Below, in pieces: positions 1-64,000 of a stretch of DNA of 64,000 nucleotides. The translations under genes and the position numbers were made by a program. The notes beneath the pieces were generated by a model that saw nothing but the letters and a program-made list of their open reading frames with translations, was not told where the DNA came from and did not search any database. The stretch covers positions 128,001-192,000 of the forward strand of contig JAWLHJ010000005.1 of the NCBI GenBank assembly GCA_041690395.1, read 5' to 3'. This DNA comes from Longimicrobiales bacterium (GTDB taxonomy: Bacteria; Gemmatimonadota; Gemmatimonadetes; Longimicrobiales; Gaopeijiaceae). The first letter of the stretch is position 1, and each line of letters opens with the position of its first letter.

Positions 1-534
1 ATCCTCATCGTGCTGCACCTGCTGAAGCAGGCGCTGGGTACACAGACGGCGCCCCCCGCGCACCTTCTCGCGGCGATGGCGTTGCTCCTCACGGGCTTCG
101 TCATGGCTCCGACCTTCGAGCAGATCCAGGTGTCCGCGGTGGAACCGTGGATGAATGGAGAGACGGACGAGCTCCAGATGCTCGAGACGGCGTCGGGACC
201 CATGCGTGACTTCATGCTGTCGCATACTCGAGAGCAGGACCTGGCGTCCTTCAGCGAGATGAGCGCCGGTCCGGTGCCGGAAACCATCGACGACGTACCG
301 CTCGTCGTCGTGACCTCGGCGTTCGTCACGAGCGAGCTCACCAGCGCATTCCAGATGGGCTTTGCGCTTTTCCTTCCGTTCGTCGTGATCGACATCGTCG
401 TGGCGTCCGTGTTGATGAGCATGGGCATGTTCATGCTCCCTCCGGTGATGGTGTCACTCCCTTTCAAGCTCCTCCTGTTCGTGCTCGTCGATGGATGGTC
501 GCTGATCATGAACAGCCTGGTGAGGAGCTTCTGA
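1..534 (+). CDS. fliP: Flagellar export protein FliP (5'-truncated by window edge)
   Basis: Motifs SELTSAFQMGF, FLPFVVIDIVVASVLMSMGMFMLPP and LPFKLLLFVLVDGW; frame is open from base 1. Confidence 0.96.
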   Translation: MLIVLHLLKQALGTQTAPPAHLLAAMALLLTGFVMAPTFEQIQVSAVEPWMNGETDELQMLETASGPMRDFMLSHTREQDLASFSEMSAGPVPETIDDVPLVVVTSAFVTSELTSAFQMGFALFLPFVVIDIVVASVLMSMGMFMLPPVMVSLPFKLLLFVLVDGWSLIMNSLVRSF

Positions 535-803
535 TGCCGCTGGGCCTGGTACTCGACCTCGCGCGTGAGGCGCTCTGGACCTCTCTCCTGCTGGCCGGAC
601 CGCTGCTCGCCGTCGCCCTCGTGGTCGGCCTGCTGGTGAGCGTCCTCCAGGCCGTGACGTCGATTCAGGAGCAGACCCTCTCCTTCGTGCCGAAACTGTT
701 CGCCATCGGCGCCGTCTTCATCCTGCTTCTGTCGTGGATGTTGCAGATCATGATGCGGTACACGTCCGAGCTCTTCAGGGCGTTGCCCGGTCTGGTGAGC
801 TGA
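534..803 (+). CDS. fliQ: Flagellar export protein FliQ
   Basis: QAVTSIQEQTLSFVPK motif; ATG overlaps the fliP stop (TGATG). Confidence 0.95.
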   Translation: MPLGLVLDLAREALWTSLLLAGPLLAVALVVGLLVSVLQAVTSIQEQTLSFVPKLFAIGAVFILLLSWMLQIMMRYTSELFRALPGLVS

Positions 804-804
804 G

Positions 805-1602
805 ATGGCCGAGGTCACGGGAATGGAGATCTTCCAGCCGGCCGGCGCCTCGGTTGCTGCTTTACTGCTGCTGCGCATGGCCGGCCTCGTGTGGACCGCT
901 CCTGTGTTCTCCGCTCAGGTCCTGCCTGCTTCCCTGAAGACCGCACTGAGCGTTCTGCTGACGGTGCTCCTCTGGCCCATCGCCATGACACATGGAGCCT
1001 CGGCAGAGCTCGGCGTGGGGACGGTATTGTCCGAGATCCTGATCGGGATGGCCCTCGGCATGGGGGCGGCGGTGTTCGTTGCGGCGGCAGAGTCCGCCGG
1101 TGATATGGTCGCGGTCCAGATGGGCCTGTCCGGTGCGAACGTCCTCGATCCCATGTCCCGAACGCAGCTTCCGGTGCTCGGTCAGCTCCTCGGCCTCTTC
1201 GTCGTATCGCTGATCCTGGCGACCGGTGGCCATCTCGTCATCGTCAAGGCGCTGGCCGTGTCGCTCGAGCTCATGCCGTCCGGAAGTCGCGTGGCGGCTG
1301 CCGAGGGGGCCCGGGAGGTCGTGTACCTCGGTGCCACGCTGCTTTGGCTCGGGCTGCGGTTCGCGGCGCCCGTGGTCGCGGCGATGATGATCGGGAACGT
1401 GGCGCTCGGGGTCATGGCGCGCACCGTTCCCCAGTTGAACGTGCTGGTGGTGGCATTCCCCGTGCAGATCGGAATCGGTCTCTTCGTGCTGGCGGCCACC
1501 CTGCCCATGATGGCCAGCGGATTCCAGTCCTGGGACGTGAGCTACGAGGACGTGGTGGGACGCCTTCTGGAAGCCATGTCGCCCGCGGAGGACGCGCCCT
1601 GA
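805..1602 (+). CDS. fliR: Flagellar export protein FliR
   Basis: Hydrophobic 265 aa; AGDMVAVQMGL and ARTVPQLNVLVVAFP motifs; gene order. Confidence 0.95.
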   Translation: MAEVTGMEIFQPAGASVAALLLLRMAGLVWTAPVFSAQVLPASLKTALSVLLTVLLWPIAMTHGASAELGVGTVLSEILIGMALGMGAAVFVAAAESAGDMVAVQMGLSGANVLDPMSRTQLPVLGQLLGLFVVSLILATGGHLVIVKALAVSLELMPSGSRVAAAEGAREVVYLGATLLWLGLRFAAPVVAAMMIGNVALGVMARTVPQLNVLVVAFPVQIGIGLFVLAATLPMMASGFQSWDVSYEDVVGRLLEAMSPAEDAP

Positions 1603-2687
1603 TGTCCGAGGAGTCGATGCAGGAGAAGACCCAGGCGCCCACCCCGAAGCGGAGACAGGACGCGGCGCGGAAGGGGCAGGTCCCCCGCAGCCCGGAAGTG
1701 ACCACGGCGTTTCTACTCATGGCCGGGGCCGGCGCTGTGGGACTGGTGGGCGGCACTGCCTCGCGTACGGTGGTGGATCTGTTCGGTCGGAGTGTCGTGG
1801 GGGTCACCGCCATGCCGGTGGGCATGGACGGGGCCGTGGAGCATGTCGAAGCGGCTGCCGGTCTGGCCCTCGCCGCGGTTGCGCCCATCGTGCTGATCCT
1901 CTCGGGGACGGCGTTGGCCATCAGCGTTCTGCAGGCTCGTGGCGTGCTGACCCTGACGCCCCTGAAGCCGCAGTGGGAGCGGTTGGATCCCCTCAAGAAG
2001 GCCAAGCAGATCTGGGGGGTGAAAGCCGTGGCGGAGCTGTTGAAGTCTCTGCTCAAGTTGGGGCTCATCGGGGTCGTGGTGTGGATCACGCTTCGAAGCA
2101 TGATCGACGACGTCGGTTCCCTGTCCCAGACTTCGCCCATGGCGCTGTTGGTGCTGCTTCGCCGTTACACGGTTCGTGTTCTGCTCGCCGCCGGCGCGGC
2201 TTATCTGGTGGTGGCCGCCCTGGACTACGCCTACCAGGTGTGGCAGCACGAAAAGCAGCTTCGGATGACCCGCGAGGAGGTGAAGCGCGAGCTCAAGGAG
2301 AGCGAGGGCGATCAGGTCGTGAAGGTCCGGCGCCGGACCATGGCTCGGCAGCTCGCACACCGCCGAATGATGCTGTCCGTGTCCGAGGCGGATGTGGTCG
2401 TCACGAATCCGACCCATGTGGCGGTGGCGCTGAAGTACGATCCCGATGTGGCTCCGGCCCCCATCGTGCTCGCCATGGGTGAGCGGAAGGTGGCTGAGCG
2501 CATCAAGGCGCTGGCCGCGGAAGAGGGCATCCCGACCGTCGAGAACAAGCCTCTTGCCCGTGCTCTCCTGGCCACCGCACGCGTCGGTCAGGCCATTCCC
2601 GTCGAGTTCTTCGTCGCGGTCGCCGAGGTCCTCGCCTTCGTCTACAAGCATCGTAGCGGTGCCGGAACGTATGGGGTCGGCCGATGA
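1602..2687 (+). CDS. flhB: Flagellar export switch protein FlhB
   Basis: EKTQAPTPKR N-terminus, NPTH autocleavage motif, ELKESEGD; start at TGATG overlap. Confidence 0.96.
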   Translation: MSEESMQEKTQAPTPKRRQDAARKGQVPRSPEVTTAFLLMAGAGAVGLVGGTASRTVVDLFGRSVVGVTAMPVGMDGAVEHVEAAAGLALAAVAPIVLILSGTALAISVLQARGVLTLTPLKPQWERLDPLKKAKQIWGVKAVAELLKSLLKLGLIGVVVWITLRSMIDDVGSLSQTSPMALLVLLRRYTVRVLLAAGAAYLVVAALDYAYQVWQHEKQLRMTREEVKRELKESEGDQVVKVRRRTMARQLAHRRMMLSVSEADVVVTNPTHVAVALKYDPDVAPAPIVLAMGERKVAERIKALAAEEGIPTVENKPLARALLATARVGQAIPVEFFVAVAEVLAFVYKHRSGAGTYGVGR

Positions 2688-4768
2688 ACCCGGAGGCATT
2701 GCTGCCCAAGCCGTTCAGGGACGCCGGCGAGATCTCCGTCGTCGTCGGCATCGTCTTCATCGTGGGGCTGTTGGTGCTGCCGCTGCCGACGGTGTTGTTG
2801 GATCTCTTCCTCGCGCTTTCCATCGCGTCGGCCCTCTTGATCCTGCTCGTGACGCTGAACGCGAATCGGGCGCTCGACTTCTCCGCGTTTCCCGCCGTCC
2901 TCCTCATCCTGACCCTGTATCGGCTGGCTCTGAACGTCAGCTCGACCCGGCTGATCCTGGGACAGGGGGAAGCCGGGAAGGTGATCGAGTCGTTCGGGCA
3001 GTTCGTCATCGGGGGGAACTACGCGGTCGGGGTCGTGATCTTTCTCGTCCTCGTCGGCATCAACTTCATCGTGATCACGAAGGGCGCGGGCAGGGTGGCC
3101 GAGGTGGCGGCGCGGTTCACCCTCGACGCCATGCCGGGTCGCCAGATGAGCATCGACGGGGACCTGTCGGCGGGTCTCATCGACGACAAGGAGGCCAAGC
3201 GCAGGCGTGAGGAGGTCTCACGCGAGGCGGACTTCTACGGAGCCATGGACGGTGCCGCCAAGTTCGTGCGTGGCGACGCAATCGCGGGCCTCCTGATTAC
3301 GGGCATCAACATTCTCGGGGGTCTCTTCGTCGGCGTCGTTCAGCGAGAGATGGATGTCGCGTCGGCACTGTCCACCTACACGATCCTGACCGTGGGCGAC
3401 GGGTTGGTGAGTCAGATTCCGGCGCTGATCATCTCCACCGCGTCGGGCATCATGGTCACCTCGTCCGGTGGGGGCGAGCGTGTCGGCGTCGCCGTGCTCA
3501 ATCAGCTCGGCCGGGACGCGCGGCCCATGTGGATCGCCTCGGGGTTTCTGGGCGCCCTGGGCCTGGTGCCCGGAATGCCGACCGTGCCCTTTCTCGTGCT
3601 GTCGGGCGGCGCCGCCGCGGCCGCACGCTACTCTGCGAAAGAAGCCGAGGAGCTCGCCGAGGTCGGTAGGATCGAGGCCGAGGAGGCTCGGGAGCCGGAG
3701 CCGGCCCCGGACCAGAGCACGATCCACGACCTTCTGCAGACGGATACGGTCGAGCTCGAGGTGGGCTACGGGCTCATCCCGCTCGTCGACGAGAAGCAGG
3801 GAGGTGATCTCCTCAGTCGCATCCGCCTGCTCCGCAAGCAGGCCGCGCTGGAGATCGGCATTCTCGTGCCTCCGATTCGAATCCGCGATGACGTCCGCCT
3901 TCCAGCCGACGTCTACGTCGTGAAGATCCGGGGCTCGGAGGCCGCGCGTGGCGAAGTCAGGCCGCGCCAGCTGCTCGCGCTGGACACCGGCGGCGCCTTC
4001 GGCGCGCTCGAGGGTGAAGACACGTTCGACCCGAGCTTCGGCATGCCGGCCAAGTGGATCCCGATGAAGGCGCGCGTCGATGCGGAGGCCGCTGGATACA
4101 CGGTGGTCGAAGCGTCCACCGTCCTTGCCACGCATCTCATGGAGACCCTCAAGGCGAGCGCGTCGGAGCTGCTGGGCCGCCAGGATGTCAAGGAGATGAT
4201 CGAAGCGCTCAAGGAATCGTACCCCGCGCTGGTCGACGAGGTGGTGCCGAACCGGCTCCCCCTCGGCACGTTGCATCGCGTGCTTCAACGCCTTCTCGCC
4301 GAGCGCGTGCCCATTCGCGACATGGTCACCATCATGGAGACGCTCGCCGACGCCTCGGAGACGACCAAGGATCCGGAGGCGCTCACCGAGCACGCCCGGC
4401 GTGCGCTGTCGAACGTCATCGGAGACCGGTTCACCGGTCCGGACGGCTCGATTCGCGGGATCACTCTGGGCCCCTCCCTCGAGGCGGCGCTGATGGGCCT
4501 GTTCAGCCCCAGAGCGAACCGGGCGTCTACCGACATGATGGACCCCGAGCGGCTCACCATGCTCCTCAACAGGCTCGACGACCTGACGCGAGCGCACGGC
4601 GACGAGGGACGTGCCGTGCCCATCATCACACCTCCTGGCTTGAGGGTCGGCGTTCGCCGGTTGATCGAGCCCGTTCTTCCGAACGTACCTGTCATCTCGC
4701 TGGCGGAGCTGCCCGCTCAGGCCAACTTGCGCAGCGTAGCCACCTGGGACTTGTCCAATGCAGCTTGA
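2684..4768 (+). CDS. flhA: Flagellar export gate FlhA
   Basis: RVAEVAARFTLDAMPGRQM, FYGAMDGAAKFVRGD and GDGLVSQIP motifs. Confidence 0.97.
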   Translation: MNPEALLPKPFRDAGEISVVVGIVFIVGLLVLPLPTVLLDLFLALSIASALLILLVTLNANRALDFSAFPAVLLILTLYRLALNVSSTRLILGQGEAGKVIESFGQFVIGGNYAVGVVIFLVLVGINFIVITKGAGRVAEVAARFTLDAMPGRQMSIDGDLSAGLIDDKEAKRRREEVSREADFYGAMDGAAKFVRGDAIAGLLITGINILGGLFVGVVQREMDVASALSTYTILTVGDGLVSQIPALIISTASGIMVTSSGGGERVGVAVLNQLGRDARPMWIASGFLGALGLVPGMPTVPFLVLSGGAAAAARYSAKEAEELAEVGRIEAEEAREPEPAPDQSTIHDLLQTDTVELEVGYGLIPLVDEKQGGDLLSRIRLLRKQAALEIGILVPPIRIRDDVRLPADVYVVKIRGSEAARGEVRPRQLLALDTGGAFGALEGEDTFDPSFGMPAKWIPMKARVDAEAAGYTVVEASTVLATHLMETLKASASELLGRQDVKEMIEALKESYPALVDEVVPNRLPLGTLHRVLQRLLAERVPIRDMVTIMETLADASETTKDPEALTEHARRALSNVIGDRFTGPDGSIRGITLGPSLEAALMGLFSPRANRASTDMMDPERLTMLLNRLDDLTRAHGDEGRAVPIITPPGLRVGVRRLIEPVLPNVPVISLAELPAQANLRSVATWDLSNAA

Positions 4769-5585
4769 GACTTTTCGAGGCCGGGATCTCCCGTCCGTCA
4801 TGCGGCTCGTCCGTGCCGCGCTCGGGGGCGATGCGCTGATCCTGACGACGCACGCCCTCCACGAACCGGAGGGGCGGGCCTTCGAAGTGGTCGCGGCGAA
4901 GCCCGAGGCCCTGGAGGCGTTTCGCCGTTCCCTCGATGGAGGGTTGGCGGCGGCCCGCCGGGCCAGGACGCGCAGTCGCGTCGGGCCCTACACCGTCGCG
5001 CTCGTCGGCCCTTCGGGTGCGGGTAAGACCACGACGGCGGTCAAGCTCGCGCTTCACCCCAAGGGCCTCGGTGGGCGGAAGATCGGATTCGTGACCCTCG
5101 ATACGTATCGAGTGGGCGCGTTGGAGGAGCTTCAGACCTATGCCGAGATCACGAGTGTGCCCATGGAGGTCGCCTATTCCGAGGAGGATGTCGGACCGGC
5201 CCTGGAGCGTCTCCGTGACCGGGACGTCGTTCTGGTCGATACACCCAGTCGACTCGAGGCGGAGTGCGATTGGCTTTCGATCCTCCGACGCATCGACCCC
5301 GACGAAGTGCACCTGGTGATGCCTGCGGGCCTTCGGCATGACGTGGCGCTTCGCCTCCGGGACCGCTTCGGGGTCGCAGGGGTGACCCACGGTCTGTACA
5401 CGAAGGTCGACGACCTCGAGGACGACGCGGGGCTGGCGCAGACCGCGGAGGCCGTCTCCCTTCCTGTGCGATGGATCGCGGACGGACACGAGGTTCCGGG
5501 GGCCCTCGCCGCAGCGCTTCCCCGGATTCTCGGTGCACTGGGGCGTCGTTGGAGCGACGCCGACGCACGACGGATGGCCGGCTGA
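4758..5585 (+). CDS. flhF: FlhF-like SRP GTPase (short)
   Basis: FlhF-type N-terminus, GPSGAGKTT, DTYRVGA, TKVDD; follows flhA. Confidence 0.88.
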   Translation: MQLETFRGRDLPSVMRLVRAALGGDALILTTHALHEPEGRAFEVVAAKPEALEAFRRSLDGGLAAARRARTRSRVGPYTVALVGPSGAGKTTTAVKLALHPKGLGGRKIGFVTLDTYRVGALEELQTYAEITSVPMEVAYSEEDVGPALERLRDRDVVLVDTPSRLEAECDWLSILRRIDPDEVHLVMPAGLRHDVALRLRDRFGVAGVTHGLYTKVDDLEDDAGLAQTAEAVSLPVRWIADGHEVPGALAAALPRILGALGRRWSDADARRMAG

Positions 5586-5603
5586 CGCCGCGCCGATCTC
5601 ACG

Positions 5604-6467
5604 ATGTCTGGCGTTCGCCGCTCCCTCGATTCCCTCAAGGCCTTCATGGCCGGATCCGGAGGGAGCGCTCCTTTCGAGCCCCGCCCGGGCGTGTTCGTCG
5701 TGGGTTCCGGAAAGGGAGGGGTGGGTACCTCGGTGGTGGCGGCGCTCCTCGCCGTCGAGGCCGCGAGGCGGCACGGTCGCGTTCTCCTGGTGGACGCGGA
5801 CGAGACCGTCGGATCGCTACACCTCATGTTCGGCCAGGACGACGGGGGGCCGGGCCTCGGCGCTCTGCGAAAGCCGGGGGTGGTCGCTGAAGACCTGTTG
5901 CGGCAAGTCGCGCCGGGAGTCTCGCTCCTCTCCGGAGGCGGAGGAGGTGTCGATGCCACGCTGAGCTCCGCTCTGGGTGAGCGTCGGAGCCTTCTGCGCC
6001 GTGTATCCGGACTCTACGACGACTTCACCACGGTGGTCGTGGATGGCGGCTCCCGACTGGAGTCCGTGATGGCCGCGTGCTCCGCGGGGGCCGCCCGACT
6101 CCTCTGTGTGACCACCGGTGATCGGATCTCGCTGGCGGCGAGCTACGCACTGTTCAAGGTCGCGCGGGCGCGCTTCCGCGGGCTGCCGGTGGACCTTCTG
6201 GTCAATCGGGCGGACGCAGCCGAAGCGTCGGATCTGCACGCGGTGGTCGGGCGCGCGGCCAGGAGCTTCCTGGCCACCGACATCGGATTCGGTGGGTCCA
6301 TTCCCACTTCGCCCGAGGTCGTCTGGAGCCTCCAGGCGGGGGTGTCGTTGTTCGGCGTGGAGGCGCGCTCGGGCGCGGGCACGGCGATGACCGCTCTCGG
6401 CGACCGGCTTTTCGGTAGCCGCGCCTCCGGAGCCGCGGACGACCAGATCGTCCACCTGATTCGGTAG
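5604..6467 (+). CDS. flhG: FlhG/FleN MinD-like ATPase (degenerate Walker A)
   Basis: GSGKGGVGTS and VLLVDAD; lies between flhF and fliA. Confidence 0.8.
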   Translation: MSGVRRSLDSLKAFMAGSGGSAPFEPRPGVFVVGSGKGGVGTSVVAALLAVEAARRHGRVLLVDADETVGSLHLMFGQDDGGPGLGALRKPGVVAEDLLRQVAPGVSLLSGGGGGVDATLSSALGERRSLLRRVSGLYDDFTTVVVDGGSRLESVMAACSAGAARLLCVTTGDRISLAASYALFKVARARFRGLPVDLLVNRADAAEASDLHAVVGRAARSFLATDIGFGGSIPTSPEVVWSLQAGVSLFGVEARSGAGTAMTALGDRLFGSRASGAADDQIVHLIR

Positions 6468-6776
6468 CGTCCCGCTTCGGCCGGTGGCGCATGGTAAGCG
6501 CGATCGGTGCTACGGGCTACCGAGGCCTTCCCCGGCGCCTCGACCTCCCCGCGGCCAACCGGAAGATCCGACCGGTTCGGACAGGAAGCACCTTCCGGGT
6601 CACTCCTCCCGAGCCTGGCACCCGAATCGAAGCGGGCCCGTGTCCGTGAGGCTCTAAAGTGTTGCAGGACAACGTAATGTACGTATGTGACGGGCGCTCG
6701 GCCAAAGTCCTGGCACGTGGTACGGTGCGTGCCCTTAAGGGGTGCAGCCAACGCTGGGAACTCTGGAGAGAGCGAC

Positions 6777-7535
6777 ATGGAACACACGACTACCGGGTGG
6801 GACGCGGCTCAGAGCGGGACGGACGTCGCTGCGCGTGACGATCTGATCTCACGGCACATGAGGCTGGTGCATCACGTCGCGCGGCAGGTGATGCGATCCA
6901 CAAGCGCGGACGTCGACCTGGACGAGCTCGTCAGCGCTGGAGCCGTTGGGCTCATGAAGGCCATTGAGAACTTCGATCCTTCGCGGGGCCTCGCGTTCAG
7001 CACGTATGCCGCGCCCAGAATTCGGGGCTCGGTGCTCGACGATCTGCGAAGGAGAGATCACGCACCCCGATCGATCCGGAAGAAGCAGCGCGACATCTCG
7101 CGCGCCACGGAGAAGCTGCAGGCGGAGCTGGGGCGCGCTCCGTCGCCGGACGAAGTGGCGAACGAGCTCGGAATCGACGTGACCAAGCTGTGGAAGTGGG
7201 AGCGAGAAACTGAGTATGCGGGGCGGGTGTCCATCGATGCCACCGTCGACTCCGGGTATGGTCGCGCCATGGCCCCGAAGGACGTGCTCGCCGGTGACGA
7301 CGAAGTGAGCGTCGAGGAGGAGATCACTCGGAAAGAAGAAGTGGCGTTCCTGCGTGACGAGATCCTCAACCTGAAGGAACAGGAGCGCCTCGTGCTCTCC
7401 CTGTACTACTTCGAGGAGCTCAAGCTCCATGAGATCGCTTCCATTCTCGGCGTCACCGAATCGCGGATCTCACAGATCAGGTCGCAGGCGGTCGCGAACC
7501 TGCGTGGGCGCCTGGGTCATCTTCGGGAGGACTGA
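6777..7535 (+). CDS. fliA: RNA polymerase sigma-28 factor FliA/WhiG
   Basis: FSTYAAPRIRGSVLDDLR and LGVTESRISQI; GGAGAG upstream of ATG 6777. Confidence 0.95.
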   Translation: MEHTTTGWDAAQSGTDVAARDDLISRHMRLVHHVARQVMRSTSADVDLDELVSAGAVGLMKAIENFDPSRGLAFSTYAAPRIRGSVLDDLRRRDHAPRSIRKKQRDISRATEKLQAELGRAPSPDEVANELGIDVTKLWKWERETEYAGRVSIDATVDSGYGRAMAPKDVLAGDDEVSVEEEITRKEEVAFLRDEILNLKEQERLVLSLYYFEELKLHEIASILGVTESRISQIRSQAVANLRGRLGHLRED

Positions 7536-7538
7536 GCC

Positions 7539-8108
7539 ATGAGCCTCCGCCCGACGGTGTTCCTGATGCGGCCCTTCGCCGAGGGTGTCGCGAATGAGCA
7601 GGCCCGTGCCCTCGCTCTCGAGTCGGTACCCGTGGCGCCCACGGAGTTACAGCCCTCTCAGTATGTGGCGGCCCAGGTGCGACGGATCCTGAGAGGAGAA
7701 GGCGACGCGTCGGTCTGGGCCCGCTTGCACGAGGCGCTGGCCGAAGTCGGGAGTGGCTCGGCTTCGTTGTCGCTCCCGTCTGCCGTTCCCACGACCGGTG
7801 CGTCGCCTGCGCCCGGCGATTGGGTCGCGTTCGCTGGGAGGTGGATGGAGTCGTCCCTGAGCTCGGCCTACGCACCCTATGCGCTCGCCCTCGCGGCCGC
7901 GTGCGTTCTCGTCCTCGCTTTCGCCTTCATCACCAGACGTCGGCAAGGCCGAATGTCGCCGCCGGAGGCTGTGGCCTCCGGGAATCTCGACCGTAGAGGC
8001 CAGGTCCGCGCCCTGGCGGCCACCGGCGTTCCCGTCGCCGATATCGCCCGCCGAATGGGCTTGTCCCGGGAAGCCGTCGTCGTCCTGACGCGGGTGCGCA
8101 CGTCGTGA
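7539..8108 (+). CDS. Hypothetical single-TM protein with C-terminal HTH-like segment
   Basis: TM ALALAAACVLVLAFAFI, then VADIARRMGLSREAV; fills the gap between fliA and flgF and overlaps flgF by 4 nt. Confidence 0.65.
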   Translation: MSLRPTVFLMRPFAEGVANEQARALALESVPVAPTELQPSQYVAAQVRRILRGEGDASVWARLHEALAEVGSGSASLSLPSAVPTTGASPAPGDWVAFAGRWMESSLSSAYAPYALALAAACVLVLAFAFITRRRQGRMSPPEAVASGNLDRRGQVRALAATGVPVADIARRMGLSREAVVVLTRVRTS

Positions 8109-8794
8109 GGGTCGGGGAGGTGAGCGCTCGGGCGCTCCGGTACTGGGAGCAACGCCAGGCCGCCATGTCCAACAATCTGGCCAATGTGGAGACGGCCGGA
8201 TTCAAGGCTGAGCGCGTCTTCGCTCGGCTGCTTGCCGACGGCGACCTCGTGGCCGTGAGCCAGGCCGACCACGCCGAAGGCTCCCTCACCCCTACGGGAC
8301 GGGAGTTGGACATCGCCCTCGGCGGTCGCGGATTTCTCGTCGTCGAAACCCCTGAAGGGGAGGAACGGTGGATTCGAGGTGGCGCTTTGTCCCTGAGCCC
8401 CGATGGCATGCTCGTGGACATGGGCGGACGCGCCGTGCTGGGTGAAGCGGGGCCGATCGTCGTGCCGCCGGGGCAGATCGAGATCACCGCCGCCGGTGAG
8501 CTGCGGGTGGACGGGGAGCCGTTCGACCGATTGAGGCTGGAGAGGCCCGGCGACGCGGAGGTCGTCGAGCGCCGTGGGGCGAATCTCTGGCTTCCGACCG
8601 GACTCAAGACCCCCCTCGGTCCGGACGAGATTCAAGTACGCCAGGGCCACCTCGAAGAGAGCAACGTGGATCCGGTAGGCTCGCTCGTCGAGATGATCGA
8701 GATCCAGCGCGCATATACCGCGATCCAACGTTCGATGCAGACCGAGGACGCGATGATGCAGTCCATAGCGAGCGAGATCGGCCGCATCGGCTGA
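8105..8794 (+). CDS. flgF: Flagellar basal-body rod protein FlgF
   Basis: SNNLANVETAGFK and LEESNVDPV; precedes flgG. Confidence 0.88.
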   Translation: MRVGEVSARALRYWEQRQAAMSNNLANVETAGFKAERVFARLLADGDLVAVSQADHAEGSLTPTGRELDIALGGRGFLVVETPEGEERWIRGGALSLSPDGMLVDMGGRAVLGEAGPIVVPPGQIEITAAGELRVDGEPFDRLRLERPGDAEVVERRGANLWLPTGLKTPLGPDEIQVRQGHLEESNVDPVGSLVEMIEIQRAYTAIQRSMQTEDAMMQSIASEIGRIG

Positions 8795-8825
8795 TCCGAA
8801 CGAATCTCAAGACGGAAGAAATCCC

Positions 8826-9614
8826 ATGGATCCAGCACTTCGCGCCGCTGCCACAGGCATGCAGGCACAGCAAACGAGAGTCGAAGTCATCTCCAACAAC
8901 CTGGCGAACGTGAACACCACCGGGTTCAAGCGGAGCCGAGCGCACTTCGAAGACCTGCTCTACCAGACGCGGCAAGGTGCACAGGCCATCGACGGTGCCG
9001 ACAGCGAAACGACCGGGGCCGTCCAGATCGGTCGGGGCACTCGCCTGTCGGCGGTTCAGCGCGTGCACAATCAGGGAGGTGTCGAGCAGACCGGGCGGGC
9101 TCTGGATCTGGCCATCGAAGGAGAGGGGTTCTTCCAGGTGGAGCTTCCGGACGGCACCATCGGCTACACGCGTGACGGCTCGCTGGAGATCTCCGATCAG
9201 GGGACCCTCGTCACGAGCGGTGGCTACACCATCGTACCTGGGATCGCGATTCCGACCGATTCGGCCGAGCTCACCGTGTCGCGCACCGGTGTCGTCTCGG
9301 TGAGCACGGTGGGGGACGCCAGACCTCTGGAGGTCGGCCGGCTGGAGATGGCCCGCTTCACGAACCCATCGGGACTGCGAGCGATGGGTGAGAATCTGTA
9401 TACCGCGACGGGGGCGTCCGGGGAGCCGCTCCTCGGGTTCGCGCAGGAAGGCGGCTTCGGTCGCGTGCTGCAGGGCTCCCTCGAGGGCAGCAACGTCGAG
9501 ATCGTGCAAGAGATGGTCGACATGATCACGGCCATGCGCGCCTACGAGATCAACTCCAAGGCCGTGCAGTCCGCCGAGGAGTTGTCCGAGATCGCCAACA
9601 GCCTGGTCCGATGA
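8826..9614 (+). CDS. flgG: Flagellar distal rod protein FlgG
   Basis: SNNLANVNTTGFKRSR.FEDLLYQ, YTRDG, LEGSNVEIVQEMVDMI. Confidence 0.96.
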   Translation: MDPALRAAATGMQAQQTRVEVISNNLANVNTTGFKRSRAHFEDLLYQTRQGAQAIDGADSETTGAVQIGRGTRLSAVQRVHNQGGVEQTGRALDLAIEGEGFFQVELPDGTIGYTRDGSLEISDQGTLVTSGGYTIVPGIAIPTDSAELTVSRTGVVSVSTVGDARPLEVGRLEMARFTNPSGLRAMGENLYTATGASGEPLLGFAQEGGFGRVLQGSLEGSNVEIVQEMVDMITAMRAYEINSKAVQSAEELSEIANSLVR

Positions 9615-10327
9615 CGATGTCCCGGGTCGATCTCTTCCTCGCCATTGCGCTCGCCGCGGTCACGTCGCTTCCGGAGCTCGTCTCGGCGCAGGCCGCTCCC
9701 TGGCCGACCGAAGTGGTCGAAGACGTCGTCCGGCTCGTCTCGGACCAACTCGATGCTCCCGCCGACGAGATCGTGCTCGAGTGGGGGCCCTACCGTGGCG
9801 AACCGGTTCGTCGGGATGCCCCGGTGGAGTTGAAGGGGAGTGGCGCGGGCGGGTACTGGATCGTGCGTACGGAGCAGGTGGATGGTGGAAGCGCCAGCGT
9901 CCGCGTGCGAGCCGGCCGACGCTTGGTCACAGCCGTCGCGGCGCGGAGCGTGGCCCGCGGTGCGGCGCTCACCGCTGAGGACATCACCACGGAGCCTCGT
10001 CTGGCTTGGGGACGGGTGGAGGCGGATTCGTCGTCGGTCCGATCCGGTTGGGTCGCACAGCGTCCCTTGAGGCCGGGCGACGAGCTCGTCACTCCGGCCG
10101 TGCGCCCTCCGTTGGCGGTGCTGTCGGGGCGTCCTGTGGAGATCCGATGGGATCGGGGGTCGGTACGGGTCATCGTGGCGGGAATCGCCTCCGGCTCGGC
10201 GTCCGTGGGAGAGCGCGTGACCGTCCGCACCTCGTCCGGCCGACGGCTGGTGGGCGTGGTCGAGGGATCGGGCATCGTGGACGTGAGCGCTCGAGGAACC
10301 CCCTTATCCGGAGGTGGCGCACGATGA
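9611..10327 (+). CDS. flgA: P-ring assembly chaperone FlgA
   Basis: Signal peptide and SAF-like C-terminal region; flgG-flgA-flgH order. Confidence 0.8.
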   Translation: MTMSRVDLFLAIALAAVTSLPELVSAQAAPWPTEVVEDVVRLVSDQLDAPADEIVLEWGPYRGEPVRRDAPVELKGSGAGGYWIVRTEQVDGGSASVRVRAGRRLVTAVAARSVARGAALTAEDITTEPRLAWGRVEADSSSVRSGWVAQRPLRPGDELVTPAVRPPLAVLSGRPVEIRWDRGSVRVIVAGIASGSASVGERVTVRTSSGRRLVGVVEGSGIVDVSARGTPLSGGGAR

Positions 10328-10908
10328 GAACCTCGATGGGCATGCCGGTGGCGGTGTGCGTGGCTGCCTTACTCTTCGGCGCCGCAGCCGCCTCGTCCCA
10401 GGAAGTCGCGCCGGTGAGGAGCTCCTGGACATCGGACGCCTTTCCGGTGCGTGCCGGGGATATCGTGACGATCCTCATCGACGAGTTCACCGTGGCCAGC
10501 GCCGACAGGGACGAAACGAACGCGCGTGAGCGAGATCGCGACGTCGGAGTTCGGGCGAACCCGTCCGGCACGTCGCTCGGCGGCGGGCTCCGTACGCAGA
10601 ACGACGCGTCCAACCGCACGCGAGGGTCTTCGTCTCGAAGGGAACGGTTCACGGCGGAGCTCAGCGCTCGCGTGGTGGAGCTTCTACCCAACGGTGTCGC
10701 TCGGGTCGAGGGGACCAAGCGGGTCCAGATCGACAAACACGAGCAGGAAGTGCTCGTGCGCGGCTTCGTGAGGATCCAGGACATCACCGCGGACAACACG
10801 GTGCCTTCCTGGAAGATCGCGAACGCCGAGCTCGTCTATGACTCCAACGAGGAGCTCGGCAAGGCCGGTGGTATCTGGTCGAAGCTCCTGGACCTGATCG
10901 TGCCATGA
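10324..10908 (+). CDS. flgH: Flagellar L-ring protein FlgH
   Basis: GDIVTILIDE, VVELLPNG, GFVR..DI..DNTVPSWKIANA. Confidence 0.9.
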   Translation: MRTSMGMPVAVCVAALLFGAAAASSQEVAPVRSSWTSDAFPVRAGDIVTILIDEFTVASADRDETNARERDRDVGVRANPSGTSLGGGLRTQNDASNRTRGSSSRRERFTAELSARVVELLPNGVARVEGTKRVQIDKHEQEVLVRGFVRIQDITADNTVPSWKIANAELVYDSNEELGKAGGIWSKLLDLIVP

Positions 10909-12026
10909 TACGCTGGACGGGGGAAACCGCAGCGGGTGTCGAGGAAGCGCCCCTGAGCAACGCGACGCTGCGACGGATGGAGGCCTGGATGCATGTGGTG
11001 GCTGCCATCGTGACGCTCGCTCTTCTGGTCACGGCGGTAGCCGTGGGCGCGCAGGAGACGCGCATCAGCGATCTGACCGTGGGCGGGGGCGAGGTTCCCG
11101 TCCGACTCGTCGGATACGGCCTGGTCGTCGGGCTCGACGGCACGGGTGACCGGGTGGTCGGGGGGTTCTCCTCGGGCCATACCGTGCGCTCCGTCGCCAA
11201 CTTGCTCAGGCGGTTCGACGTCGAGGTTCCGGAGAACATGCTCCGGACCCGGAACGTCGCGGCAGTGCTGGTGACGGCGGAGGTATCGCCGTACCTGCGT
11301 CCTGGAGGGCGCTTCGACATCCATGTCTCCTCCTTGGGAGATGCCCAATCCCTTCGGGGCGGGGTCCTGTGGATCACGCCGCTGCAGAGCGGACCTTCGA
11401 TCGATCCCGTCGCGTCGGCGCAGGGACCGCTGTTGATCAGCGAAGGTTCGGCGAGCAGCAATCGATACGCCGTCGAGACCACGGCGGCCCTGCCGGGAGG
11501 TGGGATCCTGGAGCAGCCCCTCCCCCGACTGGAGTTCGGCGTCGCCCCGGTGCTGCACCTCCGGCGTCCCGATCTCGTCACGGCGTCACGCATCGCGGAG
11601 GCGATCAACCTGAGCGTGGCCCCGGGTGTCGCGGTGGTCGAAGATCCGGGCTCCATATCCCTCACGCTGGCGGATGGCATGGAGCCGTGGGATGCGGCGC
11701 GCCTTGCCGAGATCGGCAATCTCCCGGTCCAGCCGGGCCGCTCCGCGCGCGTCGTGATCGACAGTCGGTCGGGGACCGTCATCGCCGGGGGCGACATCAC
11801 CATCGGTGAGGCGGTGGTCAGCTACGGGGAGCTGACGCTCGCCATTGGCGCATCGGCGCCCGCGGATCCTCTGGTCTTCGGAGACCTTCGCATGAATCCC
11901 GGCGCTTCGGTGCAGGACATCGCCGCCGCCCTCCACGGCGTCGCAGCGCGGCCGGAAGCCATCGCGGCGGTGTTCGAGTCGCTGCGCCAGGTCGGCGCGC
12001 TCACGGCGGAGGTGACCCTCCGATGA
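10905..12026 (+). CDS. flgI: Flagellar P-ring protein FlgI (start may be ~10977)
   Basis: LVGYGLVVGLDGTGD, NVAAVLVTA, SSLGDAQSLRGG. Confidence 0.95.
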   Translation: MIRWTGETAAGVEEAPLSNATLRRMEAWMHVVAAIVTLALLVTAVAVGAQETRISDLTVGGGEVPVRLVGYGLVVGLDGTGDRVVGGFSSGHTVRSVANLLRRFDVEVPENMLRTRNVAAVLVTAEVSPYLRPGGRFDIHVSSLGDAQSLRGGVLWITPLQSGPSIDPVASAQGPLLISEGSASSNRYAVETTAALPGGGILEQPLPRLEFGVAPVLHLRRPDLVTASRIAEAINLSVAPGVAVVEDPGSISLTLADGMEPWDAARLAEIGNLPVQPGRSARVVIDSRSGTVIAGGDITIGEAVVSYGELTLAIGASAPADPLVFGDLRMNPGASVQDIAAALHGVAARPEAIAAVFESLRQVGALTAEVTLR

Positions 12027-12406
12027 CCGGTGCGATCGGCGGGAGCGGCGGACGCGCCGCCATCGGCCCTACCGCACCGGGACCCGGTGGAGATGGGCTG
12101 CAGGCGCTGAAGGATGGTCGGGTGGAGGGAGACGCCCAGCGGCTTCGAACGGCCACCCAACTCCTCGAGGGCACCTTCTATCAGGAGGTCTTCAAGGCCA
12201 TGCGCGCCACGGTGCCAGAGGGGGGGATGGTGTCCGGCGGATCCGGTGAGGAGATCTTCACGGGGATGCTGGATCAGACCGTCGCCGACGCGGCCGCGGC
12301 TCGAAACGATGGTGGTCTCGGGAGCGCTCTGTACCGGTACCTGACACAACGCATCCATGGCGGTGCTTCACCGACCCCGGGGCCGCACGGAGAAGGCGCC
12401 CCGTGA
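12023..12406 (+). CDS. flgJ: FlgJ-like rod-binding protein (no muramidase domain)
   Basis: LEGTFYQEVFKAMRATVP...IFTGMLDQ Rod-binding signature; 127 aa. Confidence 0.85.
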   Translation: MTGAIGGSGGRAAIGPTAPGPGGDGLQALKDGRVEGDAQRLRTATQLLEGTFYQEVFKAMRATVPEGGMVSGGSGEEIFTGMLDQTVADAAAARNDGGLGSALYRYLTQRIHGGASPTPGPHGEGAP

Positions 12407-12936
12407 TCGCCCAGACGGTGGGTGCCGAGGAGCCTTCGGTCAGTGTGAGCAGCCGTCGCGACCGCTGGCCGGAGCTGGGTGAGGCGTTCGATACGGAGCG
12501 TCGCCTCCTCGGCGAGCTGATACGTATCCTCTTGCATCAGCGGGAGGGCTTGTCAGGGAATGACGTGGAGATCCTCGACGACTCCGTCTACTCGGCGCAG
12601 CGCGTGCTCCTGACCCTCCACGAGGCCCGACGACGGAGACAGAGCCTGCTCAAGCTCCTCCTTCCGGGGGAAGCGGTGAATCTGTCCTCCCTGCGTGACG
12701 AGCTCGTCGGAGCACCGGCCGCGACGCTGGAGGCACTCGACCGGCTCCTGGACGCGGCACAGGCGCTGCGCCGCGAGCTCGGCATCAATCGCACCGCGAT
12801 TCAGGGCGCCGCCAGCATCGGAGACGGACTGATCCGGGCGCTCACGCGTTCGGCCGGCCGGGCGACCTCGTACGCCAGACACACCGACGGAAGCCCGGCC
12901 GCTCCTTCCGGTGTGCTGCTGGACCGCCAAGGTTAG
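12403..12936 (+). CDS. flgN: FlgN-like export chaperone
   Basis: Helical protein directly before flgK; ends in LLDRQG, typical of FlgN C-termini. Confidence 0.65.
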   Translation: MIAQTVGAEEPSVSVSSRRDRWPELGEAFDTERRLLGELIRILLHQREGLSGNDVEILDDSVYSAQRVLLTLHEARRRRQSLLKLLLPGEAVNLSSLRDELVGAPAATLEALDRLLDAAQALRRELGINRTAIQGAASIGDGLIRALTRSAGRATSYARHTDGSPAAPSGVLLDRQG

Positions 12937-12945
12937 GAGGCGTCG

Positions 12946-14319
12946 ATGCCCTCTCTCGGAAGCATTCTCCAGATCGCGACCAGCGGCCTTCGGACCCAGC
13001 AGCAGGCTCTGAACGTCACCGCGCACAACATCGCGAACGCGTCGACGGAGGGGTATTCGCGACAGCGCGCGGTGCTCACCGCCACGCCGGGGGTGCACCT
13101 GGCCGACGGGGTCTTTGGCAGCGGTGCCGGCGTCTCCGACATCCAGAGCGTACGCGATGGGCTCCTGGACGCGGCGTATTTTCGTGAGGTGTCCGCCTCC
13201 AGCGAGTTCGATGGCCGCGCGGCGATGCTGGGGCGTGTCGAAGGGCTCTTCGAGGAGCCGTCGGAGCTCGGCCTGGCCGCCGCCCTCGACCGCTTCCATT
13301 CAGCTTGGAGCGAGCTGTCGGCCAACCCGTCCAGCAGCCCGGTCCGCACCGTGCTGCGACAGACCGCGTCGGTGCTGACCCGGCAATTCCACGAGCTGGC
13401 GGCGGGTCTCGACACCATCCGCCAGGAAGCCGAGGCCCGGCTCCAACAGGGCGTGGATTCGGCCAACTCGCTCATGTCCCGGATCGGAGACCTGAATCGC
13501 CAGATCGTGTCCACCGAATCAGACGGCACGACCGCCGGGGATCTGCGGGACGCTCGAGGCCGTGCCCTCGCCGAGCTCGCGGATCTGCTGCCGATTCAGG
13601 CCGTGGAGCGCGACAATGGAAGTATGGGTGTCATCATATCCGGCGTCACGGTGGTCGACGGAGCGGAGTCGTTGAGTCTCGAGGCTCGGGCCTCCGGGGG
13701 GGGCTGGGAGATCGGCGTCGTCGGGCGCACGGGGGCGCTGGGCGACGGTGGACGACTGGGTGGCCTCATGGATGTGGTCAACTCGGACTTGCCGGAGGTG
13801 AGACAAGGCCTCGACGATCTCGCCGCGGCTCTCGTGGAGGAGACGAATCTTCTCCATCGGACGGGGACCAATCCCGACGGCGGGACCGGAATCGACTTCT
13901 TCGACCCGGCCGGCCTGACGGCCTCTTCCATCGGACTGTCCGCGGAGGTGCGGGCCGACGCGGGAGCGATCGCCGCGGGTACACCGGACGGAAGTGGTGA
14001 CTACCGTGCCGGTGCGAACGATGTCGCTCTGGGACTGGCCGCACTCCGGGACGCGACACTCGGGTCCTTGGGCGTGTCGGGCGCCGAGCACTACCGGGGG
14101 CTGGTGTCCTCGGTCGGTGTTGCCGTACGTTCGATGGATCAAGCCGCTGAATCCCACCGGATTCTCGCGGACCAGGCCGACATTCGACGGATGCGGGTCA
14201 GTGGGGTCTCCGTGGACGAGGAGCTCGTCAAGATGATCGAGTTCCAGCGCGCGTATCAGGCCTCCGCCCGGGTCATCAGCGCGGCCGACGAGATGCTCCA
14301 GTCCTTGCTGGCGGTGTGA
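12946..14319 (+). CDS. flgK: Hook-associated protein FlgK
   Basis: AHNIANASTEGYSRQR and SGVSVDEELVKMIEFQRAYQASAR. Confidence 0.96.
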   Translation: MPSLGSILQIATSGLRTQQQALNVTAHNIANASTEGYSRQRAVLTATPGVHLADGVFGSGAGVSDIQSVRDGLLDAAYFREVSASSEFDGRAAMLGRVEGLFEEPSELGLAAALDRFHSAWSELSANPSSSPVRTVLRQTASVLTRQFHELAAGLDTIRQEAEARLQQGVDSANSLMSRIGDLNRQIVSTESDGTTAGDLRDARGRALAELADLLPIQAVERDNGSMGVIISGVTVVDGAESLSLEARASGGGWEIGVVGRTGALGDGGRLGGLMDVVNSDLPEVRQGLDDLAAALVEETNLLHRTGTNPDGGTGIDFFDPAGLTASSIGLSAEVRADAGAIAAGTPDGSGDYRAGANDVALGLAALRDATLGSLGVSGAEHYRGLVSSVGVAVRSMDQAAESHRILADQADIRRMRVSGVSVDEELVKMIEFQRAYQASARVISAADEMLQSLLAV

Positions 14320-14373
14320 TCCGATTCGATCGGCCCGCCTTCGAGGGCGGCTCCTTCAACTCGAGTTGGGTTC

Positions 14374-14646
14374 ATGCTGATCCTGAGTCGCAAGCCTGGC
14401 GACGCCGTGCTGATCGACGGTGGCATTCGCATTGTCGTCCTGTCGACGGACGGAGGAGGCGTGCGCCTGGGTATCGAGGCGCCGGCGTCCGTCGGCATCG
14501 TGCGGGAAGAGATCGCTCGGGATATCGCCGAAGAGAACGTACGGGCCGGAGCAACGCCCGAGACGCGCGCATGGCTCGAGGCGTTGGGCTCGGACCCCGC
14601 TGAACCGGCGGAGGTCACGGACGCGGACTCCGCCGACGAAGTGTGA
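14374..14646 (+). CDS. csrA: Carbon storage regulator CsrA
   Basis: MLILSRKPGDAVLIDGGIRI...VRLGIEAP..V.IVREEI. Confidence 0.95.
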   Translation: MLILSRKPGDAVLIDGGIRIVVLSTDGGGVRLGIEAPASVGIVREEIARDIAEENVRAGATPETRAWLEALGSDPAEPAEVTDADSADEV

Positions 14647-14731
14647 CCGAAGCTTCGCATCGCCACGTGGTGGAGGAGCAACGTCACGGGACATCGGCCA
14701 CTCGACCCCGGCCTGGACGGGGGCGCCGAGG

Positions 14732-15370
14732 TTACTTCGAGGCGCGGGACACCTCGAGGGACGGGAAGGAGACCGTCGCGCCGTCTGCCGTCACCGAACA
14801 CGAGCCCGCATCCATGGCGAAGACCGCCGACAGGGCGGCGGTCCATGGGCCCGGGGGCACGGGCGCCACGGAGGGGATGTCGATGTGGGCCGCCTTCGCG
14901 TCACCGCGGACCACCACGGGCCTGTCCAGTCGGTCCCAGTCGCCTCCCAGACGATCGATGAGGAGCGCCATGGCCCGGACGGTCCTGCCTGCTCCCACCA
15001 GGACTGCCGGCGTCCCGTCCGCGACCGAAACGCGAGGCGGACGGACATAACCCTTGTCGCGCGCCTTCGCGTGCATGCTGAGCGCCTCGGCCACGAGGTC
15101 CTGAGGTAGCCGGGCTTCCGCACCGGCCTCCGGATTCGCGGGAATGAGCTGAAGCAATCGGGCGAGTTGCTCCAGCTTCGCGGTCTCGTCCTGGAATGCC
15201 TCCGGTACGGGCTCCCCGAGCTGCATGAGCTGTGTCACCGCCATGAGCGAGCTGACGCGGCTGTTCAGATCGTGACACACGCCCCGGATGATCCTGTCGA
15301 CGAGCGCGCTCCAGCCGGCGCTTTCCAGGAGCGAGCCTGCGGTCGTGGGAGGATAGTCGTCCGTTGTCAC
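14732..15370 (-). CDS. DHp plus degenerate CA-domain protein, ChpT-like histidine phosphotransferase candidate
   Basis: H-box GVCHDLNSRVSSL; no N/G1/F/G2 boxes recognisable; GTG start 6 nt after GGAG; about 212 aa. Confidence 0.7.
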   Translation of the reverse strand: MTTDDYPPTTAGSLLESAGWSALVDRIIRGVCHDLNSRVSSLMAVTQLMQLGEPVPEAFQDETAKLEQLARLLQLIPANPEAGAEARLPQDLVAEALSMHAKARDKGYVRPPRVSVADGTPAVLVGAGRTVRAMALLIDRLGGDWDRLDRPVVVRGDAKAAHIDIPSVAPVPPGPWTAALSAVFAMDAGSCSVTADGATVSFPSLEVSRASK

Positions 15371-15377
15371 TCGTCGC

Positions 15378-15404
15378 TCCAGTTCACACGCGGGCTGTCG
15401 ATAC
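15378..15404 (+). promoter_or_regulatory. Putative sigma-28 promoter of motAB
   Basis: TCCA-N15-GTCGATAC. Confidence 0.5.
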
Positions 15405-15495
15405 TGGTACGTGCGGGAAGGATCCCGCGCCAGGGCATCGAGTCGGTGGGCGCGTCGCGTCGGCCGCAAGGCAAGGAAGCCACAGGGGGCCCTCA

Positions 15496-16356
15496 GTGTC
15501 TGTGTTCATTGGTCTCGGGGTCGTCTTCGGGAGCATCATCGTCGGATATACGATGCACCATGGCGAGCTCGCGATTCTCATACAGGTCAGCGAGTTCATC
15601 ATCATCGGCGGCGCCGCGTTCGGTGCCGTGATCGTGGGTAATCCACCCTCGACGGTGAAAGCGATGTTCGCGGAGACGATCGGTCTCCTCAAGCCCGATC
15701 CGTACGGCAAGGCGACGTTCCGGGACCTACTCCAGGTCCTGTACGACATCTTCTACCAGGCCCGAAGGGACGGGCTCGTCGGCGTCGAAGCGCATGTGGA
15801 GAAGCCCTTCGAGAGCGAGCTCTTCAAGCAATATCCGAGCTTTCGGGACAACCACCACGCCGTGTCTTTCCTCGCCGACACCATGAAGGTGTTGCTCACC
15901 GGTGCCGTCGAGGACCATCACCTGTCGGAGATCCTCGATCTGGATCTCGAGCAGCACCACCACGAGGCGATGGTCGTGCCCACGCGGTTGCAGGCCGTCG
16001 CCGACGCCATGCCCGGCTTCGGTATCGTCGCCGCGGTGCTCGGGGTGATCATCACCATGGGTAAGATCGGTGGATCACCGGAGGTGATCGGGAAGAGCGT
16101 CGCCGCCGCGTTGGTCGGGACCTTCCTCGGCATCCTTCTGGCGTACGGTGTGGTCGGCCCCATCGCCCAGGCCGTCGAGAACCGGGTGGTGGCACAGGAG
16201 CGCTATCTCGGCTGCATTCGTACGGCCTTGCTGTCCTTCGCGCGCGGGGACCCCCCGATCACCTCGGTGGAGTTCGCCCGCCGGAACATCGAGCCGGCGG
16301 ATCGCCCCTCGTTCGAGGAGCTCGAAGAGATGACGCGTAAGCGAGGGAAGGGGTAG
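15496..16356 (+). CDS. motA: Flagellar stator MotA (E. coli-like type)
   Basis: SEFIIIGGAA, ADAMPGFGIVAAVLG, AALVGTFLGILLAYG, VEFARR; start approximate. Confidence 0.95.
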   Translation: MSVFIGLGVVFGSIIVGYTMHHGELAILIQVSEFIIIGGAAFGAVIVGNPPSTVKAMFAETIGLLKPDPYGKATFRDLLQVLYDIFYQARRDGLVGVEAHVEKPFESELFKQYPSFRDNHHAVSFLADTMKVLLTGAVEDHHLSEILDLDLEQHHHEAMVVPTRLQAVADAMPGFGIVAAVLGVIITMGKIGGSPEVIGKSVAAALVGTFLGILLAYGVVGPIAQAVENRVVAQERYLGCIRTALLSFARGDPPITSVEFARRNIEPADRPSFEELEEMTRKRGKG

Positions 16357-16359
16357 AGC

Positions 16360-17208
16360 GTGGCCGACAAGAAAATCGTCTTCGTGAAGAAGAAGATTAA
16401 GGCGAAACACGGGCACCATGGCGGATCCTGGAAGGTGGCCTACGCCGATTTCGTGACCGCGATGATGGCGTTCTTCCTCGTGATGTGGATCATGAACATG
16501 GATCAGGGCGTGCGGGACCTGGTGCAGGGCTACTTCGAGAATCCGGTGGGCTTCAAGCGCAGCTACTCGGGTGGGCGAAACATCCTGTCCCAGGGGAATT
16601 CCATCATGAACATGGAGGTACGGCGGCAGCTCATCCTGAAGCGTCGTGAAGCGGAGGAAGGCAGGTTCCGGGAAGTCGCGGCGGAGATCGAGCGGCGCCT
16701 CGTGGGAAGCGAGTCCGGCACGCCAGAGGAGCTCGGGGTCGAAGTCGTCGTCGCGGACGATGGTCTGCGTATCGAAATGATGGAACCCAACCAGGGGGCC
16801 TCGTTCTTCGATGTCGCATCATCCAATCCTACCAGAGAGCTCGAGCAGGTTCTCCGCGTCGTGGCTGCGGAGCTCGCGGACCTGGACAATGGCGTCGTGG
16901 TCGAGGGTCACACCGACGCGACACCGTTCGGCAGCGCTGGGTATTCGAACTGGGAGCTCTCGGTGGATCGGGCGAACGCGGCGCGCCGGGTGCTGCTGTC
17001 CGGTGGGCTGTCCCCGGAGCGTCTGGTCGAGGTCCGCGGCTATGCCGATCGGCGGCTCAAGTTCGTCGATTCACCTTCGGATCGCCGAAATCGTCGCGTC
17101 ACGGTGCTGATTCCGTTCGATACCCCCGGTATGGGGGATTTCGAGGGGTGGGAGTGGTCGGAGTCGGGGGACGGGGCCGAGATCGACTCGGGGAGTGCCG
17201 ACTCGTGA
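16360..17208 (+). CDS. motB: Flagellar stator MotB
   Basis: WKVAYADFVTAMMAFF; OmpA-like GHTD...NWELSVDRA...RNRRV. Confidence 0.95.
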   Translation: MADKKIVFVKKKIKAKHGHHGGSWKVAYADFVTAMMAFFLVMWIMNMDQGVRDLVQGYFENPVGFKRSYSGGRNILSQGNSIMNMEVRRQLILKRREAEEGRFREVAAEIERRLVGSESGTPEELGVEVVVADDGLRIEMMEPNQGASFFDVASSNPTRELEQVLRVVAAELADLDNGVVVEGHTDATPFGSAGYSNWELSVDRANAARRVLLSGGLSPERLVEVRGYADRRLKFVDSPSDRRNRRVTVLIPFDTPGMGDFEGWEWSESGDGAEIDSGSADS

Positions 17209-19037
17209 GCCCGGGAGGAACGCGTTTCGACTTCCGGTGGCTCGTCCGCGTGTTCGCGGATAAGCTGGCCGAGCTCTCCGGGTCGGACAGCGTATCGGCG
17301 GCCGTGCGGCGCGCCCAGGGGGCACGCCCTGACATCCTGCTGGCGCGCGGCCCCGTCTTTCAGCGGACCGAAGTCGTGGAGGAGACGTTTTCCTTCCTGA
17401 CCCACGACCTCCTACGGTCGGTAGGGCCGCTTCGCGTGCCGGGCGACCGGCTGCCCAGGAGCCTGATGACGTTGAGGGCGGCGCTCGCCCGGTCGGGAGT
17501 GCCCGACCTCGCGGCCTTTCCCATCAGGGGTGAGGGGGAGCTGGCCGGTTGTGTCATGGCGCCGTGTGAAGGTGGATCGGCCGTGTTGGAAGATTCCGGG
17601 CCGTGGGCGGCATGCGAGTCGGCGGTATGGACGGTCAGGCTGGGCGCGGCGACGGCTGCCCTCGACGCGTTGGCCGGACGACCGGCGAGGGGCGGGGTGA
17701 TCGCCGACGTCGATGGTGTCATGACCCTCGACACGAGTGGGCGCATCCTGATGGCGCGTGGACTCTGCAGGGACATTCTGACAAGAGCCGCGGCCCCGCC
17801 GCTCGGCGCTCGTATGGAGGATCTTCTCGGCGGCGAGTCGGCGTCGACCATGTTGGCCTCCGAGGAGGCCGAGGTCGTGTGGAGCGAACACCTGTTGCCG
17901 GCCTCGGCGAGCGGGGGGCTCGCCGTCGCCATGGTCCCCGATTCGAGGGGGAGCGCTCATCGGCTCGGTCACCGTGTGGTCTGCGTGCGGGATCTGCGCA
18001 CCGACCCCGGACGGCGAGGGATCGGCCTGCGCTTCGAGCTTGTCGCCGAGGTCGCCTGGGCGCTCGACGCGTTGGGTGCGGTAGACTCGCCCGGCCAAGC
18101 CCCGCTTGCCGACCTGGTGACCGAGGCCTCTCGGCTCCTGGAAGCGGCGGCCCCGTCCGTCTCGCACCCGGGCGTCACGAGCGGTGACGAGTTGAACGAC
18201 ATCGTCCGAGCGTGCTTGCATGCCGTGGACCGGGCGCTCGCCGCGGAACGGATCCGCGTGTTCAGCTTGCTGCAGCCCGAGCTTCCGCCCGCAGCTATCG
18301 ATTCGGTCTCGCTCTACAGGGCACTGCGCCGACTCATCGACCGCGCTCGGGCCTCGCTAGGGGGAAGAGGGGGGTCTCTGACGCTCAAGACGGGTAAGGT
18401 GGACGACCAGCCTTACGTTACGGTCTCGGATGACGGCGCGGGCCGGCTCGCGAACGACGGCGGAGACAACATCGGCCTGCCGCTCTTCCGGCTCGCCGAG
18501 CCGAGCTCGGAGACCGACACCATCGAGGTGCGTGCCTTTCTCGAGCGGATCGGAGCGAAGCTGCTGTTGGAGAGCCGGCCGGGTCTGTGGACCCGATCCA
18601 CCGTGCTGCTTCGGGCCGTGCCCGCTCGGACACTTCCCGAAGAGAGGCCGAGAGGGGGCACGCCGGATGCGGGGGGACCCACTGTTCTGTCCGTGCTCGT
18701 CGTGGACGACAACCCTGCGCTGAGGAGCGTGCTTCGCCGCTACCTGGAGCGTCGGGGGCACGAGGTGACCGAGGCGTCCGACGGAAACGAAGGACTGACT
18801 GCCGTGGCCCAGAAGGACTTCGATCGACTGATCGTGGATGTCCACATGCCCGGGAAGGGAGGCCCGGAGTTCTACGAGGGGTTGGGCGTGTCCGCGCCCC
18901 AGCTGCGGCCGCGTACGATCTTCATGACCGGCGGATACGTGGAGAGCGCCATCGAGCGCTTCATCGTCGAGTCCGGGCGGCCTGCCCTCTCGAAGCCCTT
19001 CGACCTCGAAGAGCTCGCCCGGGCCGTCGAGGCCTGA
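17205..19037 (+). CDS. Degenerate histidine-kinase-like protein with C-terminal receiver domain
   Basis: REC intact (VVDD, DVHMP, T, KP); VSDDGAG G1-like box; no H-box or N-box; GTGA overlap with motB. Confidence 0.75.
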   Translation: MSPGGTRFDFRWLVRVFADKLAELSGSDSVSAAVRRAQGARPDILLARGPVFQRTEVVEETFSFLTHDLLRSVGPLRVPGDRLPRSLMTLRAALARSGVPDLAAFPIRGEGELAGCVMAPCEGGSAVLEDSGPWAACESAVWTVRLGAATAALDALAGRPARGGVIADVDGVMTLDTSGRILMARGLCRDILTRAAAPPLGARMEDLLGGESASTMLASEEAEVVWSEHLLPASASGGLAVAMVPDSRGSAHRLGHRVVCVRDLRTDPGRRGIGLRFELVAEVAWALDALGAVDSPGQAPLADLVTEASRLLEAAAPSVSHPGVTSGDELNDIVRACLHAVDRALAAERIRVFSLLQPELPPAAIDSVSLYRALRRLIDRARASLGGRGGSLTLKTGKVDDQPYVTVSDDGAGRLANDGGDNIGLPLFRLAEPSSETDTIEVRAFLERIGAKLLLESRPGLWTRSTVLLRAVPARTLPEERPRGGTPDAGGPTVLSVLVVDDNPALRSVLRRYLERRGHEVTEASDGNEGLTAVAQKDFDRLIVDVHMPGKGGPEFYEGLGVSAPQLRPRTIFMTGGYVESAIERFIVESGRPALSKPFDLEELARAVEA

Positions 19038-19064
19038 CGCGAAGCTCGGGTGAGTCCGGACCCT

Positions 19065-20312
19065 TCAGGCCGCCGCATCCTGGTGGCTCCGCATCCGGTC
19101 CGCGGCCCAACCCAGGGCTTCGAGGTAGGTATCCGAAAGGATCTCTCCTGATCCTCCCAGCGTCTGAAGATCCCTGATCGCCCGGTCCCAGTCGGCCTCG
19201 GCGTAGGCCTCGACCGCCTTGAGGATGATGCCTCCGGGACCCGCTCGCTCGAGCAGGGCTCCCCGCACCTCGGAAGACACGTCCACCTCCTCGAGGAGCT
19301 GTCCCAGGGTCGTGTTCAGCAGCTGATCCGCCTGTGAGAAGAGGCCGACCAGGAAGAGGGCCCCGCCCGCCGGGACGTCTCTCGTTCTGGCCGTGCGAAT
19401 CTGGTCTCCGAGCACTTCGCACATCCGAGCGCGAAGGAGGGCGTCCTTGATGAGCTCCATCCGCATGCCGTCGCCATCCTCGGACGTCATCAGCAGGAGC
19501 GTCAGCCAGCGGTAGAGGGGCTCTCGACCGAGGAGACGCATCGCGTGACCGATGGAGTCGACGCCTCGCCCACCCAGGGACGCCGAGTTGACGATACGTA
19601 GCAGCTTGTACGTCAGCGCCGGATCGACCCTGAACGCCTCCTCGAGCTGGCGGTCTCCCGCGTTCGGGTCCTGCACCAGGTTCATGAGGCGGATGATCGC
19701 CACCGACTGGGCCTTGAGGTCACTCCGGGAGAGCGTCTCAGGAGCCACGTAGTGGAACCCCTGGAAGAGCTCGAATCCGAGAGATACGCAGGTCTCGTGC
19801 ATGTCCTGGTTCTCGACCTTCTCTGCCAGCATCCGGATGCCGCGTGAGCGGAGCTGTTCGGCGACCGTGGCGAGTGAAAGGCCGGCTCGCTGGACGTCGA
19901 CCTTGACGATGCTCGCGACGTCGACCATCGGCTCCAGCTCCGTGCGGTGGACGAAGTCGTCCAGGGCGATGGTGTAACCCGCCGCCGCGAGGGACCGGAG
20001 CTTGTCGACCACGGCGGGACTGGGCTCGACATCCTCCAGCACTTCGATCACCACTCGACCCGGATCCAGAAGCTCCGGAGCTCCGCCGAGCAACATGTCC
20101 GTCGAGAAGTTGATGAAGGCCTTCTGACCTTCGGTCAGTAGGTCCAGGCCCAACCCGAGCACCGCGTCGACGATGACGGTGGATGACATGGTCGACGCGG
20201 AAGCGTTGCCCGCGGTACCGACGTCGAGATTTGCACGATAGAGCAGCTCGTGACCGACGACGCTATTGTCGGCGTCGAAGATCGGCTGCCTCGCCACGAA
20301 GACGTCCCTCAC
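19065..20312 (-). CDS. EAL-HDOD c-di-GMP phosphodiesterase (YuxH/PdeH-like)
   Basis: ARQPIFD..ELLYR, INF, EVLE, LDDF, KVD, AEKVE, FQG; HDOD DPALTYKLLRIVNS. Confidence 0.9.
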   Translation of the reverse strand: MRDVFVARQPIFDADNSVVGHELLYRANLDVGTAGNASASTMSSTVIVDAVLGLGLDLLTEGQKAFINFSTDMLLGGAPELLDPGRVVIEVLEDVEPSPAVVDKLRSLAAAGYTIALDDFVHRTELEPMVDVASIVKVDVQRAGLSLATVAEQLRSRGIRMLAEKVENQDMHETCVSLGFELFQGFHYVAPETLSRSDLKAQSVAIIRLMNLVQDPNAGDRQLEEAFRVDPALTYKLLRIVNSASLGGRGVDSIGHAMRLLGREPLYRWLTLLLMTSEDGDGMRMELIKDALLRARMCEVLGDQIRTARTRDVPAGGALFLVGLFSQADQLLNTTLGQLLEEVDVSSEVRGALLERAGPGGIILKAVEAYAEADWDRAIRDLQTLGGSGEILSDTYLEALGWAADRMRSHQDAAA

Positions 20313-20724
20313 TGTGCTCCCTCCTCTGGGTGGAGGGGCCCGCCATGGCCTCGGTCCGCTCCCCCTCCACAAGGGGGATTACGTCCGGGTACTCGAACGG
20401 CTTCTGCAGGCGAAGCACGCTGGGCCCCATCTGTGGCCCAGTATCGGTCGCCAGACCTCCGGTCATGAGGACGACCGGTCCATGGAAGTCGGCGTCCTGA
20501 ACGAGGTGCTGAGCGACGCGGAGTCCCCCTCCCGGCATGCCGATGTCGAGCACGGCGGCGTCGATCGCGTATTTGTCGAGCACCTCGAGTGCCTCGAACG
20601 CGTTCGTCGTGGGGAAGACCTGATGTCCCCTCACTTCGAGGACTCTCGCCAAAGCGAGCACGATGAGCGGCTCATCGTCAGCCAGGAGGATCCGAAGTCG
20701 GTCGGTGGCCTGTGCTTCGTTCAT
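20263..20724 (-). CDS. Single-domain response regulator
   Basis: ILLADDEP, LDIGMPG, LMTG, QKPF. Confidence 0.85.
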   Translation of the reverse strand: MNEAQATDRLRILLADDEPLIVLALARVLEVRGHQVFPTTNAFEALEVLDKYAIDAAVLDIGMPGGGLRVAQHLVQDADFHGPVVLMTGGLATDTGPQMGPSVLRLQKPFEYPDVIPLVEGERTEAMAGPSTQRREHSEGRLRGEAADLRRRQ

Positions 20725-20879
20725 TTGTGGACCAAGATGGCTCGAGCCTTTCACGTCGGAAGGGGACGGCCGTAACCGGAGGGTCACATCCACGCCCCGT
20801 CGGATACGAGAACGAGGCGCACCATCTATAAGGGTGCCCGCGAGGAGAGCACAAGTCTCCGCTCCCGACAACGCGCCAC

Positions 20880-20906
20880 TAAACCTTCGACGTGGACGGG
20901 CGATAC
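20880..20906 (+). promoter_or_regulatory. Sigma-28 promoter of fliC
   Basis: TAAA-N15-GGCGATAC against the consensus TAAA-N15-GCCGATAA. Confidence 0.8.
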
Positions 20907-20963
20907 TCTGAACCGACGGCCGAGCAGGGGTCGGTCGCGAGATGCGGGGCGAGGGCCCCGAGA

Positions 20964-21006
20964 GGAGCAAGGACGCTCCGAACACACTTTCCAAGGAAGG
21001 AAGGAG
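20964..21006 (+). promoter_or_regulatory. Putative CsrA-binding sites in the fliC leader
   Basis: Hairpin GGAGC-AAGGAC-GCTCC with GGA in the loop, plus tandem AAGGAAGGAAGGAG over the SD. Confidence 0.65.
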
Positions 21007-21012
21007 AACCCC

Positions 21013-22476
21013 ATGCGCATCAACACCAACGTTCCGGCGATGAACACGCTCCGCCAGCTCGGGCAGAGCAGCAAGATGTTCTCGCAGTCGGTGGGCCGGC
21101 TCTCGTCCGGCTTCCGGATCAACCGTGCGGCCGACGACGCCGCCGGTCTGGGTATCGCCAACACTCTTCGGTCGAACATCCGTGCGACCAGCCAGGCAGC
21201 CCGCAACACGGAGCAGGGCAACTCCGTGCTCCAGGTCATGGAAGGCGGCGCTCAGCAGGTCAGCGGCATTCTCGACCGGATGAAGGAGCTCGCCGCCCAG
21301 GCCGCGTCGGACTCCGTGGATTCCCAGGCCCGCTCCCAGCTGAACAGCGAGTTCGACCAGCTCTCGGCGGAGGTCGACCGGATCGTGACCACCACCAAGT
21401 TCCAGGGTCAGGCGCTCCTCAACGGCAGCTACGGCTCGGCCAGCACTACGGCCAACTCGTTCGACAGCACTGTCACCAACAACCTGGACGACGTGGCCGG
21501 GCTGACGGTGGGCATCAGCAGCGAGTCGACCTTCAACGGACTGACCGCCGGCAACATCACGGCGACCGTCACGCAGATCGACGGCACCATCTCGGCCGAG
21601 TCCGTCGGCACCCAGGCCGGTCTGTCCGGCACGGTGTCGATCTCCGGTCAGCCCGGGTTCAACGCGCTCGAGGAAGGTGTCTACACCGTCACCAAGAGCG
21701 GATCGGACATCCAGCTCGTCGACGGCAACAGCACGGTCATCGAGACCGTCGCGGCAGGCGCGCTGACGAGCGGTGAGGACATCGTCTTCGCCACGTCCGG
21801 CATCACCCTGGCCGGTGACGGGGCCGGCGACATCAACAGCCTGGCCGACGGCTCCCTCGGTACGATCACGGTCGACCAGTCCTTCAGCCTGCAGCTCGCC
21901 GGAGGAGGCGCCACCAGCCAGACGCTGACGCTCGACGCGAGCGGCACGACGCAGACCCTGGACTTCACCAACTTCGGCATCCGGGTCCGGGTCGACGCCG
22001 CCCAGAACGACGTGGCTTTCGACATCGGCGCCAACAACACGCTCGCCGTACAGGGCGACACCGTGAGCCAGGCGCAGTTCCTGGTGAGCGCGTCGGGTGA
22101 CTACACGAGCAACGACCTCGTGCTTCTGGACTCCGTGAACCTCACCGCTTCGACGCTGGGCGTGGACACGGGTTCCATCGACCTGACCACCGCGGTCGGC
22201 GCCCAGTCCGCGTTGACGAGCATCGACGACGCGATCGACACGCTGTCCGACACGTTCTCCGCCATCGGTGCGGCTCAGAACCGATTCGAGTTCGCGTTCG
22301 CGAACGCGCAGTCCATGGTCGAGAACCTTTCGGCCGCGGAGTCGGTCATCCGCGACGTGGACATGGCTGCCGAGGTCGCGCAGATGACGAAGTTCCAGAT
22401 CCTGCAGCAGGCCGGTACCGCGATGCTGGCCCAGGCCAACTCGGCCCCGCAGGGCGTGTTGTCCCTTCTGAGGTAA
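21013..22476 (+). CDS. fliC: Flagellin
   Basis: MRINTN, LSSGFRINRAADDAAGL, IGAAQNRFE, QQAGTAMLAQAN..PQGVLSLLR. Confidence 0.98.
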   Translation: MRINTNVPAMNTLRQLGQSSKMFSQSVGRLSSGFRINRAADDAAGLGIANTLRSNIRATSQAARNTEQGNSVLQVMEGGAQQVSGILDRMKELAAQAASDSVDSQARSQLNSEFDQLSAEVDRIVTTTKFQGQALLNGSYGSASTTANSFDSTVTNNLDDVAGLTVGISSESTFNGLTAGNITATVTQIDGTISAESVGTQAGLSGTVSISGQPGFNALEEGVYTVTKSGSDIQLVDGNSTVIETVAAGALTSGEDIVFATSGITLAGDGAGDINSLADGSLGTITVDQSFSLQLAGGGATSQTLTLDASGTTQTLDFTNFGIRVRVDAAQNDVAFDIGANNTLAVQGDTVSQAQFLVSASGDYTSNDLVLLDSVNLTASTLGVDTGSIDLTTAVGAQSALTSIDDAIDTLSDTFSAIGAAQNRFEFAFANAQSMVENLSAAESVIRDVDMAAEVAQMTKFQILQQAGTAMLAQANSAPQGVLSLLR

Positions 22477-22503
22477 TCGACTCGGGAGGCCAGCGGATCA
22501 GGA

Positions 22504-22536
22504 CTCCCGGGGGTCGTTCGACCCCCGGGAGCTTTC
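22504..22536 (+). terminator. Hairpin after fliC, putative intrinsic terminator
   Basis: CTCCCGGGGGTCG / CGACCCCCGGGAG inverted repeat followed by CTTTC. Confidence 0.65.
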
Positions 22537-22659
22537 GTCGACATGGGTGGGGAGCCTTCGTCGGACTCGAGCTGGCGGAGGGTCGGCCGGGACTCCACCG
22601 ATGAGGCGTCCGTCCCACCGGGTGCGGGGCGGGAACAGCAAGCAAGGAGGGGGACACAT

Positions 22660-25600
22660 ATGGAGGCCATCGCTTCGGTTCAGGGGCTTGCGACCGGAAT
22701 CGATTTTCGGGATCTCGTCGACCAGATCGTGGCTGCGGAGTCCCGGCCCGTCCAGGTGATGGAGAGCCGAAAGCTGACGCTCGACGCGAGAGAGGCCGCC
22801 TGGACGGACTTCCAGCGGCGCATCCGCACCTTGGACGACCGCGCCGACGCCCTCGGTCGCGGCACCGTATTCGATGCCTTCCGCACGAGCGTGGCCGGCG
22901 GTTCCGAAGCGCTCTCCGCGTCGGCCCGGTCCGGTGCGTCACCCGGCACGTACAACGTGGACGTTCTGCAGGTCGCCACGAGGGAGAAGGTCGGGAGTGA
23001 CGTGTTCGGCTCTCTCGACGAGGCCCTCGGCTTTTCCGGAACTTTCGTCGTCGGTGGACGAGGGGTGGAGATCTCGGCGGAAGATACCCTGCGGGATGTC
23101 GCCGGCGCGATCAACGCGGTCAACGCCGGGGCCTCCGCTTCGCGCGTGACGGCGTCACTCGTGGGGTCGGCGGACGCCGGTTACCGCATCGTGCTCACGG
23201 CGGACGCATCGGGAGAGACGGGGGTACGGCTCGCGGACGGTTCGTCCGGGGTGCTGCGGTCCCTGGGCTATCTCGACGGCGGCATGTCCATACGGCATCA
23301 GACGTCCGACGGCGCGACCAGCGACGCGTTCGCTTCGTCCACGGCCGCTGTCGGGAGCCAGATCGGCCTGGCTTCGCCGCCGGCCGGCACGGTGGGGGTT
23401 GGTTCCCTGAGCGTGGCCCTCGACCTGGCCAGCAACGGCCTGGAAGACATCGCCGATGCCATCAACGCTGCTGCGGCGAGCGCGGGAAGTCCCATCGAGG
23501 CCCGGATCGTCTCGGAGACGGGGCTCGACGGGAGGACCGGCCGGCGTCTGGATGTAAGTGGCACCACATCCTTCACGGATGCGAACGGGGTTCTGGAGAC
23601 CCTGGGAATTCTGGAGTCCGGCCGGTCGGCGGTGGCCCAGCAGCTCAGCGGTGCCACCTTCACCGACGGAGACGGGGTGACTCCGGCGACGGCAGGCACC
23701 TTGATCACCGACTTGTGGCAGGACGGCGCCAGCGCCGGCGTCCAGGTCGGGGATACGCTGTCGATCAGTGGGATGCGCGGCGACGGTACGACGTTCGCGC
23801 TCTCCTTCGAGGTAGGCGCCACCAGCACCTATCAGGATCTGGTCGACGCGCTCAACTCCGAGACCGACGCGCTCGGCGTGGGCCCGCGCACCGCGACTGC
23901 GGCCCTGGCCGACGGCGCCATCGTCGTCACCGACGACGTTGGTGGGTACAGTCGACTCGCATTGACGGTCGTTTCCAACAACGAAGGTGGCGGCAGACTC
24001 GATTTCGGAGCCTTCGCCGTCACGACGACGGGGCGAGCCCGTGAGATCACCGCCGGCCGGGACGCCCAGGTGCAGGTCGACGGTGTCTTCCACAGCCGAT
24101 CGTCCAACACAGTCGACGACGTCATTCCCGGAGTGACCCTCTCGCTGACCCAGACCTCGGAGAGCTCGACCGTGGTGAGCGTAGAGCGGGACGTGGATGC
24201 CATCGTGTCCGAGATCGAGGCACTGTTCGAAGCCATGGACGGCATCTCCGAGTTCGTGTCGAGACAGTTTTCGGGTGCGGGAGCGACGGAGGGGGGGACG
24301 CGTCCGCCGCTATCCGGCGAGAACCTCATCCGGTCCATGCGCGGGCGGCTGAGGGGCGCCCTGGAATCCGCGTTCGCCGCGACACAGACGCAGTTCCGTA
24401 CGCTCTCGGAGCTCGGCATCGAGATCAACCGGCGGGGTACGTACGACATCGACACGTCGGCGTTGCGAGACGCCGTGGAATCCGATCCCGCCGGCGTGCA
24501 GAGGATCTTCTCCTCGCACGGCGCGGGCAGCGTGTCTTCCCTGCGATACGTGTCGGCCTCGGCCGCCACCGTCCCCGGCACCTACGATGTCGTCATCACG
24601 AATCCGGCAACGCGGGCCGAGGCCACCGGGGCGGGCTTCGCTGGGGCTTACGTGGACGACGGCGTGCCGGACCAGGTGACGATCACGGACACGGGGACGG
24701 GATCGTCCTACTCCGCCGTCCTGGCCGATGGCATGAGCCTCGCGGACATCGTCCAGGCGCTGAACGACGAGCTCGGGACGGCTACGCGCAGGGAACTCCA
24801 CGCCACGTCGATCCTACGGGCGGACGGGGCCGGGACGGAGGCCGCCGAACCCACGGCGCTCGCGGACCTTCACGACGAAGCCGGTACGAACCTCGGCGTC
24901 GCGGACGGTGACGTGCTGACCATCGCGGGCACGCGCACGGACGGGACCAGCTTCTTCCGCGAGTGGACGGTCTCGAGCGCGGCGACGCAGACGCTCGGGG
25001 ATCTTCGTGCCCAGATCTCCGCGGCCGTCGGCTCCGACGTCGAGATCGACATCGCGGATGGCATGCTGACGGCCATGGCAGCCGAACCGGGACGGAGTGC
25101 TTTCACGCTCTCCGTCTCCTCGGACAATGCCGGCGGAGGAACCCTTGCGCTCGGGGCGTTCGACGTAGCGGTCGAGGGGCGCGGCGCGTCGACGATCGTC
25201 GCGGCGGACGTGGACGGTCAGCTGTCCTTGCGTCACGAAGACTACGGTGCCTCGGAGGGCTTCGACATCACGTACACGCCCGGTGGAACGGATGGTACCG
25301 GGGCGCTCGGGCTCGCCGCCGGAGCGTATGCCGGGAGCGACGTCTCGGGGACCATCGGTGGTCAAGCGGCCACGGGAGTGGGCCAAGTCCTGACGGGGGG
25401 TGAAGGCTCTCCGGCGGAAGGGCTGGCGGTGACGTTCCGTGGGTCCGGAGACGGGGCCGTGGGATCGGTCTCGTACTCTCGAGGCATCGCATCGTCACTG
25501 GAGGGCGTGACCGGCGGCCTCCTCAGCGGCGAGAGCGGGTCGATTCAAGCCATCGTCGAAGGGCTCGATACTCAGAAGCGCCGCATCGACGATCGCATCG

Positions 25601-25746
25601 AGGCGTTCGAGTCACGGCTCGACCTGAGAGCCCAGAATCTGATGAAGCGGTTCAGCGCGCTGGAGGAAGCGATGGCGCAGGCACAGCAACAGGCGGCTTG
25701 GCTACAGGCCCAGCTGGGATCTCTGCTCGGATCACCGAGCGCTTGA
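22660..25746 (+). CDS. fliD: Filament cap protein FliD, very large (~1028 aa)
   Basis: GLATGIDFRDLVDQIVAAE N-terminus; SNTVDDVIPGVTLSL; LSELGI; C-terminal RFSALEEAMAQ; AGGAGG SD. Confidence 0.93.
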   Translation: MEAIASVQGLATGIDFRDLVDQIVAAESRPVQVMESRKLTLDAREAAWTDFQRRIRTLDDRADALGRGTVFDAFRTSVAGGSEALSASARSGASPGTYNVDVLQVATREKVGSDVFGSLDEALGFSGTFVVGGRGVEISAEDTLRDVAGAINAVNAGASASRVTASLVGSADAGYRIVLTADASGETGVRLADGSSGVLRSLGYLDGGMSIRHQTSDGATSDAFASSTAAVGSQIGLASPPAGTVGVGSLSVALDLASNGLEDIADAINAAAASAGSPIEARIVSETGLDGRTGRRLDVSGTTSFTDANGVLETLGILESGRSAVAQQLSGATFTDGDGVTPATAGTLITDLWQDGASAGVQVGDTLSISGMRGDGTTFALSFEVGATSTYQDLVDALNSETDALGVGPRTATAALADGAIVVTDDVGGYSRLALTVVSNNEGGGRLDFGAFAVTTTGRAREITAGRDAQVQVDGVFHSRSSNTVDDVIPGVTLSLTQTSESSTVVSVERDVDAIVSEIEALFEAMDGISEFVSRQFSGAGATEGGTRPPLSGENLIRSMRGRLRGALESAFAATQTQFRTLSELGIEINRRGTYDIDTSALRDAVESDPAGVQRIFSSHGAGSVSSLRYVSASAATVPGTYDVVITNPATRAEATGAGFAGAYVDDGVPDQVTITDTGTGSSYSAVLADGMSLADIVQALNDELGTATRRELHATSILRADGAGTEAAEPTALADLHDEAGTNLGVADGDVLTIAGTRTDGTSFFREWTVSSAATQTLGDLRAQISAAVGSDVEIDIADGMLTAMAAEPGRSAFTLSVSSDNAGGGTLALGAFDVAVEGRGASTIVAADVDGQLSLRHEDYGASEGFDITYTPGGTDGTGALGLAAGAYAGSDVSGTIGGQAATGVGQVLTGGEGSPAEGLAVTFRGSGDGAVGSVSYSRGIASSLEGVTGGLLSGESGSIQAIVEGLDTQKRRIDDRIEAFESRLDLRAQNLMKRFSALEEAMAQAQQQAAWLQAQLGSLLGSPSA

Positions 25747-25759
25747 GGACGGACGACCA

Positions 25760-26191
25760 ATGAACGGGGCGAACATGCACGGCTACGGCACCACGATGGC
25801 TTACCGACAGACGCAGATCCTGAGTTCCTCTCGGGAACGCCTCGTGCCGACCCTGTACGAGCATCTTCTGGTTCGCCTGAAGCGGGGAGCGTTACAGATC
25901 CGGGAGCGGGACATCGAGGGCAAGTTCGCGACCTTGACCCAGGCACAGGACATTCTGACCGAGCTGCTGTCGTCGCTGGACTTCGACGCCGGTGGAGAGC
26001 TCGCGAGCAGGCTGGCCTCGCTCTATGCCTACTGGATGAAGGAAGTGCTCCAGGCGGGTCGCGATCTCGACGCGCCTCGCCTGGAGCAAGTGGCGCGGAT
26101 GGTGGAATCCCTCCATGAGGCTTGGGACGAAGCGACACGCTCGCTGGAGGGTCCAGGCGCCTCGCCTGGCCCGACGCGCGAGGACGCATGA
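25760..26191 (+). CDS. fliS: Flagellin chaperone FliS
   Basis: AYRQTQILSSSRERLV.LYE, SLDFDAGGELASRLASLY, LHEAW. Confidence 0.93.
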   Translation: MNGANMHGYGTTMAYRQTQILSSSRERLVPTLYEHLLVRLKRGALQIRERDIEGKFATLTQAQDILTELLSSLDFDAGGELASRLASLYAYWMKEVLQAGRDLDAPRLEQVARMVESLHEAWDEATRSLEGPGASPGPTREDA

Positions 26192-26613
26192 CGGCCCGTG
26201 AAGCTCGCGGGCGCGCTCCTCCCGGGGTCGCCGTCTCGCACGAGCGCTTGAGCCAGTACCGTCGGTACGCCGAGCTGGTATCCGCTCAGGAGTCCGCCCT
26301 CGATCATGGAGACCTCGAGCAGGTCCGGAAGCTCGCGGACGAGCTCTCCGCCCTCGAGGGCCGGATCGGCTCGCCCATCCCTGGAGAGCGCGCCATCGCC
26401 GAGGGCGGCGAGGACGCTGAGCATGCGGCGGAGCTTCTACGGGACGCCCTCGACAGGACAAGGGAGATGGCATCTCGCCTGCGAGCCATGAAGGAAGCCG
26501 AAGGCGCCGAGGTCCGGCGCACGCTGACGAGGCGACCCCAGGCGAGGGCGTACGTCACCCGGGACGCCGAGATCGAGCCGGCGCGTTCGTCACGCCTGGA
26601 CGTGAAATCGTAG
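26188..26613 (+). CDS. Hypothetical helical protein (FliT position)
   Basis: ATGA overlap with fliS; helical composition. Confidence 0.6.
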   Translation: MTAREARGRAPPGVAVSHERLSQYRRYAELVSAQESALDHGDLEQVRKLADELSALEGRIGSPIPGERAIAEGGEDAEHAAELLRDALDRTREMASRLRAMKEAEGAEVRRTLTRRPQARAYVTRDAEIEPARSSRLDVKS

Positions 26614-26641
26614 CCCGCACGGATGCGGATGGCCCCCTGGC

Positions 26642-26668
26642 TAAAGTTATTCGGCGTTCGGCCGAAGC
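26642..26668 (+). promoter_or_regulatory. Sigma-28 promoter of flgM-cheY-cheZ
   Basis: TAAA-N15-GCCGAAGC. Confidence 0.7.
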
Positions 26669-26691
26669 TGTGCATAAGGGAGGAATGACTC

Positions 26692-26991
26692 ATGTCGATA
26701 CATAAGATCGGTTCAGACCTCGTACGGCCTCTCGCTCCGCGAGCGGTCGGCGGGGAGGAGCGGAGCAAGGCGCGCCAGGGAGATTCCGGCGACGCGCGTT
26801 CCGCACGCTCGGACGAGGTACAGATATCCGCCGAAGGGCGGGAGCTCGCGGCGCAGGCATCTGCATCCGAGCCATCGCTCTCGCAGGCGCGGATAGACGA
26901 GATCCAGGAGCGGATCTCTCTCGGGCACTACGATGAGCCTGCGGTCGCGGAAACGGTGGCGCGACGTATGCTCGAAGGCGGGGACCTCTAG
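26692..26991 (+). CDS. flgM: Anti-sigma-28 factor FlgM
   Basis: DEVQISAEGREL...RIDEIQERI..GHY...VARRML; 99 aa. Confidence 0.85.
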   Translation: MSIHKIGSDLVRPLAPRAVGGEERSKARQGDSGDARSARSDEVQISAEGRELAAQASASEPSLSQARIDEIQERISLGHYDEPAVAETVARRMLEGGDL

Positions 26992-27041
26992 CTCGGTCCG
27001 ACGGGGCGAGCTGGCTCATTCCGATTTCGGAGGAAGGTGAG

Positions 27042-27419
27042 ATGAAGTTTCTGGTCGTCGACGACTCCGCCACCATGCGCAGGATCGTCGTGAACTCCTT
27101 GAAACGCATCGGCTACGACGAATGCGTCGAGGCCGACGACGGCTCTGCCGGGCTCGCGGCGTTCGATACCTCGGTGGATTTCGTCATCACCGACTGGAAC
27201 ATGCCGAACATGAGCGGACTGGACTTCGTCAAGGCGATTCGCGCTAGGGATGACGGGAAGGCCGTGCCCATCCTGATGGTCACAACGCGAAGCGTGAAGG
27301 AAGACATCGTTCTCGCCGCACAGGCGGGCGTGAACAACTACGTCGTCAAGCCGTTCACGCCCCAGGTGTTGAAGGAAAAGATCGACCAGGCCCTAGGGGC
27401 CGTCGCGGGGAGCGCCTGA
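27042..27419 (+). CDS. cheY: Chemotaxis response regulator CheY
   Basis: MKFLVVDDSATMRRIV, TDWNMPNMSG, AGVNNYVVKPFTP..LKEK. Confidence 0.92.
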   Translation: MKFLVVDDSATMRRIVVNSLKRIGYDECVEADDGSAGLAAFDTSVDFVITDWNMPNMSGLDFVKAIRARDDGKAVPILMVTTRSVKEDIVLAAQAGVNNYVVKPFTPQVLKEKIDQALGAVAGSA

Positions 27420-28159
27420 TGTCGGCACCCGCCGATCGGCCCGGGTTGGCGCTCCACGATTCGGAGGCCACGCTGCGTCAGGTGGAGTCCGCCCTGGACG
27501 AGTTCAGCGGGACCGACGGCCGTCTGAGCTTCGAAGAGATCGTGACGGATCCGGACGGTCCCCCGGCGGGGCTCCACGACCTGGTCAAGCTGCTCATCGG
27601 GACCTACACGGAGATCATGGCCGTCATCGAGAGCCTGCGGCAGAGTCGTGGCCTCCTCGAACAGGCGGCGATGGATCGACTGAAGAGCACCCACGAGAAG
27701 CTCGCCGAGGTATCGTCCGCCACGGAGCTGGCGGCCGCCGGCATCTTGGACGGCCTCGACCGTGCGCTCGGCCTCGTGGACGAGCTCTCGTCGGACGAGG
27801 CCGGCGGCTCGGCCTCGTCCGATGGCTCGGACCCCGGCGCACGGCGCAGCGAGACCGCAGACACGCTGCGCGACGAGCTGCATCAGATCATGAATCTGCT
27901 TCAGTTCCAGGATATCACGTCCCAGCAGCTCGGTTATGCCTCCGGGGTCCTCATGGACATCGAAGAGCGCATGATGAGGCTGGTACGCGTCTTCGACCTC
28001 CAGAAGATGGGGATGGACGAGCTTCGGGGGGTCCTGGAGGAACGAGGTCCGGTGGCGGGACCCCGGACCCAGGATCCGGAGACGTGCGATCCCGACGCGT
28101 CGACACTGGGGGCCGATGAGCGGCAGGCGCTCGCCGACGAGGTCTTCACCTCGTCGTGA
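27419..28159 (+). CDS. CheZ-like phosphatase
   Basis: ATELAA..ILD and LQFQDITSQQL (DxxxQ); C-terminal QALADEVF; TGATG coupling to cheY. Confidence 0.75.
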   Translation: MSAPADRPGLALHDSEATLRQVESALDEFSGTDGRLSFEEIVTDPDGPPAGLHDLVKLLIGTYTEIMAVIESLRQSRGLLEQAAMDRLKSTHEKLAEVSSATELAAAGILDGLDRALGLVDELSSDEAGGSASSDGSDPGARRSETADTLRDELHQIMNLLQFQDITSQQLGYASGVLMDIEERMMRLVRVFDLQKMGMDELRGVLEERGPVAGPRTQDPETCDPDASTLGADERQALADEVFTSS

Positions 28160-29684
28160 ACGGGCGGGCCGAGCCCCTCCGGGTGGTGAGGGCTCCGGAC
28201 AGGTCGTGGGCGGCGAGCAGGGCCTCCAGAGCTGTCGCCTCGTCGGCAGTCCCGAAGGCGCCGGCGTACACCCGGAAGCGCGGACCTGCGTCCGGAGTGG
28301 AGTCCCAGAGCACGTAGCCGTCGATGCCCGACGCGCTCAGCCGGTCCACATGGCCCGCCGCGTCAGCCGGGGTATCCCAGACGCCCATCTCATAGGCCAG
28401 TTGGGATCGGCGCACCAGCCAGGCGTCGGCAGCTTCCCCTGACCATCGTTCGAGATCCGCCTTGGCCGCTTCGGCTCGAATCGAGTCTCCATAGCTGCCG
28501 GCGAGCACACGGTGGAACGTGTTCCCACCGACGTCGACGGGTGTCACGACCACCAGGACGGTGTCCCCTCGAGCCATGACCCGTTCCGCGTGCCGGCGCG
28601 CGGTGCCGCGATCCCGATACGACGCCAGGGCGATGGAGAAGGTCGGCGTCCCGTCGAACGTTCCCCGCGCGTCGGGCTCGATGGGGCGCGCGTCGGCGGC
28701 GTCCACGGCCTCGGTAGGTTCGACCATGCTGTCCCGTGCAGGTGCGGTGGCATCCGGGACGTGGGGTAGACCCGAGCCGTCTGCGTCCCCGGAGGGACCG
28801 CTCCACCACCCCGTCCAGGCCAGGACACCCACCACCACGGCTGCGAGGGCGGCGGCATGCACCAGCGACCGCCCGAAGTCTTGGGAGCCTGAGACGCGGA
28901 GGCGCTTCCACCAGGGCTTCGGCGGCGTCCCGGTCCATCCGGCGCCGTCCGGACGATCCGAGTCGCCGAAAGCCGCGCTGCCCTCGGTGGACACGGCACC
29001 CCACGTCTCGCGCGGGGGCGACGGCCGGGCGAACGGATCCATCGCCAGCGGGTCCAGCAGGTCTCCCTCGTGTGTGTGGGTGACAGCGTCGTCGGAGGAC
29101 CCGGGCCCGGCTTCGGGCGGTGCCACGATCGCGCGTAACTTGTCCGCAGGAACGACGTCGCGAGGAAGCGTGTCTTCCGGGGACGCGATGCCAATGACGT
29201 CGTCGGCGCGGGTCGCTACGAGCGACGCCCATGCAGCGTCGGCTGGCGTGAACACGACGAGCGTGACCCCAGCCTGAACGAACGTTTCGCAGAGCCGATG
29301 CCAGCGCTCCGACTTCAAGAGGAGGCTGGGGTCGCTCAGCGCGCGTCCCGGCGGGATGAGGGAGAAGCGCTCCCCGCCGACATCCTGAACAGCCTCCTGG
29401 ACCGTGGACGCACCCTCGAGGGTTTCGGCCAGCCCTGGCCCTTCGTGGGTGCCCAGCCAGAGACCCAAGCCCGGAGCCCGGAAAGAGGCATCGACGAGCA
29501 CCACACTCGTGCGGGTGCCACTCCAGGCGCGGGCCAAGGCGGTGGCAATGCTCGTGCCCCACCCCTCGCTCCACCCGCGCGCCGAGACGGACAACATCAC
29601 GATCCTGCCGGGACCCCCATCCGGACCTGCCAGTCGCGGAGGGTCCGAAGGGTCGAAAGGTCCCGTGCCGTCGCGGGGGATCAT
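28146..29684 (-). CDS. Degenerate P-loop domain, TM and tandem SPOR-like domains
   Basis: VVLVDASFRAPGL resembles BY-kinase/MinD; TM; HRVLAGSY and FRVYAGAF SPOR-like motifs. Confidence 0.75.
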   Translation of the reverse strand: MIPRDGTGPFDPSDPPRLAGPDGGPGRIVMLSVSARGWSEGWGTSIATALARAWSGTRTSVVLVDASFRAPGLGLWLGTHEGPGLAETLEGASTVQEAVQDVGGERFSLIPPGRALSDPSLLLKSERWHRLCETFVQAGVTLVVFTPADAAWASLVATRADDVIGIASPEDTLPRDVVPADKLRAIVAPPEAGPGSSDDAVTHTHEGDLLDPLAMDPFARPSPPRETWGAVSTEGSAAFGDSDRPDGAGWTGTPPKPWWKRLRVSGSQDFGRSLVHAAALAAVVVGVLAWTGWWSGPSGDADGSGLPHVPDATAPARDSMVEPTEAVDAADARPIEPDARGTFDGTPTFSIALASYRDRGTARRHAERVMARGDTVLVVVTPVDVGGNTFHRVLAGSYGDSIRAEAAKADLERWSGEAADAWLVRRSQLAYEMGVWDTPADAAGHVDRLSASGIDGYVLWDSTPDAGPRFRVYAGAFGTADEATALEALLAAHDLSGALTTRRGSARPFTTR

Positions 29685-29863
29685 TCTTCCAGGGCTCCTC
29701 TACGCCGAGGAGCGGTCGCCCCGGTCCGCGTCGCGGACCCTGCATGATGGAACGGCGGCACGGAGTTCGATTCGGTGGCGTATTCGGGGAGAGGTCCGCT
29801 GCTGCGACGGGTTCACAAGTGTCCGGTGAAGGGTGCCCACAAGACCGGGCGCTCGCAATCCTC

Positions 29864-31777
29864 TCAGGCCCGTGTCGTGGTCTCCAAGGTGCGGGGTAGC
29901 AGGATCTCCACGGTCGTGCCTCTGCCGGGCTCGCTGTCGATTCGCATGGACCCTCCGCTCTGCGTAAGGATGCCGTAGACGCTCGAGAGCCCCAGTCCGA
30001 CGCCGGCACCGACGCCCTTTGTGGTGAAGAACGGCTCGAAACATCGTCGATGTGTTTCCGGGTCCATGCCCGCACCCGTGTCGCGTACCACGAGCTGGAC
30101 GTATGCGCGGCTTTCCGCTTCGTCGAGGGAGGGCGCGGTCCCCTCTCCCCCGGCCACGGACACGTTCCGCGTGGACACCACGATGTCTCCGCCCGCCTCG
30201 GTGGCATCCCGAGCGTTGGTGAGAAGGTTGTAGACGACCTGCTCGAGCTGGCTCGGATCCATGAAGGTCTTTGGATCGCTGTCCGACAGTTCGGTGTGAA
30301 CGGTCACCGGTGCCCCTTCGCTTCGTGTCAGTAGCTTGAGCGCTTCTTCGACCGCGGCGTTCACGCGCACTGTACGCGGAGCGAGGATCTGACGGCGAGA
30401 GAACGCCAGCAGCTGACGCGTCAGCGCGGACGCGCGCTCGGCCGCGTGCTTGATCTCCTGAAGATCCATCCGCGCGTCTTCCGGGAGGGTGGCGCCCTCC
30501 TGCACGAGATCGGTGTGACCGATGATGGCCGTGAGAAGATTGTTGAAGTCGTGCGCGACACCTCCCGCGAGTTGGCCGATGGCTTCCAGCGTCTGGGCAT
30601 GCCGCAATCTTCGCTCGAGCTGCACCCGTTCGGAGATGTCGAGTGTCGTTCCCACCAGGTGAGGTGCTTCTTCGTCGAGGTCGTGAACAGGCTCGCCCTT
30701 CAGGCGGATCCACGCTGGCTCGTCGTCGCCGCGTCGTATTCGTAGCTCTAGATCGAAGGACTCGCCGAGCGCCCTCGAGCGCTCGAGGGCGCTGTGGACA
30801 GCGCGGCGATCGTCGGGGTGCACCCGGCGCCAGAGGGCCCCGGGCAAGTGTCGGTCATCGCCATCCGGAACACCGAGGGTCTCGAACACCTGCTCCGAGA
30901 CCCACCATCTTCCCTCTGTTGGATACCACTCCCAATAGCCCAGCCTCGCCACCGACTGGCCACGTCGGAGTCGTCGCTCTGCTTCTCCCAGAGCCCGGTA
31001 CGCCAGAACGTTCTCGGTCGTGTCGTGGATCGCGTAGAAGCAGCATAGGAGCTGGCCCTGATCGTCGTGCACGGCGCTCAGTCGGACGTCGAGATGGCTC
31101 CTCCCCTCCTGCACGGTCGCCCATTCGGCGGTGCCGGACCACGACGTGGCGCCCTCCCAGAGCGACGGCTCGTGAAACCGAATGAAGTCACCGATATGCC
31201 TTCCAGTCGGGTCGGCTCCCGCCGCATGGCGGCACTGTTCCCTGAAGGCCCGGTTGACGGCGGTGACGTGGCCCGAGGTATCGGTGAAGACCATGGGGTC
31301 GGTGGAGCATTCGATGGCCCATTCGTGGATACGCCGCTCACGATCGAGTTGGCGCTGACGACTGGCGTCCCGGACCGAGGCGACCGTGAACACGCCGGCA
31401 GGTGTGGACATTCGCGTGAGGCTGATGTCCACCGGCACGCTCGTGCCGTCCTTTCGCCTCGCCGACAGATCCAGCCCGAGTCCCATAGGCCTGACGGACG
31501 TGCTCGACTCGGCATACGCACGCCGGAGGGCCACGTGCCGAGACCGGAAGCCTTCGGGGACCATGACCTCCATGGTCTGGCCGGTCAGCTCACCGGTGTC
31601 GTAGCCCAGCAGGTTCTCGAGGCGCCGGTTCACCATGGAGATCCGGCCCTCGGAGTCCACGACGAGGAGGCCGTCGGGCGTGGCTTCGATCAGGGAATGG
31701 ATGAACGACGGCGCAGGCCCGTCGATGACGTCGCTGGCCGGGTCGACGGCGTGTTCAGGGGGGGTGTCTACGTTCAT
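29864..31777 (-). CDS. Triple-PAS sensor histidine kinase (AHDFNN type, no receiver)
   Basis: [38 protein letters not shown]. Confidence 0.93.
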
Positions 31778-31819
31778 GACCCGTCTGTGTTCTGGTACGC
31801 CTGTGCGCGTGCGAGTGTC

Positions 31820-31847
31820 TCAAGGCTCGGGGGCCGCGGACCGAAAC
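31820..31847 (+). promoter_or_regulatory. Possible sigma-28 promoter upstream of the kinase pair
   Basis: TCAA-N16-ACCGAAAC. Confidence 0.3.
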
Positions 31848-32189
31848 TTTAGCGAATCCCCGAAATGCGGGGGCTCCTGGGCAGTGGCGGCTCGTCACTT
31901 CACACCGGCTCGCCGGACGGTCGACCCGTGGTCACCGCAGGCCCCCATCCGGCGCATGCGCGTTGACTGGCCGTGGGGCACTGAAGATCTTTTCAGGTTG
32001 TACATGTCGCCTTGTATGTGTCGTCGTGAGTCGCTCACCCCGAGCCCGTCTGCCCCGCCCGGGGCCGCCGGTTGAGGACCGCTCCGTGACGTGGCGGGAC
32101 GTTCGCCCCAACCACGAGATCGTCGTGCTCCATAAGCGCCAGAGGGTCCCGGAACCGGAGGCGTCGCGCGCGCTTCAAAGGGCGAATCC

Positions 32190-34037
32190 ATGAGGCCGGA
32201 AGTGCTCATATACGCGACTCTGGCCGCCGTGACACTGGTTTTCCCGGGTTGGGTGACCTGGCGAGCTCGGGATCGTGCTCGCGCGCTCACGGTGGTCCAA
32301 CAGGCACTGGATTCGTCCCTTGGTGCCGTCGCCATCGCCGGTCGCTCGGGCTTGCTGGAATACGTCAACCCCGCGTTCGCACGTCTTTGGGGGCTGGAGA
32401 CCGTAGAGGAGGCCATCGGGCGGGACCCCGTGGAGTTCTGGGCCCACCCTTCGGACCCCATGGAGGTCATCGACACGCTCCGGCGCAGGGGCGCGTGGGA
32501 AGGGCGGATGACCGCCCTGGGCAAGGACGGCCGGCAATTCCCGGTGGCGGTCTCCGCACAGGTCGTCCTCGACAAAAAGGGGCGATTCGCAGGGATGATG
32601 GCCTCGTTCCTCGACGTGAGCGAGCAGATCCGCGCGACGGAGGAGCTGGATCGCCAGAGGGCTTTCTCCGATACCCTTCTTCAGGTGGCGCCGGTGCTGG
32701 TCGTCCTCCTGGCGGACGACGGCACGGTGATGCAGGTGAACGCCGCGGTGGAGGACGTCACCGGGTACGCCGAAGCCGATCTTCAGGGACGCGATTGGTT
32801 CACGACCATGATTCCCAGTCGGTGCCGGGATTCGGTTCAGGAGCGTTTCGAAAGGGCCATCGCCGGTGACGCGACCCGCGGGCACCTGAATCCCATCCTG
32901 ACACGGGACGGCGGCGAGCGGGAGATCGAGTGGTCCGATACGACCCTATCGATACCGGGTTCGGGCGGGGACGTGCTTCTGGCCGTCGGCGTGGATGTGA
33001 CCGAACGGGTGCGAGGGGAGCGGGAGCTGGCCCGGACCCGGGCGCGGCTGGAAGAGGCCCAACGAATGGCGCGAATCGGGTCCTGGGAGCTGGACGTGAA
33101 GGCGAATGAGTTGGTGTGGTCGGACGAGGTGTACCGGATCTTCGATCTCGATCCCGAGGTGTTCGAGCCGTCGTACGAAGGCTTTCTCGCTCAGGTACAT
33201 CCGGAGGACCGGGACACGGTGAAGGCGGCGTACGCGGGGTCGCTCGAGAGCGGAGAGCCCTACGAGGCCCTGCACCGCATCAAGTTGGCCGACGGCCGGG
33301 TGGAGTGGGTGGAGGAGCGCGCGCAGACCCTCCTCGACGAGGCCGGCCGTCCGGTGCGTTCAGTCGGTACCGTGCAGCTGGTCACGGACCGGCACCTGAC
33401 CAGCGAACGGTTGCGTCGCGCGCTCAACGAGCGGGAGATCCTTCTCCGGGAGGTGCACCACCGCGTCAAGAACAACCTGCAGCTCGTCTCCTCGCTCCTG
33501 TACTTCCACGGCCGATCCTACGAGGACGTTCCCGACGTCGCGCGGTCCTTCGCCGAGGTCGGCCAGCGTCTTCGCTCCATGATCCTCCTTCACGAGTCGC
33601 TGTATCGTTCCCAGGACATGTCGCACATCGCCTTCCTCGATTACGTGCGGTCGCTGGCCGGGACCGTGCGGAGCTCGATCTACGATCCAGACAAGGCCGT
33701 CGAGGTGCTGGTCACGGGCGAACCCGTCGATCTGCCTGTGGAGGTTGCCCTCCCCTGCGGCATGATCGTGACCGAGCTCGTGACCAACGCCTTCAAGCAT
33801 GCGTTCGAAGATGCCCCCGGAGGTCGCATCGAGGTCTCTGTGGTCACGGACGACGACGGTGGTCTATCGCTGGCGGTTCGCGATGACGGGATCGGGTTCC
33901 CAGAAGGCTTCTCGCCCGAGCGAGGGGAAGGGTTCGGTTGGAAGCTCGTCCGGGGTCTGGCCCGGCAGGTCGACGCGACCCTCGAGATGGGACCTCGGGA
34001 GGTCCGCGTGACCGTCCCTCGCCGGGTGACCCGATGA
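32190..34037 (+). CDS. PAS sensor kinase, HisKA_2 type
   Basis: EVHHRVKNNLQ, ELVTNAFKHAF, DDGIG; N-terminal TM and 3 PAS domains. Confidence 0.93.
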   Translation: MRPEVLIYATLAAVTLVFPGWVTWRARDRARALTVVQQALDSSLGAVAIAGRSGLLEYVNPAFARLWGLETVEEAIGRDPVEFWAHPSDPMEVIDTLRRRGAWEGRMTALGKDGRQFPVAVSAQVVLDKKGRFAGMMASFLDVSEQIRATEELDRQRAFSDTLLQVAPVLVVLLADDGTVMQVNAAVEDVTGYAEADLQGRDWFTTMIPSRCRDSVQERFERAIAGDATRGHLNPILTRDGGEREIEWSDTTLSIPGSGGDVLLAVGVDVTERVRGERELARTRARLEEAQRMARIGSWELDVKANELVWSDEVYRIFDLDPEVFEPSYEGFLAQVHPEDRDTVKAAYAGSLESGEPYEALHRIKLADGRVEWVEERAQTLLDEAGRPVRSVGTVQLVTDRHLTSERLRRALNEREILLREVHHRVKNNLQLVSSLLYFHGRSYEDVPDVARSFAEVGQRLRSMILLHESLYRSQDMSHIAFLDYVRSLAGTVRSSIYDPDKAVEVLVTGEPVDLPVEVALPCGMIVTELVTNAFKHAFEDAPGGRIEVSVVTDDDGGLSLAVRDDGIGFPEGFSPERGEGFGWKLVRGLARQVDATLEMGPREVRVTVPRRVTR

Positions 34038-35968
34038 CCGACCCACGCACGCGGATCTTCGTCGTCGAGGACGAGGCGCTCATCGCCATGGAGCTCGAGT
34101 CCCGGCTCGAGAGCATGGGATACGAAGTCGTCGGGACCGTCGCACGCGGAGAGGATGCGGTGGAGGCCGTGCCGGCCGCGGCACCGGATCTCGTGCTCAT
34201 GGACATCCGTCTCGCGGGTGAGATGTCCGGCGTCGACACGGCCAGCGCATTGTCGGAGCTCGTGGACGTGCCGGTCGTGTTTCTCAGCGCGTTCTCCGAC
34301 GAGTCCCTGGTTCGGGGAGCGCTCGAGGTGCGGCCGTTCGGGTACCTCGTGAAGCCGTTCGAGGAACGGGAGCTCCACCTCACCATCCAAGCGGCCCTCG
34401 TCCATCATCGGCTTGAAGCGCAGCTCAAGCATGCGTTGTCCTCGGTCGAGCGACATGCGCGCGTCCTCGAGGAGAAGGAGCGGTTCGTACGCGGCGTTCT
34501 CGACGCGGTAGGCGCCATGGTGGTGGTGCTCGACCACGAAGGCCGGATCATCGAAACCAACAAGGCCTGGCGAGACTTTGGGCTCGCCAACGGTCTCTCG
34601 ACGGATCTCCTCGGGGAGAGTTACCTGGACGTCTGTGACCGGACCACGGGCCGGGACGCTCGGGACGCACGGCGCGTCGCCCGGGCCATCCGTTCGGTCA
34701 TCGACGGGGGTGCCGACCACGTCGTTTACGAGTACTCGATGCCGACGCCACAGGGCCACCGGTGGTTCGTATGTCGCGTGGCGCCCATCCATGCCACCGG
34801 GCCAGGTCGAGTCGTGGTCAGCCACGAGGACGTCACCGCGGTACAGGACGCCCTGGAGCGAGCGCTCGATGGTGAGCGGGTCTTCACCTCCCTCTCGCAG
34901 CTGGCGCCGGTCGGGATCTTCCGGACCGACCCGGACGGCGCGGTGACGCATGTGAGCCGTCGGTGGACCGAGATCACCGGGCTCACCGAGGAGGACGCGA
35001 CGGACCGCGGCTGGGCTCAGGCCGTGCATCGCGAGGACCGGCGGGCGCTCGTCGAGGCCTGGATGGAAGCCACGGCGGCTCGCGAGCCGTTCGAGGCGGA
35101 AGTGCGGTTCGTGCGAGCCGAGGGTGACGTACGATGGGTCATCGCCGAGGCCATTCCGATTCCCGGACAGGACGGCGACGTCTCCGGGTACATCGGCACC
35201 ATCACGGACGTGACCGAGCGACGCGCCCTCCAGGAGCGGTTGTCCCACTCCGTCAAGATGGAGGCCATCGGGAACCTCACCGGCGGGATGGCCCACGACT
35301 TCAACAACTACCTCGGAGTCATCCTCGGCAACATGGGACTCCTTCGGGAACGGGGCGGCTGGGACGCGACGGCGGAAGAGCTCATCGAGGGCGTCATGAT
35401 GGGTGCGCGGAAGGGAGCGGAAGTCACGCGGAGCCTCCTCGCATTCGCCCGCAGGCAGCCTCTCGCCCCTCGGCCGACCGACGTCAACGAGCGTATCCAG
35501 GGCATGCTGGACCTCCTGGGCCGGACCCTCGGGGGACACATCGAAATGGAGATGGACCTCGCCCCAGACTTGTGGACGACCACGGTCGACGCCTCGCAGT
35601 TCGACAGTTGCATCTTGAACCTCACCGGCAACGCCAGGGACGCCATGCCGGACGGCGGACGGATCCGGATCCGGACGAGAAACGTCCCCAGGCTGGACTT
35701 CCCCGCCCACGCGCTGAGCGAGGCGGTACCCCCCGGCGATTACATCGCCATCGAGGTGAGTGACACCGGGTACGGCATCGACCCGGTGGATCTTCCCCGG
35801 GTGACGGAGCCCTTCTTCACCACCAAAGGTCCCGGCCATGGGACGGGCCTCGGGCTCAGCATGGTCTACGGATTCGTGAGTCAGTCCGGCGGTCACGTCG
35901 ACATCGAGAGCGATGTCGGGCGCGGGACCACCGTGACGCTGTTCCTTCCGCGGACTCGGCCGAGCTGA
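34034..35968 (+). CDS. REC-PAS-PAS histidine kinase
   Basis: N-terminal VVEDEALIA..MDIRL..KPF; GGMAHDFNN, NARDA, FFTTK, GTGLGL; 4-nt overlap with the upstream gene. Confidence 0.93.
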   Translation: MTDPRTRIFVVEDEALIAMELESRLESMGYEVVGTVARGEDAVEAVPAAAPDLVLMDIRLAGEMSGVDTASALSELVDVPVVFLSAFSDESLVRGALEVRPFGYLVKPFEERELHLTIQAALVHHRLEAQLKHALSSVERHARVLEEKERFVRGVLDAVGAMVVVLDHEGRIIETNKAWRDFGLANGLSTDLLGESYLDVCDRTTGRDARDARRVARAIRSVIDGGADHVVYEYSMPTPQGHRWFVCRVAPIHATGPGRVVVSHEDVTAVQDALERALDGERVFTSLSQLAPVGIFRTDPDGAVTHVSRRWTEITGLTEEDATDRGWAQAVHREDRRALVEAWMEATAAREPFEAEVRFVRAEGDVRWVIAEAIPIPGQDGDVSGYIGTITDVTERRALQERLSHSVKMEAIGNLTGGMAHDFNNYLGVILGNMGLLRERGGWDATAEELIEGVMMGARKGAEVTRSLLAFARRQPLAPRPTDVNERIQGMLDLLGRTLGGHIEMEMDLAPDLWTTTVDASQFDSCILNLTGNARDAMPDGGRIRIRTRNVPRLDFPAHALSEAVPPGDYIAIEVSDTGYGIDPVDLPRVTEPFFTTKGPGHGTGLGLSMVYGFVSQSGGHVDIESDVGRGTTVTLFLPRTRPS

Positions 35969-35986
35969 GGGGGGCGTCCCGCCTCA
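35966..35986. terminator. Hairpin between convergent kinases
   Basis: TGAGG-GGGG..CCCG-CCTCA inverted repeat. Confidence 0.35.
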
Positions 35987-37330
35987 ACCGTCCTGCGCGA
36001 CGGGCAGATAGACGGCCACGGTCGTTCCGACGGCCTCGGTGCTCTGGACGTCGAGGTAGCCCCCGGCGCGCTTCACGCTCCCGAAGGCTTCGGACAGGCC
36101 GAGGCCTTTCGCTCCCGTACGGCGCTTGGTCGTGAAAAACGGCTCGAAGACCCGGCTCAGTGCCTCCCGTGGGATCCCTGGCCCGTCGTCGGCGATCTCC
36201 ACGACGGCGAACCGCCCTTCCCGGGAGCCGGGGTGCCGGGCCACGAAGTCCTTCGAGAGGGTCGCTCGGCGCGTGCGGATCCAGACGTGGCCATCGCTGG
36301 CGATGGCCTCCATGGCGTTGTCGGCCACGTTCCTCAGCGCCTGTCTGATCTGCGCACGGTCCGCGAACACCGGGAGAGGTTCGGCGCACTGATGGGTGCT
36401 GAGTGAGCAGGATCCGTCGAACAGACCGAGGTCCGCGGGGAAGGCGTCCTCGACCAGCTCCCGCAGGTCGAACGCCTCACTTTCGACGAACTGCCGCTGC
36501 GAATACGCGAGGAGTCTGAAGACGAGCTTCGACGCCTGGTCGCTGGCGGCCCGAATCGAATCGAGAGATTCCCTGAGCGTGGGGTCCGTTCCGCGTTGGA
36601 GGCCCCACTCGGCTTCCGCCTGAATGACGGTGAGCAGGTTGTTGAACTCGTGCGCGATCCCCCCCGCGATGTTGCCGACGATCTCCATGGCGGGAGGGGT
36701 GGCTTGATGAGCAGCGGGCTCGTTCGTCGGCGCGTTCCGTGCCGGGCGTGCCTCCTCCGACGTCCGCTTACGGGAGGTGCCTGTGGACATCGAGGTCGCC
36801 GCGGGATCGTCTGTCCATCCTCGGGGGACCGCACATCGCATGAAGATGAGTGGCGTCCCCCAGCTGTCCGCCCGCGCGATCCGCATGCCCTCGGCGAGAC
36901 ATCGAAGGGGCCGCTCCCCCCCACGGCGGAACGTCAACTCTCGGGACGAGAACGTGCCACTGGAGCGCCATGCCGAAAGGGCTTGCCCGATCCTATCCGG
37001 GTCATCCAGGACGTGGTCCGCCAGCCCGCTGTCCGACAGGGCAGGGTCGTTGCCTAGGAGTCGCTCACCCGCCGGATTCGCGGCGAGAATGCGCCCATCG
37101 ACCGTGAGTAGCAGCGCGGGGCGCCGCATGTGGACGGTCAGAGCGTGGAAGGTATCTGGGATCAATCGACGGTCGCGGTGGTGGTCGGTCTCGCGCCGCG
37201 TGAGCAGCCCCGGCGAGCACGAATCGACGCAGGCGTCCGCAATGTACGTGCGCTCCGGCGAGGCACAAGCGAAGCGTTCGGCGCCCGCGGGAACCACACC
37301 TGAGGAGAGACTCAATTCCACTGCCCGCAC
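35984..37330 (-). CDS. PAS sensor histidine kinase (true start probably ~37130-37170)
   Basis: [38 protein letters not shown]. Confidence 0.88.
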   Translation of the reverse strand: MRAVELSLSSGVVPAGAERFACASPERTYIADACVDSCSPGLLTRRETDHHRDRRLIPDTFHALTVHMRRPALLLTVDGRILAANPAGERLLGNDPALSDSGLADHVLDDPDRIGQALSAWRSSGTFSSRELTFRRGGERPLRCLAEGMRIARADSWGTPLIFMRCAVPRGWTDDPAATSMSTGTSRKRTSEEARPARNAPTNEPAAHQATPPAMEIVGNIAGGIAHEFNNLLTVIQAEAEWGLQRGTDPTLRESLDSIRAASDQASKLVFRLLAYSQRQFVESEAFDLRELVEDAFPADLGLFDGSCSLSTHQCAEPLPVFADRAQIRQALRNVADNAMEAIASDGHVWIRTRRATLSKDFVARHPGSREGRFAVVEIADDGPGIPREALSRVFEPFFTTKRRTGAKGLGLSEAFGSVKRAGGYLDVQSTEAVGTTVAVYLPVAQDG

Positions 37331-37339
37331 GGTCGATAC
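37312..37339 (+). promoter_or_regulatory. Putative sigma-28 promoter of the second stator operon
   Basis: TCAA-N16-GTCGATAC. Confidence 0.55.
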
Positions 37340-37389
37340 TCAGCGATCCGGATGGCTTTCTCTCACTTCCTCGATGATGCGGATCCTGA

Positions 37390-38166
37390 ATGGACAAAGC
37401 CTCGATCTTCGGAGTGGTCACGGGCACGGCCCTCGTCCTGGCCGCGATTCTCCTCGGGGGCAGTCTCGGCACGTTCTTCAACGTCCAAGGCCTCCTCATC
37501 GTCGCTGGCGGCACCTTCGCGGCGGTCTGCATCGCGTTTCCCACCGACGAGCTCAAGCTCATCCTTCCCGTGACCCGTCGGGTCTTCAACCATCCCGGGG
37601 ACGAGATGGCGGCGCTCATGAAGTTCCTGGTGCGGGCGGCCCAGATCTTCAAGCGGGATGGCCCACTCGCCCTCGAGGGCATCGCCGCCGAGGCACCGTC
37701 CAAGCCCCTGGCCAAGGGACTGCAGCTCATCGCCGACGGTACGGATGCGGCCACGATCCACGAGATTCTCGGCACTGAGCGAAAATACATGGAGGAGCAT
37801 CACCGGGTAGGCCAGAAGATCTTCAACGAAATGGGCAAGTACGCCCCTGCGTTCGGCATGGTCGGGACGCTGATCGGGCTCGTCCAGATGCTGGCCAACA
37901 TGAGTGACCCGGAGAGCCTCGGCCCGGCCATGGCCGTGGCTCTGCTCACCACGTTCTACGGCGCCGTGCTGGCCAATCTCATTTTCATTCCGATGGTGAC
38001 CAAGCTGGACAGGCGCATTCACATCGAGGTCACGCAGATCCAACTCGCCATCGTCGGCTTGATCTCGCTCCATCGGGGGGACACCACCCAGATCCTGCGG
38101 GAGAAGCTCATGGCGTTCGTGCACGCGCAGGACGAGGATCTGGAGACAACCGGGGCGGAGGGCTGA
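37390..38166 (+). CDS. motA: Second stator A subunit (MotA/PomA/MotP type)
   Basis: GLQLIADG, APAFGMVGTLIGLVQML, GPAMAVALLTTFYG. Confidence 0.92.
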   Translation: MDKASIFGVVTGTALVLAAILLGGSLGTFFNVQGLLIVAGGTFAAVCIAFPTDELKLILPVTRRVFNHPGDEMAALMKFLVRAAQIFKRDGPLALEGIAAEAPSKPLAKGLQLIADGTDAATIHEILGTERKYMEEHHRVGQKIFNEMGKYAPAFGMVGTLIGLVQMLANMSDPESLGPAMAVALLTTFYGAVLANLIFIPMVTKLDRRIHIEVTQIQLAIVGLISLHRGDTTQILREKLMAFVHAQDEDLETTGAEG

Positions 38167-38170
38167 CACC

Positions 38171-39103
38171 ATGGCTGCTCTGGGACCCGACGTGAACGAA
38201 GAGACATCCGAAGCGCCCGTGGAGGAGGGAGCGCCGCTCTGGACCGTGACGTTCGGGGACATGATGAGCTTGCTGTTGACCTTCTTCATCTTGCTGTTCT
38301 CCATGTCCGAGCTCCGCATGGAGCGGTTCCTGCTCGCGAGTCAGTCTCTTAGCGCCGCGTTGGGAGGAACCGCGCCGGAGCCTGTGCCGGAGCCGATCAG
38401 CCTCGTACCGGACTCCCTCGGCGAACCCTTTCCGGAGGGGCCCCCGGGCTCGGCGGGCGAAGCCCCCGATGCCAGGGGGGAGGCCGAGCCCGGGCCGGAG
38501 TCCGAACTCGCCGGGGATACGCCGTCCGTGGAGTCGGTCGTGGAGCGCCTCACCGAGGAGTATCTGAACGACCTTCTGAGGCGGCTCCAGGACTTCGTGA
38601 CGCGAAACGACCTGGGTGAGGTCCTCAGTGTCGACAAAGGGCCGTCGGGTGTGCGTGTCCGGGTTTCGGCGGCGGCGCTGTTCGAGCCGGGAAGCGCTGC
38701 CGTGAGCGAGGAAAGTCGCTGGCTCCTGGACTTCTTTGCCGACCTCGCCAGCGAAGTACGTCTGCCGGTCATCGTTTCGGGGCACGCGGACAACCAGCCC
38801 ATCCAGAATGCGTGGTTTCCCTCCAACTGGGAGCTGTCCGCGGCCCGTGCGGCGGGAGTCGCGCGGGAGCTCGTGGCCCGAGGGCACGACCCGCTGCTCC
38901 TGAGGGTGGAGTCGTTTGGTGAGCACCGGCCGGTGGCATCGAATGACTCCATGGGTGGACGCGCCCTGAACCGCCGCATAGAGTTTCTCTACGACCGCGT
39001 GGATATCATGAGGACGATCGAGGGGTGGCGTCGGAGTCTGGCCGGGCCGGACGCCACCGCGGCGGAACCCGAGTCACGACGACAGGAGAACGGGCGGAAC
39101 TAG
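38171..39103 (+). CDS. motB: Second stator B subunit (PomB/MotS type)
   Basis: WTVTFGDMMSLLLTFFILLFSMS; GHADN..SNWELSAARA..NRRIE. Confidence 0.92.
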   Translation: MAALGPDVNEETSEAPVEEGAPLWTVTFGDMMSLLLTFFILLFSMSELRMERFLLASQSLSAALGGTAPEPVPEPISLVPDSLGEPFPEGPPGSAGEAPDARGEAEPGPESELAGDTPSVESVVERLTEEYLNDLLRRLQDFVTRNDLGEVLSVDKGPSGVRVRVSAAALFEPGSAAVSEESRWLLDFFADLASEVRLPVIVSGHADNQPIQNAWFPSNWELSAARAAGVARELVARGHDPLLLRVESFGEHRPVASNDSMGGRALNRRIEFLYDRVDIMRTIEGWRRSLAGPDATAAEPESRRQENGRN

Positions 39104-39117
39104 GCCTGGAACTTGCA
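39101..39117 (+). promoter_or_regulatory. Possible sigma-54 promoter
   Basis: TAGGCCTGGAACTTGCA has GG-N10-GC and TTGCA at -12. Confidence 0.35.
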
Positions 39118-39217
39118 AAGCGGGGTTACGGGACCCTCTCTGGATGGGTGCCGTCGGCCCTTGAATCCCGATGGTACTCCCTCACCCCCCCCAATGACAC
39201 AGGGAGCGCACGGCAGC

Positions 39218-39628
39218 ATGATATCCGCTCAGCCCGAATACGCGCACGGGCGCGGCGCCGTCCTGATCGTGGACGACGAGCCGTTGATCCTGCGTGTCGC
39301 TTGCAAGGTCCTCGAAGGAGTCTTCGACGAGGTGCTCGAAGCGTCGACGGGGGAAGAGGCCTTGGAGGTCGCGCAGGACCATGCCGGCCCCATCACGCTC
39401 CTTCTCACCGACGTCATCATGCCGGGCATTGGCGGCCGGGAGCTCAGCGAGACGATTCGGCGGAGTCAGCCGGACGCATCCGTTCTGTTCATGTCGGCCT
39501 ACACCGAGGACGAAGTGCTGCTCGAAGGGATTCGTGTGGCCGAGGTCGAGTTCATCGCGAAGCCGTTCTCGATCGAGGGGCTGCGGGCCAAGGTGTTCGA
39601 GGTTCTCGAGAAGCGTGCTGCGTCCTGA
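39218..39628 (+). CDS. Single-domain response regulator (hybrid-kinase-type REC)
   Basis: VDDEP, LLTDVIMPG.GGREL, FMSAYT, KPFS. Confidence 0.88.
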   Translation: MISAQPEYAHGRGAVLIVDDEPLILRVACKVLEGVFDEVLEASTGEEALEVAQDHAGPITLLLTDVIMPGIGGRELSETIRRSQPDASVLFMSAYTEDEVLLEGIRVAEVEFIAKPFSIEGLRAKVFEVLEKRAAS

Positions 39629-39646
39629 CTCCTCCCGCCCGACCGC

Positions 39647-40321
39647 CTAGCGCCGGTCGTCGGAGGTCCAGGGCTTGAAGGCGGGAACGACGATCTCCCA
39701 TCCGGAGGGGCCCGGACCGGCGGTGGACGGGTCGTCCCGAAGGGCTTCATCGTGGGTGTCGCCAGGTTCCGACCCGTCCTCTTCATCGGCCCGTTCGGGC
39801 CGGCCCACGTGACTCGGGCGCGAAGCGCTCGACGTTTCGCCCTTGAGGTGTGCGATGACGTGAGGGGGGAGGGTCAACGGCGCCTGAGCGTGCCGGCGCG
39901 GGTGACTCGATCGCCCCCGGCGTCCATCCGGAGCGCCGGTCGGTCTCCGATCCATGTGCGTCACGAGCCCGCAATCGCCGCCCTTCCCCGCTCCAGCCCT
40001 TCCCACGAGCGGGTCTTCCGCGGCTTCCCGGCGTTGAAGCAGAACGAGCACGAACCCGGCGCCTCCAAAGACGAGCAGCCAAAGGGGACTGGGCCTGTCA
40101 CCGGTGGGCTTCCGTCTCGTGGCGGTTGCTTGCGGGCGAGGCTCGGAGAGCTCGATCTCATGCGTCAGCGCGTCCTTCACGAGCTCCGAGGCCAATGACG
40201 CAGGTGCGCCTCCGTCCGGCGCCGCACGATCCTGTATCGCTCCGAGCAGGGGCGATGCGAACATGACGAGCGCCGCGAGAAAGCGCGCGGGATACCGGAG
40301 GGGGGGGCGATGAGCGACCAC
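39647..40321 (-). CDS. Hypothetical membrane protein
   Basis: Signal-like N-terminus and TM LWLLVFGGAGFVLVLL in an otherwise empty interval; start uncertain. Confidence 0.4.
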   Translation of the reverse strand: MVAHRPPLRYPARFLAALVMFASPLLGAIQDRAAPDGGAPASLASELVKDALTHEIELSEPRPQATATRRKPTGDRPSPLWLLVFGGAGFVLVLLQRREAAEDPLVGRAGAGKGGDCGLVTHMDRRPTGAPDGRRGRSSHPRRHAQAPLTLPPHVIAHLKGETSSASRPSHVGRPERADEEDGSEPGDTHDEALRDDPSTAGPGPSGWEIVVPAFKPWTSDDRR

Positions 40322-40387
40322 GCTTGGAGTTTCGGACGCCGACCGCTCGGCTTGAGCCGAAGTCACCCAGCCTCTACCTTGAGCACA

Positions 40388-42322
<1,935 letters not shown>

Positions 42323-42576
42323 TCGGCGGCTAGCGCTGAAGCGGCGTCATCTGGGGCAGTTGGGCGAGTACGTCCGTCTTGTGCGACACTGCGAGCGAAA
42401 AGGCGGACATGTCTGCCCGGGTGATCCCGGCCCGCCGTCCCACCGGTCCGCCGTTGTCCGAGAGGCTATCTAGCCGCATTCTGGACGTATCGGCCAATGT
42501 GGATTGACCTGAGGGGCGGATTGGTTGGCGCCGTAGTCGGCCAGGGCTCCGTCCTGCGACGAGACCGAGGGAACTG

Positions 42577-42921
42577 ATGGTCAGAGATCTTCGGCCCGAA
42601 GATTGGTCCGGAGGCGTGTCGATCGCCCTGATATCGGCTTGGGTTATCATCGCTGTGCGGTGGCTGTCAGGAATGTCGGCTACAGCGAACGGTGCGCTAC
42701 TTTTCATGGCATTGGGGTTCTCGGTTGTCTTCGTCGTTCTTCGGGGGCGTGCTCAACGTCCGCGCAAGAAGGACCGGATCCTGCTAGGTCTAGTGCCACC
42801 GACCGTCATTGCTGCTGTGGTAAGCCTCGACTTTGCGCACATGAGCGCCCACGGAATAGCCATCAATACGACGCCGATCGTCGTTCTTCTCCTTGCCCTT
42901 TGGCCTCGCAGACCCCGCTAA
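42577..42921 (+). CDS. Small hydrophobic hypothetical protein
   Basis: About 4 hydrophobic stretches; GAGGG upstream; lower-GC codons. Confidence 0.5.
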   Translation: MVRDLRPEDWSGGVSIALISAWVIIAVRWLSGMSATANGALLFMALGFSVVFVVLRGRAQRPRKKDRILLGLVPPTVIAAVVSLDFAHMSAHGIAINTTPIVVLLLALWPRRPR

Positions 42922-42977
42922 GAGCTTGATATGGTTCAGGGTAACCACAGGAAGGCCCGGCGCGCGCGCTGGAGGCC

Positions 42978-43241
42978 GTGATGGAGCAGTTCATTGGATT
43001 CGTACTCTTCACGGCAGGGCAGGTGGGCATGTATCTGGTTGGGGATCATCTCGAGAAGTATCGACTCGACTTGCGACGGAGCCAGCCCTTCTACCGCGGT
43101 GACTCCGAGATCCTTGGTTTGGACATGATGCTTCCTCGGAACTACACGGCAGAGGGTCGCAGCCGCCTCCCTTATCTGTATGGCTGCGTGTTGCTCACCC
43201 TAGTGGGTGCGGTCTTGTGGGCGGTACTGGGGAATCGGTAG
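42978..43241 (+). CDS. Small membrane hypothetical protein
   Basis: GGAGG SD; two TM segments. Confidence 0.55.
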   Translation: MMEQFIGFVLFTAGQVGMYLVGDHLEKYRLDLRRSQPFYRGDSEILGLDMMLPRNYTAEGRSRLPYLYGCVLLTLVGAVLWAVLGNR

Positions 43242-43399
43242 GCGGCTTCTATCATCTTCATTATCACGTTGGGGGCGATGGGTCTCGCTGACGGCGAAGG
43301 GAGAGGGGGGGACTTCGTGTGGGGTTGACCCAGGAAGTCGAACCGTAGCACCTTGGTCGGTGTAACTAAGATGACATTCTGCTCGACCAGGAATCGATA

Positions 43400-43633
43400 A
43401 TGCATACACTCTCGAGCACGACACGGAAGCAGGGGGCGTCGATTGTGACCACCCTGCCCGCAGAGGTAGTCCGGCGGCTCGGTATTCCTCCGGGTCAGAG
43501 GCTGGACTGGATTGAAGATGGGCTGGGCGGCTTTCGGGTCGTCCCCCATTCCGAGGAACTCGGCGCCGCGGCCGAGGCCCATGAGGCGATCATGGCCGAG
43601 TACGACGGAGTGTTCCGCGAACTGGCGAAGTGA
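43400..43633 (+). CDS. AbrB/MazE-like antitoxin
   Basis: RKQGASIVTTLPAEVVRRLGI..GQRL; ends YDGVFRELAK; 4-nt overlap with the doc gene. Confidence 0.85.
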   Translation: MHTLSSTTRKQGASIVTTLPAEVVRRLGIPPGQRLDWIEDGLGGFRVVPHSEELGAAAEAHEAIMAEYDGVFRELAK

Positions 43634-44049
43634 GCGACGAGGCAGGCGTGGAGGAGCCGCGTTGGCTCACCGAGACCATACTCATGATGATCCACGCCCA
43701 GCAGGTAGAGCGGTACGGCGGGGCGCATGGTATTCTCGATCCGAATGTCGTGCGCTCCGCGCTTGCCCGGCCCATCAACCGGTGGGCCTATGACCAGGAT
43801 GCCGACCTCGCGGATCTGGCCGCTTCCTATCTCGTGGGATTCGCCCGCTCCCAAGGGTTCAACGATGGCAACAAGCGAACGGGCCTTGCGACAGCATTGG
43901 TCTTCCTGCGCCTGAACGGCCACGTGCTTCACGTGCCAGGTGAGGAACTGTATGCCCTTACCATGAAGGTGGCGAACAACGAGGCCGACGATGGGATCGT
44001 TGCGGCATACCTGCGATCGCGGATGAGCGGTCTGTCCAAGGGCGGCTGA
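43630..44049 (+). CDS. doc: Doc (Fic-family) toxin with a Gln variant of the catalytic motif
   Basis: HAQQVERYGG..GI.D...SALARP; QGFNDGNKRTG. Confidence 0.88.
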   Translation: MSDEAGVEEPRWLTETILMMIHAQQVERYGGAHGILDPNVVRSALARPINRWAYDQDADLADLAASYLVGFARSQGFNDGNKRTGLATALVFLRLNGHVLHVPGEELYALTMKVANNEADDGIVAAYLRSRMSGLSKGG

Positions 44050-44150
44050 GTGGATCACTTGTGATCGGTTGAACAGTTCATTGAAATGGCCTTTCGAGTG
44101 CGTGCCCGCGCGTGGCCCGTTCCTCATCCTACTCCGAGACCCTCGAAGGG

Positions 44151-44603
44151 ATGGAGACCATGATCGTTCTGCTGATGGCGCTCACGTTCGCGACGTCCGC
44201 GGTGGCACAGGAGCACCCCGACGTTGCCCCCGCGCTTGCCGCCATCGAGTTCGCCACGCGGGAGGTCCCCTCCGACGTCTCGTTGCTGGTCGAAGCGGGA
44301 AGCACACCTCCAGAGGCCTTGAACGGCGTCGCCGAGGCCCTCGACGCGTCCATCGTAGCGCTGGATTCTGTCGTCACGTGTCCGCCGCAAGCCCCCATCG
44401 ATCCGTGCCGGATCGCTCCGGGCGTGGCGCTCGTGGCGTTCAGGGCCCTGGAGCCGGAGGGTGATTCGCCACGATTCTCAGTGGGGCTCTGGCAGGACTA
44501 TCCCTCCCGCGAAGAGGTGCACCACAGCGTCGTTGGCGTCGCGATGGGCTATGGCCGTGAGGGGTGGGAGGTCACCGAGGTTCTCTTCAGGGCCGCGAAC
44601 TGA
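44151..44603 (+). CDS. Secreted hypothetical protein
   Basis: Signal peptide ending in AVA-Q; two Cys. Confidence 0.6.
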   Translation: METMIVLLMALTFATSAVAQEHPDVAPALAAIEFATREVPSDVSLLVEAGSTPPEALNGVAEALDASIVALDSVVTCPPQAPIDPCRIAPGVALVAFRALEPEGDSPRFSVGLWQDYPSREEVHHSVVGVAMGYGREGWEVTEVLFRAAN

Positions 44604-44734
44604 GGGTCACGGACCTCCCGCGCGGGGCCGGGTAGGCGCGTCCGGCATCCTTGCCGCCGCTTCGTCCGCAGTCTACGGTACCGTCGCCGCGAACCCCTCG
44701 GCGGCGCCCAGCTCTCACGCTCCCGGAGGAATCC

Positions 44735-46636
44735 ATGCGCTCTCTCACCTGTGCGCTCCTTCTCGCGACGCTGGTCCAGGCCGACCAGGCCGCTGCCCAG
44801 ATCGTGCCGGAGCGGGTCGAGGCCCGGGTGGGCGACACCACGGCCCTATCTGTCCGACAGCCGGCCGGCGACGACCTGCCGGTGCGGTGGATCTCCGCCA
44901 CCCCGGAGCTGGCCACCGTGGACCAGACCGGTCGGGTGGCGGCGTTGAACCCGGGAACGGCCCGCATCACCGCGGTGGTGGGCAGCACGCCGGTGGAGGC
45001 CACCGTGCTCATCCGGGCCCTTCCGGCCGCTTCCCTGGAGGCCAGTCTCCCCGAAACCGCTCCGTACGCCGGACAGGCCGTCCCGCTCCGGGTCACGGCG
45101 CTGGATCGCCTGGGGCGCGTGGTGGAGGGCACCGAGCTCCGCTATGCATCGGAGGACCCCTCGGTAGCCGCCGTGGATCCGGGTGGGCTCGTTTTCGCTC
45201 GCAGCGCCGGCAACACCTGGGTCACGGCAACGTCCGCCGACGGTGCAGCGTCCACGCGGGTGCGGCTGGAGGTGCGGCCCGCCACCGATCTGGAGTTCTC
45301 CATCACCCCCGAGGAGACCCGGGTCCGAACCGGCGACGTGGTTCGGTTGCGGGCCTCCGTACGGGTCGCGGGCTCGGCCGATGCGGCGGAGGCGCACCCG
45401 GCCTGGTCGGTCTCGGGCGTGGGGGCCCAGGTGGAGGACGAGGCCGGCGAGGGCATCTTCGTGGCCGAGGAGCCGGGCACCTACCGGGTGACGGCGCTCC
45501 TGGGCGAAGAGGCGGCGGTGAGCTCGGTCATCCGAGTGGAGCCCCGGGGGCTCGAAGCCGAGCTGGTCCGGGTGGGACGGGGCGCCATCGCCGACCACCA
45601 TTCGGGCGACGTCTGGGTCTTCGAGGGGGTCGATGGGCGCGACTACGCCTACATCGGGACCTTCTTCCACGACTGGATGAAGGTCTGGGACGTGACGGAT
45701 CCCGGGAATCCGGTCCTCACCGACTCGCTCCAGATGGACGCGCGCCGGATCAACGACGTGAAGATCCACCCGAACAACCGGGTGGGAATCGTCACCCGGG
45801 AGGGCGCGTCGGACCGACGCAACGGGATCGTCCTTCTGGACCTGTCGACGCCGGCCCACCCGACCGTGCTCTCCGAATACACCGAAACCGTCACAGGCGG
45901 GGTGCACAACGTATGGATCCGGGGCGACCTCGACCTGGTCTACGCGGTCCACAACGGAACGCGCGCCGTGCACATCCTGGATATCTCCGATCCGCGCAAC
46001 GTGCGTGAGGTCGGGCGATGGGCGGTGGACAACGAGCAGCGCTCGCTTCATGACGTCATCGTCCAGGACGGCTACGCCTACGTCTCCTACTGGGACGACG
46101 GTGCGGTGACCCTGGACGTGGGCGCCGGAACCCACGGCGGCACCCCCACGGAGCCCGTCTTCGTGAGCGCCTATTCGTACCCGATCGGGAACACCCACGT
46201 GGCCTGGCGCCACGGCAAGTACCTCTTCGTGGGCGACGAGATCTTCCCGGGAGACTGGGATCCGGAGGCGCCCATCGAGGCCCGGGGCTACATCCACGTC
46301 CTGGACATGAGCGACATGGACAACCCGGTGGAGGTGGCGCGCTACGAGGTCCCCGAGGCCGGAGCCCACAACGTCTGGGCCGAGGGCGACCGCCTCTACG
46401 TGGGATACTACCAGGGCGGTCTCAGGGTGCTGGACATCTCCGGCGAGCTCCGCGGCGACCTCTACGCCCAGGGCCGGGAGCTGGCCGTCCTGAAGACGGG
46501 TGCCCCGGACGCCGCGGTCCCCAACTGGTCCATGACATGGGGGGCCCAGATCCACAAGGGCCGCATCTACACTTCGGACCTCAATTCGGGGCTCTGGATC
46601 GCCGAGCTGAAGGAGACGGGGCGGCCGGTGAGCTGA
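44735..46636 (+). CDS. Secreted Ig-like (Big_2) and LVIVD-repeat beta-propeller protein
   Basis: ATVDQTGRVAALNPGTARITA Ig repeats; repeated V/ILDISDP/VWDVTDP units. Confidence 0.85.
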   Translation: MRSLTCALLLATLVQADQAAAQIVPERVEARVGDTTALSVRQPAGDDLPVRWISATPELATVDQTGRVAALNPGTARITAVVGSTPVEATVLIRALPAASLEASLPETAPYAGQAVPLRVTALDRLGRVVEGTELRYASEDPSVAAVDPGGLVFARSAGNTWVTATSADGAASTRVRLEVRPATDLEFSITPEETRVRTGDVVRLRASVRVAGSADAAEAHPAWSVSGVGAQVEDEAGEGIFVAEEPGTYRVTALLGEEAAVSSVIRVEPRGLEAELVRVGRGAIADHHSGDVWVFEGVDGRDYAYIGTFFHDWMKVWDVTDPGNPVLTDSLQMDARRINDVKIHPNNRVGIVTREGASDRRNGIVLLDLSTPAHPTVLSEYTETVTGGVHNVWIRGDLDLVYAVHNGTRAVHILDISDPRNVREVGRWAVDNEQRSLHDVIVQDGYAYVSYWDDGAVTLDVGAGTHGGTPTEPVFVSAYSYPIGNTHVAWRHGKYLFVGDEIFPGDWDPEAPIEARGYIHVLDMSDMDNPVEVARYEVPEAGAHNVWAEGDRLYVGYYQGGLRVLDISGELRGDLYAQGRELAVLKTGAPDAAVPNWSMTWGAQIHKGRIYTSDLNSGLWIAELKETGRPVS

Positions 46637-46763
46637 AGAGCGGGCGGTGGGCACCGGTCGGCCCGCGATGCACCGAGGCCGACCGCGCCGTAGTTTCCCG
46701 GAATGTCCGCGACGCGCCCGCGCGGTACGGGTTTCGGGCCAACGGCGAAAGGGAGTCCCGTTC

Positions 46764-48875
46764 ATGAGCGTCCGCACCTTCTCCATGGTCGCATCGGTAT
46801 CCCTCACCATGTCCCTCACCTCGTGCGGGACGGGTGACGGGGGTGGAGGGGATGGCATCGTGGTGGACGACGACGATATCGGCGGCGTCGTAACCAGCGC
46901 CGACGGGCCCGAGGCCGGCGTTTGGGTCATCGCGGAGACCGACGACCTCGGCACGCGCTTCGCCCGCATCGTGGTGACGGACGACGAGGGCCGGTATCTG
47001 GTCCCCGACCTGCCCGAGGCCAGCTACCGGGTGTGGGTGCGAGGCTACGGGCTGGTGGACTCGGAGCCGGAGCCCGCCGAGCGTGGGGCGCTCCGGGACC
47101 TGACGGCCACGGTGGCGCCGGACGCCGCCGCCGCCGCGGAGGTGTACCCGGCGGCCTACTGGTACGCCATGATGGACCTTCCCACGGAGGAAGAGGTCGC
47201 CGGCTTCGAGGGCGGGATGAACGAGTACCTTACGTGGGTGAAGAACATGGGGTGCATCGGTTGCCACCAGCTCGGCAACGAGTCGACCCGGACCATCCCC
47301 GAAGTGTTCGCCGACGCAGCGTCCTCGGAGGAGGCCTGGTGGCGCCGGATCTCGTCGGGGCAGGCCGGCGAGAACATGTACGGGCTGGCGAGCAGGTTCG
47401 ACGGACTTCCGGTCAAGTACATGGCGGAGTGGACGGACCGGATCGCAGCCGGCGAGCTCCCGGCCCATGTTCCCGAGCGGCCGTCGGGCCTCGAGCGCAA
47501 CGTCGTGGCCACCATCCGCGACTGGTCGAGCCCTCAGTTCTACATGCACGACCTTTCCGGCACGGACCGGCGCGACCCTACCGTGAACGGGTACGGCCCG
47601 CTCTACGGCGCGCCGGAGCTCAGCACGGACGAGATGCCGATCCTGGATCCCGTGGCGAACGAGGCGACCGCGTTCCACGTGCCGGTCCGCGACGAGGACA
47701 CGCCGACGACGAACGAAGTGCCGGCCATGGGACCGTCTGCCTACTGGGGGGAGGAGCGGATCTGGGACAGCCAGTCGAACATCCACAATCCCATGTTGGA
47801 CCAGGACGGGCGGGTGTGGCTCACGGCCCGGATCCGGGGCCCCGAGAATCCGGACTTCTGCCGGGAGGGCTCGAGCCACCCGTCGGCGGCTCTGTACCCC
47901 AAGGACCGAACGGGGCGCCACCTGGCCGTCTTCGACCCGGAAACGGAGGAGTACTCCTTCGTCGATACCTGCTACAGCACGCACCACCTCCAGTTCGCCT
48001 ACGGCGAGGACAACATCCTCTGGACCAGCGGCGGTGGGGACGTCGTGGGGTGGCTCGACACGGATCTCTTCCTGGAGACCGGCGACGCGGCGGCGGCCCA
48101 GGGGTGGGCGCCCCTCGTCCTGGACACGAACGGGAACGGTCGGCAGGATCCCTGGACCGAGCCCGGCGACCCGCTGGATCCCGCCCTCGACATGCGCGTA
48201 CCCAACGGTTTCTACGCCGTCATGCCCGAGCCCCGAGGCGACGCCGTCTGGGGGTCGAACGCGTTCCGCTATCCCGGATCCATCACGAGGCTGGTCCCCG
48301 GAGAGGACCCGCCGCGCACGTCCCTGGCGGAGGTCTACGAGCCGCCGCTCCCGGGCTTCGGCGTCCGGGGCGCGGACATCGACAAGGACGGCGTCGTGTG
48401 GACGTCGCTGGGGAGCGGCCACCTGGGCGCGTTCGACCGCCGCCGGTGCGAGGGCCCGCTGAACGGGCCAGAGGCCACCGGCGATCACTGCCCGGAGGGT
48501 TGGACCTTCCACGACTTGCCGGGCCCCGGGTTCGCCGACCTCCCGGAGTACAGCGTGGAGTCCAGCTACTACACCTGGGTGGACCAGCACAATTCCCTGG
48601 GGTTGGGCGAGGACGTGCCCATCGCCACCGGGAACCTCTTCGACGGCGTGCACGCCCTCGTGGGCGGCGACTTCGTCACCCTGCGGATCCCGTATCCACT
48701 GGGGTTCTATACCAAGGGGTTCGAGGGGCGCATCGACGATCCCGATGCCGGCTGGAAGGGGCGCGGGCTCTGGGTTCCGGAGGGGGGACGCACGCCCTGG
48801 CTCAAGGAGGACGGCCAGGGATCGAAGCCCATCGTCGTGCACTTCCAGGTGCGCCCGAATCCGCTGGCGCATTAG
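46764..48875 (+). CDS. Lipoprotein with carboxypeptidase-regulatory-like domain, CxxCH and propeller-like C-terminus
   Basis: Lipobox [34 protein letters not shown]. Confidence 0.8.
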
Positions 48876-48948
48876 GTGCGCCTTCGGTCTTCGCTCTTGT
48901 GCCGTTAACCTTCAGGGCTACGAATCCAAAGACAAGAGCGAACCAAGC

Positions 48949-49167
48949 ATGGCGAAAGAAGAACCGATCGAGCTCGAGGGCGTCGTGAACGAGGTCCTCC
49001 CCAACACCAAATTCCGCGTGGAGCTGGAGAACGGCCACAAGATCCTGGCCTACCTCTCCGGCAAGATGCGGAAGTTCTACATCCGCGTGCTCGAGGGCGA
49101 CCGCGTGAAGGTGGAGATGTCCCCTTACGACATGAGCCGGGGGCGGGTCACCTACCGCTACAAGTAG
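48949..49167 (+). CDS. infA: Translation initiation factor IF-1
   Basis: [53 protein letters not shown]. Confidence 0.97.
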
Positions 49168-49174
49168 CGGCTCG

Positions 49175-49212
49175 AGGGGGGCGAGCGCGTTGCCCGAAGG
49201 GGCGCGCCTCCC
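49175..49212. terminator. GC-rich hairpin between convergent genes
   Basis: GGGG..GCGCG..CCC-GAA-GGG.CGCGC..CCCC. Confidence 0.4.
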
Positions 49213-49599
49213 CTACCGCTTTCGTCCCGTGGCCTGCGCGACCGCGTCCGCCATCTGCTCGAACTGAGCTCTCTGCGCCCGCAGACGGAAGTACAGGAAG
49301 AAGACCAAGCCCGCCGCCACGCCGGCGATCGCACCCGCGATCCATGTCCACATCCAGGCCAATACGGTCAGGACCGATAGGACGACGCCGGCGACGAAGG
49401 CCCCGGTAGTCCAGCGCGAGATCAGCTTCCGTGACTCCTCGGGCGTGCGCTCGGCGAAGAGCTCGACCATGCGCTCCTGCGCAGGGTTGAGGTCACCGAA
49501 CTGGTTCTTGGCGTGCGCTTTGCGGAGCCCCGGCGGCTCCTTCCCCGGGCGAAAGCCCTTCACCTGCTGCTGTGGTCCCTGTCCTCTGCGGCGGCCCAT
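49213..49599 (-). CDS. Small two-TM hypothetical protein
   Basis: Basic N-terminus and two TM helices. Confidence 0.7.
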   Translation of the reverse strand: MGRRRGQGPQQQVKGFRPGKEPPGLRKAHAKNQFGDLNPAQERMVELFAERTPEESRKLISRWTTGAFVAGVVLSVLTVLAWMWTWIAGAIAGVAAGLVFFLYFRLRAQRAQFEQMADAVAQATGRKR

Positions 49600-49731
49600 T
49601 CCTGCTCCCGGATCGTACTGGCGTCGATCCTCGGTCGAGTGGCGTTCGTGCGGCTCTCCTACATTGCGACTCTCCTACATTAAGCGAGGGCCGGTCTGGT
49701 GGAAGGGCCAACCCACGGGGGAGCGTTGAGC

Positions 49732-49960
49732 CTATTGAAGCGCCTCGTGTAGATACGCTCGGGCCCGAGTCCATTCGCGCTCCACGGTTCGCGTGGACGC
49801 ACCCACCGCCTCCGCCGTGTCCGCCACGGACATCCCCCCGAAGAACCGGCACTCCACGATGCGCCCCATCCGGGCGTCGTGCCTCTCGAGTCCCCGGAGC
49901 GCCTCGTCGATGCTCAGCATTCGTGTCACCTCGGCCTCGACCACGGCTACGTCGTCCCTG
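49732..49960 (-). pseudogene. C-terminal (region 4) remnant of an ECF sigma factor
   Basis: IDEAL..L...D.R..RIVECRFFGGMS..TA...GAS.RTVEREW..ARAYL; no region 2 upstream. Confidence 0.7.
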
Positions 49961-50242
49961 AGCGGCGGTCGGCGCCGGCGACACCGTGATCTCCACCGGA
50001 TCCCCGAGGCCGCCCGCCGGGACCGAGAGGCTCGCCTCACCGTCGTCCGTGGCGGCCGTTCCGAATTCGGGCGAGCCAGCCACCATGCGTCCTGAAAGCA
50101 AGGGATTCAACAGAGCCAGCTGGGCGCGCGCGGTTACCGGAGGAGTGGTTGCTCGACGCTACGTGTGCCGATACCTTCGGTCGTGACGAGTTGCCGGCCT
50201 CCTCCGACCTCCTGGACGGATGAGCTCAGACCAGACGCTTCG

Positions 50243-51052
50243 ATGATGAGTGTGCGCGGCCCCGGTGCATCGGCGGTGCGGGGAGTCACGGGGAGCGCGC
50301 TCGTCACAGTGCTCGCGCTCGCCGGAGCGCGGGCACCCGTCGGGGCACAAGTCTCGGTCATTCACGGTCGTGTGGACGACGCCATCTCCCGGATGCCCCT
50401 GGCCGATGCCACGGTGTTCTCGGCGGATTCCACATACGCTGCCGCAACCGACTCGACGGGTCTCTTCGTCATTCGGGTGCCGGACGGCGACTCTCTGGAG
50501 GTCCTGGTAGAAAGAGTCGGCTATCGAACGACGTGGTTCCGACTGCCCGAAGGGGCGGAAGAGCGGCGGTCGATCCTCCTGCTGGAGCCCGCACCCATCG
50601 AGCTGCAGGGCATCGACGTCGTCGGGGAGTCGGCGGTGACCGAGATGCTGGAGGGCCTGGAGAGGAGGCGGAACGCATTCCCCGGAGCAGTCGGCACTTT
50701 TGATCGGGCCCGCCTTGAGCGGCTCGCGCCGATCGGGAGCGTGTGGGACTTCCTGCGTCGCGAAGCCTCGTACGTATACCCATGCGGGTCGTCCCTGAGC
50801 GGCCTGTGCTCGCGTGAGAACCGGGGTCGCAGGAGCGTCCTGTTCGCTCCCTCCCAGGACCACGTCATCCTATGCCTCGATGGCCGCGATTCGTGGATCG
50901 ACGAAGTGGCGGGCATGGACATCGAGTCCGTGGCGCTCATCGAGATCTATCGCCACGGGAGAGGCGGGATTCGCGTCTACACCCCCGGGTACATCACGTC
51001 GCGTGCACGACGCGGGCACACCGTGGCCATGCCCCTCGAGTTCGGTTGCTGA
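50243..51052 (+). CDS. Carboxypeptidase-like regulatory domain secreted protein
   Basis: GRVDD...PLADATV...TDSTGLF..VERVGY; plug-like IESVALIEIYR. Confidence 0.7.
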   Translation: MMSVRGPGASAVRGVTGSALVTVLALAGARAPVGAQVSVIHGRVDDAISRMPLADATVFSADSTYAAATDSTGLFVIRVPDGDSLEVLVERVGYRTTWFRLPEGAEERRSILLLEPAPIELQGIDVVGESAVTEMLEGLERRRNAFPGAVGTFDRARLERLAPIGSVWDFLRREASYVYPCGSSLSGLCSRENRGRRSVLFAPSQDHVILCLDGRDSWIDEVAGMDIESVALIEIYRHGRGGIRVYTPGYITSRARRGHTVAMPLEFGC

Positions 51053-51188
51053 GCATGCGGGGGCCGAAGACGGGTAACCCCGTCGACATGGCCGCAACCG
51101 GAGTCGGCGCCCTGTGCGGCATCTCCCCGCATTCGGGCTACCTTGGAGGATTCGTGCTGCGGGTGGAATCATCCAAGGAGAGCGAGGC

Positions 51189-52526
51189 ATGACGTCGAAC
51201 CGTCGGTGGGCCACGGTGCGAAGGTGCGCCGTCGCGGTCTCATGGATTCTGCTTCTCGCAGGGTGGCCCGCGGCCGCGAGCCCACAGATCCTCACGGGCG
51301 CGCCCGACACCGCCGCCGCCCCGACCCAGGCCGTCGTCGCCCCGCCGGATTCGGTGCTCTCCGCCAGACTCCGGGCCGTGTACGGGAGCTTCGAGGAGTT
51401 CGAGGAGGTCACGTTCTCCGTGACCGAAGGAGTCGTGCGTCTCGCCGGAACCGTCGACAACCCGGACGTGCGTCGACGGCTCGAGGAGCTCAGCAACGAG
51501 ATCCAGGGGGTCGTCTACGTCGTCAGCGACGTGGAGACGGCCACGGACGTGGAGACCCGCCTCACACCGGCGGTGGCCCAGATCCAGGAGTACTGGGAAG
51601 CCCTCGTGGCCCAGCTCCCGGTAATGGCGGTGGCCCTCCTCGTCGTCATGCTCTTCTGGGGCGCCAGCTTCATGCTCGGCCGGTGGCGACGGCCCGCCAC
51701 CTGGACGGGGATCAACCCGCTTCTGTGGGGCTTCATCGGTCGCCTGGTGCGCGGGTTCATGGTGGCGGTTGGGCTGCTGCTCGCTTTCGACATCCTGGGA
51801 ATAACCAGCCTCATGGGTGCGGTCCTCGGCACCGCGGGCATCGTCGGCCTCGCCATCGGCTTCGCCTTTCAGGACATCGTCGAGAACTATCTGGCGGGTA
51901 TGCTGCTCAGCTTGCGGCGCCCCTTCTCGGTGAACGACCTCGTCCGGGTGGGCGAGTTCGAGGGCCGTATCGTTCGGCTCACCTCACGGGAGCTCGTCCT
52001 CCTCACTCCGGAAGGGAATCATGTGAGGCTGCCCAACGCACACGTCTTCAAGAACCCGCTCACGAACTTCACCATCAATCCGCGCCGCCTGTTCCAGTTC
52101 GAGGTCGGGATCTCCGTGGACGAGGAGCTTCAGCGGGCGCTCGCCGTCGGCGTCGGAACACTGAAGGCCATGGCCGGAGTGATGGAAGATCCCGGACCCT
52201 TCGGTCGGGTGATGGCGTTAGGTGAATCCACGGTAGCCGTCCGCTTCCACGGCTGGGTCGACCAGCGCGCCACGGATTTCCTGAAAGTACGGAGCGAGGC
52301 GATCCGCCTGGTGAAGGCCGCTCTGGACGCCGAAGGCATCGTGATGCCCGAGCCCACCTACCGCGTGCTGACACGGGCGCTGCCGGAGAAGAAGGCGACG
52401 GTCACCGCGCTCCCCAGCGACGTGGAGAGCGAGGCGGCCCTCATCGACGTGAAGCCGGATCACGAGCTCGAGAAGCAGGTGCTCGACGAGCTGAAGGAAT
52501 CGGGGGACGAGAACCTGTTGCCGTGA
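51189..52526 (+). CDS. MscS mechanosensitive channel with N-terminal BON domain
   Basis: GIVGLAIGFAFQDIVENYLAG..LRRPF; BON-like VTEGVVRLAGTV. Confidence 0.9.
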   Translation: MTSNRRWATVRRCAVAVSWILLLAGWPAAASPQILTGAPDTAAAPTQAVVAPPDSVLSARLRAVYGSFEEFEEVTFSVTEGVVRLAGTVDNPDVRRRLEELSNEIQGVVYVVSDVETATDVETRLTPAVAQIQEYWEALVAQLPVMAVALLVVMLFWGASFMLGRWRRPATWTGINPLLWGFIGRLVRGFMVAVGLLLAFDILGITSLMGAVLGTAGIVGLAIGFAFQDIVENYLAGMLLSLRRPFSVNDLVRVGEFEGRIVRLTSRELVLLTPEGNHVRLPNAHVFKNPLTNFTINPRRLFQFEVGISVDEELQRALAVGVGTLKAMAGVMEDPGPFGRVMALGESTVAVRFHGWVDQRATDFLKVRSEAIRLVKAALDAEGIVMPEPTYRVLTRALPEKKATVTALPSDVESEAALIDVKPDHELEKQVLDELKESGDENLLP

Positions 52527-52571
52527 TGAAGTCGATTCCAGTGGGTCGCAGAACTGGCCCGTGGCCCGAAG

Positions 52572-53225
52572 CTAGCTTGGTGCTTTGGCGAAGCGCAGGT
52601 AGGGGAGCCTGATATCGATCTCGCCGAACCTGCTCTTCGCCTGCTCGTCGTCGAGGCTCAGCCCCACGATCACGTCCTGGCCCGGCACCCAGTCGGCGGG
52701 CGTGGATACGGGGACGCCGTCGGTCATCTGCACTGCATCGAGCGCACGCAGGATCTCTGCGAAGTTACGACCCACCGACATCGGATAGGCCATCATGAGC
52801 CGGATCTTCTTGTCCGGCCCGATGATGAATACCGTTCGCACGGTGGCGCTGTCGGCAGGGGTGCGGCCATCGGGCAGGTACGCATCGGCGGGTAGCATGT
52901 CGTAGAGCTTGGCGACTTGCAGTGAGGTGTCGTCGATGATCGGAAAGTCCGCGGGGGCACCGGCGAAGGCCTCGATGTCGCGCTTCCACTTGCGGTGCTC
53001 TTCGACGGTGTCGACCGACACGCCCATGACTCTGGTGTTGCGCTTGGCGAACTCGGGGGCGAGGCGGGCGACCGCTCCGAATTCAGTAGTGCAGACCGGC
53101 GTGAAGTCCTTTGGGTGCGAAAACAGGATGGCGTAGCTGTCGCCCATCCAGTCGTGGAAGGTAAGCTCGCCAGCGGTGGAGTCGGTCGTGAAGTCGGGGG
53201 CGACGTCGTTGATTCGTAGGGACAT
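52572..53225 (-). CDS. 1-Cys peroxiredoxin (Prx6 family)
   Basis: FSHPKDFTPVCTTE; YPMSVGRNFAEILR. Confidence 0.95.
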   Translation of the reverse strand: MSLRINDVAPDFTTDSTAGELTFHDWMGDSYAILFSHPKDFTPVCTTEFGAVARLAPEFAKRNTRVMGVSVDTVEEHRKWKRDIEAFAGAPADFPIIDDTSLQVAKLYDMLPADAYLPDGRTPADSATVRTVFIIGPDKKIRLMMAYPMSVGRNFAEILRALDAVQMTDGVPVSTPADWVPGQDVIVGLSLDDEQAKSRFGEIDIRLPYLRFAKAPS

Positions 53226-53414
53226 GATGGTTCCTTCCTGGCTGGCGCAACGGGCTCGACCTTCCTCACGGTGACGATGGGAGGCACGAGCGGCTTGGCG
53301 CAAGGCATGCGTCGGCGATCCCGTCGCTTGCCCGAGGACCGGAGCACGCAGCGATCCGCGCGCGCCACTGAAGTGGGACTCAGCGTGTGTTTTGGTCAGT
53401 GGGAGCATGTGCTC

Positions 53415-55274
53415 TCAGAACGGAAACATCACCGGCACCAGGAGCACGGTGATCACGAGGATGATGGCCTGGAGCGCCACGCCCACCTTGAAGAAGTCGC
53501 CGAAACGGTAGCCGCCGGGCCCGAGCACCAACGTGTTGACCGGTGAAGCCACCGGGGTAGCGAAGGCGGTCGACGCCGCGACGGCAAGGGTCATCAGGAA
53601 GGGCTCCGGTCGGGCCCCGACCCCCAGCGCGAGGGACGAGGCGATGGGGGCGAGGAGCACAGCCGTTGCCGTGTTGGAAATGACCTGGCTCAGGGCCGAG
53701 GTGAGGAGAAAGAGCGCCGCCAGGAGGAGCAGGGGGCCGGCGCCCTCCATGAGACCCGAGAGGGACGCTACGAGCCACGCCATCCCGCCGGTGGCCTCCA
53801 GCGCTGTGGCCATCGGGAGAATGCCGGCGATGAGGACCACGCTCTCCCAGTTCACCGCACGATAGGCGTCCTCCACCGTGACGCATCCGGTGAGGACCAT
53901 GCCGACGGCGGCCAGGAGCACTGCCGTGACCGGCGGGACGATGCCCAGGGTGAGGAGGGCCATCATGGCCACCATCATTCCCACGGCGAGCGGTGCCCGC
54001 GCGAGGGGCGCCAGCGCGTCCGACATCTCGCGTGGCGCCATGGCCACGATGAAGTCCCGGGTCTCCCGCTGGAGAAGCCGAATCCGCTCCCACTCGCCCT
54101 GCACGAGCAGGGTGTCGCCGAATCGGAGGGAGAGGTCGGCCAGCGAAGCGGAAACCAGCTCTCCCAGGCGCTTCACCCCGACCACGTTGAGCTGGTAGCG
54201 GTCCCGGAAGCGGATGTCCTGGAGGGTCTTGCCCACGAGCCGGGATCGAGGGGCCAGCAGCACCTCGGCCATCCCGGTCTCGGGACCCGTCGGGTCGCCC
54301 TCGAGCTCTTCGCCGAGGAGGTGGAATCCCATGCGTGCCACGAGGCGGTGCACTCCGTCGGGACTTCCTTGAAGGACCAGCTCGTCGCCGGCCCGGAGGC
54401 TCGACGTGGCGAGAGCCGGCCGGGTCCGTGCGACGCCAGGCCGTGGCTTCCTCCGGCGCTCGCCGCCGACGCCCTCCCGGATCTCCGTGACCGTGACCCC
54501 GAATCGGGCCGGAAGCTCCGCGTCGCCCAGCGCGGTTCCCACGAGCGGGGACTCGGACCCCAGCCGGACCCGAAAGAGCGATGGCGCCAGCTCCCACTCC
54601 CCCGCCAGGTCCGAGAGCGTGGGGGCATCGGTGGAGGCGGCGGGGCGGGCGGGGCTCGGGCGGTCCGGGAGAAGGCGGCGTCCCGCCAGCGCCATGAAGG
54701 TCACCCCTGCGACCACCATGGCCAGGCCCACCGGGGTGAAGTCGAACATGCCGAAGCCCTCGCGGCCCAGCGACTCAAGGTGCTGGCTCACCACGATGTT
54801 GGGGGCCGTGCCGATGAGGGTGAGCATACCCCCGAGGAGCGAGGCGACCGAGAGGGGAATGAGGAGTCGGGAAGGGGAGATGTCCCGGGCCCAGGCGAGC
54901 CCCATGACTACCGGGAGCATGACCGCCACGGTGCCGGTGGAGCTCATGATGCCCGAGAGGAGCGCGACGAGCAGCATGATGACGACGAGGAGCCGAACCT
55001 CGGAGTCGCCGGCGAGCCTCGCCGGGAGGCGTCCCATGGCTCGAGCGACGCCGGTCTGGAAGAGGCCGTCGCCCACCACGAAGAGCCCGGCGATCATGAT
55101 GACCACGGGGTCCGAGAAGCCGGCCAACGCCTCGCCGGGGGTGAGGATGCCGGTGAGGGTCAGGGCCAGGAGCGCCATGAGGGCCGCCACGTCGAGGCGG
55201 AGGCGCTCGCTCACGAAGAGCACGATCGTGACGGCGAGAATGCCGAAGACGAGGAGGGCGGCGGCGGAAGGCAT
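53415..55274 (-). CDS. SLC13/DASS-family permease with two TrkA-C domains
   Basis: GGMLTLIGTAPN, SNTATAVL, TPVASPVN...GGYRFGDF. Confidence 0.93.
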   Translation of the reverse strand: MPSAAALLVFGILAVTIVLFVSERLRLDVAALMALLALTLTGILTPGEALAGFSDPVVIMIAGLFVVGDGLFQTGVARAMGRLPARLAGDSEVRLLVVIMLLVALLSGIMSSTGTVAVMLPVVMGLAWARDISPSRLLIPLSVASLLGGMLTLIGTAPNIVVSQHLESLGREGFGMFDFTPVGLAMVVAGVTFMALAGRRLLPDRPSPARPAASTDAPTLSDLAGEWELAPSLFRVRLGSESPLVGTALGDAELPARFGVTVTEIREGVGGERRRKPRPGVARTRPALATSSLRAGDELVLQGSPDGVHRLVARMGFHLLGEELEGDPTGPETGMAEVLLAPRSRLVGKTLQDIRFRDRYQLNVVGVKRLGELVSASLADLSLRFGDTLLVQGEWERIRLLQRETRDFIVAMAPREMSDALAPLARAPLAVGMMVAMMALLTLGIVPPVTAVLLAAVGMVLTGCVTVEDAYRAVNWESVVLIAGILPMATALEATGGMAWLVASLSGLMEGAGPLLLLAALFLLTSALSQVISNTATAVLLAPIASSLALGVGARPEPFLMTLAVAASTAFATPVASPVNTLVLGPGGYRFGDFFKVGVALQAIILVITVLLVPVMFPF

Positions 55275-55432
55275 GGTCCTTCGAGTGTGGCGAAGCGCGC
55301 GTGGAGGCTCAATGGCCGTCGGCCACTCCTTTCCCTTGAGCGCTCGGGAGATCGTCCTTAGGATTCCTCGCTCCCACCTCGTCGGCGGGCCCGAATCGGG
55401 CTGCCGCCATCCAACAGCCCAGCGCCCATACG

Positions 55433-55852
55433 ATGAACGCCACCATCGAAGACCTGATGGTCAAGTCCGTGGTCACCACCCGTCCCCACAAGTCGGTCGG
55501 GCACGTGAAGGACATCATGAAGACCAACGGCATCCAGTCCGTGCCCGTGGTGGACGAGGAGAAGCAGGTCCTCGGCATCGTCACCTCGACGGACATGCTG
55601 GAAGACCTGTCGGACAACACGCCGGTGAGCAACGTGATGACCAAGAGCGTCTACAGCGTGCCGCTCTACTCGGACGTCCACATCGCCGCGCGGGTGATGC
55701 GCAACCACAAGATCCACCACGTGGTCGTGACCCACGAGCAGCAGCTCGTCGGGATCCTCAGCTCGTTCGATCTGCTGCGGTTGGTGGAAGACCACCGGTT
55801 CGTCATGAAGAACCCGCCAACGCCGTCGAAGAGGGAAGCCAAGCGGGGGTGA
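55433..55852 (+). CDS. CBS-pair protein
   Basis: VPVVD...LGIVT.TD; LVGILS.FDLL. Confidence 0.9.
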   Translation: MNATIEDLMVKSVVTTRPHKSVGHVKDIMKTNGIQSVPVVDEEKQVLGIVTSTDMLEDLSDNTPVSNVMTKSVYSVPLYSDVHIAARVMRNHKIHHVVVTHEQQLVGILSSFDLLRLVEDHRFVMKNPPTPSKREAKRG

Positions 55853-55970
55853 CGAGGGGGCGACATGCCCCCCGAGACCTTCGCCGTCGGCGCGCTCACC
55901 GACTTGAATCCTTTCTGTCGGATTCTGGCTCTCCCGAGTAGAGATCACCCAAATGGAGGAGCGCAGAACC

Positions 55971-56183
55971 ATGGCCAGCAAGCTTTTCACCCGGAACGAG
56001 CACATCGTGGAGCGTGTGGTGCGGGTCGTCCTCGGACTCGCCCTGCTGAGCATCGTGTTCGTCGGGCCTCGGACCTACTGGGGTCTCATCGGGATCGTCC
56101 CGCTCGCGACCGGGCTTCTCGGCACGTGCCCCCTCTACTCGATGATCGGCTTCAGCACCTGCGCGCGTGACGGTACCTGCTGA
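55971..56183 (+). CDS. DUF2892 (YgaP-like) membrane protein
   Basis: N...ERVVRVVLG...GIVPLATG..GTCPLY...G.STC. Confidence 0.88.
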   Translation: MASKLFTRNEHIVERVVRVVLGLALLSIVFVGPRTYWGLIGIVPLATGLLGTCPLYSMIGFSTCARDGTC

Positions 56184-56727
56184 CGACGCGGAGCTTCTGA
56201 GGCGTAGTGCCGCAGGAGATCAGCCCGCGTTCACGGAGTTGATGGACCGCCACGCCGATGCGGTCCATCGGCTCCTCCTCTCGCTCGGCGCGGGCCAGGA
56301 CGACGCCGAGGATGCTTTGCAGGATTGCTTCGTGTCTGCATGGCTGAGCGCCGGGACTTTCAGGGGGACCGCCTCGGCGAGAGCATGGCTCTTCTCCATC
56401 GCCCGAAACGCCCTGCGTAGACAGCACCGGCGGCGAGCGGGGGAGCCCACCGAGATGGAAGGCCTGGAGGCACTCGGGGCTGCCGCGGGATGGGGCGTGC
56501 AGTCGGATTTCAGGCACCGTTTCGAGATGCGCGATGAGCTCGAGTGGGCGTTGAGCAGGATCCTGCCCGAGGAAAGGGAGGTCGTCGTGCTTCGTGACCT
56601 GGAGGGCTTGAGTGGGGAGGAAGCCGCCGAGGTCCTCGAGCTGAGCGTGGCCGCGATGAAGAGCCGCCTGCACCGAGGGCGGTTGCGTCTCATGGGCCTC
56701 GTACGAACGGAGGAGACGAATGCCTGA
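56167..56727 (+). CDS. ECF sigma factor
   Basis: DAEDALQDCF, AWLFSIARN, LRDLEGLS..EAA..MKSRLHRGR. Confidence 0.92.
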   Translation: MTVPADDAELLRRSAAGDQPAFTELMDRHADAVHRLLLSLGAGQDDAEDALQDCFVSAWLSAGTFRGTASARAWLFSIARNALRRQHRRRAGEPTEMEGLEALGAAAGWGVQSDFRHRFEMRDELEWALSRILPEEREVVVLRDLEGLSGEEAAEVLELSVAAMKSRLHRGRLRLMGLVRTEETNA

Positions 56728-57001
56728 CCTCGATCGAGTCGTCGGAGGGCTCCGATGCCGTGACGTGCTGGACCTGCTCGCCGACTTCGTGGACGGCGAC
56801 CTCGATCCGACCACGCTCGAGAAGGTACGAGCGCACCTCCGTGGCTGCGACAGGTGTGAGAAGTTCGGAGGGGATTACGCAGCCCTGGTCGCTCAGCTAC
56901 GCGAAGGCCGGGAGCGATTCGAGGGGACCCCCGGGGTCCGGCATCGGCTGGCAGCGCGGATGGCCCGTGTCTGGTCGGGAGATGAGCGGGTAAGTCGCTG
57001 A
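56720..57001 (+). CDS. zf-HC2 (ZAS) anti-sigma factor
   Basis: C..V..LL.DFVDG.L......HLRGCDRC; overlaps the sigma gene. Confidence 0.88.
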   Translation: MPDLDRVVGGLRCRDVLDLLADFVDGDLDPTTLEKVRAHLRGCDRCEKFGGDYAALVAQLREGRERFEGTPGVRHRLAARMARVWSGDERVSR

Positions 57002-57100
57002 GTCGGAGATGACGCGCGCGTTAGCCGGTTCAGGGGCGCCACGTGTCGCGCGGCCGCGTCACGAGCGCCCCGTTTTCGCGGTTCCGAGCCACGAGGCGAG

Positions 57101-57116
57101 CGGCACGAAGCTCGCA
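57101..57116 (+). promoter_or_regulatory. Possible sigma-54 promoter of the ATP-grasp gene
   Basis: CGGCACG-AAGC-TCGCA against TGGCACG-N4-TTGCW. Confidence 0.45.
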
Positions 57117-57231
57117 TGCCATCGAGGGCAGCACGATCGAATGAGCGTGACGCCCGACCGTGGTCGCCGCCGGTCGAGACTCCTCCTGCGCTTCGGCGGG
57201 CGCGGCAACTCGACTCATGTCATGGAGAAGG

Positions 57232-58497
57232 ATGTTCTCGACCGACAGGCGTGAGCCCCCTCCGGTGATCGTGGCTGGCCTGACCCTCAACGGCGCCACG
57301 GTCCTTCGCAGAATGGTACGGCTAGGCTACGCGGCGCGGGGCCTGAGCTTCAACCCGGATGAGCCGGGGTGGCACGTGAGCGGTGCCCTCCGCCATCGTA
57401 CCCCCGACCCGAGAGAGGACTTCGAGGGATGGGTGGGCGCTTTGCTCCAGCTGGGGGACGAGTTCGAGGAGCCGCCACCCGTTCTACCCATGTCCGACGT
57501 TCACGTCGTTGCGTTCGACCGAGCCACGTCTCACCTGGCCGGACGGTTTCGTCTGCACGGTCTCGGCAACCGCCTGCACACGCGCCTGACGTCGAAGCGC
57601 CACACGTTCGAGCTGGCCGCGGAAGAGAACTTCTCGCGACCCGCATCACGGTGGGTGGAAAGCCGGGACGAGCTGGCCGACTTCGCGGACGAGTTGTCGG
57701 GACCGGTCCTGTTCAAGCCGGAATTCACGTACCAGTGGAGGAATCGCACCGCGGCACCGGTCGTCGGAAGGCGTAAGGTGGCCACGGGGCGGACCAAGGA
57801 CGAGTTGCTCGGCGCCTACGACGAGATCGCTCCCTTCACCCCGGGCGTGCTCGCCCAGGAGGTGATCCCCGGGCCCGACAGCAATCTCGTCTACTGGTGC
57901 GGGTTCGTGGGCCCGGAACGGAGGGTGGGGGGGCGTCTGGTGGGGGTGAAGCGGAGAATCGTGCCGATCCACTACGGGTCGGCCACCTTCGTGGAGCTCG
58001 TCGACGCGCCGGAGGTCGAGGATCAATGCGAGCGGTTTCTCACCGCCCTCGGATACGAAGGCCTTTGCGGAATCGAGCTCAAGCACGATCCGAGGGACGG
58101 GGTCGCGAAGCTGATCGAGGTCAACCCGCGGTATAGCCTTTGGGACGACATCGGCGTGCCCGTGGGTGTCGATCTCGCGCATGAAGCCGTGCGCTCTTTG
58201 CTCGGCGACCCGACCCAGCCCAGGCGACCCCACCACTTCCGGCAGAAGTGGGTCGAGCTGTGCCGCGACGTGCCCGCGGCGCTGGCGTACCGGAACGAGG
58301 GCCTCCTCTCCGCGAGCGCCTGGCTCTGGAGCCTGCGGCCTCCGGTCGTCGTGAACGACCTGCCGATCCTGGACGACCCGGGTTATGCCTGCCACATGGT
58401 TTCGCGACGGGTGCGGAAGCTCGTCCACCGTGCTCGGGTCCGCTACGGCGCCCCGGTGCGACAGTTGACGCGTCCTTTACCCGAAACCGCTCCTTAG
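57232..58497 (+). CDS. ATP-grasp ligase (D-aspartate ligase-like)
   Basis: SK..F..A, FKP, QEVIPG, IELK.DPRDG..KLIEVNPR; start approximate. Confidence 0.85.
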   Translation: MFSTDRREPPPVIVAGLTLNGATVLRRMVRLGYAARGLSFNPDEPGWHVSGALRHRTPDPREDFEGWVGALLQLGDEFEEPPPVLPMSDVHVVAFDRATSHLAGRFRLHGLGNRLHTRLTSKRHTFELAAEENFSRPASRWVESRDELADFADELSGPVLFKPEFTYQWRNRTAAPVVGRRKVATGRTKDELLGAYDEIAPFTPGVLAQEVIPGPDSNLVYWCGFVGPERRVGGRLVGVKRRIVPIHYGSATFVELVDAPEVEDQCERFLTALGYEGLCGIELKHDPRDGVAKLIEVNPRYSLWDDIGVPVGVDLAHEAVRSLLGDPTQPRRPHHFRQKWVELCRDVPAALAYRNEGLLSASAWLWSLRPPVVVNDLPILDDPGYACHMVSRRVRKLVHRARVRYGAPVRQLTRPLPETAP

Positions 58498-58549
58498 CAA
58501 GGACCGGTGACTTCCGGAATATCGCGCCATACGTGACGCCGGGCGTGGC

Positions 58550-59302
58550 ATGAAGCTTGAGACTCCTACCTCTCGAGCGGGCTCGCCGCTGACGCCCCCC
58601 AACAGGATGGTGCGGATGGCTAGACAAGGGATGGCGCCTGTCGTCGGGCTCGTGTTGCTTTTCGTTGGTTGCGCGGACTCGGATCACGCGGAGACGCCAC
58701 CGACGGCGGACGCGTTGCTCGCGTCGACCGCTGCGTTGTACCAGGATCTCCGGTCCACGCTCGATCAGTTCGGAGTGCAGATGGAGCGACTCGATCAGCG
58801 CTATCAGAGCGCCACGGAGAACGTGGCGGCGACCTGGTCGGAGACGCGGGCCGAGATACGGGAATACCGAGAGGGGCTCGAGGCCAATCTCGCCAGGCTC
58901 GAAGGGGCGAGTGTGGACGAAGCCCAGAGGCTGAAGCGTCAGATGGCGGAGGATCTCGAGCGCCTGACGGAGCGTCTCGAGCGCGCCGACCTGGAGGCCG
59001 TCGAGGACGACAGGGAGTTCCTCTCGGCCTCGCGGGATCGCATGGTCCGGGTGGAGGAGGACCTCGAGGTCCTCGGTGACGAGGTCGCATCCCTTTCGGC
59101 GGAAGCGCGTGAGGAAGCGTCAGCGACGCTCGAGGCGCTCCGCGACCAGGCCGGTAAGCTCGAGACCCGGCTGGACGGCCTCAGCGATGCCACGGCTGAG
59201 GAGATCGAGAGCCGACGCACCGACATCGCCCGGGCGCTCGGAGCCCTGACGGCTTCGGTTCGGCGAGAGCTGTTCGAGATGAGACAGGTGGTGACCGATT
59301 AG
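58550..59302 (+). CDS. Coiled-coil lipoprotein (start probably ~58606-58630)
   Basis: Lipobox LFVGC; helical E/A/R-rich repeats. Confidence 0.7.
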   Translation: MKLETPTSRAGSPLTPPNRMVRMARQGMAPVVGLVLLFVGCADSDHAETPPTADALLASTAALYQDLRSTLDQFGVQMERLDQRYQSATENVAATWSETRAEIREYREGLEANLARLEGASVDEAQRLKRQMAEDLERLTERLERADLEAVEDDREFLSASRDRMVRVEEDLEVLGDEVASLSAEAREEASATLEALRDQAGKLETRLDGLSDATAEEIESRRTDIARALGALTASVRRELFEMRQVVTD

Positions 59303-59308
59303 TGTCGC

Positions 59309-60630
<1,322 letters not shown>

Positions 60631-60646
<16 letters not shown>

Positions 60647-61854
60647 ACGTCCGGTCGGTGGCCGAAACGCGACATTCGGGCTGTCGCCCGTCGCGCCTGC
60701 GATCCATCTCGTCACGCCATCCGACCCTATTGATTCCGGTACTTCTGGTCCTGGGGTGTAGCGCCGATCCGATCGCCGACGACGAGCAGGATACGGACGA
60801 GGTACACGAGTCGCGCCTGCTCGACTTCCGGGTCGTCACGGTGGTCGAGGGACTCGAGCATCCATGGGGCATGGCCTTCCTACCTGGTGGCGAGATCCTG
60901 GTGACCGAGCGTCCCGGTCGCCTGCGACTGGTGCGGGACGGGAGCCTCGTCGACGAGCCGCTCTCCGGCGTGCCCGACGTGGGTGCGGGCGGCCAGGGAG
61001 GTCTCCTCGACATCGCGCTCCATCCGGACTTCGAGAGCAACCGCTGGGTCTATCTGACCTACTCGAGATCGGAATCCGGCGAACGGACCACCGCCATCGC
61101 GCGAGGGCGCTACGACGGAGAGCGCTTGACCGAGCTGGAAGAGATCTACGAAGCGGAAGCCTGGGGCGACGGCGACAGGCACTTCGGCTCCAGGATCGCA
61201 TTCGACGTGGCCGGATATCTCTATGTCACGATAGGGGAGCGGGGTGAGATGGAAGAGGCCCAGAATCGCGCCAACGACCAGGGTGCCGTGCTCCGGCTGA
61301 ACGACGACGGCAGCATACCGGTCGACAATCCATTCATCGGCGACGGGAACGCCCGTGGAGCCATATGGGCTTACGGCGTGCGCAATATCCAGGCACTCGC
61401 GTTCCATCCGGAGACGGGGGAGCTCTGGGCCGGCGAGCACGGCCCTCTCGGCGGCGACGAGATCAACGTCATCGAGGAAGGCGGCAACTACGGGTGGCCG
61501 GAGGTCACCTACGGATTGAACTACGACGGCAGCGTCATCAGCGAGCTCACCGAGAGGGACGGCATGGTGCAACCCGTCCATCATTGGGACGAGTCGCCTG
61601 CACTGTCCGGGCTGACGATCTACACGGGAGGCGAGCTGGGCCCCTGGAGCGGACAGCTCTTCGCGGGCGGGCTCGCGGGACGCCATCTGGTACGGCTCGA
61701 CTTCGATGGTCACGAGCTCCGGGACAGCGAGACGCTGCTCGAGGACCTGGAGCACCGGATCCGGGACGTGCGCACCGGCCCGGACGGATTCCTCTACCTC
61801 CTGATCGACTCGAGCGACGCTCCGATGCTGAGGCTCGAGCCGTTGGGCCGTTGA
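60631..61854 (+). CDS. PQQ-dependent sugar dehydrogenase (GSDH/YliI family) lipoprotein; start uncertain
   Basis: [56 protein letters not shown] lipobox. Confidence 0.92.
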
Positions 61855-61893
61855 ACGTCCGGCGTGCGCGTGTGACCGGATGGCCCGGTGCGG

Positions 61894-62382
61894 TCACGCC
61901 GGTAGGCGCAGGAGGGTCCTTCCGTGGGCCCCTGCCGCCAGCATCCACCTGTGGGGTCCGAGGATCCATCCGGTCCCGAAGGCGAGGCCGCTGAGGAAAC
62001 GGGTGGGGTTGCCGCTGAGTTCCGGGGCCTGCTGCGACAGCGTCCACTCCCCCGCCATGAGGGCCATGAGCGCGACGGCCAGGAGCACTGGTCCCGGTGT
62101 GAAGGCTCGCCGCCACTCCCAGGGTTCCTCCACCCGTCGCAGCATCCACCACGAGAGGGCCAGGCCGCCGTACACGCCGGTGCAGCGCGCGCAGAGCGCC
62201 ATGGAGTGTCCGAGCACGTGGAACGAGCGAGCCGCGAGCTGGTGGCAGAGCCCCTCGACGGCGGCCATGGCGAGACGGCCGGCATCGCCGCCGGCCAGCG
62301 CCAGGACGGGGGCGGCGAGCGAGACCGACAGAAGCGCGGCCGCACCGACGAACACGGTCCGGTCGATGCCGCGGAGCGTCAC
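61894..62382 (-). CDS. DUF2085-like membrane protein
   Basis: LCHQ..RSF.....CARCTGVY; GTGA overlap with the upstream gene. Confidence 0.8.
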   Translation of the reverse strand: MTLRGIDRTVFVGAAALLSVSLAAPVLALAGGDAGRLAMAAVEGLCHQLAARSFHVLGHSMALCARCTGVYGGLALSWWMLRRVEEPWEWRRAFTPGPVLLAVALMALMAGEWTLSQQAPELSGNPTRFLSGLAFGTGWILGPHRWMLAAGAHGRTLLRLPA

Positions 62383-63443
62383 GAAGCGTCCCCGGCGGCC
62401 TCCGCCGGTCCCGTTCCCAGCGCTTCCGACAGGATGTCGGCCTGTTCCCGGCCGAACATCTCGCTGAAGAGGCGGCGCTCCACCTTCGTCTTGCCATCCT
62501 CGAAGAAGTGGGCCTCCACTTCCACCAGGTTGGTACTCCGGTCGCTGCCGCTCCACAGTGTCAGGTCCAGACGGGCCTCCTTCTCGTCCGGCGGCTCGTC
62601 GACCGGGAGGGACTCCAACGCGGCCAATAGCGCCAGGTTCCCGTGGTAGAGGCCTCTCAGGAGCACCCCGACATGCTCCAGTGGGTAGCGCCCCACGACC
62701 TTGCGCTCCATCTCGCTGCCGCTGGATTCGCAGAACGGGTGCTCCCCCGCCTGGGACGCGGCGAGCCCCACGAAGAGGAAGGCGAACACCGCCAGGACGC
62801 CGCCGTACACCAGTCCCGATTTGGCCAGCACGATCACGCTGGCCAGGGCGGTGCCGAGCCCCACCATTACCGCCCAGATGCTCGTGCCGATGAGCCCGCC
62901 CAACACCGGGTCGATGTCCCCTTCGATCCGGGAGGCCATCCCCAGGACGAGCCAGAGCGTCGCCCCGGCCGCCAGCAGGCCCACGCCCCACCCCAGGCGC
63001 TCGGCCAAGGCGGGGGAACGGCAGCGTGCGACACCACCGGACGCCGCGAAGATCGCTCCCGTCGTGAACGCGACGGCCAGCGGTGAGAAGAAGTAGGCCA
63101 AGATGGCACCCAGCAGGAGGATCTGCAGGCAGCCGCCCATGCTGACGAACACCCCCATCACCCATAGCCCTCCCCATTGGATGGCGAGCGCGACCCCGGT
63201 GCCCAACGCCACGCCCGCGATTCCGGCCGCGAGCAGGACCGGGATCGTTCGTCCCTCCGTACGGCCGCTCGGGACGTAGCCACGGGGCACCTCGGCGGGG
63301 ATCTCCGTCAAAGGCTCCTGCAGAAGGGCGCGCCGATCACGCGCGACCTCGGCCAGCTCCTCGACGGCGTACTCGCGGGGTCCCAGGGCGTCCATCGGCC
63401 CGAGCCCACCGAAGGCCTCGAATATCGTGGGAGGGTGATCCAT
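62379..63443 (-). CDS. Multi-pass membrane hypothetical protein
   Basis: YVPSGR followed by about 5 TM segments and a soluble C-terminus. Confidence 0.65.
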   Translation of the reverse strand: MDHPPTIFEAFGGLGPMDALGPREYAVEELAEVARDRRALLQEPLTEIPAEVPRGYVPSGRTEGRTIPVLLAAGIAGVALGTGVALAIQWGGLWVMGVFVSMGGCLQILLLGAILAYFFSPLAVAFTTGAIFAASGGVARCRSPALAERLGWGVGLLAAGATLWLVLGMASRIEGDIDPVLGGLIGTSIWAVMVGLGTALASVIVLAKSGLVYGGVLAVFAFLFVGLAASQAGEHPFCESSGSEMERKVVGRYPLEHVGVLLRGLYHGNLALLAALESLPVDEPPDEKEARLDLTLWSGSDRSTNLVEVEAHFFEDGKTKVERRLFSEMFGREQADILSEALGTGPAEAAGDAS

Positions 63444-63636
63444 GCTCGGCTCCGCGGTGGGATGGCTAACGGGAGTGCAATGAAGCCGCACAGAGTACGG
63501 TGGGGTGTGTCCGGGCGCCAGCGCCGCTCCGGTCGCCACGATCCCACGGCCCTCGTAGCTTGCCGGGAGCCGGAAGCCGGCCGAGCGTGGAGCTCCGCCA
63601 GCTCCTCCTGTGACCCACGTCCCCGCGTCGACCGCC

Positions 63637-64000
63637 ATGCGCCAACTCGCCGCCTCAGCCGTTCTGGTCCTCGCCGCCTGTACCGCCGCCCCGGCTCCCG
63701 CCCCGACGGGCGCACCCGGCCCGGCCCCTTCGGAGATCGTCGACCTCCACGCCGCCATGACCGTCCCCGGCCTGGAGGACCGCCGCTTCGACCACGCCAC
63801 CTATTGGCGCGCCGTTGAGCCCTACCTCGGTGAACCGTGGACCGTGGAGGAAGCGGGCCGGTCGGCCGAGGGGAGGGAGATCCATAGGCTCACGGCGGGT
63901 TCGGGCCCTACCCGGGTCATGCTGTGGTCGCAGATGCACGGGGACGAGAGCACGGCATCCATGGCGCTGGCCGACCTGATCCGGTTCTTCCACGAGCAGC
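63637..64000 (+). CDS. M14 zinc carboxypeptidase lipoprotein (3'-truncated)
   Basis: Own translation: MRQLAASAVLVLAAC...GRSAEGREI...VMLWSQMHGDES (HxxE). Confidence 0.85.
   Translation, partial: MRQLAASAVLVLAACTAAPAPAPTGAPGPAPSEIVDLHAAMTVPGLEDRRFDHATYWRAVEPYLGEPWTVEEAGRSAEGREIHRLTAGSGPTRVMLWSQMHGDESTASMALADLIRFFHEQ

Follow-up and report, generated by a model that had tools for sequence, protein, structure and literature searches.

A kinase-dead histidine kinase relative in the flagellar gene cluster of Gemmatimonadota and its association with a sigma-54 activator

What could a protein with the architecture and the reactive histidine of a histidine kinase, and without the motifs that bind ATP, contribute to a flagellar gene cluster? 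The question is raised by a 212-residue protein, here labelled X, that is encoded in a 64,000-nucleotide stretch of bacterial DNA (the window). A sequence-only reading of this DNA had proposed that the protein is a ChpT-like histidine phosphotransferase, part of a phosphorelay acting on motility in a lineage that does not look alphaproteobacterial. The lineage was judged correctly, in that the Atlas clusters closest to X are unnamed and come mostly from Gemmatimonadota. The reading frame is also as had been described: it is open throughout, its translation (14732-15370, minus strand) contains IIRGVCHDLNSRVSSL, and its H-box histidine, His33, is encoded at 15272-15274. An identical 212-aa protein was found to be already recorded when the sequence was looked up. 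The features on which the following analysis depends are these:

14732..15370, minus strand: X, a kinase-dead DHp and CA protein (translation, identical recorded protein, predicted fold, profile alignment)
15272..15274, minus strand: codon of His33, which reads CAC on this strand; invariant in the family (153/153)
15146..15313, minus strand: predicted DHp helical hairpin, residues 20-75, from the model; Trp20, Gly30, His33, Arg38 and Glu62 are conserved
14759..15118, minus strand: CA-like (GHKL) domain spanning residues 85-204, in which the N, G1, F and G2 boxes are all missing (model, structure search, profile alignment)
14849..14872, minus strand: eight-residue loop (167-174) in place of the ATP lid (model and profile alignment)
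15377..15380, minus strand: GGAG, resembling a ribosome-binding site, 6 nt upstream of the GTG start of X (sequence)
14374..14646, plus strand: csrA, convergent with X, the usual synteny in flagellated relatives
15496..16356, plus strand: motA, divergent from X here and in 18 of 29 related loci, with motB alongside
6777..7535, plus strand: fliA (sigma-28), which remains by X and the sigma-54 activator where flagellar genes have been lost
26692..26991, plus strand: flgM, of which weak remnants lie by the activator in some collapsed modules

The position of X, divergent from motAB and convergent with csrA, agrees with the earlier description, and the link to flagellar genes that had been drawn from it is supported by synteny in related genomes. 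Beyond the 18 related loci in which X diverges from motA, it is convergent on fliA in nine, lies by flgN in one and shows none of these arrangements in the last. Scans of X with Pfam and NCBIfam returned nothing useful, and annotation overlooks the family because neither collection holds a model for it.

Several other features were recorded in and around the window. A second pseudo-kinase (17205-19037, plus strand) combines a GAF/PAS-like region, no H-box, a degenerate CA domain and a C-terminal receiver whose FMTGGY segment resembles the FATGUY motif of relay receivers; it occupies the same place only in G116, and in G207 this place is taken by an intact hybrid kinase. A 189-aa reading frame (7539-8108, plus strand), situated between fliA and the next rod-type gene, has a hydrophobic segment and, at its C-terminal end, a weak helix-turn-helix (E ~0.01). 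A CheZ-like protein follows cheY (27419-28159, plus strand; E 7.5e-7, just under cut-off), a SPOR-domain protein is encoded at 28146-29684 on the minus strand, and an apparent second stator gene pair, recognized from its translations, lies apart from motAB at 37390-39103 (plus strand). Elsewhere in the phylum sample, all 13 genomes of family f10 carry a distant FlgI-like match (33-38% identity) that differs from the main type of flagellar FlgI.

Predicted fold and resemblance to ChpT

An AlphaFold2 model of X built on a 31-row alignment has a mean pLDDT of 93. It places helices at residues 20-50 and 57-75 ahead of an alpha/beta domain, which together correspond to a DHp hairpin and a kinase-type CA fold, and no membrane segment is apparent. 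The pseudo-kinase architecture proposed from the sequence is therefore upheld by the model, and also by structural searches. Histidine kinases head the Foldseek list, and a wide structural search matched kinase CA domains, the best being that of ThkA (Z 12.0, rmsd 3.0 Å over 127 residues). Between the strand whose end normally carries G1 and the helix after it, the model has only eight residues (167-174). Profile alignment to intact kinases accordingly gives a substituted N-box Asn and a deleted G1-F-G2 lid, which confirms the earlier remark that all four boxes are missing, and among 153 X-family sequences even loose motif matches are rare (G1 in five, G2 in two, F in none and N in six). Because the ATP boxes are missing, X should not autophosphorylate. 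Judged by its motifs and predicted fold, X is a histidine kinase remnant that has no ATP-binding motifs and retains the reactive histidine.

ChpT of alphaproteobacteria (PF10090; PDB 4FMT and 4FPP) is likewise a stand-alone DHp and CA-like protein of ~210 aa, with a conserved H-box histidine and without a working ATP lid. In its strongest form, the sequence-only reading would make X an orthologue of ChpT proper, acting in a CckA-ChpT-CtrA/CpdR relay. Similar size and fold, the CHD motif in the copy of X from the window and the presence of ChpT chains in the Foldseek list (E 1.3e-4 at rank 37 and 1.8e-4 at rank 48) speak for such orthology, which we nevertheless regard as extremely improbable. 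Ordinary kinases outrank ChpT in that list, and the TM value of 0.37 at rank 37 lies within the range of the kinases, in a comparison limited by the domain orientation of a monomer model. ChpT was not among the 50 matches listed in the wide VIA structural search, which does not indicate that the folds differ. PF10090 leaves X unmatched at E<=1; X is not among its 15 matches in the genome at E<=0.1, and only one of 31 X-family members is matched (E 0.025). Conversely, when the PDB is searched with the X-family profile, ZraS (E 1.3e-12) and kinases of the FixL type are matched and no chain of ChpT appears up to E=10, and the best models for family members are AtoS and ZraS.

Individual residues and partners point the same way. 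The CHD likeness to ChpT is not a family feature (9/153), the H+1 residue is mostly Ala, and H+5 is Arg in 148 of 153 sequences and Pro in none, whereas ChpT has Pro38 at H+5 (available text of PMC3433190). A search of the genome (98% complete) for CtrA gave six Trans_reg_C matches. Five of these are OmpR-type regulators that have a receiver; they reach 107-158 bits on the CtrA model, whose cut-off is 350, so that none qualifies as CtrA; the conserved companion of X is instead a sigma-54 activator. X is thus not a member of ChpT, and its likeness to ChpT is convergent. Spo0B-type Pfam families also gave no match to 31 X-family members at E<=0.1.

Conservation and descent of the X family

As a single query, X finds relatives in 42 of 301 genomes of the phylum, and the X profile yields 46 matches of at least 99 bits in 45 phylum-sample genomes. 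Lower matches (<=82 bits) are mostly long kinases, plus a few divergent syntenic members. A library clustered at 50% contains 338 X-family clusters at E<=1e-30; lengths are 181-371 aa in the best 150 of the 338, with a median of 230 in the 153-sequence set. X therefore founds an unnamed family of Gemmatimonadota that is real, conserved and unannotated. His33, whose conservation in homologues was a natural check on the original proposal, is kept in every sequence of the set. Its surroundings are less uniform: H+4 is Asn in 139 of the 153, an acid at H+1 is present in 18 and absent in 135, and 132 combine the absence of the H+1 acid with a retained Asn/Thr at H+4. The X of the window, with Asp at H+1 and Ser at H+4, belongs to a minority type (11/153), and relatives within its order vary at both positions.

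Rough dN/dS values for X lie at 0.13-0.16 for two pairs with a flagellum, at 0.35-0.40 for two pairs without one and at 0.60 for a single mixed pair; these are crude figures at high divergence, from a set that excludes one mis-framed activator pair (g63). X is under purifying selection, perhaps relaxed. Two of the genomes used, G157 and G391, are unpublished. The former contributes a single row to alignment A2 and a single count to each of the 45-genome, 29-locus and 251-genome tallies, and the latter a single count to the 251-genome tally; no conclusion rests on either.

An intact kinase occupies the same gene slot in a sister family (f4). Downstream of flgI, a short kinase gene follows csrA or flgK in 13 of 16 f4 loci, and the other three comprise a locus without a kinase, a contig end and a genome with its kinase elsewhere; nine more flagellated f4 genomes lie outside this count. 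Of 20 proteins of this intact type, every one has an N-box and a G2 box, 19 have the histidine and 15 the H+1 acid. The intact kinase is sensor-less and has almost no N-terminal region. The exception for the histidine, at L058:3564-4355 (G095), keeps its ATP boxes and is a mirror image of X. The intact kinase directly adjoins the activator in G217, G243 and G298, and several genes of this type are convergent on the activator or follow fliA, as does one in family f5 (G339).

The X profile and the intact-type profile align end to end (99.07%, E 1.4e-18), and ZraS is the best PDB match of both (E 1.3e-12 and 1.2e-40, respectively). In a 61-row tree, X forms one clade (100/99) outside the clade of CckA-like hybrid kinases (100/96), and a group made up of X, the intact type and one further kinase is set apart, with moderate support (89/85), from 33 other kinases of the genome. 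An AU test does not reject X and the intact type as one clade (p=0.40), which permits this grouping and does not establish it. The tree left out 14 X and six intact-type rows and then 13 further rows (long branches and near-copies), and it has no ChpT or Spo0B rows. Taken as a reading of sequence and gene position, descent of X from an intact flagellar kinase is likely. The concern that homologues of X might be intact kinases and X a decayed copy is thus half justified: positional counterparts in the sister family are intact, but X itself, with 338 clusters and dN/dS below 1, is not decayed.

ZraS and AtoS, the top matches of X, are sensor kinases of the NtrB class, whose usual partners are sigma-54 activators; unlike X, both are sensors located in the membrane, and their ATP sites are intact. 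Pairs of a cytoplasmic NtrB-type kinase and a REC-sigma54 activator are known from Campylobacter and Helicobacter (FlgS/FlgR), Pseudomonas (FleS/FleR) and Vibrio (FlrB/FlrC), in a flagellar setting with FlhF/FlhG and FliA/FlgM that X shares (as presented in the available parts of PMC3930126 and PMC7064773). X resembles these kinases as a cytoplasmic HisKA-type protein tied to a flagellar sigma-54 activator. However, they have an intact HATPase domain and an N-terminal sensory region, whereas X has neither, its histidine being at residue 33 with no domain ahead of the DHp. Because an intact sensor-less kinase fills the slot of X in the sister family, X and its activator look like a pair of the FlgS/FlgR type whose kinase has died.

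The sigma-54 activator as companion of X

The sequence-only reading had named the REC proteins at 17205 and 20263 among the receivers to which phosphotransfer could be checked. Neither neighbour is conserved in place, and both were set aside; the conserved companion lies outside the window. It is a REC-sigma54-AAA-HTH protein encoded at C5:112071-113453 of the same genome (G000), ~14.5 kb before the window, and in the window genome its Asp52, Thr80, Lys102 and GAFTGA motif are all intact. It scores 324 bits with an FlgR model and 390 with an FlbD model, both under the cut-off. The activator gene heads the flagellar cluster, the genes that follow it being named tentatively from their position. 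A sigma-54-type -24/-12 site at C5:113741 (L075:3741) lies 63 bp before the first of these genes and was the single strict site in 55 kb; as the scan has a background of 1.2 per 55 kb and similar sites occur in only seven of 37 loci, we place little weight on it.

Each of the 45 phylum-sample genomes in which X is matched strongly has an activator orthologue, whereas only 34 of them have FlgI. Across 251 genomes of one family, X and the activator occur together in 129, X alone in seven, the activator alone in 28 and neither in 87, so that 129 of 136 X-bearing genomes have the activator; the seven with X only are all fragmented (240-950 contigs). No p-value is given for this co-occurrence, since the genomes are related and not independent. 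Activator-only genomes may hide divergent X copies, as G294 does, and G010 has two copies of each gene. The pairing is not strict, as judged by G127 and G165, which have the intact kinase and no activator orthologue, and by the 28 genomes with an activator but no detected X.

Loss of the flagellum provides a more demanding comparison. Eleven of the 45 genomes with X have no FlgI match, and we read the collapsed loci of ten of these together with the second copy in G010. The activator, fliA and X lie within ~6 kb in all 11, some with weak flgM remnants. These mini-modules without flagellar structural genes are L034-L044 (G214, G289, G251, G088, G077, G111, G131, G276, G219, G255 and G010). The mini-module may have spread as a duplicate, because G010 has it besides a full cluster. 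Neither FlhA nor flagellin was matched in five flagellum-less X genomes (95-99% complete), and a CheY orthologue is absent from four of the five. Because X is kept in such genomes, an input from the MS ring, rotor and export apparatus would not be the only one. This persistence distinguishes X and its activator from pairs of the FlgS/FlgR type, as does the distance of ~30 kb between their genes in flagellated genomes. No conserved donor kinase was found in the collapsed loci, and no kinase or phosphate donor for the activator was identified.

A predicted complex of an X dimer with the activator receiver scores 0.48, compared with 0.18 for the best control, and is a weak pass: the mark is reached by 116 of 157 solved and two of 215 mismatched pairs, but those that reach it with a score of 0.60 or less are only 18 solved pairs and both mismatches. 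The runs agree in at least 86% of contacts, with a partner pLDDT of 79. Because kinase-receiver complexes have already been solved, the score may reflect complexes known to the predictor.

The phospho-acceptor of the activator was also followed. At least one activator copy keeps Asp52 in all 37 genomes read that have some form of X. Among flagellated genomes in which X was not found, Asp52 was lost in three of the first four, but 19 of 19 further activator-only loci kept it, including that of G339 with its intact kinase type. Asp52 is retained in 21 of 24 X-less genomes and lost in three, replaced by Val in two closely similar activators (G021 and G154) and by Glu in G237. X is therefore not an obligatory donor everywhere, although the losses, once to Glu, suit an activator that has lost its donor.

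Activators that keep GAFTGA and have no phospho-acceptor Asp were recorded at L112 (G237, Glu), L108 (G021, Val), L110 (G154, Val) and L106 (G140, Ser); they are candidates for phosphorylation-independent activators. In five genomes of genus g158 (L132, L138, L141, L145 and L147), the activator, with its Asp intact, is adjacent to fliA and X was not detected. A weakly kinase-like and a REC-like reading frame lie near these loci and represent a possible replacement input.

Possible action of X and its meaning for flagellar control

We consider it likely that X is a kinase-dead partner that controls phosphorylation of the activator, in one direction or the other. This view builds on the predicted fold, the lost motifs, the invariant histidine and the co-occurrence and co-location with the activator, from which we infer the rest of the scheme. 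The leading version, in which X is specifically a His-dependent phosphatase for the activator, has in our estimate somewhat less than an even chance of being correct. Such a protein would have descended from the intact sensor-less kinase of the sister-family slot, would dimerize through its DHp hairpin and would likely dock on the receiver domain of the activator. There, His33 and the H+4 residue could activate water for hydrolysis of the phosphate on Asp52. Loss of this phosphate, which another kinase or acetyl phosphate might supply, would damp sigma-54-dependent flagellar transcription.

HisKA proteins require an acid at H+1 for kinase and Asn/Thr at H+4 for phosphatase activity (PMC3510030 and PMC8292422, in the parts available). 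The CrdS variant E372A, which is kinase-minus and phosphatase-plus, matches the majority pattern of the X family, and loss of the histidine affects CrdS phosphatase only mildly (both in the same part of PMC3510030). However, loss of the histidine is described as abolishing PleC phosphatase, and CckN needs its histidine (H47A; available text of bioRxiv 10.1101/2020.04.29.069633). The invariance of His33 is therefore compatible with either a phosphatase or a relay, and the motif of the family suits a phosphatase no less well than a relay. CckN, a dedicated HisKA phosphatase of Caulobacter, is in that account His-dependent in vivo and without autokinase activity, properties that X would share if its sequence is a guide. 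Unlike X, it keeps all catalytic CA residues, and it targets DivK and PleD and not a sigma-54 activator. Several observations weigh against a phosphatase. Conservation is higher at the histidine (153 sequences) than for the H+4 Asn (139), which is what a relay would require, the X of the window has the minority residues at H+1 and H+4, and some HisKA phosphatases, such as DrBphP, depend on ATP (PMC8292422, in part), which X is not predicted to bind.

Alternatively, X might be a histidine phosphotransferase like ChpT but of independent origin, passing phosphate from a hybrid-kinase receiver or a single-domain regulator to the activator and so turning flagellar genes on. We regard this as possible but doubtful. 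It would account for the unbroken conservation of the histidine, for the Asp kept at H+1 in the X of the window and for the loss of Asp52 in three genomes without X. ChpT has the same architecture and a lid that was also remodelled (available text of PMC3433190), and the genome holds 20 kinases with a CckA-type H-box pattern and only three Hpt domains. Degenerate kinases have become relays several times, as Spo0B, ChpT and PhyT, and PhyT was initially mistaken for a phosphatase (PMC5898713, in part). According to the same source, PhyT/PhyP and Spo0B are, like X, kinase-derived with a degenerate ATPase domain and exert His-dependent control of a response regulator. Unlike X, PhyT is membrane-anchored, has an HRxxN box and serves the general stress response, and Spo0B acts in sporulation. 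Against a relay stand the H+1 acid missing from most relatives, the retention of Asp52 in most X-less genomes and the collapsed loci, which have no conserved donor. CheY, considered as a donor to X, was set aside because it is missing from four of the five flagellum-less genomes.

It is quite improbable, in our view, that X controls the activator through binding alone, as an anti-activator or a sensor of phosphorylation state, with the histidine at the interface. The lost ATP site, the variable catalytic flanking residues in the order of X and the missing histidine of the intact-type counterpart in G095 would suit such a role, for which FliX-FlbD and DivL-DivK are models. DivL, which acts through binding only, has replaced its histidine, whereas all 153 kinase-dead members of the X family keep theirs, and nearly all activator copies retain a full phosphorylation pocket. 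FlbD itself is controlled through FliX binding and not by a kinase (available text of PMC3930126). Equally hard to credit is an action of X on another receiver, namely CheY (27042), the REC protein at 20263 or a sister-family REC-HD protein, with the association of X with the activator and fliA reflecting shared cluster history. The sister-family gene does lie after motAB and after a gene for a REC-HD or single REC protein, on one strand with them, G127 and G165 have no activator, and a REC resembling that at 20263 is directly upstream of X in G289. However, each of these receivers is missing from at least some of the 11 collapsed loci, whereas the activator persists in every one, and four of five flagellum-less genomes have no CheY.

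Decay of the ATP domain of a kinase is the probable origin of dimeric phosphotransferases, of which Spo0B, ChpT and PhyT are examples. We know of no case in which an intact and a dead kinase form share a gene slot and a partner. Here both forms, and intermediates between them, occur within one phylum, so that natural sequences allow a direct assay of how a kinase becomes a phosphatase or a relay. A broader proposal, which we consider rather unlikely as a whole, is that Gemmatimonadota keep a living series in which an intact sensor-less flagellar kinase of the NtrB class gave rise to an independent phosphotransferase in the style of ChpT or Spo0B. Such a protein would funnel many hybrid kinases into one activator, and the module of X, activator and FliA would be kept for a non-flagellar programme after loss of the flagellum.

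A full-text literature search found no paper on the X family or on flagellar regulation in Gemmatimonadota within a coverage that excludes most subscription journals and supplements, which is not proof of novelty. The main text of a marine Gemmatimonadota genomics paper does not mention flagella, motility or two-component systems (PMC11316326). X and the activator would represent a first testable regulatory scheme for the flagellar genes of this phylum, in which a sigma-54/sigma-28 control module outlives the flagellum.
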